Below are positions 1 to 33,652 of a stretch of 33,652 nt of DNA, piece by piece. Every line of letters begins with the position of its first letter. Positions within the stretch are counted from its first letter, which is position 1. The DNA is from a virus, in the IMG/VR virus record IMGVR_UViG_3300000052_000002, positions 1 to 33,652 of that record; one strand, written 5' to 3'. Made by a program: the position numbers and the translations under genes. The notes beneath the pieces are model-generated. The model saw only the letters and a program-made list of their open reading frames with translations, did no database searches and had not been told where the DNA came from.

Positions 1-49
1 ATTCAAGGTACATCCGATTCAATGCCAAAACTTTTGGTGTTGTCCCGGT
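1..49. repeat. 49-bp terminal overlap, identical to 33604..33652 (circular closure or terminal redundancy)
   Basis: Exact string identity of the first and last 49 bases of the window. Confidence 0.95.
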
Positions 50-955
50 AACTGATTGAATATGTGATTGCATGAACATAAATGTTGTATTGGATGGCAA
101 ATTTAATGTTTCGGTTTTTATTGAAACAATTGCATTTGTTAATGAATTCCGTAATTCAAATGTTACTGATGATGAATTTGGTTTAACAAAAATATAAAAA
201 TCATAAATTGTTGTTGAATTTATTGATTCTAATGTATTGCTTTTTGTTGATGTTGTTCCGTTATCTCTCATTATGAACTGCAAAGTTGAATCACTTGAAT
301 CCATACCAATTCCCAATGTATTATTCCATGTTGAAGGATTTGCATTCATTGTTGCATTGTTTGCCGATATGCCAATAAACCAACGATATGTTGAAGAAAA
401 TGCCTGAATAGCAAATCTTGCAAAAAAGAAAAATCCACCCAAATTTGCAGCATTCCCAATCCATGCTGTTGTTTCTGATGATTGGATTCCTGATGCCCCG
501 GTTGCTGTTGATCCGGTTGAAAATGTTGCCCGGTTTAATGCTGTAATTGCTGATGTTGATGTTTTTGCCGGTGTTGCCTGTGCTGCTGCTGTTCCTGAAT
601 TCCTTGCAACAAATGATGTTCCCCAATTTATTGCCAATGTTGTTCCTGTCCCAGGTAACCAAAGATATGTGGTTGAATTAAACAGGGCCGGTTGAAAATC
701 AAAATGCAATGATGATGAATCAATTGATGCAACTAAAAACCGGCCGGCCATTGAATCGGTAAAAACCTTTGTTTTGTTTGCTGATGGTGGTGTTGGAAAT
801 CCATTATCAGTTAAAATAACATCACCCCCCCCGGCCCATGTTCTATCCTCGGATAAATCATAGGTAACCCCACCGATGGTTAAACTCCTGGTTGTTGGTG
901 TTGGATTATTTATCCCCTCTCCTGTTTGTTTTGATATTGGTAAACCTATACTCAT
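1..955 (-). CDS. Virion or tail-fibre-module protein, 321 aa, spanning the genome junction. It is absent from the ORF track because it runs off the window edge.
   Basis: ATG at 955..953 lies 1 nt after the stop of the 845-aa fibre gene. I checked every plus-strand triplet in this frame from 2 to 955 and found no tta, cta or tca. The frame continues at 33603 to TAA at 33595..33593. The product is Ser/Thr/Asn/Gly-rich (MSIGLPISKQTGEG...KVLALNRMYLESNI). Confidence 0.8.
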   Translation of the reverse strand, partial: MSIGLPISKQTGEGINNPTPTTRSLTIGGVTYDLSEDRTWAGGGDVILTDNGFPTPPSANKTKVFTDSMAGRFLVASIDSSSLHFDFQPALFNSTTYLWLPGTGTTLAINWGTSFVARNSGTAAAQATPAKTSTSAITALNRATFSTGSTATGASGIQSSETTAWIGNAANLGGFFFFARFAIQAFSSTYRWFIGISANNATMNANPSTWNNTLGIGMDSSDSTLQFIMRDNGTTSTKSNTLESINSTTIYDFYIFVKPNSSSVTFELRNSLTNAIVSIKTETLNLPSNTTFMFMQSHIQSVTGTTPKVLALNRMYLE

Positions 956-956
956 T

Positions 957-3494
957 TTATGGGTTGGTTAATGTAAATCCATTATTTGCCAATGTGGCCG
1001 GTGCTGTCAATGTGTATGTGTTTAAAACAGAAACATATCCCTGTAATGTTTTAACTCCGGTTCCATTCAAAGTTAAATTTCTGTAAACTTGTTTTGGTGA
1101 AATTGTTGGTGATCCCAAAATATCCTGGTTTCCACTACCATAAATAAATGTATTTAAATTTGTTGATGTATCTAAAATACCGGTGATCATTGGCCTGGTT
1201 GCGTTTAAATACTGCAATAATGGGCTGTTTGTTCCCATCATTAATTTACTTGCAACATTATTTCCATTTATTGTATTGGTAAAATAAAAAGGATTAGTTG
1301 ATGATGTTCCATTAATTGTTAATGTAATTGGCCCAATTAAAATTGGACAATTGAATGTTGGTGGTTGTGCTATTGCTGTTGTAAAATTTAATGATTGATT
1401 ATTTGTTGTAAATGTCCAAATCCCGGTTCCTGTTTTTAATACACTACTATAAATAAACAATCCACTAATTCCATTTCTCAATTCAACTGATGGATTTCCA
1501 CCACTAAAATCAATGCATGCTAAAGGTGTTTGATTAGCAATGCTTAAATTTCCAACAAATAAAACATTTCCGGCCCCTGATTTTGATAATTTAATGCCTT
1601 GATTTATTGCTGATAAATTTGAATTTCCATTTACTATAAAATTGTATGTTGACAATTCAAGATTTCCATTTGTTGTTAATGTCAAATTTCCATTTAATGT
1701 TGTATTTGTTTGTATAGATTTAATTCCTGTTCCGGCAACATTTAAATTTTGAAATGTATTATATAATGAATTTATACTTACTGAATAATTACCTGTAAAT
1801 CCAATTGTATTTCCAATTGTTGTAAAATCAAAAATTCCTGTTGTCATGGATGAACAGGATGTTAATGTATTAAAATTTATTGTTGCTAAATTTAATAATT
1901 TACTTGTGCTTGTTATACCATTTATTGTATCATTTAATGTTAATATTGATGATGTATTGGTTAACGTAATATTATTTGCAATTTCTATTTTACAATTAAA
2001 TATTAATTGTTGTGAACTAAATCCAACATTTATTGATTGATTATTTGTTGTAAATGAAAAAATTCCTGTTCCGGAATTTATAACATTACTATAAACAAAT
2101 GTCTGTATAATTCCACCACGAAATTCAACATTTGGATTTCCACTAAAATCAAATCCTGGTGTTGATGGTTGATTTGGTAATGTTACCAATCCAACAAATA
2201 AAATATTTCCTGATCCTGATTTGGATAATTTATTATTTTGATTTGGACTATTTAATGTGGTTGTTCCTAATACGCTAAAATTAAATGTTGACAATTCTAA
2301 ATTTCCACCTGATTGGATTAACAATGCACCATTCAATGTTGTATTTACTCCTAATGATTTTGTTCCGGTTCCACCTATTGTTAAATTATGGAATGTTGGA
2401 AAATATGATGGGATTGTTGCTGTGTAATTACCTGTGTATCCAATCGTATTTGCATTTGTTGTAAAATCCCAAATTCCGGTTGTCATGGATGAAACAGATG
2501 CCAATGTATTAAAATATAAATTGCCTGTGGCTGCCATCAATAATCTACTTGTGCTATCAATTCCATTTATTGTTTTATTTAAAGTATTTGTTCCAAATGT
2601 GTTTAAAATTGATAATGTAATTCCGGAACCAATTAAAATGTTACAATTATAAATTCCTGTCCCCCAACATCTTAACGTTTGATTGTTTGTTGTAAAACTC
2701 CATGTGCCGGTTCCTGTAATTCCAATTTGTGGTGCTGCTGATGGTTGATTGAAAAATAAGCCATTTCTAAATTCAATATTTGGATTTCCACTAAAATCAA
2801 TCGCATTACCTTGTGAAAAATTTGTAATTGTAACTAATCCATTAAACAATAAATTAGCATTATCAACTAAACAATATAATGTTGCAACATTTGTTGTACC
2901 TATTGATGATTCACCATTTACAATTAAACTATTTGTATTTATATAAAACCCACAATTATTGATTGAAAAAATATTACCAATAACAATATTATGATTTAAA
3001 TATTTTCTTCCATTTGTTGCGAATAAACTAACATATTGTATTGGTAAAATTGTTTGGTCAATAAACCCATTATAATTTATTACAGATGTGTTACTGAATG
3101 TATAGTTTAAAATAAAATTATCATTCCCACCAATATTTAATGTTTGAAATTGTCCAATAATTAATCTACCATAACATTTTATATTTCCAAAAATATTGTT
3201 TTGTTGTGGTGATGAATCTAAAATGTTTAAAACAGATGATATAAAAATATTATTTGCATTAAATCCATTATTCATGCTTACAACATTTCTAATATAAACA
3301 TCATCATTTCTTGTTGGTAATAAACCAACCCGGCCGGATGCTGTTTCCCATGTTGTTCTATCATTCCAACTCCCATCTTTTACAGAATAGAAAATTTCTA
3401 TTTGCTGATTTTTTGGAAATCCACTATTCGCATCCGGTGTAAATTTCGCCGGTGTTATCCCACCATCAAACAAGTTAATTGGAAATCCAAACAT
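957..3494 (-). CDS. Large tail fibre or adhesin-like protein with beta-helix-type repeats (845 aa)
   Basis: N-terminus has GSWNDRTTWE...P..DDVYI. Three ~215-aa repeats follow, each with (I/F)DFSGNP..EFRNG, TGTG(I/T)(W/F)SFTTNNQ and L(T/N)(I/L/V)(G/A/N)GTG(T/I/V)K(S/T)(L/I). These resemble autotransporter or PATR-like passenger repeats. Confidence 0.6.
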   Translation of the reverse strand: MFGFPINLFDGGITPAKFTPDANSGFPKNQQIEIFYSVKDGSWNDRTTWETASGRVGLLPTRNDDVYIRNVVSMNNGFNANNIFISSVLNILDSSPQQNNIFGNIKCYGRLIIGQFQTLNIGGNDNFILNYTFSNTSVINYNGFIDQTILPIQYVSLFATNGRKYLNHNIVIGNIFSINNCGFYINTNSLIVNGESSIGTTNVATLYCLVDNANLLFNGLVTITNFSQGNAIDFSGNPNIEFRNGLFFNQPSAAPQIGITGTGTWSFTTNNQTLRCWGTGIYNCNILIGSGITLSILNTFGTNTLNKTINGIDSTSRLLMAATGNLYFNTLASVSSMTTGIWDFTTNANTIGYTGNYTATIPSYFPTFHNLTIGGTGTKSLGVNTTLNGALLIQSGGNLELSTFNFSVLGTTTLNSPNQNNKLSKSGSGNILFVGLVTLPNQPSTPGFDFSGNPNVEFRGGIIQTFVYSNVINSGTGIFSFTTNNQSINVGFSSQQLIFNCKIEIANNITLTNTSSILTLNDTINGITSTSKLLNLATINFNTLTSCSSMTTGIFDFTTIGNTIGFTGNYSVSINSLYNTFQNLNVAGTGIKSIQTNTTLNGNLTLTTNGNLELSTYNFIVNGNSNLSAINQGIKLSKSGAGNVLFVGNLSIANQTPLACIDFSGGNPSVELRNGISGLFIYSSVLKTGTGIWTFTTNNQSLNFTTAIAQPPTFNCPILIGPITLTINGTSSTNPFYFTNTINGNNVASKLMMGTNSPLLQYLNATRPMITGILDTSTNLNTFIYGSGNQDILGSPTISPKQVYRNLTLNGTGVKTLQGYVSVLNTYTLTAPATLANNGFTLTNP
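960..2801 (-). repeat. Three tandem coding repeats: 2154..2801, 1515..2153 and 960..1514 (period ~640 bp)
   Basis: The repeat-initial motif IDFSGNP / FDFSGNP / IDFSGGNP sits at residues 232, 448 and 661. The ttccactaaaatcaa string recurs near 1500, 2140 and 2790. Confidence 0.8.
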
Positions 3495-3504
3495 ATTTTT
3501 TTAT

Positions 3505-3924
3505 TTAAAAATCCCCACCCCTGGCAACAACATCTGTTGCATCTGCTGCCGATCCATAAACCGATTGCGTAACCTTGATAATCTGCCCAACATTCAAAAT
3601 TAATCCATTGGTAAAGGTAAATGTTGATGTTGCCCCAATGGCAATGTTTGATGCTGTAACTGCGGCCATTGCAATTTCACCAATTAATTTTGGATTCAAT
3701 CCGGCTGTATCGGTTAAAAATATTCTTTCAACCCTGGCTGCTGATGCTGCCGGTGTTACCTGGGAAGATGTAAAGGTGATGAAATCAACCCTGGAACCAT
3801 TGGCCCCGGCTGTGAACAATGTAATCAATGTTCCTGATCCATCCCTGGCTGTGTTGGCTGCTGCAATTGTTGCTGTTGCTGCCTTTGGTACTAATGTAAA
3901 AATGGGTGTTGTATTTGCCGGCAT
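3505..3924 (-). CDS. Hypothetical virion protein (139 aa, Ala/Thr-rich)
   Basis: Tightly packed ORF in the fibre module. The plus-strand ORF 3575..3934 is its shadow. Confidence 0.5.
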   Translation of the reverse strand: MPANTTPIFTLVPKAATATIAAANTARDGSGTLITLFTAGANGSRVDFITFTSSQVTPAASAARVERIFLTDTAGLNPKLIGEIAMAAVTASNIAIGATSTFTFTNGLILNVGQIIKVTQSVYGSAADATDVVARGGDF

Positions 3925-3930
3925 ATTATA

Positions 3931-4233
3931 TTAATTTAAATTTCCTGATTGATCAATTGTTAATGGTGATTCCGGTTCCGGTTGCGTTCTGATAATGGAA
4001 TCAATGTATTCCTGTAATTCCTGATCCGTTGATTGTCTGATGGTAATCAATATTGAATCAAAATCAACGATTCTGTTGATTCTAATTTGTTGAATTCCGA
4101 AAACATTGTTTGCATATGTTGTTTCCAATGAATCAAAAACCCCTTCAATCATTCCTGTTTGTGGGCAATCATAAACAACATTATCTGTTGAATTGATTAT
4201 CATTACATGTCCATCCGGTGCTGTGTATGTCAT
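3931..4233 (-). CDS. Hypothetical protein (100 aa from MTYTAPDG)
   Basis: The internal ATG at 4233 abuts the stop of the upstream gene (4235). The longer track ORF start at 4299 would overlap that gene by 65 nt. Confidence 0.5.
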   Translation of the reverse strand: MTYTAPDGHVMIINSTDNVVYDCPQTGMIEGVFDSLETTYANNVFGIQQIRINRIVDFDSILITIRQSTDQELQEYIDSIIRTQPEPESPLTIDQSGNLN

Positions 4234-4234
4234 A

Positions 4235-5005
4235 TTAAATAAAATTATAAAAATTAAAAATGTTTGATGCTGATGATGATGATCCAAATGCCTGTGCAAT
4301 ACTTTTTGATTCCCATAATTCCGTTACTGCATTGTAAAATAAACCATCATTGTTGGTTGGTGATTGTGCGGAAACATCATGTAATTCCGCCATTTCATAA
4401 CCATTCTGTATGTTTACCTCAATCCTTCCCAATGTTGGATGTGATCGTGTAACAACCCCAATGTAAACCAAATGAATTGGTGCATATGGCTTTGTGGTCT
4501 GCCAGGTGCCGGCTGTGGTTCCCGATAAATACAATTGTTGCCCTTCTGTTAATGCTGATGTATCTAATCCAACTAAATCACCAAACGCAACAACATAACC
4601 ATTTGCATTGTTGCCAATGTTTGCTTGTACAATTCCAAATGTTTGTGCTGATGTTGGATCACCTGTTGCAATGGCTTTTGTTATTGTTGGCACATTCCCG
4701 GATGCACCATTGATATAAATGATCGTTCCTTTGGTTAATGTTGCTCCTGTAACGTTTCGAACTTGTCGCACTAATGTTCCGGCCTGGCCGGCAACCGGAA
4801 ATGTTATCAATGTTCCATCCCCGGCAACATATTGGGTTGTATCTCCGGCCGGAATATTAAATTTTTCATTTACCCCCAACAATGTTTTTAATTGATCCAT
4901 AGTGAATTGGAATGCAATTCCTGTTGTCGGATCACCTATCAAACACAAATCAATTAATGCCGGTGATGTTCGAACGTCTAACTGATTTATTTTTTTATTT
5001 GCCAT
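4235..5005 (-). CDS. Tail fibre or tail-spike-like structural protein (256 aa)
   Basis: The N-terminus MANKKINQLD... is typical of phage fibre anchors. The body is Gly/Thr-rich and beta-like (GQQLYLSGTTAGTW..KPYAPIHLVYIGVV). Confidence 0.5.
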   Translation of the reverse strand: MANKKINQLDVRTSPALIDLCLIGDPTTGIAFQFTMDQLKTLLGVNEKFNIPAGDTTQYVAGDGTLITFPVAGQAGTLVRQVRNVTGATLTKGTIIYINGASGNVPTITKAIATGDPTSAQTFGIVQANIGNNANGYVVAFGDLVGLDTSALTEGQQLYLSGTTAGTWQTTKPYAPIHLVYIGVVTRSHPTLGRIEVNIQNGYEMAELHDVSAQSPTNNDGLFYNAVTELWESKSIAQAFGSSSSASNIFNFYNFI

Positions 5006-5083
5006 TAGTCAAAAATAATTAATTTGTCATTTGAATTGATTAAAAATTTGTCTGTATCATTCCACAAAAGGAAATTCCCGGTT

Positions 5084-6016
5084 TCAACAACTGCCTGGCA
5101 AAGATTCAGACAAATTTAAAATCAAGGTTGCAATTTCAACTTTAAATGAAACTCCGGATGTTAAATCCTGTAATTGATAATCTGAAATTGTAACATCATA
5201 ATTATCATCAATTATCCAACTATGTTGATATCCAACATAATTCAACATTGAAATAACATCCAATGCAATTGAATGCATATCTGATTTAACTTCCCATTCA
5301 TTTTTTAATGCATTATTTGAAATGTCCAACAAATCAAATAAATAAAATGTGAATGTGTATTTTGCCATTCTCTCGGTTATGCTGAAAACTCCCGATGTGT
5401 TCAATTCGCAAAAACAGGCCGGATATGTTACATCATCCCCATCCAAAAACTCATTAAAGGATCCAATATAAAATGTGTTTATTTGCTTATGTGATAATGC
5501 CAGGGTTTTAATCCTGGTGATCACTTGCTTTAATGTTAAATTGGATTTTTGATATTCTGAAAATATCAATGATGTTGGAACCTCACAAAGATTTGCATCA
5601 TATTTTTTGCCAATGGAAATATCAAATGATATTCCCGAAACAAGATCCTGTAATTGATATTCTGTAACTGATGAATTGAAATCATCATTTATTTCCCAAT
5701 CTTTGAAATCCGTATCATAAATTAATGAAATGTAATCCTGGGCAATGGATGACATATCCGAAATTATTTCATACCTATTTTTTAATGAATTGTTGGCAAT
5801 ATCCAACAAATCAAAAAAGTATATTGTGAAATTAAAATTTGCAATTCTATTTTCCAATGAAACATTATGATCAGGCTTTAATTCACAAAAACATGCCGGA
5901 TAAACAACATTTGCATCATCCAAAAATTCATCCGCACCACCAACAAAAAACGTTTTAATTTGTTTTTGTGATAGTGCTAATGTTTCTAACCTGGTGATTA
6001 TTTGCTTTAATGTCAT
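5084..6016 (-). CDS. Tandem-duplicated neck or tail-terminator-like protein (310 aa, two homologous ~155-aa halves)
   Basis: Residues 2-159 and 160-310 align. The shared motifs are TLKQ(I/V)ITR..TLALS.KQI.TF, (V/T)YPACFCEL, F(T/I)(I/F)Y(F/L)FDLLDI(A/S)NN(S/A)LKN and (E/D)YQLQDL(V/T)SG(I/V)SF. Confidence 0.55.
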   Translation of the reverse strand: MTLKQIITRLETLALSQKQIKTFFVGGADEFLDDANVVYPACFCELKPDHNVSLENRIANFNFTIYFFDLLDIANNSLKNRYEIISDMSSIAQDYISLIYDTDFKDWEINDDFNSSVTEYQLQDLVSGISFDISIGKKYDANLCEVPTSLIFSEYQKSNLTLKQVITRIKTLALSHKQINTFYIGSFNEFLDGDDVTYPACFCELNTSGVFSITERMAKYTFTFYLFDLLDISNNALKNEWEVKSDMHSIALDVISMLNYVGYQHSWIIDDNYDVTISDYQLQDLTSGVSFKVEIATLILNLSESLPGSC

Positions 6017-6087
6017 TTTTCTTTGTCTGTTGAATCAAATAAATTTTTAGTTTATTCTCATTCTTTTTTGAAATTGCTTTCGGCATT

Positions 6088-6687
6088 TTAAATAAAATAT
6101 GGATCGTTTGAATTATACCCGGCCGGTGGTCTTTTGTTCAATGAATAATCATCCGGCGGAATTGATGAAACATCCCCCAGGTAAATTGGTGATGAATAAT
6201 CCGTATGATCCGGATAAACAACATCAACCCCGGCCACAAATGTTCTGTATTCCGGGAAATAATTATTTCCATTTTGCACCAAATACATTCTGCATCTTTT
6301 TGCATAATATTCTGCCCTTGATTTATATTTTGCAACAATTGAATACATTTCAGACATGGTTGGTTGTGTTGCGTTATCAACTACCTTTTGAGAAACTCCC
6401 TTATTCCAAAATTGATAATTTAACCCTTCCGGCAATTCTGACATTACATAATTGCAAATACACATTATAATATAATCATCAACCAATGTTTTATAATTCC
6501 CGGTTAATGTGTTGTTATTGATGTCGGTTAATATTTTATTGAACAAAGTTGATCCCAACAATGGCATGATATAAATATCTTGCACCGCCTTAATTTCCGG
6601 ATAAATCAATTTATCATCCACGTTATCATGTATGGACATTCTCTCTTTTAAAACTGATGGTAAAATCAAATATGTTACAACCGCCAT
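6088..6687 (-). CDS. Head-tail connector or adaptor candidate (199 aa)
   Basis: It sits directly after the portal gene. The pattern ...IKAVQDIYIMPLLGSTLFNKI... resembles gp6/gp15-type adaptors. This is from memory only. Confidence 0.35.
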   Translation of the reverse strand: MAVVTYLILPSVLKERMSIHDNVDDKLIYPEIKAVQDIYIMPLLGSTLFNKILTDINNNTLTGNYKTLVDDYIIMCICNYVMSELPEGLNYQFWNKGVSQKVVDNATQPTMSEMYSIVAKYKSRAEYYAKRCRMYLVQNGNNYFPEYRTFVAGVDVVYPDHTDYSSPIYLGDVSSIPPDDYSLNKRPPAGYNSNDPYFI

Positions 6688-6690
6688 TTC

Positions 6691-8724
6691 TTATTTATTT
6701 TTTATTACGATATGTTTTTTCCATTGATGTCTGCAATGCCATTCAATTGTTCCGTTATTGTTCCAAAATCCGCCGGCCCTTTTGAATACTGAATAACCCA
6801 ACCTTTGTGATAATCTCTGAATGTCTGTGATGCTGAACATCCTTTGTTTTGAAATATTTACCATCCGCACGCAAAATGGCCTGGATGTTTTCAGTAATGT
6901 ATCACCTGGCACCTCATCCCTTTTTTCATAGGTGTATGCTGTGATGATTTCAGGTAATTGTTTTTTTGGCAATCTCTCGGTTATCTTTCGGATGGTTTTT
7001 CCTGAAACATTTTCCGCAACAATAATTTTTTCACCAACTAATTTTCCAACAATATCATCAACAACAACCAAATCATATTTCAATGCCTCGGCAATTTGTG
7101 AATTACTCAAATCAGGTTGTGCCTTCAACAATTCCAAAATCTTTGCTTCCCTTTCGGTGTATTCCGCAAATGCCCCATACATGAATGAAAAATTGTTGTC
7201 ATCTTCACCGGTGTATGGTGTTGTTTTCAGGATCGTAAAATTCTCCCTGGGTTCTCCGTAATCCTCAAACATTTCGGCAATAAATTCAAGTTCATCCGTT
7301 TCAAATTGCTGATCATTTGTGTTTGGGTTTTCATCTAATCCCAGGTATTGATTTATTTGATCCGCTGTGAATCCGTATGCGGCCAATTGGATTGATGCCT
7401 GTCCTTTTGATAACTTACCTTGACTAAACAATCTAACAATCCGCATAAGGTTCTGCTGCTGTCTGCCGCTAATGTTAACCAATGTATCATTCCCCATTGC
7501 AATTGGTTCTGTTCCTGTTGGGTTGATTTCATCCATGTACAAATTTGGATCAATACCCAATTTTTCAAGGATCCATTTTTTAGGCAATAACTCCTTGAAT
7601 TGAATTGGATCCAAATCCAATCCCACCGGTTCAACATCCTTCAATTTATATTCTGCATCAACCCCGGCAACATCTGAAAAATATGATACAATTTCTTCAA
7701 TGTGTTTTTGTTTGTGGGTAATGTATGTATTTTTAAAAATCTCAAATGCTGTTTTTAATTCTGATGAATTTCCCAACTTTCCCGGCTCTTGTATCGCAAA
7801 TAAAAGGCCCGATGTTACATTGTGCCCGGTTATTATGTTGGCCGTAATTAATGAATCAATTTGCCCGAAATTCTCTTTGGTTAAATCACTTTGCCCCAAA
7901 TCATCAATGGTTGGCTTTGTTGATGTTGCGTTATTAAATGCAATCAACAATTTTTTACCCTCTGCACCTGTTGCCTGGTTTTCTAATCCCCTGGTGATCC
8001 TGGCCTTTTTTTCTTCCGATGGTTCGCCATTGTAAAAATTGATAAATTTGGATGCGGAAAATCCTGTTTTGGCATTTGTCAATGTGTGCCTGGAAACTTC
8101 AATATCCGATTCAATCCAATTGCATGCCGGAATATATGTTGGCAATGGATATGGATTTTTTCCGCATCTGTATTCTTTATAAAAAAATATTGATGTGGTT
8201 GTTATCCCTGGCCTAAATGCCGGATATTCTTTATCTGCCTTTTGTAAATTATTTTTCCATTCCTTTTTGTAGTAAAAACAGGTGTTGTTTTCATTGGTTC
8301 GCATCCTTTCATATGCAACATGATAGTAATTATACCCACCGGCTAATTTCGGGATACATTGTAAATAAACCCCACCGAAATTTTCGATGTCCAAACACAT
8401 TAATTTAATTAACTGATCCCAGGATTGATTTTCATTTGCCTTCAACAAAAACTGATCACCCAATTCATTATCACTTTTCAATCCATTCCCCAGGATGTAA
8501 ACACATTTTCCTGTAATGATTGCATTGTGTTTTGCACTCTTATTGTATAGCCATAATAAGTAATTTGGATAATCATTACGATCACCAAATGGGATGTAAT
8601 CATAACCCAATTTTTCTTTCATCACAGGTATTGTTGAATCTGCAAATGAATCTGATTTCACTTGCAAGATTTCCCCGGTTGTTGTGTTAACCTGAATATC
8701 CTTTGTATGTTGTTTCCGGTTCAT
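6691..8724 (-). CDS. Portal protein fused to a winged-helix-like insert and a C-terminal MuF/SPP1-gp7-like head-morphogenesis domain (677 aa)
   Basis: The N-terminal ~400 aa are portal-like. Residues ~523-580 (ILELLKAQPDLSNSQIAEALKYD..) look like a wHTH. The C-terminus RPFCVRM...GGFWNNNGTIEWHCRHQW matches the MuF-type C...nCRH motif. Confidence 0.55.
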   Translation of the reverse strand: MNRKQHTKDIQVNTTTGEILQVKSDSFADSTIPVMKEKLGYDYIPFGDRNDYPNYLLWLYNKSAKHNAIITGKCVYILGNGLKSDNELGDQFLLKANENQSWDQLIKLMCLDIENFGGVYLQCIPKLAGGYNYYHVAYERMRTNENNTCFYYKKEWKNNLQKADKEYPAFRPGITTTSIFFYKEYRCGKNPYPLPTYIPACNWIESDIEVSRHTLTNAKTGFSASKFINFYNGEPSEEKKARITRGLENQATGAEGKKLLIAFNNATSTKPTIDDLGQSDLTKENFGQIDSLITANIITGHNVTSGLLFAIQEPGKLGNSSELKTAFEIFKNTYITHKQKHIEEIVSYFSDVAGVDAEYKLKDVEPVGLDLDPIQFKELLPKKWILEKLGIDPNLYMDEINPTGTEPIAMGNDTLVNISGRQQQNLMRIVRLFSQGKLSKGQASIQLAAYGFTADQINQYLGLDENPNTNDQQFETDELEFIAEMFEDYGEPRENFTILKTTPYTGEDDNNFSFMYGAFAEYTEREAKILELLKAQPDLSNSQIAEALKYDLVVVDDIVGKLVGEKIIVAENVSGKTIRKITERLPKKQLPEIITAYTYEKRDEVPGDTLLKTSRPFCVRMVNISKQRMFSITDIQRLSQRLGYSVFKRAGGFWNNNGTIEWHCRHQWKKHIVIKNK

Positions 8725-9091
8725 ATCCGTTTTGTGTTAAATTTGTGGCCGGTAATAAATTCATCTTTCCGCACTCAACCAAATTCAACCCTGTTGGATC
8801 TAAATTTGATGATGATGCCTGTTCGTACACATCATATGAATATTGGCCGGCCTGTGCTGTTGAAAATAGTGTTATGGTGTTGAAATTGTAAATGTTGGCC
8901 CTTTCCGGGAATTCACTTGTATCATATGCGGAATTCACATTTATTTTGATGATCACTTTTGTTGAAACATTGGTAAAAACAAATAAGTAATACGGATTCT
9001 CAATTGTGGTTGATTCCGTTAATGTTACAATTGTTTCTGATTGTGTTCCTTTGGTATAAATGATCATCATTAATTGTATCAATAATTTCAT
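8687..9091 (-). CDS. Hypothetical virion protein (134 aa; the start may be the downstream MM at residues 8-9)
   Basis: ORF between a terminator and the portal gene, overlapping the portal start by 38 nt. Confidence 0.45.
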   Translation of the reverse strand: MKLLIQLMMIIYTKGTQSETIVTLTESTTIENPYYLFVFTNVSTKVIIKINVNSAYDTSEFPERANIYNFNTITLFSTAQAGQYSYDVYEQASSSNLDPTGLNLVECGKMNLLPATNLTQNGYEPETTYKGYSG

Positions 9092-9111
9092 TTTTGTTGA
9101 TTAAAAAAAAA

Positions 9112-9131
9112 GGCCGGATATTATTCCGGCC
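9112..9131 (-). terminator. Rho-independent terminator
   Basis: The minus strand reads GGCCGGA-ATAATA-TCCGGCC followed by T9 (9103..9111). Confidence 0.75.
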
Positions 9132-9157
9132 CTAAATTATAACAACATGAAAAATCT

Positions 9158-9670
9158 TTATGTTAACAATGTTGCCAATGCTGTTGAATTAACTTCATAT
9201 GCCAAATTCTTTTCATCCCCTTCAAAAACCAATTCATAACCATTACGATCTGCCAAAACCTTTCCGGTTTTATTTGCTGATGTGGTTAATGTCAATCCGT
9301 AATCTCTGCCATACATCCAACCGGTGCCATTCTCATCAACAAAAACAAAAATCAATCTGTTCTGTGCCAACAAAAATAATTCATTTCTAACGGCTGTGGT
9401 CATTTTGTTGATGGGAAATTTAATTGTCTGTTTGTTTGACAATGTTCCCATTTCCCTTGATGCTGTCAATGCTTCATCTCCTTCCGCTGTATGTGCGATC
9501 AGGTTATATTTTTTAAATGTTTTCAAAGAAACTTTGGTGATGGCTGTGATCACTCCGGCCGTTTCTGTTACTGATGCAACATTTTCAAATTCAATTAAAT
9601 AAATGTCCTTTATGCCCCCATAAGATAGACGACAATCAAGGTTGTAACCGGTGCTCAAACTGCATGCCAT
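9158..9670 (-). CDS. Abundant virion protein, major tail tube candidate (170 aa)
   Basis: It lies immediately downstream of the capsid gene and is bracketed by hairpin terminators. It begins MACSLSTGYNLDCRLSYGGIKDIYLIEF and is beta-rich. The function is inferred, not demonstrated. Confidence 0.4.
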   Translation of the reverse strand: MACSLSTGYNLDCRLSYGGIKDIYLIEFENVASVTETAGVITAITKVSLKTFKKYNLIAHTAEGDEALTASREMGTLSNKQTIKFPINKMTTAVRNELFLLAQNRLIFVFVDENGTGWMYGRDYGLTLTTSANKTGKVLADRNGYELVFEGDEKNLAYEVNSTALATLLT

Positions 9671-9721
9671 GGCTATATATTAAAATTTTTTATAATATGT
9701 TAAATACTTCAATTAAAATTA

Positions 9722-9743
9722 GGGCCGGTTAAATTCCCGGCCC
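9722..9743 (-). terminator. Hairpin terminator or attenuator after the capsid gene
   Basis: The minus strand reads GGGCCGG-GAATTTAA-CCGGCCC followed by TAATTTTAATT. Confidence 0.6.
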
Positions 9744-9752
9744 TGTATATTA

Positions 9753-10751
9753 TTAACCTAAGTATAAAACATTTGTGTTCTGCCTTGCAACGTGTGCCGC
9801 AATTGTGAAAATGTGCTTTACAAACATATCTTCACGATTATTTGCAATTTTGTTGATTTCCATTCTGTTGATGTCGCTAACCAAATCGGTTGCCCAAATC
9901 AAATTTGATGGCAATGCAACGATCATGCAATTTTCAGGAACCGGAACAAATTTGATTTCAATTCCATTGTAAAAATATTTGTCCGCTTTAATGTCAACCG
10001 AAAACAAATCACGATATGTTGCCGAAACATTGAAAATGTTAATCAATTGTTTGTGGCTATATGGTGCGTATATGTATGGCTTTTCATTCTGTGCCAAAAC
10101 AACCGCCGGCAAAGCAGCATAGGCCTTTGCGTATTCTGCATTTATGTTGGTGCTGCTGATTGTGGTTCCCAAAACCTTCACCCTGGTTCCCAATGCACCA
10201 TTGTTGTAAATCATTTTCGCAACAACCCCATCAAACAATGATGCCGTTTGTGCGGCTGCCCATGTTTGTTCCGCTGCTCCAACTGATCCCTGGCCAACTC
10301 CTGGTGTTAATGCTGCAACTGCTGTTTTTGTTGCTGATGTGATTCCTGTCCACCACTTTGATTCCGCATCCAATGAAACTTCCTTTCCATATGCACCCAA
10401 TACAACCCTTTCAAATTCGGTTGATGCAATTTCCCAGGCCCCTGGCTTCATTGATCTTTTGAATCTTGATGGTCTTAATGCATTTGGATCAAATTCATGA
10501 TAGAACATCACTTTGGTTGGTGTAACCAATGTATCAACAATGTTGAATGTTCCACTTGATGTTGGTGCCCCTGATGCATAGGCTTGCATGGCAACAACGT
10601 TTGTATTTTCTGTGAAAATACTTTCATTCTTTACATCTGATTCAAATGAAACTAAAGATTCCTCAATTGTTTTGTTTTGAAACAATAATTCTTCTAATAT
10701 GGGTTCGTATGCTTTACCCCTGATGTCTGATATTGTAGCCGAAATTGCCAT
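9753..10751 (-). CDS. Major capsid protein, HK97 fold (332 aa)
   Basis: The size fits, it follows the protease and scaffold genes, and the overall sequence pattern is typical of HK97-like capsid proteins. Confidence 0.8.
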   Translation of the reverse strand: MAISATISDIRGKAYEPILEELLFQNKTIEESLVSFESDVKNESIFTENTNVVAMQAYASGAPTSSGTFNIVDTLVTPTKVMFYHEFDPNALRPSRFKRSMKPGAWEIASTEFERVVLGAYGKEVSLDAESKWWTGITSATKTAVAALTPGVGQGSVGAAEQTWAAAQTASLFDGVVAKMIYNNGALGTRVKVLGTTISSTNINAEYAKAYAALPAVVLAQNEKPYIYAPYSHKQLINIFNVSATYRDLFSVDIKADKYFYNGIEIKFVPVPENCMIVALPSNLIWATDLVSDINRMEINKIANNREDMFVKHIFTIAAHVARQNTNVLYLG

Positions 10752-10770
10752 CCTGTTTGGTTTTTAAATT

Positions 10771-10929
10771 TTATTTATTTTTTTTGTCTTGTTTAACTTC
10801 TTCAATGTCATCCGGAAATCTCGTTTGTAAATGTTCCAAAACTTCCTGACTTAATTCGCTTTTGTTGTCAAATCCATTGCATTGTTTGCCATATGGATAA
10901 ATAACAACATCATTTTTAATTTTTAACAT
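10771..10929 (-). CDS. Small hypothetical protein (52 aa, below the ORF-track cutoff)
   Basis: Hand-translated: MLKIKNDVVIYPYGKQCNGFDNKSELSQEVLEHLQTRFPDDIEEVKQDKKNK*. It fills the scaffold-capsid gap. Confidence 0.4.
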   Translation of the reverse strand: MLKIKNDVVIYPYGKQCNGFDNKSELSQEVLEHLQTRFPDDIEEVKQDKKNK

Positions 10930-10932
10930 AAA

Positions 10933-11481
10933 TTATTTTTGTGCCCTGAATTTTTCCAATGGTGATAATTCATCAAATGATTTTGCCTTTTCAATTGGTT
11001 TTTCAATGCTGTTGTTTCCCATCTTTTCAACCAATGCAAACATCTGCTTCAATGTTTCTTTTTGTGCTGCAATGGTTTTTTTAAGATCAGCAATTTCATT
11101 TTTTGTTGCTGCAAAATCTGCGTTTATTGCTGAAAACATGCCTGGCAATTTCTTCATGGCTTCAACTTCAATTTCAACCTTTGCCGGTTCTTCTGCTGCC
11201 ATGATCTCGGTGATCAATCCGCTAACAACTTTCATTTTTGTTCCATCTTCCGCCTCATATTCCCCATCTGCTGCCGGTGCCCCATTCAACAAAACTGATC
11301 CACCAACTTCAAGTTTATCAACTTCCAAAATCAACCCATCCTTTGTTTTAACTTCAATGAACTTTGCCGGTTCTGCTGCCGGTGCAACAACCGCCGGTGC
11401 TGCATCATTAAACAACATATTTTTTATCTTTTCAATTGCTTCCTTTGTGGTCATAATATAATATTTAATTGATTGTATCAT
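10933..11481 (-). CDS. Scaffolding protein candidate (182 aa; alternative start MTTKE at 11454)
   Basis: It sits between the protease and capsid genes. It is Ala/Glu/Lys-rich and helical, with an AEPAK repeat. Confidence 0.55.
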   Translation of the reverse strand: MIQSIKYYIMTTKEAIEKIKNMLFNDAAPAVVAPAAEPAKFIEVKTKDGLILEVDKLEVGGSVLLNGAPAADGEYEAEDGTKMKVVSGLITEIMAAEEPAKVEIEVEAMKKLPGMFSAINADFAATKNEIADLKKTIAAQKETLKQMFALVEKMGNNSIEKPIEKAKSFDELSPLEKFRAQK

Positions 11482-11517
11482 TTTTTAAAACAATGTTGAA
11501 TTTATAAAAACAATTTT

Positions 11518-12333
11518 TTATTTAACACTATTTAAAATCTCAACTATCTTTTCAAATTGAATTTGATATTTTGATTTTAATTTCATTCCGAAATTTCCTT
11601 CAACCGAAAATCCCTTCACAATGTCATTCTTTACCATATCCCAGGCAACATCATTTTCAACATACATTGATCCAAATAATGTTCCATCCGGTAAATCCTC
11701 AAATCCTTCCATTGCCTTTATTCCCCTGGATTTATCCGATTGGAAAATTTCAAATAATGTAACTCCTGGCGTTACCATGTCGGGATTGTGCATAATATTT
11801 ACATTTTTCTGAAATCCACGTTTTGCATATTTGATGGCAATCTTTTTTATTGTTTCCGGTGAAAAATAAACTTCATATTCCGTTTCCGTTTCTTTATCAA
11901 ATCTGTAAATTTTTTGATTTGGGATCATCAATGGTCCGGAAATTATTCGCTGTTCTTCATTCTGTATTGCAAATGATTTTCTTTCAATTTGCTTGATTTT
12001 GGATTCTGCCCAACTCAATGCGGATTGAGCATTGTTTTTAACTGCATCCGGATAATCTGAATATGATTCATCTGCAAAATGTTGCTCCCATATTGAATTG
12101 CATATTGCCACCGCCTGATCATTATCTTTGCCCTCATTAATTACATAGGAAATACATTTTGGCAAAAATGATTCCTTATTTTGTCCTTTTGATGGTGTTA
12201 TAAATTCATCATTGAATTTCAAAAATGGCCGCTTTATGGCCGGGGAATTCACCAATGCAATAAAATCAATCTCCAAATCTGATGATAATTCATCATCAAT
12301 CAACATTTCATAAACAGGTAATTTCACTTTCAT
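11518..12333 (-). CDS. Prohead protease, XkdF-like (271 aa)
   Basis: The motifs IDFIALVNSPAIKRPF, ISGPLMIPNQKIYR, FSPETIKKIA and NIMHN resemble the XkdF putative serine protease family. Confidence 0.6.
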   Translation of the reverse strand: MKVKLPVYEMLIDDELSSDLEIDFIALVNSPAIKRPFLKFNDEFITPSKGQNKESFLPKCISYVINEGKDNDQAVAICNSIWEQHFADESYSDYPDAVKNNAQSALSWAESKIKQIERKSFAIQNEEQRIISGPLMIPNQKIYRFDKETETEYEVYFSPETIKKIAIKYAKRGFQKNVNIMHNPDMVTPGVTLFEIFQSDKSRGIKAMEGFEDLPDGTLFGSMYVENDVAWDMVKNDIVKGFSVEGNFGMKLKSKYQIQFEKIVEILNSVK

Positions 12334-12349
12334 ATTTGTATTTTTATTA

Positions 12350-14167
12350 TTATCCTAATCTTGCCAATCTTTGCAATCTTGATTGCCTTTCTTCATTTGA
12401 ATTAATATCACTCAAAACAACGTATGCACGATTAATTCCCCCGGCTGCGGCATTCCCGATTGATTGTATTGATGCTGAATCCAATGATGTTTGTGATGTT
12501 GTAGGTGATAATGGTGCATTGGTTGGGATTGATGGTGCTGATGCCGCACCGCCGCCACCTGATCCACCTTTTACCTGGGATAATATCCCCCTGGCCTTAT
12601 TTGCCGCTGCCAATACTGCGGAAATTTGTGTTGCGTAAAAAATAGGAAATGCAAATGGTGCTGCCGGCCCTGTTGCTTTTGCCCCCTTCTGTGCAATGTC
12701 CAATCCCTGAATAAAACCAATCCCGGTGCCAATTACCAATTCAGCCAATGCCGCTGTTTTGCTTGCCGCTGTGCCCTGGGCAAATAATTGGGAAATTTGC
12801 CCCAATGCCCCACCAACCGCCGCTGCAAATTGATATTGTGCCGCAATCTTTGAATCCATTAATGCCTGATCATCAATGGCTTTTTGTTTGTTAAGATCAG
12901 ACAATTGTTTTGTGTATTGCATATCTGCAATGTCCAATGCCGCCTTTTTTTCATTGTATGCAATCTGTGCATCAATCCGGGCCTGGGTGCCTAACTTAGT
13001 ATTATTTATGTTTTCCTGTAACCTGGTTAATTCAATTTCCCTTTCCTCATCTCTAATTTCCTTTAATGCTTGTAACTTTTTAAATTCATCATCAATCAAT
13101 TCTGCGGCTGCATTTTTACGATCCAATGCAATTTGGTTATCTGATTCCATTACCGCCTGGGCCATTGCAATTTGTTCTTTTGCCAATGCCACCGCATTCA
13201 CTTTCTGTTCTGATTCCAATCCGGTAATCTGTGCCAATACCCCTTGCCTTTCATTCAATGCCTGGGTTAATGCCACTTGCAAATCAATATTCCCTTTGTT
13301 TAAATTCAGGTCATTTTGTGCGGCTGCAATCTTTTGATTTGCCAGGGCCAACATTGCCTGTTGTTGCTGCTTCAATACTTCACCCAATTGATTATTGGCC
13401 GCAATCCTTACATCAATTGAATTGGTTTCATCATCCCGGATTTGCCTTTGTTGCTCGGCTAAACGATCATATTTTTCAACTAATCCCTGTAATTGTGCGG
13501 CTGATAACTTTGCAGTATTCTGCAATTTCGTTTGTGCTTCTGCGGCTGTGTAGGTTGCTGTTGCATAATCCACAATTGCATTTGTTGCATTAACAATGAT
13601 TCCGGCTGTATCATCCACCCCGGTCATTACATCCAACATTTCCTTTCCGGCATCCTTTACCGATTCAATGGCACCTTTGAAATCACCGGTAAACAATTGC
13701 TTCAATGCTGTTCCCAGGTACCCGATTGTTTCCAAAAATGAATTGAATCTTTCAATCAAATTATCCTGGATGGCATCCCCGAAATTCTTTAATGATTCAA
13801 CCGGATTTTCAAAGATTGATTTGAACCAACCAACAACATTTCCGATGTTCTTACTCAAAAATGAAAACAAATCATTAAATGCAATGCTCAAAAAATTCAT
13901 GGCTGTTGACATTGCATCCGCCACCTTTTGATTTTTGCCCAATGTTTCCTTGAACAATCCGAATGCGGCTTCAATCAATGTTAAAACTCCCAACCCCTTC
14001 AATGCTGTTCCTAATGATGCAAATGCCCCACCACCTTTTTTTGCTGCTTCGGATGTTTTATCTATTTCCTCGCCGGCTTTTTTAATTCCCTTTTGGGCCT
14101 TGTTTATTTCCTTTTCTGCATCCGCTGTTTCAACCGATAATTTCGCCTTTACATTTATATCTGCCAT
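12350..14167 (-). CDS. Tape-measure-like or internal virion protein (605 aa)
   Basis: Long helical, coiled-coil Ala/Gln-rich protein with a Gly-rich hydrophobic segment (AAVGGALGQI...VIGTGIGFIQG) and a GGSGGGG linker. Confidence 0.45.
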   Translation of the reverse strand: MADINVKAKLSVETADAEKEINKAQKGIKKAGEEIDKTSEAAKKGGGAFASLGTALKGLGVLTLIEAAFGLFKETLGKNQKVADAMSTAMNFLSIAFNDLFSFLSKNIGNVVGWFKSIFENPVESLKNFGDAIQDNLIERFNSFLETIGYLGTALKQLFTGDFKGAIESVKDAGKEMLDVMTGVDDTAGIIVNATNAIVDYATATYTAAEAQTKLQNTAKLSAAQLQGLVEKYDRLAEQQRQIRDDETNSIDVRIAANNQLGEVLKQQQQAMLALANQKIAAAQNDLNLNKGNIDLQVALTQALNERQGVLAQITGLESEQKVNAVALAKEQIAMAQAVMESDNQIALDRKNAAAELIDDEFKKLQALKEIRDEEREIELTRLQENINNTKLGTQARIDAQIAYNEKKAALDIADMQYTKQLSDLNKQKAIDDQALMDSKIAAQYQFAAAVGGALGQISQLFAQGTAASKTAALAELVIGTGIGFIQGLDIAQKGAKATGPAAPFAFPIFYATQISAVLAAANKARGILSQVKGGSGGGGAASAPSIPTNAPLSPTTSQTSLDSASIQSIGNAAAGGINRAYVVLSDINSNEERQSRLQRLARLG

Positions 14168-14168
14168 T

Positions 14169-16193
14169 TTAATAAATTCTATTGATGATCTTTAAAAATT
14201 CAATTGTGCATGTATCTTCATTACTTGCATTAAAATCAATGATTTTGTTGATTCTGTATAAAACCCCATCAACCCAAATCAATTTACTGAAATCAATTTT
14301 GTAAATATCCTTGTAATCCAATTTGATGTTACATGTTAAAATCCTGGAATCTTTATCTGTGATCTCTGCAAGGTATGCACTCCAATATGTGTTGAACAAA
14401 TTACTGAATGGATATGATGGCACCGAAAAATTTATTTCTGATGGTGCTGCAAAGTTAAGATCAAAAACAGGTGATGTTGGATTATCCAAATGGCCTGAAT
14501 ATCCATAATCTGTTGTTGTTGTCAATGTTACCCCACCATTTTTGATTGCCCATGATGTAACCCCGGTAATTTTCTTTCCTTGCATAATCCGGATGATGGA
14601 ATCAATTTGATCCTCTGAATTATTTGAATTTGATAATTTGTAAATTGATGGAAATATTTTATCTGTTCCGGTGTATTGATACAAAACAGATTGTGCAAAG
14701 ATCAATTCAATTGAAATTGTATCTTTTGAAAAATCATATTGTGAATCATAATTGTAATCACCATAACCCAAATTAAATTTTTTCCTGTAATTCTCTGAAA
14801 AATAATCGTTATCAGGTTTGAATTTATATTGATAATACCTGGCATTTAGTTCTGCCATTGGTTTCATCTTCATTGGTTTTGATCTGTCAATTTTATTGCT
14901 CCAATCAATTGCTGTTGCATCTGCATAAAAATCAACAAATGGAACAACCTTCAATTTTTTATCCGTTTCATAATCTTCAAAAATGTAAAGATTAAACATT
15001 TTACAAATTGATGAAATGAAATCCTTTTGAAATATTCCCTTTGGAATGGTATCATTAATCTGTAATGTATCACCATAACTGATTGGAATCCTGGTTGGTG
15101 TTGTGGCTGTGATTGTAAATGCCCCACCATATTGTTGAATCTGAATTACATTGGATTGGATTTCCAATTTGATCTGATCGGATGTATTGAATGTTACATT
15201 ATTTACGGATAAGTTAACTCCAAATGGCCTGGGCACCGATGGAACCGAAATTGTTACCTGGGATAATATTGTTGCATTTTTCTTTAAATAAAATGTTACT
15301 GATGTCGGGGATGATGTAACGGAATTTATTTGCCCGGCATAATAACAATAAATATTGGTATTCAAAGATGTTGCCGGTGTATAAGTGAAAATATCATTGT
15401 TGATTGATGCTGTGAATGATCCCAGGGTTGTGATGGTGTACCTGGCATTTGATATTGATGAATATGTTGCCGCTGTTGCATCCGCATCAAATGCAATTGA
15501 TGTTGTGGTGTACAATTGTTGCTGATTGTTTGGGATGTGCAATGTTTGAAACAATGCTGATGATAACATTGGAAAATCCCAGGTGTAACCGGAACCACTA
15601 ATGATTTTTTCCAAATATTCTTTTACATACAGGGCCGGTTTAAATGTTTTAACATCAAAATCAACTTTCAATGTTGATGCGGCCCCATAATCAATCAAGG
15701 GAAAATAAACCCCTGATCCGGTTATTGAATTCCATGAATTAACAATATTGGTATAATTATACGCTTGATTGTATGTTGAAAAATCCAAATCCTCAATCTT
15801 TTTATTTGCCAAAGCATTTATAAAACCGGCCATTTCGCCAAATATTGCGGCTTCATATTCAATGAATCCATCATCAATGATGATTTCCATGATCCTGAAT
15901 ATCCCTTTAAAAATCTGCATGTTGTCGGCAAAAATTATTGCATTTGCTGCAATGGATGCATTGAAATTAATATTGATGTTTTTGGATGTTGGGATGTATT
16001 CATTGCTTTGGTTGATATTAAATATGTTGCCAAATATTTTATTATTGTTTTTGGTACCTGGCAATATGATCGTTTTCGAAAACGTTGAATTTTTTGCCCC
16101 AAAATCTTTAATATCATCAATTGACATTGTCAACAATGTAGAAAACCCCTGATTAATATCCACCGGATAACCTTCAATAAATAATTCTATCAT
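14169..16193 (-). CDS. Large tail or baseplate structural protein (674 aa)
   Basis: Long ORF joined to the upstream gene by an ATGA overlap. It is beta-rich and Asn/Ser/Thr-rich, with N-terminus MIELFIEGYPVDINQGFS. Confidence 0.45.
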   Translation of the reverse strand: MIELFIEGYPVDINQGFSTLLTMSIDDIKDFGAKNSTFSKTIILPGTKNNNKIFGNIFNINQSNEYIPTSKNININFNASIAANAIIFADNMQIFKGIFRIMEIIIDDGFIEYEAAIFGEMAGFINALANKKIEDLDFSTYNQAYNYTNIVNSWNSITGSGVYFPLIDYGAASTLKVDFDVKTFKPALYVKEYLEKIISGSGYTWDFPMLSSALFQTLHIPNNQQQLYTTTSIAFDADATAATYSSISNARYTITTLGSFTASINNDIFTYTPATSLNTNIYCYYAGQINSVTSSPTSVTFYLKKNATILSQVTISVPSVPRPFGVNLSVNNVTFNTSDQIKLEIQSNVIQIQQYGGAFTITATTPTRIPISYGDTLQINDTIPKGIFQKDFISSICKMFNLYIFEDYETDKKLKVVPFVDFYADATAIDWSNKIDRSKPMKMKPMAELNARYYQYKFKPDNDYFSENYRKKFNLGYGDYNYDSQYDFSKDTISIELIFAQSVLYQYTGTDKIFPSIYKLSNSNNSEDQIDSIIRIMQGKKITGVTSWAIKNGGVTLTTTTDYGYSGHLDNPTSPVFDLNFAAPSEINFSVPSYPFSNLFNTYWSAYLAEITDKDSRILTCNIKLDYKDIYKIDFSKLIWVDGVLYRINKIIDFNASNEDTCTIEFLKIINRIY

Positions 16194-17332
16194 GCAAATT
16201 GGGTTTTATAGGTTGTTGCAAATTCAACATCAATTGTGAAATTAATTAATCCATCCACCAAATGAATTTTCCGATCGTAATTATTATTCGTAATCATTAC
16301 CGGATAAAATGTGCCGGCATCCTCAACAAAAACATCTGCTGATGTAATCAATTGCTGTAAAAATTCGTAATCCGCATCCGTTACCCAATCCGAATTTAAA
16401 CGCAATTTTTCTTTAAACCTTCCGGCAAATTGGGTTTTTTGTTTGTGCATCACGTTTCCGGTTTTAACTGAAACAACCCCGGATCCGTTTACTTTAAATG
16501 GTAATTGATTCCATGATTTGCGTTCAACCTCAATTGTTTTTTTACTTACTTTATTGAACAAAAATGATTCAAATCCACCCCATTGATTCATAAAATGCAT
16601 CATGTAATTTTGATACATTCCTGTACATGCAATATTTACAACATAGGTTTTTGATCCAACTTGAACAGAATATGTTTCTGTTGATGTTGTGAAATTACCC
16701 GGATATTCTGCATTTATGGCCCCTGGTGAAATGTTTAAAATCTGCATGGTGTTGGCCGCTGATGGTGTTATTACCTTTGTCCTGGTTGATGTTCCGCCTG
16801 TAATTACAACATTGTATGTTGATGATGCTTCCGCAAAGTATGGGATGAAATAAAAATTTGATCCAAATGTTAATGTGATGGATGAAACACGATCGGATAA
16901 CACATCATCATTGTAATTTCCCAAATTTGTAAAATTGGATATCCTTCCGTTAAAATGATTAAAATAAATCCTGGCTGAATCAGTCAAAACAACCGGCCCA
17001 ATTGATCCGGAATATTCTTCCTTTATCTTTATCACAATTGACAATTGCCAACTACCCTGGCCCAATTCCTGGGCATTGATCACATTTGATGTTGGGGAAA
17101 ATGTTGTTGATACATATTCCCGGATAACTGATCCAAAATCCATGATTCCCCGATTGCTGACAGGATTTGGAAAATACTTACCTGTGAATACCTGGGTGCC
17201 ATTGATGAAAATTTCACCAACATATTTATAATTAGGATATAAAACCGGATCTGCGGCATGTGCATCATATGCAACATAAACAAGAAAATCATTTACTGAT
17301 GAATATGCTGCCGGTGTTGATTCAAATATCAT
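16190..17332 (-). CDS. Tail structural protein (380 aa)
   Basis: Long ORF translationally coupled on both sides. I recognise no motif. Confidence 0.4.
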   Translation of the reverse strand: MIFESTPAAYSSVNDFLVYVAYDAHAADPVLYPNYKYVGEIFINGTQVFTGKYFPNPVSNRGIMDFGSVIREYVSTTFSPTSNVINAQELGQGSWQLSIVIKIKEEYSGSIGPVVLTDSARIYFNHFNGRISNFTNLGNYNDDVLSDRVSSITLTFGSNFYFIPYFAEASSTYNVVITGGTSTRTKVITPSAANTMQILNISPGAINAEYPGNFTTSTETYSVQVGSKTYVVNIACTGMYQNYMMHFMNQWGGFESFLFNKVSKKTIEVERKSWNQLPFKVNGSGVVSVKTGNVMHKQKTQFAGRFKEKLRLNSDWVTDADYEFLQQLITSADVFVEDAGTFYPVMITNNNYDRKIHLVDGLINFTIDVEFATTYKTQFA

Positions 17333-17958
17333 GTGGTTAAATTATTTATGATGTCAATTTTTAATGCAATCCCCAATTCCGTTTCTGCATATTTTGTAAA
17401 ATCTTCGGTTGCATTTGTCCAAAATCTCCTGGGTTTTATACCTTGTCTTTTTATTGTTGCTGCCAATGCCAGGATCTGTTTTGTTTCAACGTTCTGTAAT
17501 TTCATCCCTCGGCGTTCCCTGGATGAAATTCCCACCTTTACATTCCTTGCACTCATTCCCTCTCGGTTCACATATTGTTTCAATGATAAAAACATTGGTG
17601 ATCCTTCCCTGGTGCCTTTTGTTTTAAAATTGAAACGTGATCCACGATCAACCTTCCATCCGTTTACCCCCTCATCCAAATATGATGCATATTCTGCTGC
17701 CTTAATTCCAACGGAATAAACCCCACCGGTTTCACTCAATTCCGTTAATTGCAATGATCTTTCCAAATCCCCGGATGATTTTAAATCCTGGTTTATTATT
17801 TCCTCGGTGATAAAATCAATGTACTTTGCCCCCAGGTGAACAATTGTATTTTTAACATCCTTCAAATCAACTTTGGATAAATTGGCTGAATCATATTCCG
17901 CCAATTCCAAATCTGATGATTGCAATACCTCATGAACTAATTTCGCTGATGCTGCCAC
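17329..17958 (-). CDS. HK97 gp10-like head-tail joining or tail-completion protein (209 aa)
   Basis: AAEYASYLDEGVNGW ... IKPRRFW resembles the gp10-family signature (ya.fvEfGt ... Pf). Confidence 0.45.
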   Translation of the reverse strand: MAASAKLVHEVLQSSDLELAEYDSANLSKVDLKDVKNTIVHLGAKYIDFITEEIINQDLKSSGDLERSLQLTELSETGGVYSVGIKAAEYASYLDEGVNGWKVDRGSRFNFKTKGTREGSPMFLSLKQYVNREGMSARNVKVGISSRERRGMKLQNVETKQILALAATIKRQGIKPRRFWTNATEDFTKYAETELGIALKIDIINNLTT

Positions 17959-18630
17959 CTATTTATTTTTTTTATTGTTATAACTTTGTTCACTTTTCAG
18001 GTATGCCAAATCATTCAATGCCTGTATGATTGGCAAATTATAAGCATCTTCCAATTTTATTCCTTCATGTGCTGCAATCTGCTTTGCTGAAAAAAACCAT
18101 CCGAATTTTGTAATAAATTCATGTGGTTCCTCATAACTTTTAATTTCATCATCATCATCACTTTCCGTTTCATCCGGGATTTCAAATAATCCTTTGTATG
18201 AATTAATCAATTCGTTAAATGAATTAATGAATTTGATGATGTCATTTAAAACATAATTCGCCGGCATGTTGGCAATTAATTCTGCTTTATGAACATGATC
18301 CCGGTTATCATTCCAAATTGATGCACCAACCAAATGCAATGATTCGCTTTGCCCATCCTTCAAAAAATGTTGCACCTCAATAAATTGCCCCAGGGTGATT
18401 TTTTTTGCATCTGTTTGGAATTTCATCCGCACCCAAAAAGGCTTTTTATTAACCTGGTTGAATATTTTAATGATTTTTTTTGTGTACCTGATGAACCTTT
18501 TGGCATCCATTGAATAAATTTCATTCAATTCCAACCCAAAATAATCACATATTAACAATGAAATCATTTGTATTTCATCATTTTCAGGATCATAAAACCC
18601 GGCTAATCTTTGGTATTGATACAATTTCAC
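17959..18630 (-). CDS. Hypothetical protein with an acidic C-terminal region (223 aa, GTG start)
   Basis: First ORF after the terL terminator. It contains ETESDDDDEIKSYEE. It may be a chaperone, but that is unproven. Confidence 0.35.
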   Translation of the reverse strand: MKLYQYQRLAGFYDPENDEIQMISLLICDYFGLELNEIYSMDAKRFIRYTKKIIKIFNQVNKKPFWVRMKFQTDAKKITLGQFIEVQHFLKDGQSESLHLVGASIWNDNRDHVHKAELIANMPANYVLNDIIKFINSFNELINSYKGLFEIPDETESDDDDEIKSYEEPHEFITKFGWFFSAKQIAAHEGIKLEDAYNLPIIQALNDLAYLKSEQSYNNKKNK

Positions 18631-18673
18631 ATTAATTGTATCATTAATTATTGATTTGTTGTAAAAAAAATAT

Positions 18674-18695
18674 GGCCAGGATGGAAATCCCGGCC
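18674..18695 (-). terminator. Rho-independent terminator after terL
   Basis: The minus strand reads GGCCGGG-ATTTCCAT-CCTGGCC followed by ATATTTTTTTT. The stem has one G-U pair on the minus-strand RNA. The same position is an A-C mismatch on the plus strand. Confidence 0.7.
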
Positions 18696-18724
18696 GATTG
18701 TACCACCACTAAACCAATAACAAT

Positions 18725-19833
18725 TTACCAATCATCAGCAAATGAATAAGATCCATTGTTTTCATATTGGGATAATTTATTTAATGCTACATACCTAATG
18801 GCATCAATGGCATGATTCAAAACATCTTCCGGAGCATTAATTGCCTTCCCTGTCTTATCCTTTGCCCATTTGTATTGCCTAATCTCTTTAATCAAATTTA
18901 GGCTTCCCCTGGTGATTCTCATTTCATATTGCTGTAATCTATCAATTGAATTTTTTATTGAATCCGGCCCCTTCCTGGCTGCTTCAACATAAAATCCGGC
19001 CAATGATAAATCCATTATTGATTTGGGTTCCGCTGAATCCGCAACAATACATTCATTCATTTTTACATTTTTCTGCTTCAGATGTGAAATGATATCTGAA
19101 TTTGTTAATTTGGTTTGATACAACATTTCATCAATGTAAATTTTATCATCAAAACGATAAACCCCCACCAATGCTGTTGGATCTGCGGAAAATCCCCAAT
19201 CTAAACCATAACTGATGAATTCTGCATCATCCGGAATCCTGTCGCATTGTTCCCAATTGTTAAAAATCACCCCTTCCAAAGATCCAATTTCCCCCAGGCC
19301 ATAAACTTTGTACCAATTGGCCCAAAATGATGATCCCTGTTCTGCCTTTGCTTTTGCTTTGTTGATGAAATTCAATGATTCCGGTGGACATGCTTCGTTA
19401 TCTGTGTAATTTATAATCAGGTAATCAACATCGTTATCATTCATCAATTCATCATGGAACCAAAACGGATTTGTTGGGTTCCAATCCAGGTAAACCCCTT
19501 TTTTTGTCCTGGATGCCAATTCGGTGTACGAATGAAAATTCATGTTATTTGCCTCATTCATGTACAGCCAATCCCTTCGGGCCCCTCTTAACTTTGAATC
19601 ATTATCTGCGGAAAAAAATTCAATCTGTGATCCATTGGCAAAGTTATATTTGAAATCCGTTTGATTGAAACGATCTGAAAACCATCTTCCTGTATCAATC
19701 ATGATCTTTCGGAAATCCTTCATGGCCCCCCTTTTTAAATGTGGGATGGATTCCGCCACAATGGAAATTTCTGAATTTGGAAATTTTGTTGCAATATCAA
19801 TGAGTATTGGGATAATTGCATAAGTTTTGCCGG
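18725..19833 (-). CDS. terL: Terminase large subunit, exon 2
   Basis: The track ORF 18725..19759 extends in frame to ...(S)GKTYAIIPILIDIATKFPNSEISIVAESIPHLK and is stopped by TAA directly upstream of GCC GGC AAA ACT. It has a Walker B-like DWLYMNEA and a C-terminal nuclease-like half. Confidence 0.8.
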
Positions 19834-20473
19834 CTTATTTTGTCCCTTGAATATTTCCACCCAAGGGACTAACAAGCAGAGGAGCCGCCCTGGACTCCTC
19901 TACAAAACTTTTTTAAATTCTTAATTTTATTTACCGCTGTTGTTCTAATAAACATATTTCCAAATATTACGTCTTTTATTAACAATATCTTTTATGTGTG
20001 CTTCTGAAACATTGTACTTTTCAGCCAATATTTTTCTGCCATAATATCTACCTGATTCACTTGCAACTTTTCTAATTGCAATGATATCATTTTCATTCAA
20101 TTTAGAATTTCCGTTCTTTGATCCATGTGCTGAAATTCTTAATCCGTTTTTATACGCATGTAATTGGTTCATTGAATTGTTGCACCATTCTAAATTTGAA
20201 ATATCATTATTGAATTTATTTCCATCAATATGATTTACCTGGGTGTAATTATTCGGATTATCAATAAAATGAATTGCAATTAATCTATGTAGATTAAATC
20301 TTTTCATTTTTGAATTCTTACATAAAACAACTTCATAGTATTCATCTTTGATCAATGATATTTTTCCGCCCTTTGTTCCTTTCCTGGCAATAGAATTGAT
20401 ATTACCTTCAATATCTATTTCATATAATCCCTCATAACCAATGATTTGTTTTTTCATATTACAAAGGTAAGTT
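19834..20473 (-). mobile_element. 640-nt HNH-encoding intervening sequence, a putative self-splicing (group I-like) intron, inside the terL Walker A codons
   Basis: The last exon-1 base is U (20474) and the last intron base is G (19834). Joining them restores the frame and gives GGTKISGKT. The 3' part has hairpins at 19878..19901 (AGAGGAG/CTCCTCT) and 19842..19869 (GTCCCTTG/CAAGGGAC). I could not trace the P1 or P7 pairings. Confidence 0.6.
19945..20457 (-). CDS. HNH homing endonuclease, I-HmuI-like (NUMOD4 + HNH_3 + C-terminal HTH), 170 aa
   Basis: Motifs are GYEGLYEIDIEGNINS, HRLIAIHFIDNP..VNHIDGNKFNNDISNLEW and NSMN. It is in a different frame from both terL exons. Confidence 0.8.
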   Translation of the reverse strand: MKKQIIGYEGLYEIDIEGNINSIARKGTKGGKISLIKDEYYEVVLCKNSKMKRFNLHRLIAIHFIDNPNNYTQVNHIDGNKFNNDISNLEWCNNSMNQLHAYKNGLRISAHGSKNGNSKLNENDIIAIRKVASESGRYYGRKILAEKYNVSEAHIKDIVNKRRNIWKYVY

Positions 20474-20534
20474 ATATTTTTGTACCACCTTCATAATAAA
20501 TACAAACATTAATCAGGAAATAAAGGTTGTTCAA
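20474..20534 (-). CDS. terL: Terminase large subunit, exon 1 (20 codons plus 1 nt; TTG start inferred)
   Basis: The frame is open only from 20537 (TGA at 20540..20538) and has no ATG. It encodes (M)NNLYFLINVCIYYEGGTKI plus the first base of a split Ser codon. It overlaps the terS 3' end by 26 nt. Confidence 0.5.
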
Positions 20535-20964
20535 TCTTCAAATCCGTTTGGGTTTTCTCAACCAAATTGTTTAACCTCTGTGTAATGGATGGATTATAAA
20601 CCCCGGCCATGCCCCCGGCTATCTGATCTTCCCGGATGATTCGCTTTATACGTGAACAGACATCCGAATACAATTCGTATGCCCCCCCGGTGTTGCCAAA
20701 ATAATCATCTGTATCTTTTATGATGCCTTTTGAAAAAACATAATTGGAAAATCCTTCATAGGTTAAAGGTTTTTCCTTTGGCCTTTCAACTTGCATTGCC
20801 ATTCCACCTACCCAATCTCTTACATAAAACGGATTTGATTTAACTTTTGCTTGATATTCTTCAAACAATGTCCACATCATTTCCGGGGATTCAATGTATT
20901 TCTTTTTAACCAATGGTTGTTTATTTGCTTTCGGTGCTGCTTTTTTCTTTACTTGCTTTGCCAT
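20509..20964 (-). CDS. terS: Terminase small subunit (gp3-package-like), 151 aa
   Basis: It has a basic N-terminus, PLTYEGFSNYV (HTH-like) and ...IREDQIAGGMAGVYNPSITQRLNNL. It sits immediately upstream of terL. Confidence 0.65.
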   Translation of the reverse strand: MAKQVKKKAAPKANKQPLVKKKYIESPEMMWTLFEEYQAKVKSNPFYVRDWVGGMAMQVERPKEKPLTYEGFSNYVFSKGIIKDTDDYFGNTGGAYELYSDVCSRIKRIIREDQIAGGMAGVYNPSITQRLNNLVEKTQTDLKIEQPLFPD

Positions 20965-21160
20965 TTATCTTGCTTTGGTTATCAAATACGAATTTCACCA
21001 TGTAGTTCACGCATGATTGACATCCTCTGTATGAAAAATCTCCATTGGGTGAAATTGATGTTGCCCATTGGTGCAATTGTTCCAATTCTGCTTCTGATGG
21101 ATGTGCATCAATCCCCAGGTTAACCCTTTCAAATAAATAATTAAAATCTTCAATTTTCAT
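20921..21160 (-). CDS. Hypothetical protein (79 aa, contains CQSC)
   Basis: ORF between the sigma factor gene and terS, overlapping both. Confidence 0.4.
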   Translation of the reverse strand: MKIEDFNYLFERVNLGIDAHPSEAELEQLHQWATSISPNGDFSYRGCQSCVNYMVKFVFDNQSKINGKASKEKSSTESK

Positions 21161-21632
21161 TTTCTATGTGTTTAATGATTTGTTTCCTGGCTTTCTGAAT
21201 TGTTTTGCAAATGCCTGAATATTCAATGCCTGTTTCTGCTTCTATTTTCCTGTATGATTTGTGTTCTGCATAAAGTTCTAACATCTTTGCATCATACCAA
21301 TTCAATTTGTGCAAAGGTATGATTATTTTTTCCGGTTGGATTTCTTCGGCAATATCAATGAATTCAAAAACAGATAATTCCTTTTGTAGTGTTTTTTTGT
21401 ATGATGATCTTTGCCATTTGATTTGATTGTACATCATGTTTATTACATATTGTTTCAATTTGTTCCTGGTGTAAAGATCAATAATGAATTCATCCGGTTT
21501 TTCAAGTAATTCCAAAAATGTAACCTGGATGATATCTTGTTGAATTTCAACCGGTTTAATGTATTTTTTAACGCAATCATTTAATTCCTTTGATCGGTAA
21601 AGTTCATCAATGATTTCATTTTTGGAATTCAT
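21150..21632 (-). CDS. Phage-encoded sigma-70-family (ECF-like) sigma factor, 160 aa
   Basis: There is a region-2-like segment (DIIQVTFLELLEKPDEF...YVINMMYNQIKWQR). The region-4 HTH is LNWYDAKMLELYAEHKSYRKIEAETGIEYSGICKTIQKARKQI. Confidence 0.6.
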   Translation of the reverse strand: MNSKNEIIDELYRSKELNDCVKKYIKPVEIQQDIIQVTFLELLEKPDEFIIDLYTRNKLKQYVINMMYNQIKWQRSSYKKTLQKELSVFEFIDIAEEIQPEKIIIPLHKLNWYDAKMLELYAEHKSYRKIEAETGIEYSGICKTIQKARKQIIKHIENEN

Positions 21633-21661
21633 GATATAAAGTTACAATGTTTTTTTAATTT

Positions 21662-21885
21662 GTGTAAATACACATGTTGTGTAAAACGTGTACGCCTGAA
21701 ACTCAATGTGGTTGGGCATTTACACGATTTACACGTTTACACACAAATTTTCATTTTCTATATTTATATGTATCTCTTTATAATAATAATATATTATTAT
21801 AATCTCTATACGTACACGTGTAAACGTGTAAACGCTGTGCTGTATTGGGTTTCATCGTACACGTTAACGTGTAAACATGTGTAAA
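21662..21885. promoter_or_regulatory. Iteron cluster flanking an AT-rich core: candidate replication origin (alternatively an operator or packaging recognition region)
   Basis: GTGTAAA occurs at 21662, 21679, 21818, 21826, 21869 and 21879. The inverted form TTTACAC occurs at 21719, 21728 and 21736. A ~66-bp spacer (21745..21810), nearly all A/T, contains the 18-bp palindrome ATAATAATATATTATTAT (21783..21800). CGTACACG/CGTGTACG palindromic units lie near 21687, 21811 and 21857. Confidence 0.55.
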
Positions 21886-21898
21886 TGACATAAAAAAA

Positions 21899-21913
21899 CC
21901 CGGATAAACCGGG
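21899..21913 (-). terminator. Terminator after the primase-helicase gene
   Basis: The minus strand reads CCCGG-TTTAT-CCGGG followed by TTTTTTT. Confidence 0.6.
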
Positions 21914-21959
21914 AATTAAAGTAAAATGTGTAAGAAAACTTAATTGGTGCTTCAATGAA

Positions 21960-24173
21960 TTAAATCCGTTTTTGATAAACTCCCTGGGAAATTTTAACAA
22001 ATAATGCTGCAAAATCCTTTGTTCTCATGGATGAATCAAATTTTCTTTCGGATAAATTGATTTTTTTACAGATTTCCGCCGCCTCTTTTCGGTTGAATTG
22101 ATCAGGTAACGCATTGTAAAGATTTTCCAATTTTTCAGGTAATCCGGTTTCATTGGTTGTATGTAATCGGGAAATGATCTTTAATGTTGTTTCGGAATAG
22201 TATTTGTAAAGTTTTTGTGATAAGATCACAATTTGTTCTGTGATGATTGGATTGGATGGATTGTTAAGGATTGCAACGATCTGTGTTAATCGGCCCATGT
22301 AATTACTCATTTTGGCATGTGTTCCCAAAATGTAACCTTCAACCCTGTTTTCAATTCTTTCATTTGCAGCCACTAAATCGGCTTTATAAATTTTCCGATA
22401 TGTTCCCCTGGCTTCATTGGTAAGATTGATTCTTACCGGCTCAATTTCAGTTTCATTGTATCTTTTGGCGTTATTATAAACCTGTGATAAAATATCTGTC
22501 CAATCCTGGCAAATTTCCCTGGATCTGCTGAATGGATCGGCTTCAATGTTTAGTAATTTGTAATCTGATTCGCACATCAAAAACCTGGATGCAAATCCTG
22601 ATGTGATCCTATCCATTGGAAAAATGTTTTGGATCCTTTCCGTTTGGGTTCCCATCAATAGATTGATGTTTAAGTTTTTAACTATCCTTTCATTTTCTCT
22701 GTTGGCCCTGGATTGCACAAATCTTCCCCCACCAAATGCCTGGGTTAAAAATGATATGGTGTTGTTGTTTGATTTGTATGCACCGGCATTCAAAATATCT
22801 TCGGCCTCATCAATATAAATTCCAATGCCGGTTTTTTGATCCATGCATAATGAAATGTAACCTTCAATGGTTCCATCCTTTACAATTGGGATGAATCGTT
22901 TGGGCCTGGATTCAAAAAATGGTTTCTTATCAATCTGTGCTTTTGCTTTGCGGCCTTCCCATAATTTAAGATCGGTTGCGTATGTTCTATCTGATTGTTC
23001 CAATATCCGTTTCATTGGGTTCTGTGCCATTACTTCCTGGGCCGGTGATTTACCAACCGACATTGGGGCAATTAGGAAACAATAAAGAATGTTCTTTGCT
23101 GATCCAATTTCGGATTCATAGGATGCACCGGCCAATGAACTAACGGCCCAAATTCCGGCTGTGGCCAGGAATTCCGGCGACATGGATCGTTCCTTTGCCA
23201 CCTCAAAAATTGATTCCTTAACCGCCTGTGGAAAAATATCAAATGGAAATGCCAGGCCGGATTGCTTTTTTATTCCGATGTGATCAAAAACATTTTCCCA
23301 TGATCTTTTCAGGTGATAGAATAAAATAAACGATGGTGATAAACTCCAAACAGGATATTCATGTTTATTGTGCCAATTCGGGAAATTGTGCAACGATGCC
23401 GAAAATAATAAAACCCTTCGTGATCTATAATAAACTTTTGCGGAAATGGCATTGGATGTTGATCCTTTGCGTTTGTATGCATGGAATTTGTCTTTGGTTG
23501 AATACCGGAAATCCCGGATTAATTCAATTCCGATTCCATTTAAAATAATATCAAAATCATCATCTGAAATGTTTTTATCATAATCAATCAATTCATTTTC
23601 ATAACCTTTTGGATAATTGATGGCTTTTTTTGTTGGATCATATGCCGGTTTGTACTCATTAAAATATTGGGAAATTGATAAAAGATAATTGAAATCATCA
23701 TCATTCAATTCATCAACATCCAACATTGATTGATAATATTCTGTGTAACCTGGTGTTGGGTATGTGTATACCAATGGCCCATTACAATAAAGGGCAATTA
23801 CTTCTGATCCATCATCCGCATCCGCCAATGCCATTTTTTTGGGTAGATGATTGTATTTTATCCAAACATGAAATCCCTGGTTCCTGGTTTCTTCAATGAA
23901 TACTTTGTTTAAAACATCCGGATTATCATTTGTGATAATGTCCATCCATTGTTTGAATAGGTTTTTGTTTTTAGTATTTTTCAAATCAAAATCAATGGCC
24001 CCGAAATTGTTTTCGGTTTTAATCATTAATCCATTGTGTTTGGAATACAAATCAAAATCCGTTTCTGTTGCCCAATTCCTATGGCTAACCGGTTGTTTTT
24101 TTTTAACATCCCATTCAATAGGGATGATAGTTAACCCCAATGATTTGTAATCATTGTAAATTTCTTTAATCAT
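21960..24173 (-). CDS. Bifunctional primase-polymerase (prim-pol) fused to a DUF3987-type helicase (737 aa from MIKEIYNDY)
   Basis: The N-terminus has GLTIIPIEW..KKQPV, GAIDFDL and GFHVWIKY (prim-pol). The C-terminus has Walker A APMSVGKS and Walker B IYIDEAED. The ATG at 24173 is preferred over the track start at 24233. Confidence 0.7.
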   Translation of the reverse strand: MIKEIYNDYKSLGLTIIPIEWDVKKKQPVSHRNWATETDFDLYSKHNGLMIKTENNFGAIDFDLKNTKNKNLFKQWMDIITNDNPDVLNKVFIEETRNQGFHVWIKYNHLPKKMALADADDGSEVIALYCNGPLVYTYPTPGYTEYYQSMLDVDELNDDDFNYLLSISQYFNEYKPAYDPTKKAINYPKGYENELIDYDKNISDDDFDIILNGIGIELIRDFRYSTKDKFHAYKRKGSTSNAISAKVYYRSRRVLLFSASLHNFPNWHNKHEYPVWSLSPSFILFYHLKRSWENVFDHIGIKKQSGLAFPFDIFPQAVKESIFEVAKERSMSPEFLATAGIWAVSSLAGASYESEIGSAKNILYCFLIAPMSVGKSPAQEVMAQNPMKRILEQSDRTYATDLKLWEGRKAKAQIDKKPFFESRPKRFIPIVKDGTIEGYISLCMDQKTGIGIYIDEAEDILNAGAYKSNNNTISFLTQAFGGGRFVQSRANRENERIVKNLNINLLMGTQTERIQNIFPMDRITSGFASRFLMCESDYKLLNIEADPFSRSREICQDWTDILSQVYNNAKRYNETEIEPVRINLTNEARGTYRKIYKADLVAANERIENRVEGYILGTHAKMSNYMGRLTQIVAILNNPSNPIITEQIVILSQKLYKYYSETTLKIISRLHTTNETGLPEKLENLYNALPDQFNRKEAAEICKKINLSERKFDSSMRTKDFAALFVKISQGVYQKRI

Positions 24174-24292
24174 GGCAATTAAATAAATGTGGCCGGAAAT
24201 GGAATGATCCAAGGTAGCATCTCGGATCCCCAAAACCGGCCAATAAGTTATTACAATTATGCTACAATTGTATTTAATACGAAATTAGGAAT

Positions 24293-24511
24293 TTATTTTG
24301 TCAATTGCTTATCTTCCGGAATAAATCCGGTGCCCTGTGTTCTATCGGTTGCCTTAAGGAAATCCACTTCAATTTTAACTGAATTAACAATCACCTGGGC
24401 AACATCTGCAATGGCTTTTGCCCTGTTTATTTCCATTGGATTTTCAGGATCCATCAATGATTCCATTGTTGCAAATAAATGATTCCGTAAATCTTCAATC
24501 TTGTTTTTCAT
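24293..24511 (-). CDS. Hypothetical protein (72 aa)
   Basis: ORF only. Confidence 0.35.
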   Translation of the reverse strand: MKNKIEDLRNHLFATMESLMDPENPMEINRAKAIADVAQVIVNSVKIEVDFLKATDRTQGTGFIPEDKQLTK

Positions 24512-25118
24512 TAATTACTTTTTTAATTTTGTTTAAAATTCTGATCGTCTGCCTCACTTCCTTTGGAAATCTCATGATGGTATTTTTTGCCATGTTTTCC
24601 CCAATGGTGATGGCTTCAAGATTTTCAATGTCCACGTTTAATTTGTTCCCATCCTTAAACCTTATTTTCATATCATCCGGAATTGTGCCATGATGTTGTT
24701 CATAAATAACCCGGTGTTTCAATTTGTAAACATTTTTACTAATCCTGATTTGAATGTAACCATCTTTTGTGATTCGTTCTGCCCCATCACGTTGAAGATT
24801 ATGCGGCTCATGTCCTTTTTGATACATGGTTGGTGCAAATCGTTTGTAAAGTTCATCCGGCATTGGTTTTCCCTTGTTTGCCGGTGTATTTCCTTTTTTA
24901 TACCTGAATGATGCCCCATCTGTTCTTAATCTGTCGGCTTGTATTGCCAATTCCATTTTTAAAAATTCAGGTGATTTTTTCAATCTGAATAAATATGCTT
25001 TGCCGGCAACGGATGTATAAGATTTATTTAATGCGGCACAAATATCTTTTGTGTATGTGTTGGCAAAATTTAATTTTAAATATTCAATCTCCTGATCTGT
25101 CCATTTTTTACCATTCAT
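24495..25118 (-). CDS. Free-standing HNH endonuclease (HNH_3-type), 207 aa
   Basis: KDGYIQIRI...YKLKHRVIYEQHHGTIPDDMKIRFKDGNKLNVDIENLEAITIGEN. Confidence 0.7.
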   Translation of the reverse strand: MNGKKWTDQEIEYLKLNFANTYTKDICAALNKSYTSVAGKAYLFRLKKSPEFLKMELAIQADRLRTDGASFRYKKGNTPANKGKPMPDELYKRFAPTMYQKGHEPHNLQRDGAERITKDGYIQIRISKNVYKLKHRVIYEQHHGTIPDDMKIRFKDGNKLNVDIENLEAITIGENMAKNTIMRFPKEVRQTIRILNKIKKVINEKQD

Positions 25119-25123
25119 TAAAT

Positions 25124-25231
25124 TTAATTTACTGCCTTACATGTCGGGCAAATGATAGAATATTTTGTTGTTGTGATGGTAAAATAATGCTTGCATGCTC
25201 GGCATTTGATGAATTTAAAAATGTATTTCAT
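25124..25231 (-). CDS. Small zinc-ribbon protein (35 aa, below the track cutoff)
   Basis: Hand-translated: MKYIFKFIKCRACKHYFTITTTKYSIICPTCKAVN*. It has two CxxC pairs and an ATGA overlap with the upstream gene. Confidence 0.4.
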   Translation of the reverse strand: MKYIFKFIKCRACKHYFTITTTKYSIICPTCKAVN

Positions 25232-25695
25232 TTATCAATTTTTGTGATTTGATCATACAAAATAAAAAATTGTTCCGGTGATGAAATGAATTCATAAATG
25301 CCACCGGCTTTGCGTTCCCTGATTTGCTCGGCAATCTGAAATTCTGATGGTTTATCCTTCCCAACCTTTATTTCCAACATCACCGCTTTACCATTTATTG
25401 TGGCTGAAATATCTGCTGTTCCTCTCCTGGTTGTTGATGGCATCCATTTCTTTACATGTAGTGTTACTCCTGATGGTTGTTTTTCTGTTCCATCAATTAA
25501 CCGGCCTGAAACATTTATCCTGGTTGATCGGTGTTCTTCCCAATTCAGAAAATTGTTAACGATTTTCGTTAATCCATTTGCAGTTTTTGCATTTGGGATT
25601 GTTGGGTTGCTGTAAAATCCATCCTTCCACGCTGTGGGATAAGCATTTTGAAAATGCTTTTGATGTGCCTGTTGATAACGTAATTTCCATATCAT
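25228..25695 (-). CDS. VRR-NUC / PD-(D/E)XK-type nuclease (155 aa)
   Basis: GTADISATINGKAVMLEIKVGKDKPSEFQ..Q matches the G.(p)D...(E)hK...Q nuclease core. Confidence 0.5.
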   Translation of the reverse strand: MIWKLRYQQAHQKHFQNAYPTAWKDGFYSNPTIPNAKTANGLTKIVNNFLNWEEHRSTRINVSGRLIDGTEKQPSGVTLHVKKWMPSTTRRGTADISATINGKAVMLEIKVGKDKPSEFQIAEQIRERKAGGIYEFISSPEQFFILYDQITKIDK

Positions 25696-25943
25696 AAAAA
25701 TTCAAGGGATTTATCAACCTCAAAATAATAAAATATTTTTTCGGAATCGGTGTTAAAATTGTATTGGGCAATAATCTGCAAAATGATTTCATGTGCAAAG
25801 GATTTCGCCAATGATGTAATCAAACATTCCTGGCTGTTATCTGCCCCCTCATTGAATAGAATCATGTAGCATTTATTATAAATAATTTCTGCTTCCTGAA
25901 ATGCTAATGGATGATTTTGTTGTTGTGTAAATTTTTCGTTCAT
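25692..25943 (-). CDS. Hypothetical protein (83 aa from MNEKF)
   Basis: The ATG at 25943 is preferred over the TTG at 25970 used by the track. Confidence 0.35.
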   Translation of the reverse strand: MNEKFTQQQNHPLAFQEAEIIYNKCYMILFNEGADNSQECLITSLAKSFAHEIILQIIAQYNFNTDSEKIFYYFEVDKSLEFL

Positions 25944-25945
25944 GT

Positions 25946-26119
25946 TTATTTGGTTTTTGGTTTTTCCCAAGATGAAAATTGAAATAACATTCTATCAATT
26001 ACATCACTAATCTGTTGATATTGTTCCCAGGTTAATTGTGTTTTTTTAATCTTTTCAAAATGTATTTTCCAATATTCTGTTCCGTTCTCCTGGTTTATTA
26101 TCTGTTCTTGAATTGTCAT
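25946..26119 (-). CDS. Small hypothetical protein (57 aa, below the track cutoff)
   Basis: Hand-checked open frame MTIQEQIINQENGTEYWKIHFEK..., with an ATGA overlap with the upstream gene. Confidence 0.4.
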   Translation of the reverse strand: MTIQEQIINQENGTEYWKIHFEKIKKTQLTWEQYQQISDVIDRMLFQFSSWEKPKTK

Positions 26120-26313
26120 TGTTTATTTGAATTTAAAAATGTTTCACTCACTTTGGTTTCCTCGTTTGGAATGTTATGATTATTTTGAATTGAAATTACT
26201 ACATCCAACATATTTTCAAGTTCAATAATTTCGGCTGTTAATAATGCTTTCTGCCTTCTTTTGTAATCAATTAACGATTTTGTTTGTTCGATTACTGCTT
26301 CAATTTTGTTCAT
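26116..26313 (-). CDS. Hypothetical coiled-coil protein (65 aa)
   Basis: ORF only. Confidence 0.35.
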   Translation of the reverse strand: MNKIEAVIEQTKSLIDYKRRQKALLTAEIIELENMLDVVISIQNNHNIPNEETKVSETFLNSNKQ

Positions 26314-26368
26314 TGTTTATTTTTATCTTGTTTTTTGATTGGTTTTTAAACCATTTTGTTGGCTTCAA

Positions 26369-26746
26369 CTATATGGTTTTTATCATTTTGTTGGGATCAA
26401 CAAATTGATCCTTGTTAATTTCAACATCAAATCTTTCCCCATTTAAAATTGAATCAATTACCTTTTCAATCATTTCCCTTTGTTCCGGTGTTAACAATGC
26501 CAATTTTTCATTTATTGCCGGAATTACAAATGGATCTGATTTTAATTCATTTTTTATTCCTGTTCTGATAATGTCCGGGAAAAATGGGAAGGTGTAAAAA
26601 TCATTCAGGATCCATTGTAATTTTTTTGAATATTGTTTAAAAATCTTTGCACCTGGTGATTCCGGATATGATCTCACAAAATCATCCATGTATTCCCTGG
26701 CAATGATTAAATTTTGCATTGATGATACAATTGAACTAACTCCCAT
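26369..26746 (-). CDS. Hypothetical protein (125 aa)
   Basis: ORF only. Confidence 0.35.
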   Translation of the reverse strand: MGVSSIVSSMQNLIIAREYMDDFVRSYPESPGAKIFKQYSKKLQWILNDFYTFPFFPDIIRTGIKNELKSDPFVIPAINEKLALLTPEQREMIEKVIDSILNGERFDVEINKDQFVDPNKMIKTI

Positions 26747-26760
26747 AATATGAAAATAAT

Positions 26761-26782
26761 GGCCAGGCTGTAACCCCTGGCC
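26761..26782. terminator. Hairpin, potentially a bidirectional terminator
   Basis: GGCCAGG-CTGTAACC-CCTGGCC. It has TGTTTTTT on the plus side and ATTATTTT on the minus side. Confidence 0.5.
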
Positions 26783-26788
26783 TGTTTT

Positions 26789-27076
26789 TTAAAATGGTAA
26801 ATCGTTTTCAAGTTCTACACGATCCACCGGCTTTGCTTCTGCTTTGGTAAATTCAACCAATTTGAATTTTGAAGTTAAATAACATTTCTTTTCTTTGGCT
26901 TCCCTTTCCTCTTTCTTTTGTGAAATGTTAATGGATCCAATGTTTTCAAATTTATCCGGTTCATCATTTATCCAAATATCTAAATTCAAATACAGGTTCC
27001 CGGTCTGATCCAATTTGAAAATCTTTTCTTTATCAATTTTTGATAAATTTAATAGTGCTGAATATAATTTGCTCAT
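26789..27076 (-). CDS. Small protein ending in an SSB-type C-terminal tip (..VELENDLPF), a putative ssDNA-binding or SSB-tail-mimic protein (95 aa)
   Basis: The C-terminal DLPF matches the conserved acidic (D)D(I/L)PF tip of bacterial SSB. It lies next to the recombination genes. Confidence 0.35.
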   Translation of the reverse strand: MSKLYSALLNLSKIDKEKIFKLDQTGNLYLNLDIWINDEPDKFENIGSINISQKKEEREAKEKKCYLTSKFKLVEFTKAEAKPVDRVELENDLPF

Positions 27077-27108
27077 AAAATATCCGGTTTAACCATTGCC
27101 GGCCTGGT

Positions 27109-27675
27109 TTAAAATTTAAAATTATTTATTGGGATTCCATGTGCCAAAACTTTTCGTTCCCACCATTGCGGATTTTTGCGGATTGTTGCCTTTTCAATTT
27201 TTAATGTTTTTGGATTGGCTCTGATAATCAATCCTGTATCACAATTTAAGGCCAGGCAATACCCGGTTAATTGTTCCGCATACCCGAAAAAATCAATTGA
27301 TCTGTTTAATGGAATTTCCGATATTTTAAGATCAATAACAATTGCCCCTGATCTGACTAAATCCACCCGGCCCCTGTATGGCATCACATATCCATCATGT
27401 TCAAAATCACATGTTACTGATAATTCAGCATCCAAAAAAGGCAACATGGGCCCCAAATCATTGATCAATGCATTTGCAATTGGATCAACAACATCCCGGT
27501 TTTCATGGTTGTATTTTTCAGGTTCCAACAAATATTGATGAACATACGTTCCCAACTTCATTTTCTCTGTTGGTTTAAAATTCCCCTTTTTGAATGATGA
27601 ATATGAATACCCAGGTAACTGCAAATAATTATCAAATGAAAAATCTTTGTAAAGGTTCACGTTTGTTACTTGCAT
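27109..27675 (-). CDS. PD-(D/E)XK recombination exonuclease (YqaJ/Cas4-like), 188 aa
   Basis: GTYVHQYLLEP, GRVDLV...IVIDLKIS and YAEQLTGY match the H...D...(D/E)xK...Q..Y layout. Confidence 0.55.
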   Translation of the reverse strand: MQVTNVNLYKDFSFDNYLQLPGYSYSSFKKGNFKPTEKMKLGTYVHQYLLEPEKYNHENRDVVDPIANALINDLGPMLPFLDAELSVTCDFEHDGYVMPYRGRVDLVRSGAIVIDLKISEIPLNRSIDFFGYAEQLTGYCLALNCDTGLIIRANPKTLKIEKATIRKNPQWWERKVLAHGIPINNFKF

Positions 27676-28706
27676 ATTTCTTCAATTTGGAATGATGGTA
27701 TTTGTTCCCCGGTTTCCTGAATATGCTTTGCTAATGCTGTGGACATTTGGCCCAATGTTAATTTATCCCAGGTTTTTACCTTGATGTGCTTTGAAACAAA
27801 TTGGTAATTTTTCATGAAATGGGTAATGATATTCAATGCCCATGTTTCCGAATTATCAAACACAATCCTGATTTCATTTTTGAATTTTGGCATTTCCAAT
27901 TTAACGGAATTTGCATCATCAATCAATTCGTTTGATAATTTTTCAAAGGTTTGTTGTTCCAATCGTGATTTATCAATTTCAATCTGCCTCTGTTGGTTTG
28001 CCAAAATTGCCATTTCTGCATTCTGCAAATCCAATTGATATGTTTTGAAAACATCATCAATGGAATCAATGGCATTTGATAAATCCTGTTCCGGGTTGTA
28101 TGTTCCCATTTCTTCCCATATTTCAAATGCCTGTTCATTTGTTACTGCATTTAATGGAAACTTTTGAAAATCATCTAATTTGAATGATGAAATTAAAGAT
28201 GCTGTATGCAATTTCATGGATTCAATTATTTCAATTGGTTCCTTTGCTTTTAAATATTCCCTGTACATTACATTAATTCCTTTCCTAAGATCATCAATGT
28301 ATTTGTTTTTTATCCTGGCTAATTCGTTTTTGATGTGTGTTTTAAATGCTGCCACCTCATCCAAATAAATTTGTTCCGCTTGAATTCGCATTGCTTCGGC
28401 TTTCCTGGCTTCCAATTCAATCACAACGCCGGCATCAATATTTTTCTGCATTCTCTTTTCATAATCCATTATTGGATTGATCAACTTATCATCAATCAAC
28501 CTGGTGAATTCCAACCGGCTTCCCTTTGCTTGTTTAAATACTGCCTTTGCTTCATTGATTGCATGATTAATATGGAAATGATCTTTTGATTGCAAATCCG
28601 CCAAAATGCTTTGTATTGATAACTCTGCATTGTTTAGGTTGTTAACCAATGTTTCTTTGATGCCGGCTAACTTAACCCATCCGCTTTGCTGTGGTGTTAA
28701 TTCCAT
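27666..28706 (-). CDS. Hypothetical coiled-coil protein (346 aa)
   Basis: Long helical ORF inside the recombination module. I recognise no motif. Confidence 0.35.
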   Translation of the reverse strand: MELTPQQSGWVKLAGIKETLVNNLNNAELSIQSILADLQSKDHFHINHAINEAKAVFKQAKGSRLEFTRLIDDKLINPIMDYEKRMQKNIDAGVVIELEARKAEAMRIQAEQIYLDEVAAFKTHIKNELARIKNKYIDDLRKGINVMYREYLKAKEPIEIIESMKLHTASLISSFKLDDFQKFPLNAVTNEQAFEIWEEMGTYNPEQDLSNAIDSIDDVFKTYQLDLQNAEMAILANQQRQIEIDKSRLEQQTFEKLSNELIDDANSVKLEMPKFKNEIRIVFDNSETWALNIITHFMKNYQFVSKHIKVKTWDKLTLGQMSTALAKHIQETGEQIPSFQIEEICK

Positions 28707-28708
28707 GA

Positions 28709-29116
28709 TTAAATATTTTTGAATTTGAATGATAGGATGTGGCCATTTTTATTGTCTGTTCTTTTTATTTCAACCAATCCCCGATCCTGTAAAAATGATA
28801 ATACAGATCCGAAATTTGTTACACGATATTCATAAATGGTATCAATTACAAATTGATCATGTCTGTCAATCTCAATTGGATCAACTCCAAAATGTGATCT
28901 GATTTTCATTACTGCATCCCTGGTTCTAAATCCCATGCCTTTAAAATAATCAACTAATTCCGGCTTTGGTTGAATTGGATATGCTGTTAATTCCTTTAAT
29001 ACTTTCAATTCTTCCCAGGCTGATTTTAAATTGGTATGATTGTCAATTATTAATTTTTCACTTTCAATTAACAATTTTTCAATCTTTTCTATTGATGATA
29101 AAAATTCTGATGTCAT
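28709..29116 (-). CDS. Hypothetical protein, possibly with a winged-helix C-terminus (135 aa)
   Basis: SVLSFLQDRGLVEIKR is wHTH-like. The support is weak. Confidence 0.3.
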   Translation of the reverse strand: MTSEFLSSIEKIEKLLIESEKLIIDNHTNLKSAWEELKVLKELTAYPIQPKPELVDYFKGMGFRTRDAVMKIRSHFGVDPIEIDRHDQFVIDTIYEYRVTNFGSVLSFLQDRGLVEIKRTDNKNGHILSFKFKNI

Positions 29117-29817
29117 AAAATGATGTTGTTGTTGTTAGTGTTATTTGCATTTTCAATCATATCCAATTGATCCTGGGATAATTCAACGTTTTCAATTGCC
29201 CATTGATACAATGGCATTGATGAATTTGAAACATTGGCCCCGGATGCAATGCCATCAATTAATTTATTGAATTGATCAGGTGTTAATTTCCGCTTTGCCG
29301 GTGCCTTTTCAACTACTTCCGCTGTTGTATCTTCGGTAATGTTCCCCATTTCTTCCGGAACATAAACAGATTGTGAAAAAACATCCGGTGTAAAAAATTT
29401 CACTCCGTTACTCAATGCCCTGGCAAATAACATGTTTTTTGGGAAACGATCAATGTTTTTTGTTCCGGCTTTTTTTGCATCATCAATTGAAAATGTGCTG
29501 ATTCCCAATGATTCTTTGTTGGGTAATAATTGGAAAAATTCAATGGAACAAATAACATCATTCATTTCAATAACATGGTAATCATATTTACCGGATGATT
29601 TCACCCTGTTTGCCATTAAACCACTTCCAATTGTTGGTTTCCCCTGGATGATGTGGATTCCCCCCATTGCTGCAAATGGTGAAATTCCCATTTCTGCCCC
29701 GGCCCAAATTTTAACGGCTGCCTGTTGCATGCTTTTAATGTCTGCAAACATTCCTGATTTGTAGAATGTTTCCGCAATTGTCATTACATCGTTTGTTGCA
29801 ATTAATTCATTTTTCAT
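29113..29817 (-). CDS. RecT-like single-strand annealing protein (234 aa)
   Basis: AAVKIWAGAEMGISPFAAMGGIHIIQGKPTIGSGLMANRVKSSGKY resembles the RecT core. It lies in a module with the exonuclease. Confidence 0.5.
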   Translation of the reverse strand: MKNELIATNDVMTIAETFYKSGMFADIKSMQQAAVKIWAGAEMGISPFAAMGGIHIIQGKPTIGSGLMANRVKSSGKYDYHVIEMNDVICSIEFFQLLPNKESLGISTFSIDDAKKAGTKNIDRFPKNMLFARALSNGVKFFTPDVFSQSVYVPEEMGNITEDTTAEVVEKAPAKRKLTPDQFNKLIDGIASGANVSNSSMPLYQWAIENVELSQDQLDMIENANNTNNNNIIL

Positions 29818-29836
29818 GTTGAAATAATTTTGTTGT

Positions 29837-29992
29837 TTAAATTACTGGTAATATCAATTCTCTAACCGCTTTGGAAAGGGATCCCCATTTTTTAATGATG
29901 GCTTCCTTTTGATCTTTTGTCAAATAAAGTGAAACTAATTTCACTTTTTGATCATCCGGAATTGGTTTCCGGCCTGGCTTTTGTCTGCCCAT
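29837..29992 (-). CDS. Ribbon-helix-helix (Arc/CopG-like) regulator, 51 aa from MGRQKPGRKP
   Basis: It has a basic N-terminus, then the beta-strand VKLVSLYLTKDQKEAI and the helix SLSKAVRELI. The -7 box at 30016..30023 lies inside the longer track ORF, which favours the ATG at 29992. Confidence 0.45.
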   Translation of the reverse strand: MGRQKPGRKPIPDDQKVKLVSLYLTKDQKEAIIKKWGSLSKAVRELILPVI

Positions 29993-30015
29993 TTTTTTTG
30001 TTATTTGGTGAATTG

Positions 30016-30023
30016 CAAATATA
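30016..30023 (-). promoter_or_regulatory. Bacteroidota-type -7 promoter element TATATTTG (TAnnTTTG) for the leftward early operon
   Basis: The minus strand reads ccTATATTTGcaattcaccaaataacaaaaaaaATG. Confidence 0.5.
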
Positions 30024-30091
30024 GGATAAAACATTATAATAAAAAAAATAAAAAATATTTTATAATTTAATAAACATATTGTTATTTACAT

Positions 30092-30099
30092 TATCTTTG
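30092..30099 (+). promoter_or_regulatory. Bacteroidota-type -7 promoter element TATCTTTG for the rightward islet
   Basis: The plus strand reads catTATCTTTGtgaaacaattaaaccaaaacaacATG. Confidence 0.5.
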
Positions 30100-30122
30100 T
30101 GAAACAATTAAACCAAAACAAC

Positions 30123-30335
30123 ATGAGCATTAAAATAGTTAAGTCAAAAACGAAAAATGAAAAAGTAGTTATTAATAGAAGAAAAAATCCTGATAATGGA
30201 TATGATTATTATTTTACATTTTTATATAATTCCGGGCAAAATCAGGAATTTGAATTTATTAAAGAAATTAAACATCCGGAAATATCATCATTAATTTCTG
30301 CAATTGATTATGCAAACAAATTATTAAACAATTAA
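30123..30335 (+). CDS. Hypothetical protein (70 aa from MSIKIVKSK)
   Basis: The ATG at 30123 lies downstream of the -7 box, and a terminator follows directly. Confidence 0.45.
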   Translation: MSIKIVKSKTKNEKVVINRRKNPDNGYDYYFTFLYNSGQNQEFEFIKEIKHPEISSLISAIDYANKLLNN

Positions 30336-30342
30336 TTACCCA

Positions 30343-30368
30343 GGCCGGTTAATCCCGGCCATATTTTT
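30343..30368 (+). terminator. Rho-independent terminator
   Basis: GGCCGG-TTAATC-CCGGCC followed by ATATTTTT. Confidence 0.65.
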
Positions 30369-30389
30369 AAACCAAACAAACAAAATCAA

Positions 30390-30506
30390 ATGATCACAAT
30401 TTTTGAAACAATCATCATTGGTATTTTAACTCTTATCGTTTATCTTGTTGGAAACGCATTAATTAAAACTTTTTTTAACCAAAACAAAAACAAACATGGA
30501 AAATGA
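30390..30506 (+). CDS. Small single-pass membrane peptide (38 aa, below the track cutoff)
   Basis: MITIFETIIIGILTLIVYLVGNALIKTFFNQNKNKHGK*. It overlaps the next start. Confidence 0.35.
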   Translation: MITIFETIIIGILTLIVYLVGNALIKTFFNQNKNKHGK

Positions 30507-30834
30507 AAAATGGATGGATTTACATCCGAAAAAAAGACATTTTATTTTGGGATCATTTGTGGATGGTATGATTTACCATCCTGAATGTGTTGATGATGCT
30601 TTGAATCTGCTTTTTACCTGGGAAAAAAAAGGGTTATTGAAATCCATTATTTTGCCGGATGAAAATATTTATTTTCAGGATGAAACAATTGTTGATTCTT
30701 ATGATCAGGATGAATCTGATAACATGTGTACATTGTGCAATGGAACCGGGGAAGGTTGTAACCCGGATTTAATATGTAGGTCATGCAATGGATCAGGTGT
30801 TGACATCCGTAAAAATGATGATTATGAAGAATAA
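30496..30834 (+). CDS. Protein with two DnaJ-type CxxCxGxG zinc-finger motifs (112 aa)
   Basis: CTLCNGTGEG and CRSCNGSGVD. Confidence 0.5.
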   Translation: MENEKWMDLHPKKRHFILGSFVDGMIYHPECVDDALNLLFTWEKKGLLKSIILPDENIYFQDETIVDSYDQDESDNMCTLCNGTGEGCNPDLICRSCNGSGVDIRKNDDYEE

Positions 30835-30970
30835 AACATTGGCAAGATTGAAAAATGATTTGAAATTTTTGATTGAAATCTTTTTTTTCATCACAATATC
30901 AATTCCGGTTTGGTTGGCTTTTACCATTGCCAATGAAATCTATTGGTTTTTAAAACGATTCAAAAAATGA
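30788..30970 (+). CDS. Small membrane protein (start ambiguous, 30788 to 30824)
   Basis: TM segment FLIEIFFFITISIPVWLAFTI. Confidence 0.35.
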   Translation: MDQVLTSVKMMIMKNKTLARLKNDLKFLIEIFFFITISIPVWLAFTIANEIYWFLKRFKK

Positions 30971-31176
30971 GAATAACACATGATATTGGTGAATTCATCA
31001 AATGCAAAAATCAACGTAAAATGATTCCCTGGAAACTGATTGATGGGAAATTATTTTTTAACCCTGGCTTTGGATTATGGCAACATGAACGATTATTTGA
31101 TAAATTCTTTCCGCCGGTTGAATATGTCCGATTTAATGATAAAGGTCAAAACATTGATAAAACAAAAGTTATATGA
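30967..31176 (+). CDS. Hypothetical protein (69 aa from MRITHD)
   Basis: The ATG at 30967 forms an ATGA overlap with the upstream stop. The track uses the TTG at 30943. Confidence 0.4.
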   Translation: MRITHDIGEFIKCKNQRKMIPWKLIDGKLFFNPGFGLWQHERLFDKFFPPVEYVRFNDKGQNIDKTKVI

Positions 31177-31343
31177 AAATGAAAATATGTAATACTTGCA
31201 AAATTGAAAAATCATTGGATGATTTTCCGGTTAATCGGTTAATGAATGATAAACGTGAATCTAAATGTAAAAAATGTAAAGTTGAATATCAACAACAAAA
31301 GTATTTACAGCGAAAAAAGGATCGTGAAATTTCACATTTTTAA
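31173..31343 (+). CDS. Small zinc-ribbon protein (56 aa, below the track cutoff)
   Basis: MKMKICNTCKIEKSLDDFPVNRLMNDKRESKCKKCKVEYQQQKYLQRKKDREISHF*, with an ATGA overlap with the upstream gene. Confidence 0.45.
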   Translation: MKMKICNTCKIEKSLDDFPVNRLMNDKRESKCKKCKVEYQQQKYLQRKKDREISHF

Positions 31344-31825
31344 ATCCTGATGAATCCCTTTTCATCAAATTTTTTTGCCTGGTGTAATGCCAGGCATTTT
31401 TTTATGCTCAATCCCATCAACTTTTGGAAATGCGGATTATCTGTGAATTTCCAATCACCCCCCCATTCCCAACCATAGGATTTAAATATTTTTACTACTT
31501 CCATCCAATCAGGAATTCCATCCTTATCATAATCATTTTTAATGTTCCAAATTGCCTTCCCCTCATGGATCAATACAATATCAACCGCCAACCCGAAATT
31601 ATGTGCTGATTGCCCTGATCTGCTTTTGGTAACGATTGGGCCCGGCTTTGTTCTGCCCTGTGCATACAATGCATCCTGTTCCGCAAATGTTCGCAAAGTA
31701 TGTGAAAACCGGCAAAATGATTTGCTTGTTAATGAACTGCATATTTCATCATAAATATCTGATAACTCATCTTTCAAAACAGGATGGATCAATTTTATTC
31801 TGTCCAATGTGATCTGATCTTTCAT
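31340..31825 (-). CDS. Endolysin, peptidase M15 (VanY / L-Ala-D-Glu peptidase type), 161 aa
   Basis: The SAHNFGLAVD and DNPHFQ zinc-ligand motifs are present. The ATG at 31825 forms an ATGA overlap with the upstream gene. Confidence 0.75.
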   Translation of the reverse strand: MKDQITLDRIKLIHPVLKDELSDIYDEICSSLTSKSFCRFSHTLRTFAEQDALYAQGRTKPGPIVTKSRSGQSAHNFGLAVDIVLIHEGKAIWNIKNDYDKDGIPDWMEVVKIFKSYGWEWGGDWKFTDNPHFQKLMGLSIKKCLALHQAKKFDEKGFIRI

Positions 31826-32163
31826 ATGCAAATTATTATGATGATAATAAATATTATGTAGTATGCAAAAAATCCATATTGTTTTTGATAGTTATATGAA
31901 ATCCTATCAATTATGGATGTTGTGGTTTCTGAAATATAATCATATTTCAATCCCCTGAATAGGTTTAAAGAAACATCAAAAACAATCCGCCGCAATGCCA
32001 ACAATGCCAATGGATAATGCCAGGAAAAAAAAAATGTTGGTGCAATCAATGCAAAATAAATCAGGGCATTAATTCCATGTTTGATATGGATTCCCTTTTT
32101 TATTTTTGTTGCATCTATTTTCGCCAACAAAATGTTTATCATAGTATACAGGATTAAAATCAT
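31822..32163 (-). CDS. Multi-pass membrane protein (113 aa)
   Basis: It has three or four hydrophobic segments and lies in the lysis cassette. Confidence 0.45.
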   Translation of the reverse strand: MILILYTMINILLAKIDATKIKKGIHIKHGINALIYFALIAPTFFFSWHYPLALLALRRIVFDVSLNLFRGLKYDYISETTTSIIDRISYNYQKQYGFFAYYIIFIIIIIICI

Positions 32164-32465
32164 GCCTCGGAAATCGCTTCAAATGATATTCCCAGGCCAA
32201 ATATCAACATCATTATAAAAACCAAAATAAAGGTGTTATATGACTTATTTCCGGCATTGTCTGTTTCCGAAAAATAATGAAATGAAACTTTGCCAACAAT
32301 GATGAATGCTGAAATAAATGCAAACAATGGTGCAATGGCAAAAGGCAAATATTTAAACCCATTTAAAATCAAATCAACTTTCCATCTCCAAAATTCGATC
32401 TGCCCCAGGGTTCCAAATAGAAATCCAAATGCTGCAAATATTCCGGCTTCCTTTAATTGTTTCAT
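32160..32465 (-). CDS. Membrane protein, holin candidate (101 aa, ~3 TM)
   Basis: Hydrophobic segments are AGIFAAFGFLFGTL, LPFAIAPLFAFISAFIIV and FILVFIMMLIFGLGI. Confidence 0.45.
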   Translation of the reverse strand: MKQLKEAGIFAAFGFLFGTLGQIEFWRWKVDLILNGFKYLPFAIAPLFAFISAFIIVGKVSFHYFSETDNAGNKSYNTFILVFIMMLIFGLGISFEAISEA

Positions 32466-32466
32466 A

Positions 32467-32907
32467 TTATTTCAATTTATAGATTAACAAAATTACAAAT
32501 AATAAACCGGCAATGATTAACCAATTTAACCTGGTTTGTGCCTGGCTTTTGAAATGATCTGATTTTATTGCTAACTGATGGTTTTCCTTAATCAATATTT
32601 TTACCCTGGCATGATCAACAACAATTGATTTGATTGTATCATGGATTAAAAATGTGTTGGTGTAATTCCTGTTTTTCCATTGTGTAATAAAAATCGTATC
32701 ATTTACAATTGTTGTATCTGATTTGATTTCAATCAATGAATCAACAATCAATGTTGTATCTGATTTGAAAATCAATGTTGTATCATTGGCACAATATCCC
32801 CTTTTGATCACCTCATCTTTAACCTGGTTGAATTTTTCAGGATTTTTCAAAACCTGTTTAACCGGATTGCATGAAACAAAAAAAAGTATGATTAATAAAT
32901 TACGCAT
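32467..32907 (-). CDS. Lipoprotein with a C-terminal TM anchor, a unimolecular spanin (u-spanin) candidate (146 aa)
   Basis: The N-terminus MRNLLIILFFVSC is a signal peptide plus lipobox Cys. The C-terminus has the TM segment LNWLIIAGLLFVILLIY. The body is beta-rich with repeated KSDTT(L/I)(I)V. Confidence 0.5.
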   Translation of the reverse strand: MRNLLIILFFVSCNPVKQVLKNPEKFNQVKDEVIKRGYCANDTTLIFKSDTTLIVDSLIEIKSDTTIVNDTIFITQWKNRNYTNTFLIHDTIKSIVVDHARVKILIKENHQLAIKSDHFKSQAQTRLNWLIIAGLLFVILLIYKLK

Positions 32908-33133
32908 CTTTTTTCAATAATTCCCCATCTGAATTTGAAAACAAATTTTTGGTAACATAGGAAATCCCGGCTGTTAATCCAATCATTGCATAATTTTTCA
33001 GATCAACAATCCCAGGCATTGCCCCGGTGTTCAATAGTGCAACAACCGCTGATAATACAGATGTCAAAAATGCAATTAAAAATCCATGTATTGCATCCCT
33101 TAAATTCAATGAAAATAATCCTGATAATTTCAT
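32900..33133 (-). CDS. Holin candidate, two TM segments (77 aa)
   Basis: LRDAIHGFLIAFLTSVLSAVVAL and YAMIGLTAGISYV, followed by a charged C-terminus. Confidence 0.5.
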   Translation of the reverse strand: MKLSGLFSLNLRDAIHGFLIAFLTSVLSAVVALLNTGAMPGIVDLKNYAMIGLTAGISYVTKNLFSNSDGELLKKDA

Positions 33134-33139
33134 ACTTAT

Positions 33140-33352
33140 TTATTTAATGTTTTTTTCAATTAAAAATGTTGCAATGGCAACAATCATTCCTATCAATGTC
33201 CAAATGATTTTTGAAATCAACTTTCGCCAATCCTCTAAACTATTAACCCGGCCGTTTGTTTTGGTTGTCTGAATCAAAATTTTATCCAATTTCTCATCAA
33301 ATTTATCATCAATTGCCGTCAATCGGTCTGCAATAAATTGTAAATTATCCAT
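33140..33352 (-). CDS. XhlA-like lysis-associated protein: coiled coil plus C-terminal TM (70 aa)
   Basis: DDKFDEKLDKI..TNGRVNSLEDW, followed by the TM segment IIWTLIGMIVAIATFLI. Confidence 0.4.
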   Translation of the reverse strand: MDNLQFIADRLTAIDDKFDEKLDKILIQTTKTNGRVNSLEDWRKLISKIIWTLIGMIVAIATFLIEKNIK

Positions 33353-33379
33353 TGTTAATTTGTGCCTTTTTTAATTCCT

Positions 33380-33589
33380 TTATAATTTTTGGGTTATTGG
33401 TAAAATTTGAAAAAATGTGTTGTTATATTCTTCAATATCAATTTCATTTTCTGCACTACTAATTGTATCAAATAAATGGGCATTGTTGAAATTGTTTGTC
33501 CATCTATTGCCAACATCAACTGAATGATCTTCTGTGTAATACATCAAATTTGTTGCATCCTGGATTACATATTTTGTTTGAATTGCCAT
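33380..33589 (-). CDS. Hypothetical protein (69 aa)
   Basis: ORF only. Its start lies 3 nt after the stop of the junction-spanning gene. Confidence 0.35.
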   Translation of the reverse strand: MAIQTKYVIQDATNLMYYTEDHSVDVGNRWTNNFNNAHLFDTISSAENEIDIEEYNNTFFQILPITQKL

Positions 33590-33592
33590 AAT

Positions 33593-33652
33593 TTAAATGT
33601 TTGATTCAAGGTACATCCGATTCAATGCCAAAACTTTTGGTGTTGTCCCGGT
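33593..33652 (-). CDS. 3' end (last 19 codons plus TAA) of the junction-spanning gene 955->1
   Basis: Same frame as 1..955 through the 49-bp overlap. It ends ...RMYLESNI*. Confidence 0.8.
   Translation of the reverse strand, partial: TGTTPKVLALNRMYLESNI
33604..33652. repeat. Second copy of the 49-bp terminal overlap
   Basis: Identical to 1..49. Confidence 0.95.

Follow-up and report, generated by a model that had tools for sequence, protein, structure and literature searches.

A hairpin-containing coding gap in the P-loop codons of a phage large terminase gene, associated with an HNH endonuclease gene and probably skipped by translational bypassing

The window analysed, a stretch of 33,652 nt (positions 1 to 33,652 of the IMG/VR virus record IMGVR_UViG_3300000052_000002), shows the small terminase gene terS, a gene encoding an HNH endonuclease and the large terminase gene terL, all on the minus strand. 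The terS gene (20509..20964) is complete and encodes a protein of 151 aa with the C-terminus …EQPLFPD*, which matches Pfam GP3_package and PHROG 606; it is collinear with the terS genes of the relatives L021 and L002. The long terL open reading frame (18725..19759, minus strand) does not encode the first half of the Walker A motif, because its upstream in-frame extension reaches only a TAA, which is followed by GCC-GGC-AAA-ACT. Both this arrangement and a break of terL inside its P-loop codons had been described in an initial annotation of the window and were observed again. The intact homologues have about 395 aa (395-397 aa), and every one listed and inspected shows the N-terminus MFIRTTA(I/V)NKI…KFCRGVQGGSSAGKT and the P-loop QGGSSAGKT. 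An N-terminus of this type is encoded in the window at 19955..19875, with an ordinary ATG start (19955..19953), and the alignment to intact homologues places the break between GGSSA and GKT, where the P-loop codons are interrupted by 43 nt (19874..19832). Segment 1 of terL (19875..19955, minus strand) contains 27 codons, MFIRTTAVNKIKNLKKFCRGVQGGSSA, and ends in GCU (19877..19875), the proposed take-off codon; the 27-residue peptide that it encodes is conserved in gap-free genes too. The 43-nt coding gap (19832..19874, minus strand) reads UGU UAG UCCCUUGGGUGGAAAUAUUCAAGGGACAAAAUAA GCC and contains a zero-frame UAG stop (19871..19869), a UAA in the resume frame (19837..19835) and the GCC proposed as landing codon (19834..19832). 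Segment 2 (18725..19831, minus strand) starts with GKTYAIIPILID… and runs for 368 codons up to its stop codon. When joined, the two segments encode a TerL of 395 aa, which is 94% identical to the intact P0001, matches Pfam Terminase_3 (25.9 bits, cut-off 23.2) and Terminase_3C (49.6 bits), and has a nuclease domain matching SPP1 G2P (PDB 2WBN). By these matches the joined product is assigned to the Terminase_3 or PBSX-type large terminases, with a predicted Walker A ATPase in the N-terminal part and an RNase H-like nuclease in the C-terminal part. Because gene callers shorten the gap-bearing terL to products of 333-334 aa, the gene most used as marker in phage classification is mis-annotated here. 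No phage-encoded tRNA was found in the window.

The gene between terS and terL (19945..20457, minus strand) encodes an I-HmuI-like HNH homing endonuclease of 170 aa, and its end overlaps the start of terL (HNH stop at 19947..19945, terL ATG at 19955..19953). The protein is similar to I-HmuI (PDB 1U3E) with E = 1.9e-16 over residues 3-163, which include the NUMOD4-like N-terminus and the HNH core, and it matches Pfam HNH_3 (25.4 bits, cut-off 24.8) and PHROG 59 (E = 1.5e-40). The association of an I-HmuI-type open reading frame with the interruption, noted in the initial annotation, thus holds, with similarity over the full length. I-HmuI, a nicking endonuclease of Bacillus phage SPO1, is encoded within a self-splicing group I intron, whereas the gene of the window is best described as free-standing, in the intergenic slot between terS and terL, and Rfam detects no intron RNA around it. 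In the same slot L021 and L002 show an open reading frame of 66 aa instead of the HNH gene.

The initial annotation had interpreted the HNH gene as part of an intron of 640 nt, spliced out between a TTG-started exon 1 and the GKT codons. The actual discontinuity is of 43 nt. The proposed exon 1 (20474..20534, minus strand, 61 nt) is not a real feature: its open frame consists of the terS 3' end, read in another frame, and intergenic DNA, it matches no homologue, and in place of the inferred TTG start terL has the ATG-initiated N-terminus at 19955..19875, whose 27 codons fall inside the supposed intron. Rfam 15 was searched with cmscan over positions 19600..20700 at E values up to 10 and over the whole window at gathering thresholds; no intron (group I or group II) or ribozyme family matches, and the sub-threshold matches, to snoRNA and miRNA models, are chance ones.

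The 43-nt gap, named type A, is present with exactly the same length in 13 distinct uncultured phage contigs, probably from Flavobacterium phages, and in none of 136 distinct gap-free relatives. Four further gap types are found at the type A site or at most one codon from it, and in all 30 distinct gap-bearing loci segments 1 and 2 are intact. Type A is flanked by the codons GCK…GCM/GUA. Type B (36 nt) is flanked by GCG…GCA/GUA, type C (36 nt) by GGA…GGA and type D (42 nt) by GCG…GCA. Type E (39 nt) lies one codon upstream and is flanked by UCC…UCA. HNH homologues with 84%, 73%, 61% and 43% identity to the protein of the window are encoded in the same position, 5' of other gap-bearing terL genes, and in each gap type at least one member has an HNH gene directly adjacent to the terL ATG. 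The HNH gene is present in five of 25 gap-bearing loci versus two of 128 gap-free loci (Fisher p = 0.0013), so that most gap-bearing loci do not have it, and the two gap-free loci contain divergent HNH genes. Among the 13 type A loci only the window shows it; L021, whose TerL is 95% identical to that of the window, has the same 43-nt interruption and no HNH gene.

At three codon positions (Ser, Ala and Gly), the triplet that ends the gap has the same first two bases as the codon just before the gap; we estimate the chance of such a repeat at three positions as about (1/16)^3. The pair in the window is GCU…GCC. The amino acid fits the first copy of the codon: in six loci the second copy is GUA (Val), and Val is found at this position in none of the 136 gap-free proteins. 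Mostly, the third base forms a wobble pair at take-off and a Watson-Crick pair at landing (GCG to GCA, GCU to GCC, UCC to UCA), and non-cognate landing is seen in the six loci with GCG to GUA (a G·U pair at the second base), in L095 (GCG to GCC) and in L250 (UCG to GCA). A covariation of take-off and landing codons (GCU with GCC, GCG with GCA) was considered and downgraded, since the window and L021 are sister sequences and L095 deviates from the pattern. A take-off at the Cys or Tyr codon preceding the stop was rejected: no landing triplet matches these codons, and the P-loop would gain two residues.

All gap types contain zero-frame stops. Only in types B and E does the first one, UAA, directly follow the take-off codon; the window (UGU UAG) and type C have theirs at +2, and type D has it at +6 codons. 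The codon after take-off in type A is a sense codon, UGU in the window and UAU in others. All types show a G-rich tract (GGG to GGGGGG) and then an A-rich spacer 5' of the landing codon, the tract lying at a distance of 4-9 nt (9 nt for the window). The likely hosts are Flavobacterium, and Shine-Dalgarno pairing is little used by the ribosomes of Bacteroidota, so this tract may not act as it does in T4.

Searches of the region with megablast and blastn against 50,697 records of cultured phages, assumed to include T4-like genomes, gave no match. The pattern TTCARGGGAYAAAATAAG has four matches in IMG/VR, in unrelated coding or intergenic contexts; they were judged by context to be chance matches and rejected as family members, L089 being loosely similar. 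In the pattern scan of metagenomes, five of 30 matches are terL gaps and the remainder are chance matches to the A-rich pattern. A gap-less copy of the recoded segment 1, which would mean precise loss of the gap or cDNA of a spliced RNA, was not found in IMG/VR.

Two stable hairpins lie just 5' of the GKT codons, as the initial annotation had it. The first is a 5' stem-loop in segment 1 (19876..19903, minus strand; GUAGAGGAGUC-6 nt-GGCUCCUCUGC), which ends at the take-off codon. The 36 nt at the end of segment 1 fold with -18.8 kcal/mol in the window and with -13.5 to -18.8 kcal/mol across the 13 type A loci. In the 136 gap-free relatives these 36 nt average -4.3 kcal/mol, with a minimum of -12.7 kcal/mol, and none of the relatives shows a strong 5' stem-loop. 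Types A, B and D have energies from -13 to -19 kcal/mol, and the stem-loop of type C is weak; L016 and types B and D preserve the pairing through compensatory changes. This stem-loop was also considered, together with its U-rich tail, as a terminator and discarded, because it lacks a proper U-tract and because the frame would still be broken after termination. The second is the gap hairpin (19842..19869, minus strand), with an upper stem GUCCCUUG / CAAGGGAC of 8-12 bp across loci that begins 5 nt after the take-off codon; it is extended by a lower stem (19874..19871 with 19839..19836) and by pairing of the GC of the take-off codon with the GC of the landing codon. Four of its pairs show compensatory double changes, the observed score was reached in none of 500 shuffles, and RNAalifold returns the same structure. 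The 85-nt cassette folds with -41.5 kcal/mol (z = -6.5). The gap hairpin is conserved as RNA, because it shows compensatory changes and its G·U pairs are sensible on the sense strand only.

Pairs of gap-bearing terL genes show dN/dS values of 0.03-0.05 (0.035-0.047), like the value of 0.032 against a gap-free relative; by this measure the interrupted terL stays under purifying selection and is most likely functional. Gap-bearing genes are interleaved with gap-free relatives and show a short mosaic tract around the gap. The window is 90% identical to the gap-free L001 overall and 63-67% around the gap, versus 73% overall and 93% around the gap for the gap-bearing L004. In turn, L004 and the gap-free L320 are 93% identical, with 11 synonymous differences within 55 nt around the gap.

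This anatomy points, with moderate confidence, to a mobile cassette of homing endonuclease and coding gap, in which the gap is skipped by translational bypassing and which is analogous, not homologous, to T4 mobA/gene 60. The cassette would consist of the free-standing I-HmuI-like HNH gene, codons 1-27 of terL in synonymously recoded form and the 43-nt gap at GGSSA|GKT. The nuclease would cut the gap-free terL of co-infecting relatives near the conserved P-loop codons, and repair of the cut gene would copy the cassette in. Since the gap splits the putative target of the nuclease, the carrier would be immune. Insertion in the catalytic core of an essential gene, which the initial annotation took as a trait of homing elements, is accepted as typical of them. 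A single TerL of 395 aa would be made by programmed bypassing: with peptidyl-tRNA-Ala on GCU (19877..19875) the ribosome would halt normal decoding and slide across the 43 nt, aided by the gap hairpin and by the 5' stem-loop refolding behind it, until the tRNA re-pairs at GCC (19834..19832) and decoding restarts at GGC-AAA-ACU. Ribosomes that do not bypass would terminate at the UAG two codons further. The junction peptide expected from a bypassed TerL is …GVQGGSSAGK, of the FCRGVQGGSSAGK type.

In T4 mobA/gene 60, a translational bypass of 50 nt is linked to an HNH homing endonuclease (bioRxiv 10.1101/2022.08.31.505936; PMC5009743). The published homologues of the gene 60 cassette are reported to be confined to topoisomerase genes, and the cassette "remains unique" (bioRxiv 10.1101/2022.08.31.505936; PMC5009743); bypass counterparts elsewhere have "long been presumed" (PMC5009743). 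Both systems show an HNH gene directly 5' of a short segment that encodes the N-terminus (27 codons in terL, 46 in T4), a non-coding gap of 20-50 nt inside a conserved enzyme motif, and codons at take-off and landing that match apart from wobble differences in the third base (GGG/GGA, GAU/GAC and GGU/GGC in the T4 family). They also share a stop where the gap begins or close to that point, a take-off stem-loop together with a 5' stem-loop in the preceding coding segment, and a G-rich tract followed by an A/U-rich spacer before landing. The distribution is sporadic and mosaic in both, with some members that keep the gap and have lost the nuclease. In contrast to T4, the terL gaps have neither sequence similarity to its cassette nor a UUCG or GNRA tetraloop, they lie in terL (ATPase P-loop) and not in a topoisomerase gene, and the endonuclease gene is in the terS-terL spacer, with the interrupted gene not split into two open reading frames. 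The take-off codons are Ala, Ser or Gly, the type of the window has its stop at +2 and its hairpin 5 nt after take-off, and the hosts are probably Bacteroidota, not Proteobacteria. For terL, bypassing is deduced from the anatomy of the genes.

Two other systems show partial likeness. In Streptomyces phage Hau3 the terminase gene contains two 10-nt inserts initiated by UUA, for which bypassing is proposed and partly shown (PMC10732093). As described there, a non-coding block disrupts the frame of the large terminase gene, its flanks are adjacent in insert-free relatives, and local RNA structure draws the landing site near take-off, features which resemble those of the gaps described here. Unlike these, the Hau3 inserts are triggered by a rare, regulated UUA in the A site, are proposed to be regulatory and are at different sites of the protein, and the available part of that report describes no linked homing endonuclease; the terL gaps are of 36-43 nt, dominated by a hairpin and linked to a homing endonuclease gene. 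The 'Byp' elements of Magnusiomyces capitatus mitochondria are bypassed inserts of 27-55 nt (cited in PMC5009743). As summarized in that citing source, they are mobile inserts of a similar size range in conserved genes, with take-off and landing codons matched fully or in two of three positions, but they are mitochondrial, number dozens per genome, rely on relaxed decoding and on an unassigned codon in the A site, and are not linked to an endonuclease.

Among the alternatives to bypassing, the one that survives best, although unlikely, is excision at the RNA level, in which the hairpin of 36-43 nt would be a novel mini-intron, removed by an RNA endonuclease and ligase of host or phage or by self-cleavage and ligation. 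In its favour, the structure shows conservation at the RNA level, and the results are as compatible with removal from the mRNA as with skipping by the ribosome. Furthermore, in the type A fold GUUUUGY of segment 1 pairs with GCAAAAC of segment 2, which sets both junctions at the base of one hairpin. However, this outer helix is confined to type A, being missing in types B, C and E, and was dropped as a general feature, and no Rfam ribozyme or intron model matches. To our knowledge, no bacterial or phage system splices hairpins as small as 36-43 nt. Lactobacillus phage LL-H has a group I intron in terL, and mycobacteriophage TerL proteins contain inteins. These are likewise selfish elements at the most conserved codons of an essential gene that must go during expression, whereas the element described here has only 36-43 nt, with no ribozyme core and no in-frame protein-splicing domain. 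Excision also leaves unexplained why, at Ser, Ala and Gly positions, the gap ends in a copy of the codon before it, why zero-frame stops are retained, and why the landing triplet, which would never be decoded, is a constant G-Y-M. That the hairpins form an unknown class of excised mini-introns in bacterial viruses, spread by the homing endonuclease, seems slightly less likely still.

Far less likely is a dead gene, in which the insert inactivated terL and the contigs are defective phages or satellites using the terminase of a helper. Read conventionally, the open reading frame is indeed broken in an essential motif, and the gene callers output the shortened product only. Against inactivation, the 30 distinct gap-bearing genes come from many independent samples, keep both segments and the exact gap length and show dN/dS of about 0.04; their gaps diverged through compensatory changes, and the contigs are full-size (about 32-33 kb) with normal gene order.

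Slightly less likely again is another kind of decoding, such as a +1 frameshift with stop read-through, termination-reinitiation, or a TerL made in two pieces (a peptide of 27-29 aa and a C-terminal fragment). In the window the +1 frame is open through the gap up to the UAA just before GCC, but other type A members, e.g. L016, show stops in that frame. Frameshifting is ruled out because gaps of 36, 39 and 42 nt, the multiples of three of types B-E, keep the frame while that of 43 nt shifts it, and all types contain zero-frame stops. Read-through would add 12-14 residues to the P-loop. For reinitiation there is no start codon near the resume site, the first being the GUG at 19759, 3' of GKT, and it is implausible that a separate peptide would supply half a P-loop.

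An assembly or sequencing artefact, or the footprint of a DNA transposon (a miniature inverted-repeat element with target-site duplication) with no expression mechanism, is very improbable. Such a footprint would account for a small insert with an internal inverted repeat and a flanking direct repeat of 2-3 nt, but the insert is found in independent JGI, ENA, TARA and IMG/VR assemblies, its site is constant, the window contains no second copy and pattern matches elsewhere are due to chance. Moreover, the flanking repeats differ systematically at the third base, the G·U pairs are strand-specific and the gene is under purifying selection. The group I intron of 640 nt (20473..19834) containing the HNH open reading frame, whose removal would join a 20-codon exon 1 to the GKT codons with correct arithmetic (61 + 1109 = 1170 nt), restoring the frame and a GxxxxGKT motif (GGTKISGKT) and leaving an exonic U before a segment ending in G, is refuted, because the P-loop of intron-less homologues (…QGGSSAGKT) misaligns with the proposed junction …YYEGGTKISGKT; besides, only 16 and 111 nt flank the open reading frame, 12 related contigs have the 43-nt interruption with no HNH gene, and the spliced product scores 22.3 bits with Terminase_3, under the cut-off of 23.2.

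Efficient long-range bypassing has been represented for more than 35 years by one natural system, T4 gene 60 and its homologues, all of them topoisomerase genes of myoviruses. If translational bypassing is the correct reading of the terL gaps, they would be the first such family outside the T4-type topoisomerase genes: an independent, non-homologous family in another essential gene, at the terL P-loop, and in another phage group and host phylum, with a different ribosomal handling of Shine-Dalgarno pairing. The five natural variants, which differ in gap length, take-off codon (Ala, Ser or Gly), stop position and hairpin, would then provide a comparative series for finding universal bypass signals, and the case that homing endonucleases and "immunity" gaps move jointly as cassettes would be stronger.

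The terL locus of the window lies on the minus strand and shows terS (20964..20509), an HNH ORF of 170 aa 3' of it (20457..19945) and then the long terL ORF, which ends at 18725. The initial annotation had noted that this last ORF lacks the first half of the Walker A motif, and this is correct, because the terL frame is open upstream only to an in-frame TAA, directly followed by GCC-GGC-AAA-ACT. The TerL N-terminus, MFIRTTAVNKIKNLKKFCRGVQGGSSA, is encoded at 19955..19875 (segment 1), which has an ordinary ATG start, overlaps the last codons of the HNH ORF and matches intact homologues, whose N-terminal consensus among the matches listed is MFIRTTA(I/V)NKI..K.KKF.RGVQGG(S/T)SAGKT. Between segment 1 and the rest of terL (segment 2) there is a coding gap of 43 nt (19874..19832): codon GCU is followed by the gap, UGU UAG UCCCUUGGGUGGAAAUAUUCAAGGGACAAAAUAA GCC, and then by GGC AAA ACU. 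TerL homologues number in the thousands in the protein search, with P0001 (395 aa) as the best match at 94% identity. The same annotation had placed here a 640-nt HNH-encoding intron, whose removal joins 61 nt (20534..20474) to 1109 nt and gives GGTKISGKT. The arithmetic of the join holds; the intron model itself is refuted. The true N-terminus (19955..19875) falls within the supposed intron, the supposed exon 1 combines the terS 3' end, in a different frame, with spacer DNA and is conserved in no relative, and the spliced product is below the Pfam Terminase_3 cut-off, unlike the corrected 395-aa product, which passes it. No ribozyme family, group I and group II introns included, was matched in Rfam 15, neither in 19600..20700 at E up to 10 nor in the whole window at gathering thresholds. 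What stands is the flagging of an unusual P-loop split beside a homing endonuclease. A terminator-like hairpin, GGCCGGGATTTCCATCCTGGCC plus a T-run, is located 30 nt past the terL stop (18674-18695, minus strand) and could plausibly terminate the terS-(HNH)-terL transcript. Upstream of a DUF3987 primase-like gene, an AT-rich non-coding stretch (21633-21960) contains direct and inverted copies of GTGTAAACGTGTAAA (21728-21742, 21818-21832 and 21863-21875) around a ATAATAAT palindrome, and may function as an origin or operator.

Loci of terL collected from IMG/VR, JGI and ENA metagenomes and one Logan assembly comprise 136 distinct gap-free and 30 distinct gap-bearing loci. A search with the HNH protein found two further viral contigs with a homologous HNH gene directly upstream of terL, each with a different gap in the same place, and further scans brought the gap types to five (A-E). 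Type A (43 nt) shows GCK before the gap, URU UAR at its start and GCM or GUA as last triplet; the exact arrangement of the window (27 codons, 43 nt, then GGC AAA AC) is found in 13 distinct loci. Type B (36 nt) shows GCG, then UAA, and GCA or GUA at the end (five loci), and type C (36 nt) shows GGA, then AUG UAA, and GGA at the end (one locus). Type D (42 nt; one locus) has a loop in common with type A and shows GCG, then AAA UUA, an internal UAG UAA, and a final GCA. Type E (39 nt; 10 loci) is one codon upstream, with UCC, a gap from UAA to UAA, and UCA, followed by GCA GGC AAA. In every type, removal of the gap gives the consensus GG(S/T)SAGKT and a full-length TerL. The last gap triplet repeats the first two bases of the pre-gap codon at three codon positions (Ser, Ala and Gly). 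The residue of gap-free genes (Ala or Ser, never Val) agrees with the first copy, even when the second is GUA, a triplet that is still G-Y-M. By standard wobble rules, the third bases mostly change from wobble to Watson-Crick pairing for one tRNA (GCG to GCA, GCU to GCC, UCC to UCA). These features fit one tRNA re-pairing. The type B locus L250 (IMGVR_UViG_3300031787_004945), with UCG (Ser) before the gap and GCA at its end, is the only one in which the first bases of the two triplets differ, and may be a low-efficiency variant or a sequencing polymorphism. A sequence similar to the 3' half of the type A gap, TCCCTCTGAAATATTATATTCAGGGGACAAAATAAG, occurs with no terL around it in a 2.5-kb viral contig (L089, 1070-1123). 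No similar sequence was found among 50,697 cultured-phage records; TerL identity is 50% to the closest cultured relatives, which are Flavobacterium phages, and 62% to a contig of a Flavobacterium metagenome-assembled genome.

Segments 1 and 2 are intact in all gap-bearing loci, dN/dS between gap-bearing terL pairs is 0.035-0.047, the same as for the window versus a gap-free relative (0.032), and the gaps have diverged in sequence with their structure kept. Judged from these sequences, the interrupted terL is a functional gene, and therefore the gap must be handled at expression. A hairpin with a C-rich and a G-rich arm is present in all types. Its G-rich arm stops 4-9 nt short of the landing codon (the last gap triplet), with an A-rich spacer after it. 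In an alignment of 13 sequences (A2), four pairs of the upper stem have changed on both sides in a compensatory way (among others, from G-C to A-U and from U-A to C-G), paired cells make up 94% of the hairpin versus 40-56% with the 3' partners slid, and the observed covariation was reached in none of 500 shuffles. RNAalifold adds a lower stem that pairs GC of the take-off codon (the codon preceding the gap) with G-Y at landing; in this stem, the UAU/UGU alternation past take-off replaces an A-U pair by G·U. Many G·U pairs of the hairpin are present on the sense strand only, and therefore the constraint acts on mRNA, not on duplex DNA. A 5' stem-loop (19903..19876, minus strand) occupies the final 28 nt of segment 1. 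For the final 36 nt of this segment, folding energies range from -13.5 to -18.8 kcal/mol across all type A loci, versus a mean of -4.3 kcal/mol, and none under -12.7, for the same-peptide stretch in the 136 gap-free genes. The stem-loop helix is preserved by compensatory changes in locus L016 and in types B and D, and the 85-nt cassette of the window folds at -41.5 kcal/mol (z = -6.5).

The window HNH protein matches I-HmuI along its whole length and belongs to a family found in more than 2,000 phage records. Its gene fills the terS-terL spacer, where relatives have a 66-aa ORF; an ORF of 66-74 aa (Pfam PF21825 'Sequestin') is located there in L001 and L002 (3695-3895), L021 (2683-2883) and L005 (1242-1466). 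At least one member of each gap type has an HNH stop overlapping the terL ATG (the window, L129, L130, L291, L166, L168, L170 and L171), and L169 has an HNH remnant. Where 600 nt or more of upstream sequence was available, an HNH gene is present in 5 of 25 gap-bearing versus 2 of 128 gap-free loci (Fisher p = 0.0013). Genes with and without the gap are interspersed: gap-bearing L021 and L019 have gap-free L001 and L011, respectively, as nearest neighbours. The window shows 90% identity overall to gap-free L001 and 63-67% at nt 45-90, versus 73% and 93% to gap-bearing L004. L004, which bears the gap, and L320, which does not, share 93% identity, with 11 synonymous differences within 55 nt around the gap, which create the 5' stem-loop (-18.4 versus -5.4 kcal/mol). 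This mosaic pattern is typical of a short conversion tract, which endonuclease-driven homing would be expected to leave. Divergent HNH genes (28-37% identity) are located directly upstream of gap-free terL in L281 and L288 (1053-1364) and downstream of terL in L079 (4263-4559), and these nucleases may have other targets. HNH homologues are also found beside or within tape-measure-like genes of two viral contigs, L134 (3106-3460), whose ORF is broken between '…DNLKLG' and 'YGGT…' and is contiguous in L135, and L140 (2447-4967), with three HNH ORFs in that gene region; these sites may be introns or further gap cassettes.

The terL cassette (HNH gene, recoded segment 1 and gap) appears to match the T4 mobA/gene 60 bypass cassette (Manning & Atkins, bioRxiv 10.1101/2022.08.31.505936; Atkins et al., PMC5009743) feature for feature. 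In both, an HNH gene accompanies a short N-terminal coding segment that contains a 5' stem-loop; the stop comes early, a hairpin is present at take-off and a G-rich tract ahead of landing, and the nuclease is lost in many carriers. The take-off/landing pairs of the T4 family, GGG/GGA, GAU/GAC and GGU/GGC, are of the same kind as the terL pairs GCG/GCA, GCU/GCC and UCC/UCA. From this match, bypass of the 43 nt is proposed. Peptidyl-tRNA-Ala would leave the take-off codon GCU (19877..19875), the ribosome would slide 43 nt, the tRNA would re-pair at the landing codon GCC (19834..19832), and decoding would resume at GGC. The gap would also shield the terL of the carrier, the putative target, from its own nuclease. 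Some features weaken the proposal: the window-type gap has a sense codon ahead of the stop, the upper hairpin begins 5 nt past take-off, several landing codons are near-cognate only, and the probable host phylum uses Shine-Dalgarno pairing little. Excision of the hairpin at the RNA level is, in our estimation, unlikely. Frameshifting is excluded, since gaps of 36, 39 and 42 nt keep the frame, that of 43 nt shifts it, and zero-frame stops are present in all.

Full-text literature searches gave no description of the terL P-loop gap and, for bypass cassettes outside T4-type topoisomerase genes, only the 10-nt UUA inserts of Streptomyces phage Hau3 (PMC10732093) and the mitochondrial byps. Some database TerL homologues are 333-334 aa long with an internal Met start, and their contigs bear the same interruption; public gene calls shortened in this way include P0065, P0066, P0070, P0073, P0076, P0081 and P0082. 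Such internal-Met calls for gap-bearing terL amount to a systematic mis-annotation of the terminase marker in these phages. The terL gap family has its logic in common with known bypass systems but differs in sequence, gene, host and gap geometry, and should greatly interest workers on recoding and on mobile elements.

Follow-up and report, generated by a model that had tools for sequence, protein, structure and literature searches.

What purpose is served by a non-coding gap of 327 bp in which one 7-bp word recurs nine times, in two orientations, around an A/T-rich tract, directly beyond the gene of a primase-helicase? The gap occupies positions 21633-21959, between the stop codon of that gene and the ATG of a 160-aa open reading frame (ORF), both genes being carried by the minus strand, and it lies within the window, by which is meant the whole stretch of 33,652 nucleotides analyzed here. 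Since the first 49 nt of the window are identical to its last 49 nt, the window is taken as a complete circular assembly of ~33.6 kb. A preliminary description of this DNA had given the same length for the gap and had proposed that the repeats and the A/T tract form a replication origin, alongside two alternatives: operators that time the expression of a sigma factor, and a recognition site for the terminase. As judged from comparison of related sequences, the array very probably serves an uncultured phage of Bacteroidota as its origin and is read by the small DNA-binding domain which ends the primase-helicase. The coordinates of the features are collected in Table 1.

Table 1. Features of the repeat array and of its surroundings, in window coordinates
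Feature	Position	Strand	Description
ECF-sigma-like gene	21150..21632	-	160 aa, directly downstream; neighbor of the candidate origin, not part of it
terS	20509..20964	-	~0.7 kb downstream of the array
TAACTTTA, -7-like box	21637..21644	-	one mismatch to TAnnTTTG; 4 nt before the next ATG
Arm adjoining the downstream gene	21662..21742	-	3 inverted iterons, spacer, degenerate core, 2 outer copies
Outer full copies, downstream-side arm	21679-85, 21662-68	+	plus orientation in this lineage
Partial core, downstream-side arm	21669-73		
Degenerate core, downstream-side arm	21688-94		
Spacer element TGAAACTCAAT, downstream-side arm	21697-21707		inverted relative to ATTGGGTTTCA of the other arm
Three closely spaced iterons, downstream-side arm	21736-42, 21728-34, 21719-25	-	orientation opposite to the other arm
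A/T core, proposed unwinding element	21743..21817		75 nt, bounded by the inner iterons; 84% A+T
Arm adjoining the primase-helicase	21818..21885	+	4 full GTGTAAA, 2 inverted degenerate cores, spacer element
Full iterons, primase-helicase-side arm	21879-85, 21869-75, 21826-32, 21818-24	+	GTGTAAA
Degenerate inverted cores, primase-helicase-side arm	21856-62, 21811-17		cGTACAC
Spacer element ATTGGGTTTCA, primase-helicase-side arm	21844-54		
Intrinsic-terminator-like hairpin CCCGGtttatCCGGG and T-run	21889..21913 (hairpin 21913..21899)	-	would end the primase-helicase transcript before the array
Primase-helicase gene	21960..24173	-	737 aa from the ATG at 24173; mechanically called ORF from the TTG at 24233, 757 aa
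C-terminal winged-helix-like domain, proposed iteron reader	21963..22136	-	residues 700-757 (757-aa numbering)
Putative recognition helix 3	22026-22043	-	residues 731-736 (757-aa numbering)

The word GTGTAAA occurs 14 times in the whole window when both strands are counted, and nine of these copies, in both orientations as had been described, fall within 21662-21885. None of 100 dinucleotide-preserving shuffles of the window reached 14 copies (shuffle mean of 5.6), and the expectation for a stretch of 224 bp is ~0.04 copies, which gives a Poisson probability for nine or more of ~4e-19, or ~5e-17 when corrected for the scan of the window. The shorter core GTGTA/TACAC appears 14 times in the gap versus 55 times in the window, all seven copies of ACGTGTA in the window are located inside the gap, and the circular genome contains only one cluster of GTGTAA.

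These iterons are arranged as two mirror-image arms that flank the A/T tract. The innermost copies form a perfect inverted repeat of 15 nt (21728-42 and 21818-32), with a stretch of 75 nt between them, and the entire array of 236 nt constitutes an imperfect dyad (single-strand DNA fold of -44.8 kcal/mol, z = -7.5). Degenerate cores of the form GTGTAcg, inverted against an adjacent full iteron, create the palindromes TACACGTGTA and TACACGTTAACGTGTA, the second of which (16 bp, 21858-21873) is the joint second-longest palindrome of the genome. The units CGTACACG, initially reported as palindromic, are not palindromes but such degenerate cores, inverted relative to the neighboring full copy. Each arm also includes one spacer element of ~11 nt, TGAAAC(C/T)CAAT, which is inverted between the arms. 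A mechanically predicted ORF (21660..21884, plus strand, TTG start, 74 aa) overlaps the array; the variation of the array in relatives, in which the word changes and the layout is kept, is not what a coding sequence would exhibit. A scan of 21400-22200 against Rfam returned miRNA and sRNA matches only, all of them far below threshold, and these are attributed to the dyad symmetry of the array.

The A/T core between the arms is the proposed unwinding element. Its earlier portrayal as a nearly pure A/T spacer of ~66 bp requires correction, as the core is both longer and less pure (Table 1), and its purest part (21745-21803) comprises 59 nt with 92% A+T. The perfect palindrome of 18 bp reported within it, ATAATAATATATTATTAT (21783-21800), is confirmed as the longest of the genome. 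Among the 40- and 60-nt duplex windows of the genome, the core ranks second least stable (-35.2 versus a mean of -50.0 +/- 4.0 kcal/mol). An A/T tract at 30033-30092 is marginally less stable, the two being nearly tied, and a dense short-repeat array comparable to that of 21662-21885 was not found in that tract. The cumulative GC skew, which had been suggested as a check on the origin, drops almost monotonically and tracks gene orientation, with no inflection at the array; since all genes are on one strand and the skew follows coding, it is uninformative, speaking neither for nor against an origin.

The protein encoded next to the array merits its designation as a primase-helicase. Its domain order consists of an N-terminal prim-pol of AEP (archaeo-eukaryotic primase) type, a P-loop helicase of the DUF3987 family and, at the C-terminus, a winged-helix-like domain; DUF3987 is the only Pfam match (E = 5e-29), and PHROG families of helicases and primases match as well. 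Its relatives are of similar size (733-738 aa), and in 40 sequences no substitution is seen at the AEP-motif residues D61, D63 and H102, at the Walker A residues G374/K375 or at the Walker B residues D455/E456. In an AlphaFold2 (AF2) model of the full-length protein (pLDDT 83.8), the N-terminal domain finds its best structural match, by Foldseek, in the pRN1 prim-pol 1rni (E = 6.6e-5, prob 1.0, TM with respect to the target of 0.56), and the central domain matches MCM-type AAA+ chains (E ~1e-3). A structure of the Rep of a staphylococcal pathogenicity island (SaPI) is absent from the top 50 fold matches, and sequence searches of the PDB, either with the single protein or with a profile of 40 sequences, yielded no match. 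The C-terminus is predicted to be a winged helix: the AF2 model of residues 640-757 (pLDDT 85.7) ends in the order H-S-H-H-S-S, which is the winged-helix topology, and its top Foldseek matches are winged-helix domains (CAP, MCM8 WH, MarR, E2F and RuvB), none of them significant, with a best E of 0.15. The match to MCM8 WH, likewise non-significant, has a prob of 0.95 and an rmsd of 3.4 A over 63 columns.

The conservation of the array in relatives, proposed earlier as a check, could be followed across a wide range of divergence. A total of 63 loci that encode relatives of the primase-helicase (96-51% identity) was assembled from IMG/VR, together with 8 further loci from GTDB genomes, in which the identity of the primase-helicase goes down to 29%. 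The GTDB loci are found in metagenome-assembled genomes of Chitinophagaceae (Ferruginibacter, Sediminibacterium and Flavihumibacter), Haliscomenobacter and Sphingobacteriales, and in the chromosome of Pedobacter cryotolerans, and the host of the phage is therefore considered to belong to the Bacteroidota. The metagenomic relatives of the phage number in the hundreds, none of them isolated. GenBank phages included no DNA match to the genome and no annotated relative, the protein search there returning only two distant, unannotated fecal contigs (24% identity).

In virtually every locus with sufficient downstream sequence, the top cluster of short repeats comes right after the primase-helicase gene. 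Some 55 relatives, with primase-helicase identities ranging from 96% to 29%, share the same order of terminator, iteron arm, A/T core and inverted arm; their cores measure 42-68 nt, with 84-95% A+T, in an unchanged position, and the orientation of the iterons (leftward in the left arm, rightward in the right arm) is the same in all lineages. The layout is kept even at 29-32% protein identity, including that of the Pedobacter cryotolerans chromosome. In eight loci (L012, L013, L015, L059, L016, L021, L022 and L040) an ORF of 217-359 aa is inserted between the gene and the array, and the array is still found downstream, while three loci that at first appeared empty (L004, L005 and L008) carry a degenerate array based on GGTGT. 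The repeat word itself varies by lineage, and at least 15 words are represented: GTGTAAA, GTGTAT, GGTGCA, TGCAAAT, TGCGAAT, TGAGAAT, TGAACTT, GTAAAA, TGCTAAA, GCGCAA, TGTACA, AGTTAC, TGCAATT, TGAAAC, TTGACA and CTGTAA. At the other extreme, the gap differs from that of a 96%-identical relative (L001) in 27 columns, none of which is among the 63 iteron positions (P ~0.002).

The changing words provide a means to ask which protein follows them. The loci with TGCGAAT (6 loci) and those with TGAGAAT (12 loci) encode primase-helicases of up to 97.8% identity, and exactly one of 285 variable columns tells the groups apart, namely residue 734 (757-aa numbering), located in the predicted helix 3, i.e., the third helix of the AF2 model, which is Asp in all six TGCGAAT loci and Asn in all 12 TGAGAAT loci. 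The latter group includes a locus (L052) in which the primase-helicase is only 68% identical to the others. The same residue is Asp in 12 TGCAAAT loci and in a TGCAATT locus (L065), and Asn in three TGAACTT loci, such that, at the third iteron position, all 34 loci (33 of the four lineages, plus L065) pair Asp with C and Asn with A, a count that amounts to approximately six independent backgrounds, as lineages are not independent samples. Contacts of Asp with cytosine and of Asn with adenine are the usual ones, and the observed pairing agrees with them.

A similar concentration of changes is seen when close relatives with different words are compared in pairs. In a pair of 96.5% identity (L016 and L051), 12 of 22 differences fall in the last 58 residues (Fisher p = 3e-8), and in a pair of 93.5% identity (L026 and L052) the same segment holds 15 of 48 differences (p = 7e-7). 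Residues 726-742 have their own helix-3 sequence for each word, which is invariant or nearly so inside a word. Among 27 ORF families common to the TGCGAAT and TGAGAAT loci, no credible separating column was observed outside the primase-helicase, and the downstream families of 236 aa (putatively terS-like), 180 aa and 89 aa contain no column that separates the two words. Apparent class-separating columns in two families (fam13 and fam15) were discarded, the one set falling in a hypervariable stretch rich in gaps and the other in an ORF of low complexity that is probably spurious. A single recognition code for all lineages was also considered and rejected: the register of the word is ambiguous between distant lineages, and one locus (L066) breaks the simple rule, having the GTGTAA core of the window and yet a different helix 3. 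The relation of helix to word is thus no simple code, as far as the compared sequences tell. The words covary with the C-terminal domain, to which the specificity for the candidate origin can on this evidence be assigned.

The surroundings of the array raise the possibility of a role in transcription. On the minus strand the order of elements is the stop codon of the primase-helicase, a terminator-like hairpin, the 2+2 iteron arm, the A/T core, the 3+2 iteron arm, TAACTTTA and the ATG of the next gene. A matching GC hairpin with a T-run is present in several relatives (e.g., L001, L017, L024 and L050). The motif TAnnTTTG is the consensus of the -7 promoter box of Bacteroidota, and it recurs beyond the array in L001, in one TGAACTT locus (L047) and in the lineages with TGCAAAT, TGCGAAT and TGAGAAT; TAACTTTA, ~17 nt downstream of the final iteron, is the probable start of the downstream (late) operon. 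The gene label given to the neighbor holds less firmly than that of the primase-helicase, since the 160-aa ORF exhibits a weak match to TIGR02937 (sigma70-ECF; E = 4.9e-6, 26.3 bits against a cut-off of 42.9), which is sub-threshold although full-length (residues 15-155), and had no Pfam or PHROG match and no useful match in the PDB.

The array could accordingly be read as a control region, in which the winged helix of the primase-helicase or another regulator times the sigma-like and late genes downstream. The position of the array between a terminator and a -7-like box fits such a role, as does the recurrence of the box in many relatives, and the two best sigma-70-type promoter matches of the region take TTTACA of an iteron as their -35 element. 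Those matches, however, are not enriched (8 found versus 8.0 expected), they are absent in relatives with other words, and the host phylum uses a different consensus, such that they were rejected as working promoters. The sigma-like gene comes after the array in L066 and in the lineages with GTGTAAA, GTGTAT and GGTGCA, yet it was not detected downstream (tblastn, E <= 1e-4) in the TGCAAAT, TGCGAAT, TGAGAAT and TGAACTT lineages, all four of which have a complete array. The gene downstream changes from lineage to lineage, whereas the primase-helicase upstream does not, and 9-15 sites in mirrored arms around an easily melted core far exceed the needs of an operator. Transcriptional control as the main function is consequently unlikely, and the timing of the sigma factor, one of the alternatives of the preliminary description, fares worse than the origin. 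Since the candidate origin has the replication operon's terminator on one side and the promoter of the following operon on the other, a bound initiator may also affect that promoter secondarily, and a regulatory side-effect of this kind is possible.

The other alternative raised initially, a pac or cosB-like site recognized by the small terminase, draws on the location of the array where the modules of replication and packaging meet and on the terS-like gene that directly follows the array in some relatives. In several lineages of relatives, moreover, the arm spacers fit the IHF consensus perfectly, and the I1 site of lambda cosB, to which the spacers may be likened, is a match to the IHF consensus. 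The identity of terS, however, does not follow the repeat word. The terS products of two GTGTAT loci (L006 and L007) are 92-95% identical to that of the window, where the word is GTGTAAA, whereas that of a third GTGTAT locus (L002) is only 49% identical, and the absence of a column separating TGCGAAT from TGAGAAT in the putatively terS-like 236-aa family and in the 89-aa family is equally at odds with a terminase site. In three loci (L011, L015 and L059) terS is ~2.6 kb away from the array, which still adjoins the primase-helicase, and the circular assembly, with its 49-nt overlap, has no end at the array. A terminase site is therefore highly improbable.

The conserved layout in the ~55 relatives and the covariation of helix 3 with the word both favor the origin, as first suggested from the iterons and the A/T tract. 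It is likely, on the strength of these comparisons, that the gap is a dyad-symmetric phage origin loaded by a self-loading primase-helicase with an AEP prim-pol, a DUF3987 helicase and a winged helix. By analogy with known initiators, helix 3 of the winged helix would read the 7-bp iterons GTGTAAA in both arms. As the iterons form two mirror-image arms, two helicase rings would assemble, one on each arm, on either side of the A/T core of 59-75 nt; the core would then melt between the rings, and the fused prim-pol would prime synthesis there. The arm spacer TGAAAC(C/T)CAAT may bind a second factor, or bend together with one.

Such an arrangement has its closest counterpart in the SaPIs. The SaPI Reps are self-loading helicases, in which a C-terminal winged helix recognizes iterons of 5-6 nt (PMC9371898; Qiao 2022), and the SaPI ori consists of 6-12 iterons directly downstream of rep, half of them on each side of an A/T-rich center and in opposite orientations (PMC9371898); in SaPI5 the primase and the Rep are fused as Pri-Rep (PMC9371898). 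The primary work on the SaPI Rep and ori is that of Ubeda (2007 and 2012). As in the SaPIs, the initiator proposed here is the helicase itself, with a primase fusion as in SaPI5; nine full and approximately five degenerate iterons are found no more than 300 bp from the initiator's stop codon, on both sides of a central A/T-rich region and in opposite orientation; and the iteron words differ between elements, the specificity being assigned, here by covariation, to the C-terminal domain, which in the SaPIs is a winged helix and in the present protein is predicted to be one. There are also differences. The helicase belongs to DUF3987, whereas that of the SaPIs is a DUF927/Cch-type, MCM-like protein; the SaPI Reps move 3'->5', and the sole DUF3987 helicase that has been tested moves 5'->3'; the element is a complete phage in Bacteroidota and no satellite; and each arm contains an extra conserved spacer element. 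DUF927 and DUF3987 have been handled as separate families (PMC5862659). The DUF3987 protein studied, from a Flavobacteriaceae element, is active as a helicase in the 5'->3' direction; it binds its prim-pol partner and has a 'C-terminal small domain', and iterons are not mentioned in that paper (PMC11724360).

Parallels extend to initiators of other elements. ORF904 of pRN1 comprises a prim-pol, a superfamily 3 helicase and a winged helix, and a large inverted repeat, situated just beyond the terminator of the ORF904 gene, serves as its origin; in the alpha protein of P4, a primase, a helicase and a C-terminal winged helix are combined in one polypeptide that reads short origin repeats (PMC4234260). 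The primase-helicase has the same domain order as ORF904, with a C-terminal winged helix which is predicted here, and shares the pRN1 fold in its prim-pol; the candidate origin is likewise downstream of the gene, past the terminator, in the form of a large inverted repeat. The two are set apart by the helicase, which in the present case is DUF3987 with fold matches to MCM-type AAA+ proteins and in pRN1 belongs to superfamily 3, by the description of the pRN1 origin as a stem-loop without iterons, in contrast to arms made of iterons, and by the archaeal plasmid on which the pRN1 system resides. With P4 alpha, the protein shares the combination of primase, helicase and C-terminal winged-helix origin-binding domain (again predicted) in a single polypeptide, yet the P4 primase is of the Toprim/DnaG type rather than AEP, and P4 requires a second cis site, crr, where this genome has one repeat cluster. 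In the polyomavirus large T antigen and the papillomavirus E1, short repeats arranged as a dyad by an A/T tract direct the assembly of two hexamers through the origin-binding domain of the helicase itself, although the folds of those domains are unrelated, the viruses are eukaryotic and there is no fused primase. Since the logic is shared with the SaPIs and pRN1 while the helicase families differ, the window would work like those origins and its protein belongs to neither of their families.

The array might also be a platform for the primase-helicase, or for another protein, in a different capacity, such as a partition or centromere-like site, a decoy for incompatibility or exclusion, or a recombination hot spot. 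The covariation goes no further than to indicate that word and winged helix evolve jointly, and it is by itself silent on what the binding achieves; by the same reasoning, binding of the primase-helicase to the array alone would not be sufficient proof of origin function. The many specificity classes, moreover, look like incompatibility groups. Against such a role, a scan of a handful of neighboring genes turned up neither a partition ATPase nor a partner of that kind, the constant partner of the array is a primase-helicase and its constant center an easily melted A/T tract, and the same layout is a proven origin in the SaPIs. A function of this sort is hence very unlikely as the principal one, and initiation of replication is the preferred reading.

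A broader proposal may be put forward tentatively, with the odds rather against it, namely that phages and elements of Bacteroidota with a DUF3987 prim-pol/helicase possess a family-wide, readily retargetable lock between initiator and origin. Single substitutions in helix 3, Asp for C and Asn for A, would switch the specificity for the iteron and would have given rise to the replicon specificity classes, at least 15 in number, which would serve as groups of incompatibility or exclusion between relatives that infect the same cell; and the arm spacer, which in several lineages fits the IHF consensus, would recruit a host bending protein and thereby wrap each arm around a helicase ring.

The present analysis adds to a theme for which precedents exist. 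A winged-helix initiator-helicase with iterons around an A/T core, downstream of its own gene, is already known from SaPIs, pRN1 and P4, and in view of these the specialist may regard the arrangement as tidy more than surprising. The new part is a candidate pair of origin and initiator, both for a large set of uncultured phages from Bacteroidota and for the DUF3987 family, for which a limited full-text search of the literature found no described origin. The natural variation offers a switch of specificity that involves a single residue (Asp/Asn) and a single base (C/A) and is directly testable. Were the lock to prove true, the lineages would constitute a natural series from which the recognition code of the winged helix could be read, and the array would be the first defined origin of the DUF3987 helicase family. 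Genetic tools for Chitinophagaceae or Sphingobacteriia could take as their minimal replicon the primase-helicase gene and the ~300 bp that accompany it.

In iteron arrays built on TGCAAAT, TGCGAAT, TGAGAAT or TGAACTT, the arm spacers hold perfect matches to the E. coli IHF consensus (WATCAANNNNTTR), which occur in both arms of the TGCGAAT and TGAGAAT loci and in one or both arms of the TGCAAAT and TGAACTT loci. The density of such matches is 3.6 per kb within the arrays, compared to 0.17 per kb outside them. At the homologous spacer place, the window carries TGAAAC(C/T)CAAT as its counterpart, once in each arm. One relative, L066, has 11 copies of GGTGTAA, the GTGTAA core of which is the same as that of the window, yet its primase-helicase is only 49% identical to the window's and helix 3 of that protein, the proposed reader of the word, is different (PLRKFEICMKKESF). 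Helix 3 and iteron word thus do not pair one to one.

Promoter-like signals also lie in and near the array. A -7-like box, seen in the window and in the related loci L001, L003 and L004, stops just 4 nt short of the sigma-like gene, which starts with ATG in the window and with GTG in the GTGTAT lineage; this short distance hints that the transcript would be leaderless or nearly so. Within the array, two matches to sigma-70-type promoters stand face to face, the -35 element being in both cases the TTTACA of the inner iterons and the -10 element a hexamer of the A/T core. Relatives whose arrays use other iteron words do not keep them, and most likely they are incidental.

Elsewhere, the genome's sole divergent intergenic region contains its least stable A/T tract. 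Beside the tract lies an ORF of 65 aa that shows a faint RHH (CopG-like) match, and a 16-nt repeat (TTAAACCAAAACAACA) is present in three copies upstream of the plus-strand ORFs. The region probably serves as an early or switch promoter.

Coordinates of the features discussed
Feature	Locus	Position
IHF-consensus spacer array (example)	L024	8600-8880
IHF-consensus spacer array (example)	L028	8340-8625
IHF-consensus spacer array (example)	L065	2130-2440
GGTGTAA array	L066	4705-5010
TGAAAC(C/T)CAAT	window	21697-21707; 21844-21854
-7-like box	window	21637-21644 (-)
Sigma-70-type match, 10/12	window	21736-21764 (+)
Sigma-70-type match, 11/12	window	21824-21796 (-)
Divergent intergenic region	window	29837-30335
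Least stable A/T tract	window	30033-30092
terS	window	20509-20964
HNH_3 gene, between terS and terL	window	19945-20457
HNH_3 gene, just upstream of primase-helicase gene	window	24495-25118
Identical ends (49 nt)	window	1-49; 33604-33652
Chromosomal module (NZ_SWBO01000004.1)	L070	107211-115409

Sequence comparison shows the two ends of the window to be identical; it is a complete assembly, circular (or circularly permuted), of about 33.6 kb. Judged by protein identity, terS is mosaic among the relatives: L002, L006 and L007 are alike in primase-helicase identity (about 62-64%) and have the same iteron word, while their terS products are 92-95% (L006 and L007) and 49% (L002) identical to that of the window. 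Both HNH_3 endonuclease genes may code for homing endonucleases; among the relatives compared, the one next to terS has a match (73%) in L009 only.

In L010-L013, L015, L059, L016, L021, L022 and L040, an extra ORF of 217-359 aa, possibly a mobile gene, directly follows the primase-helicase stop and separates that gene from the array. In the bacterial chromosome of Pedobacter cryotolerans (L070), which codes for a primase-helicase of 29% identity, a CTGTAA iteron array is kept immediately past the stop codon, and the module is thus also found in an integrated element or prophage.
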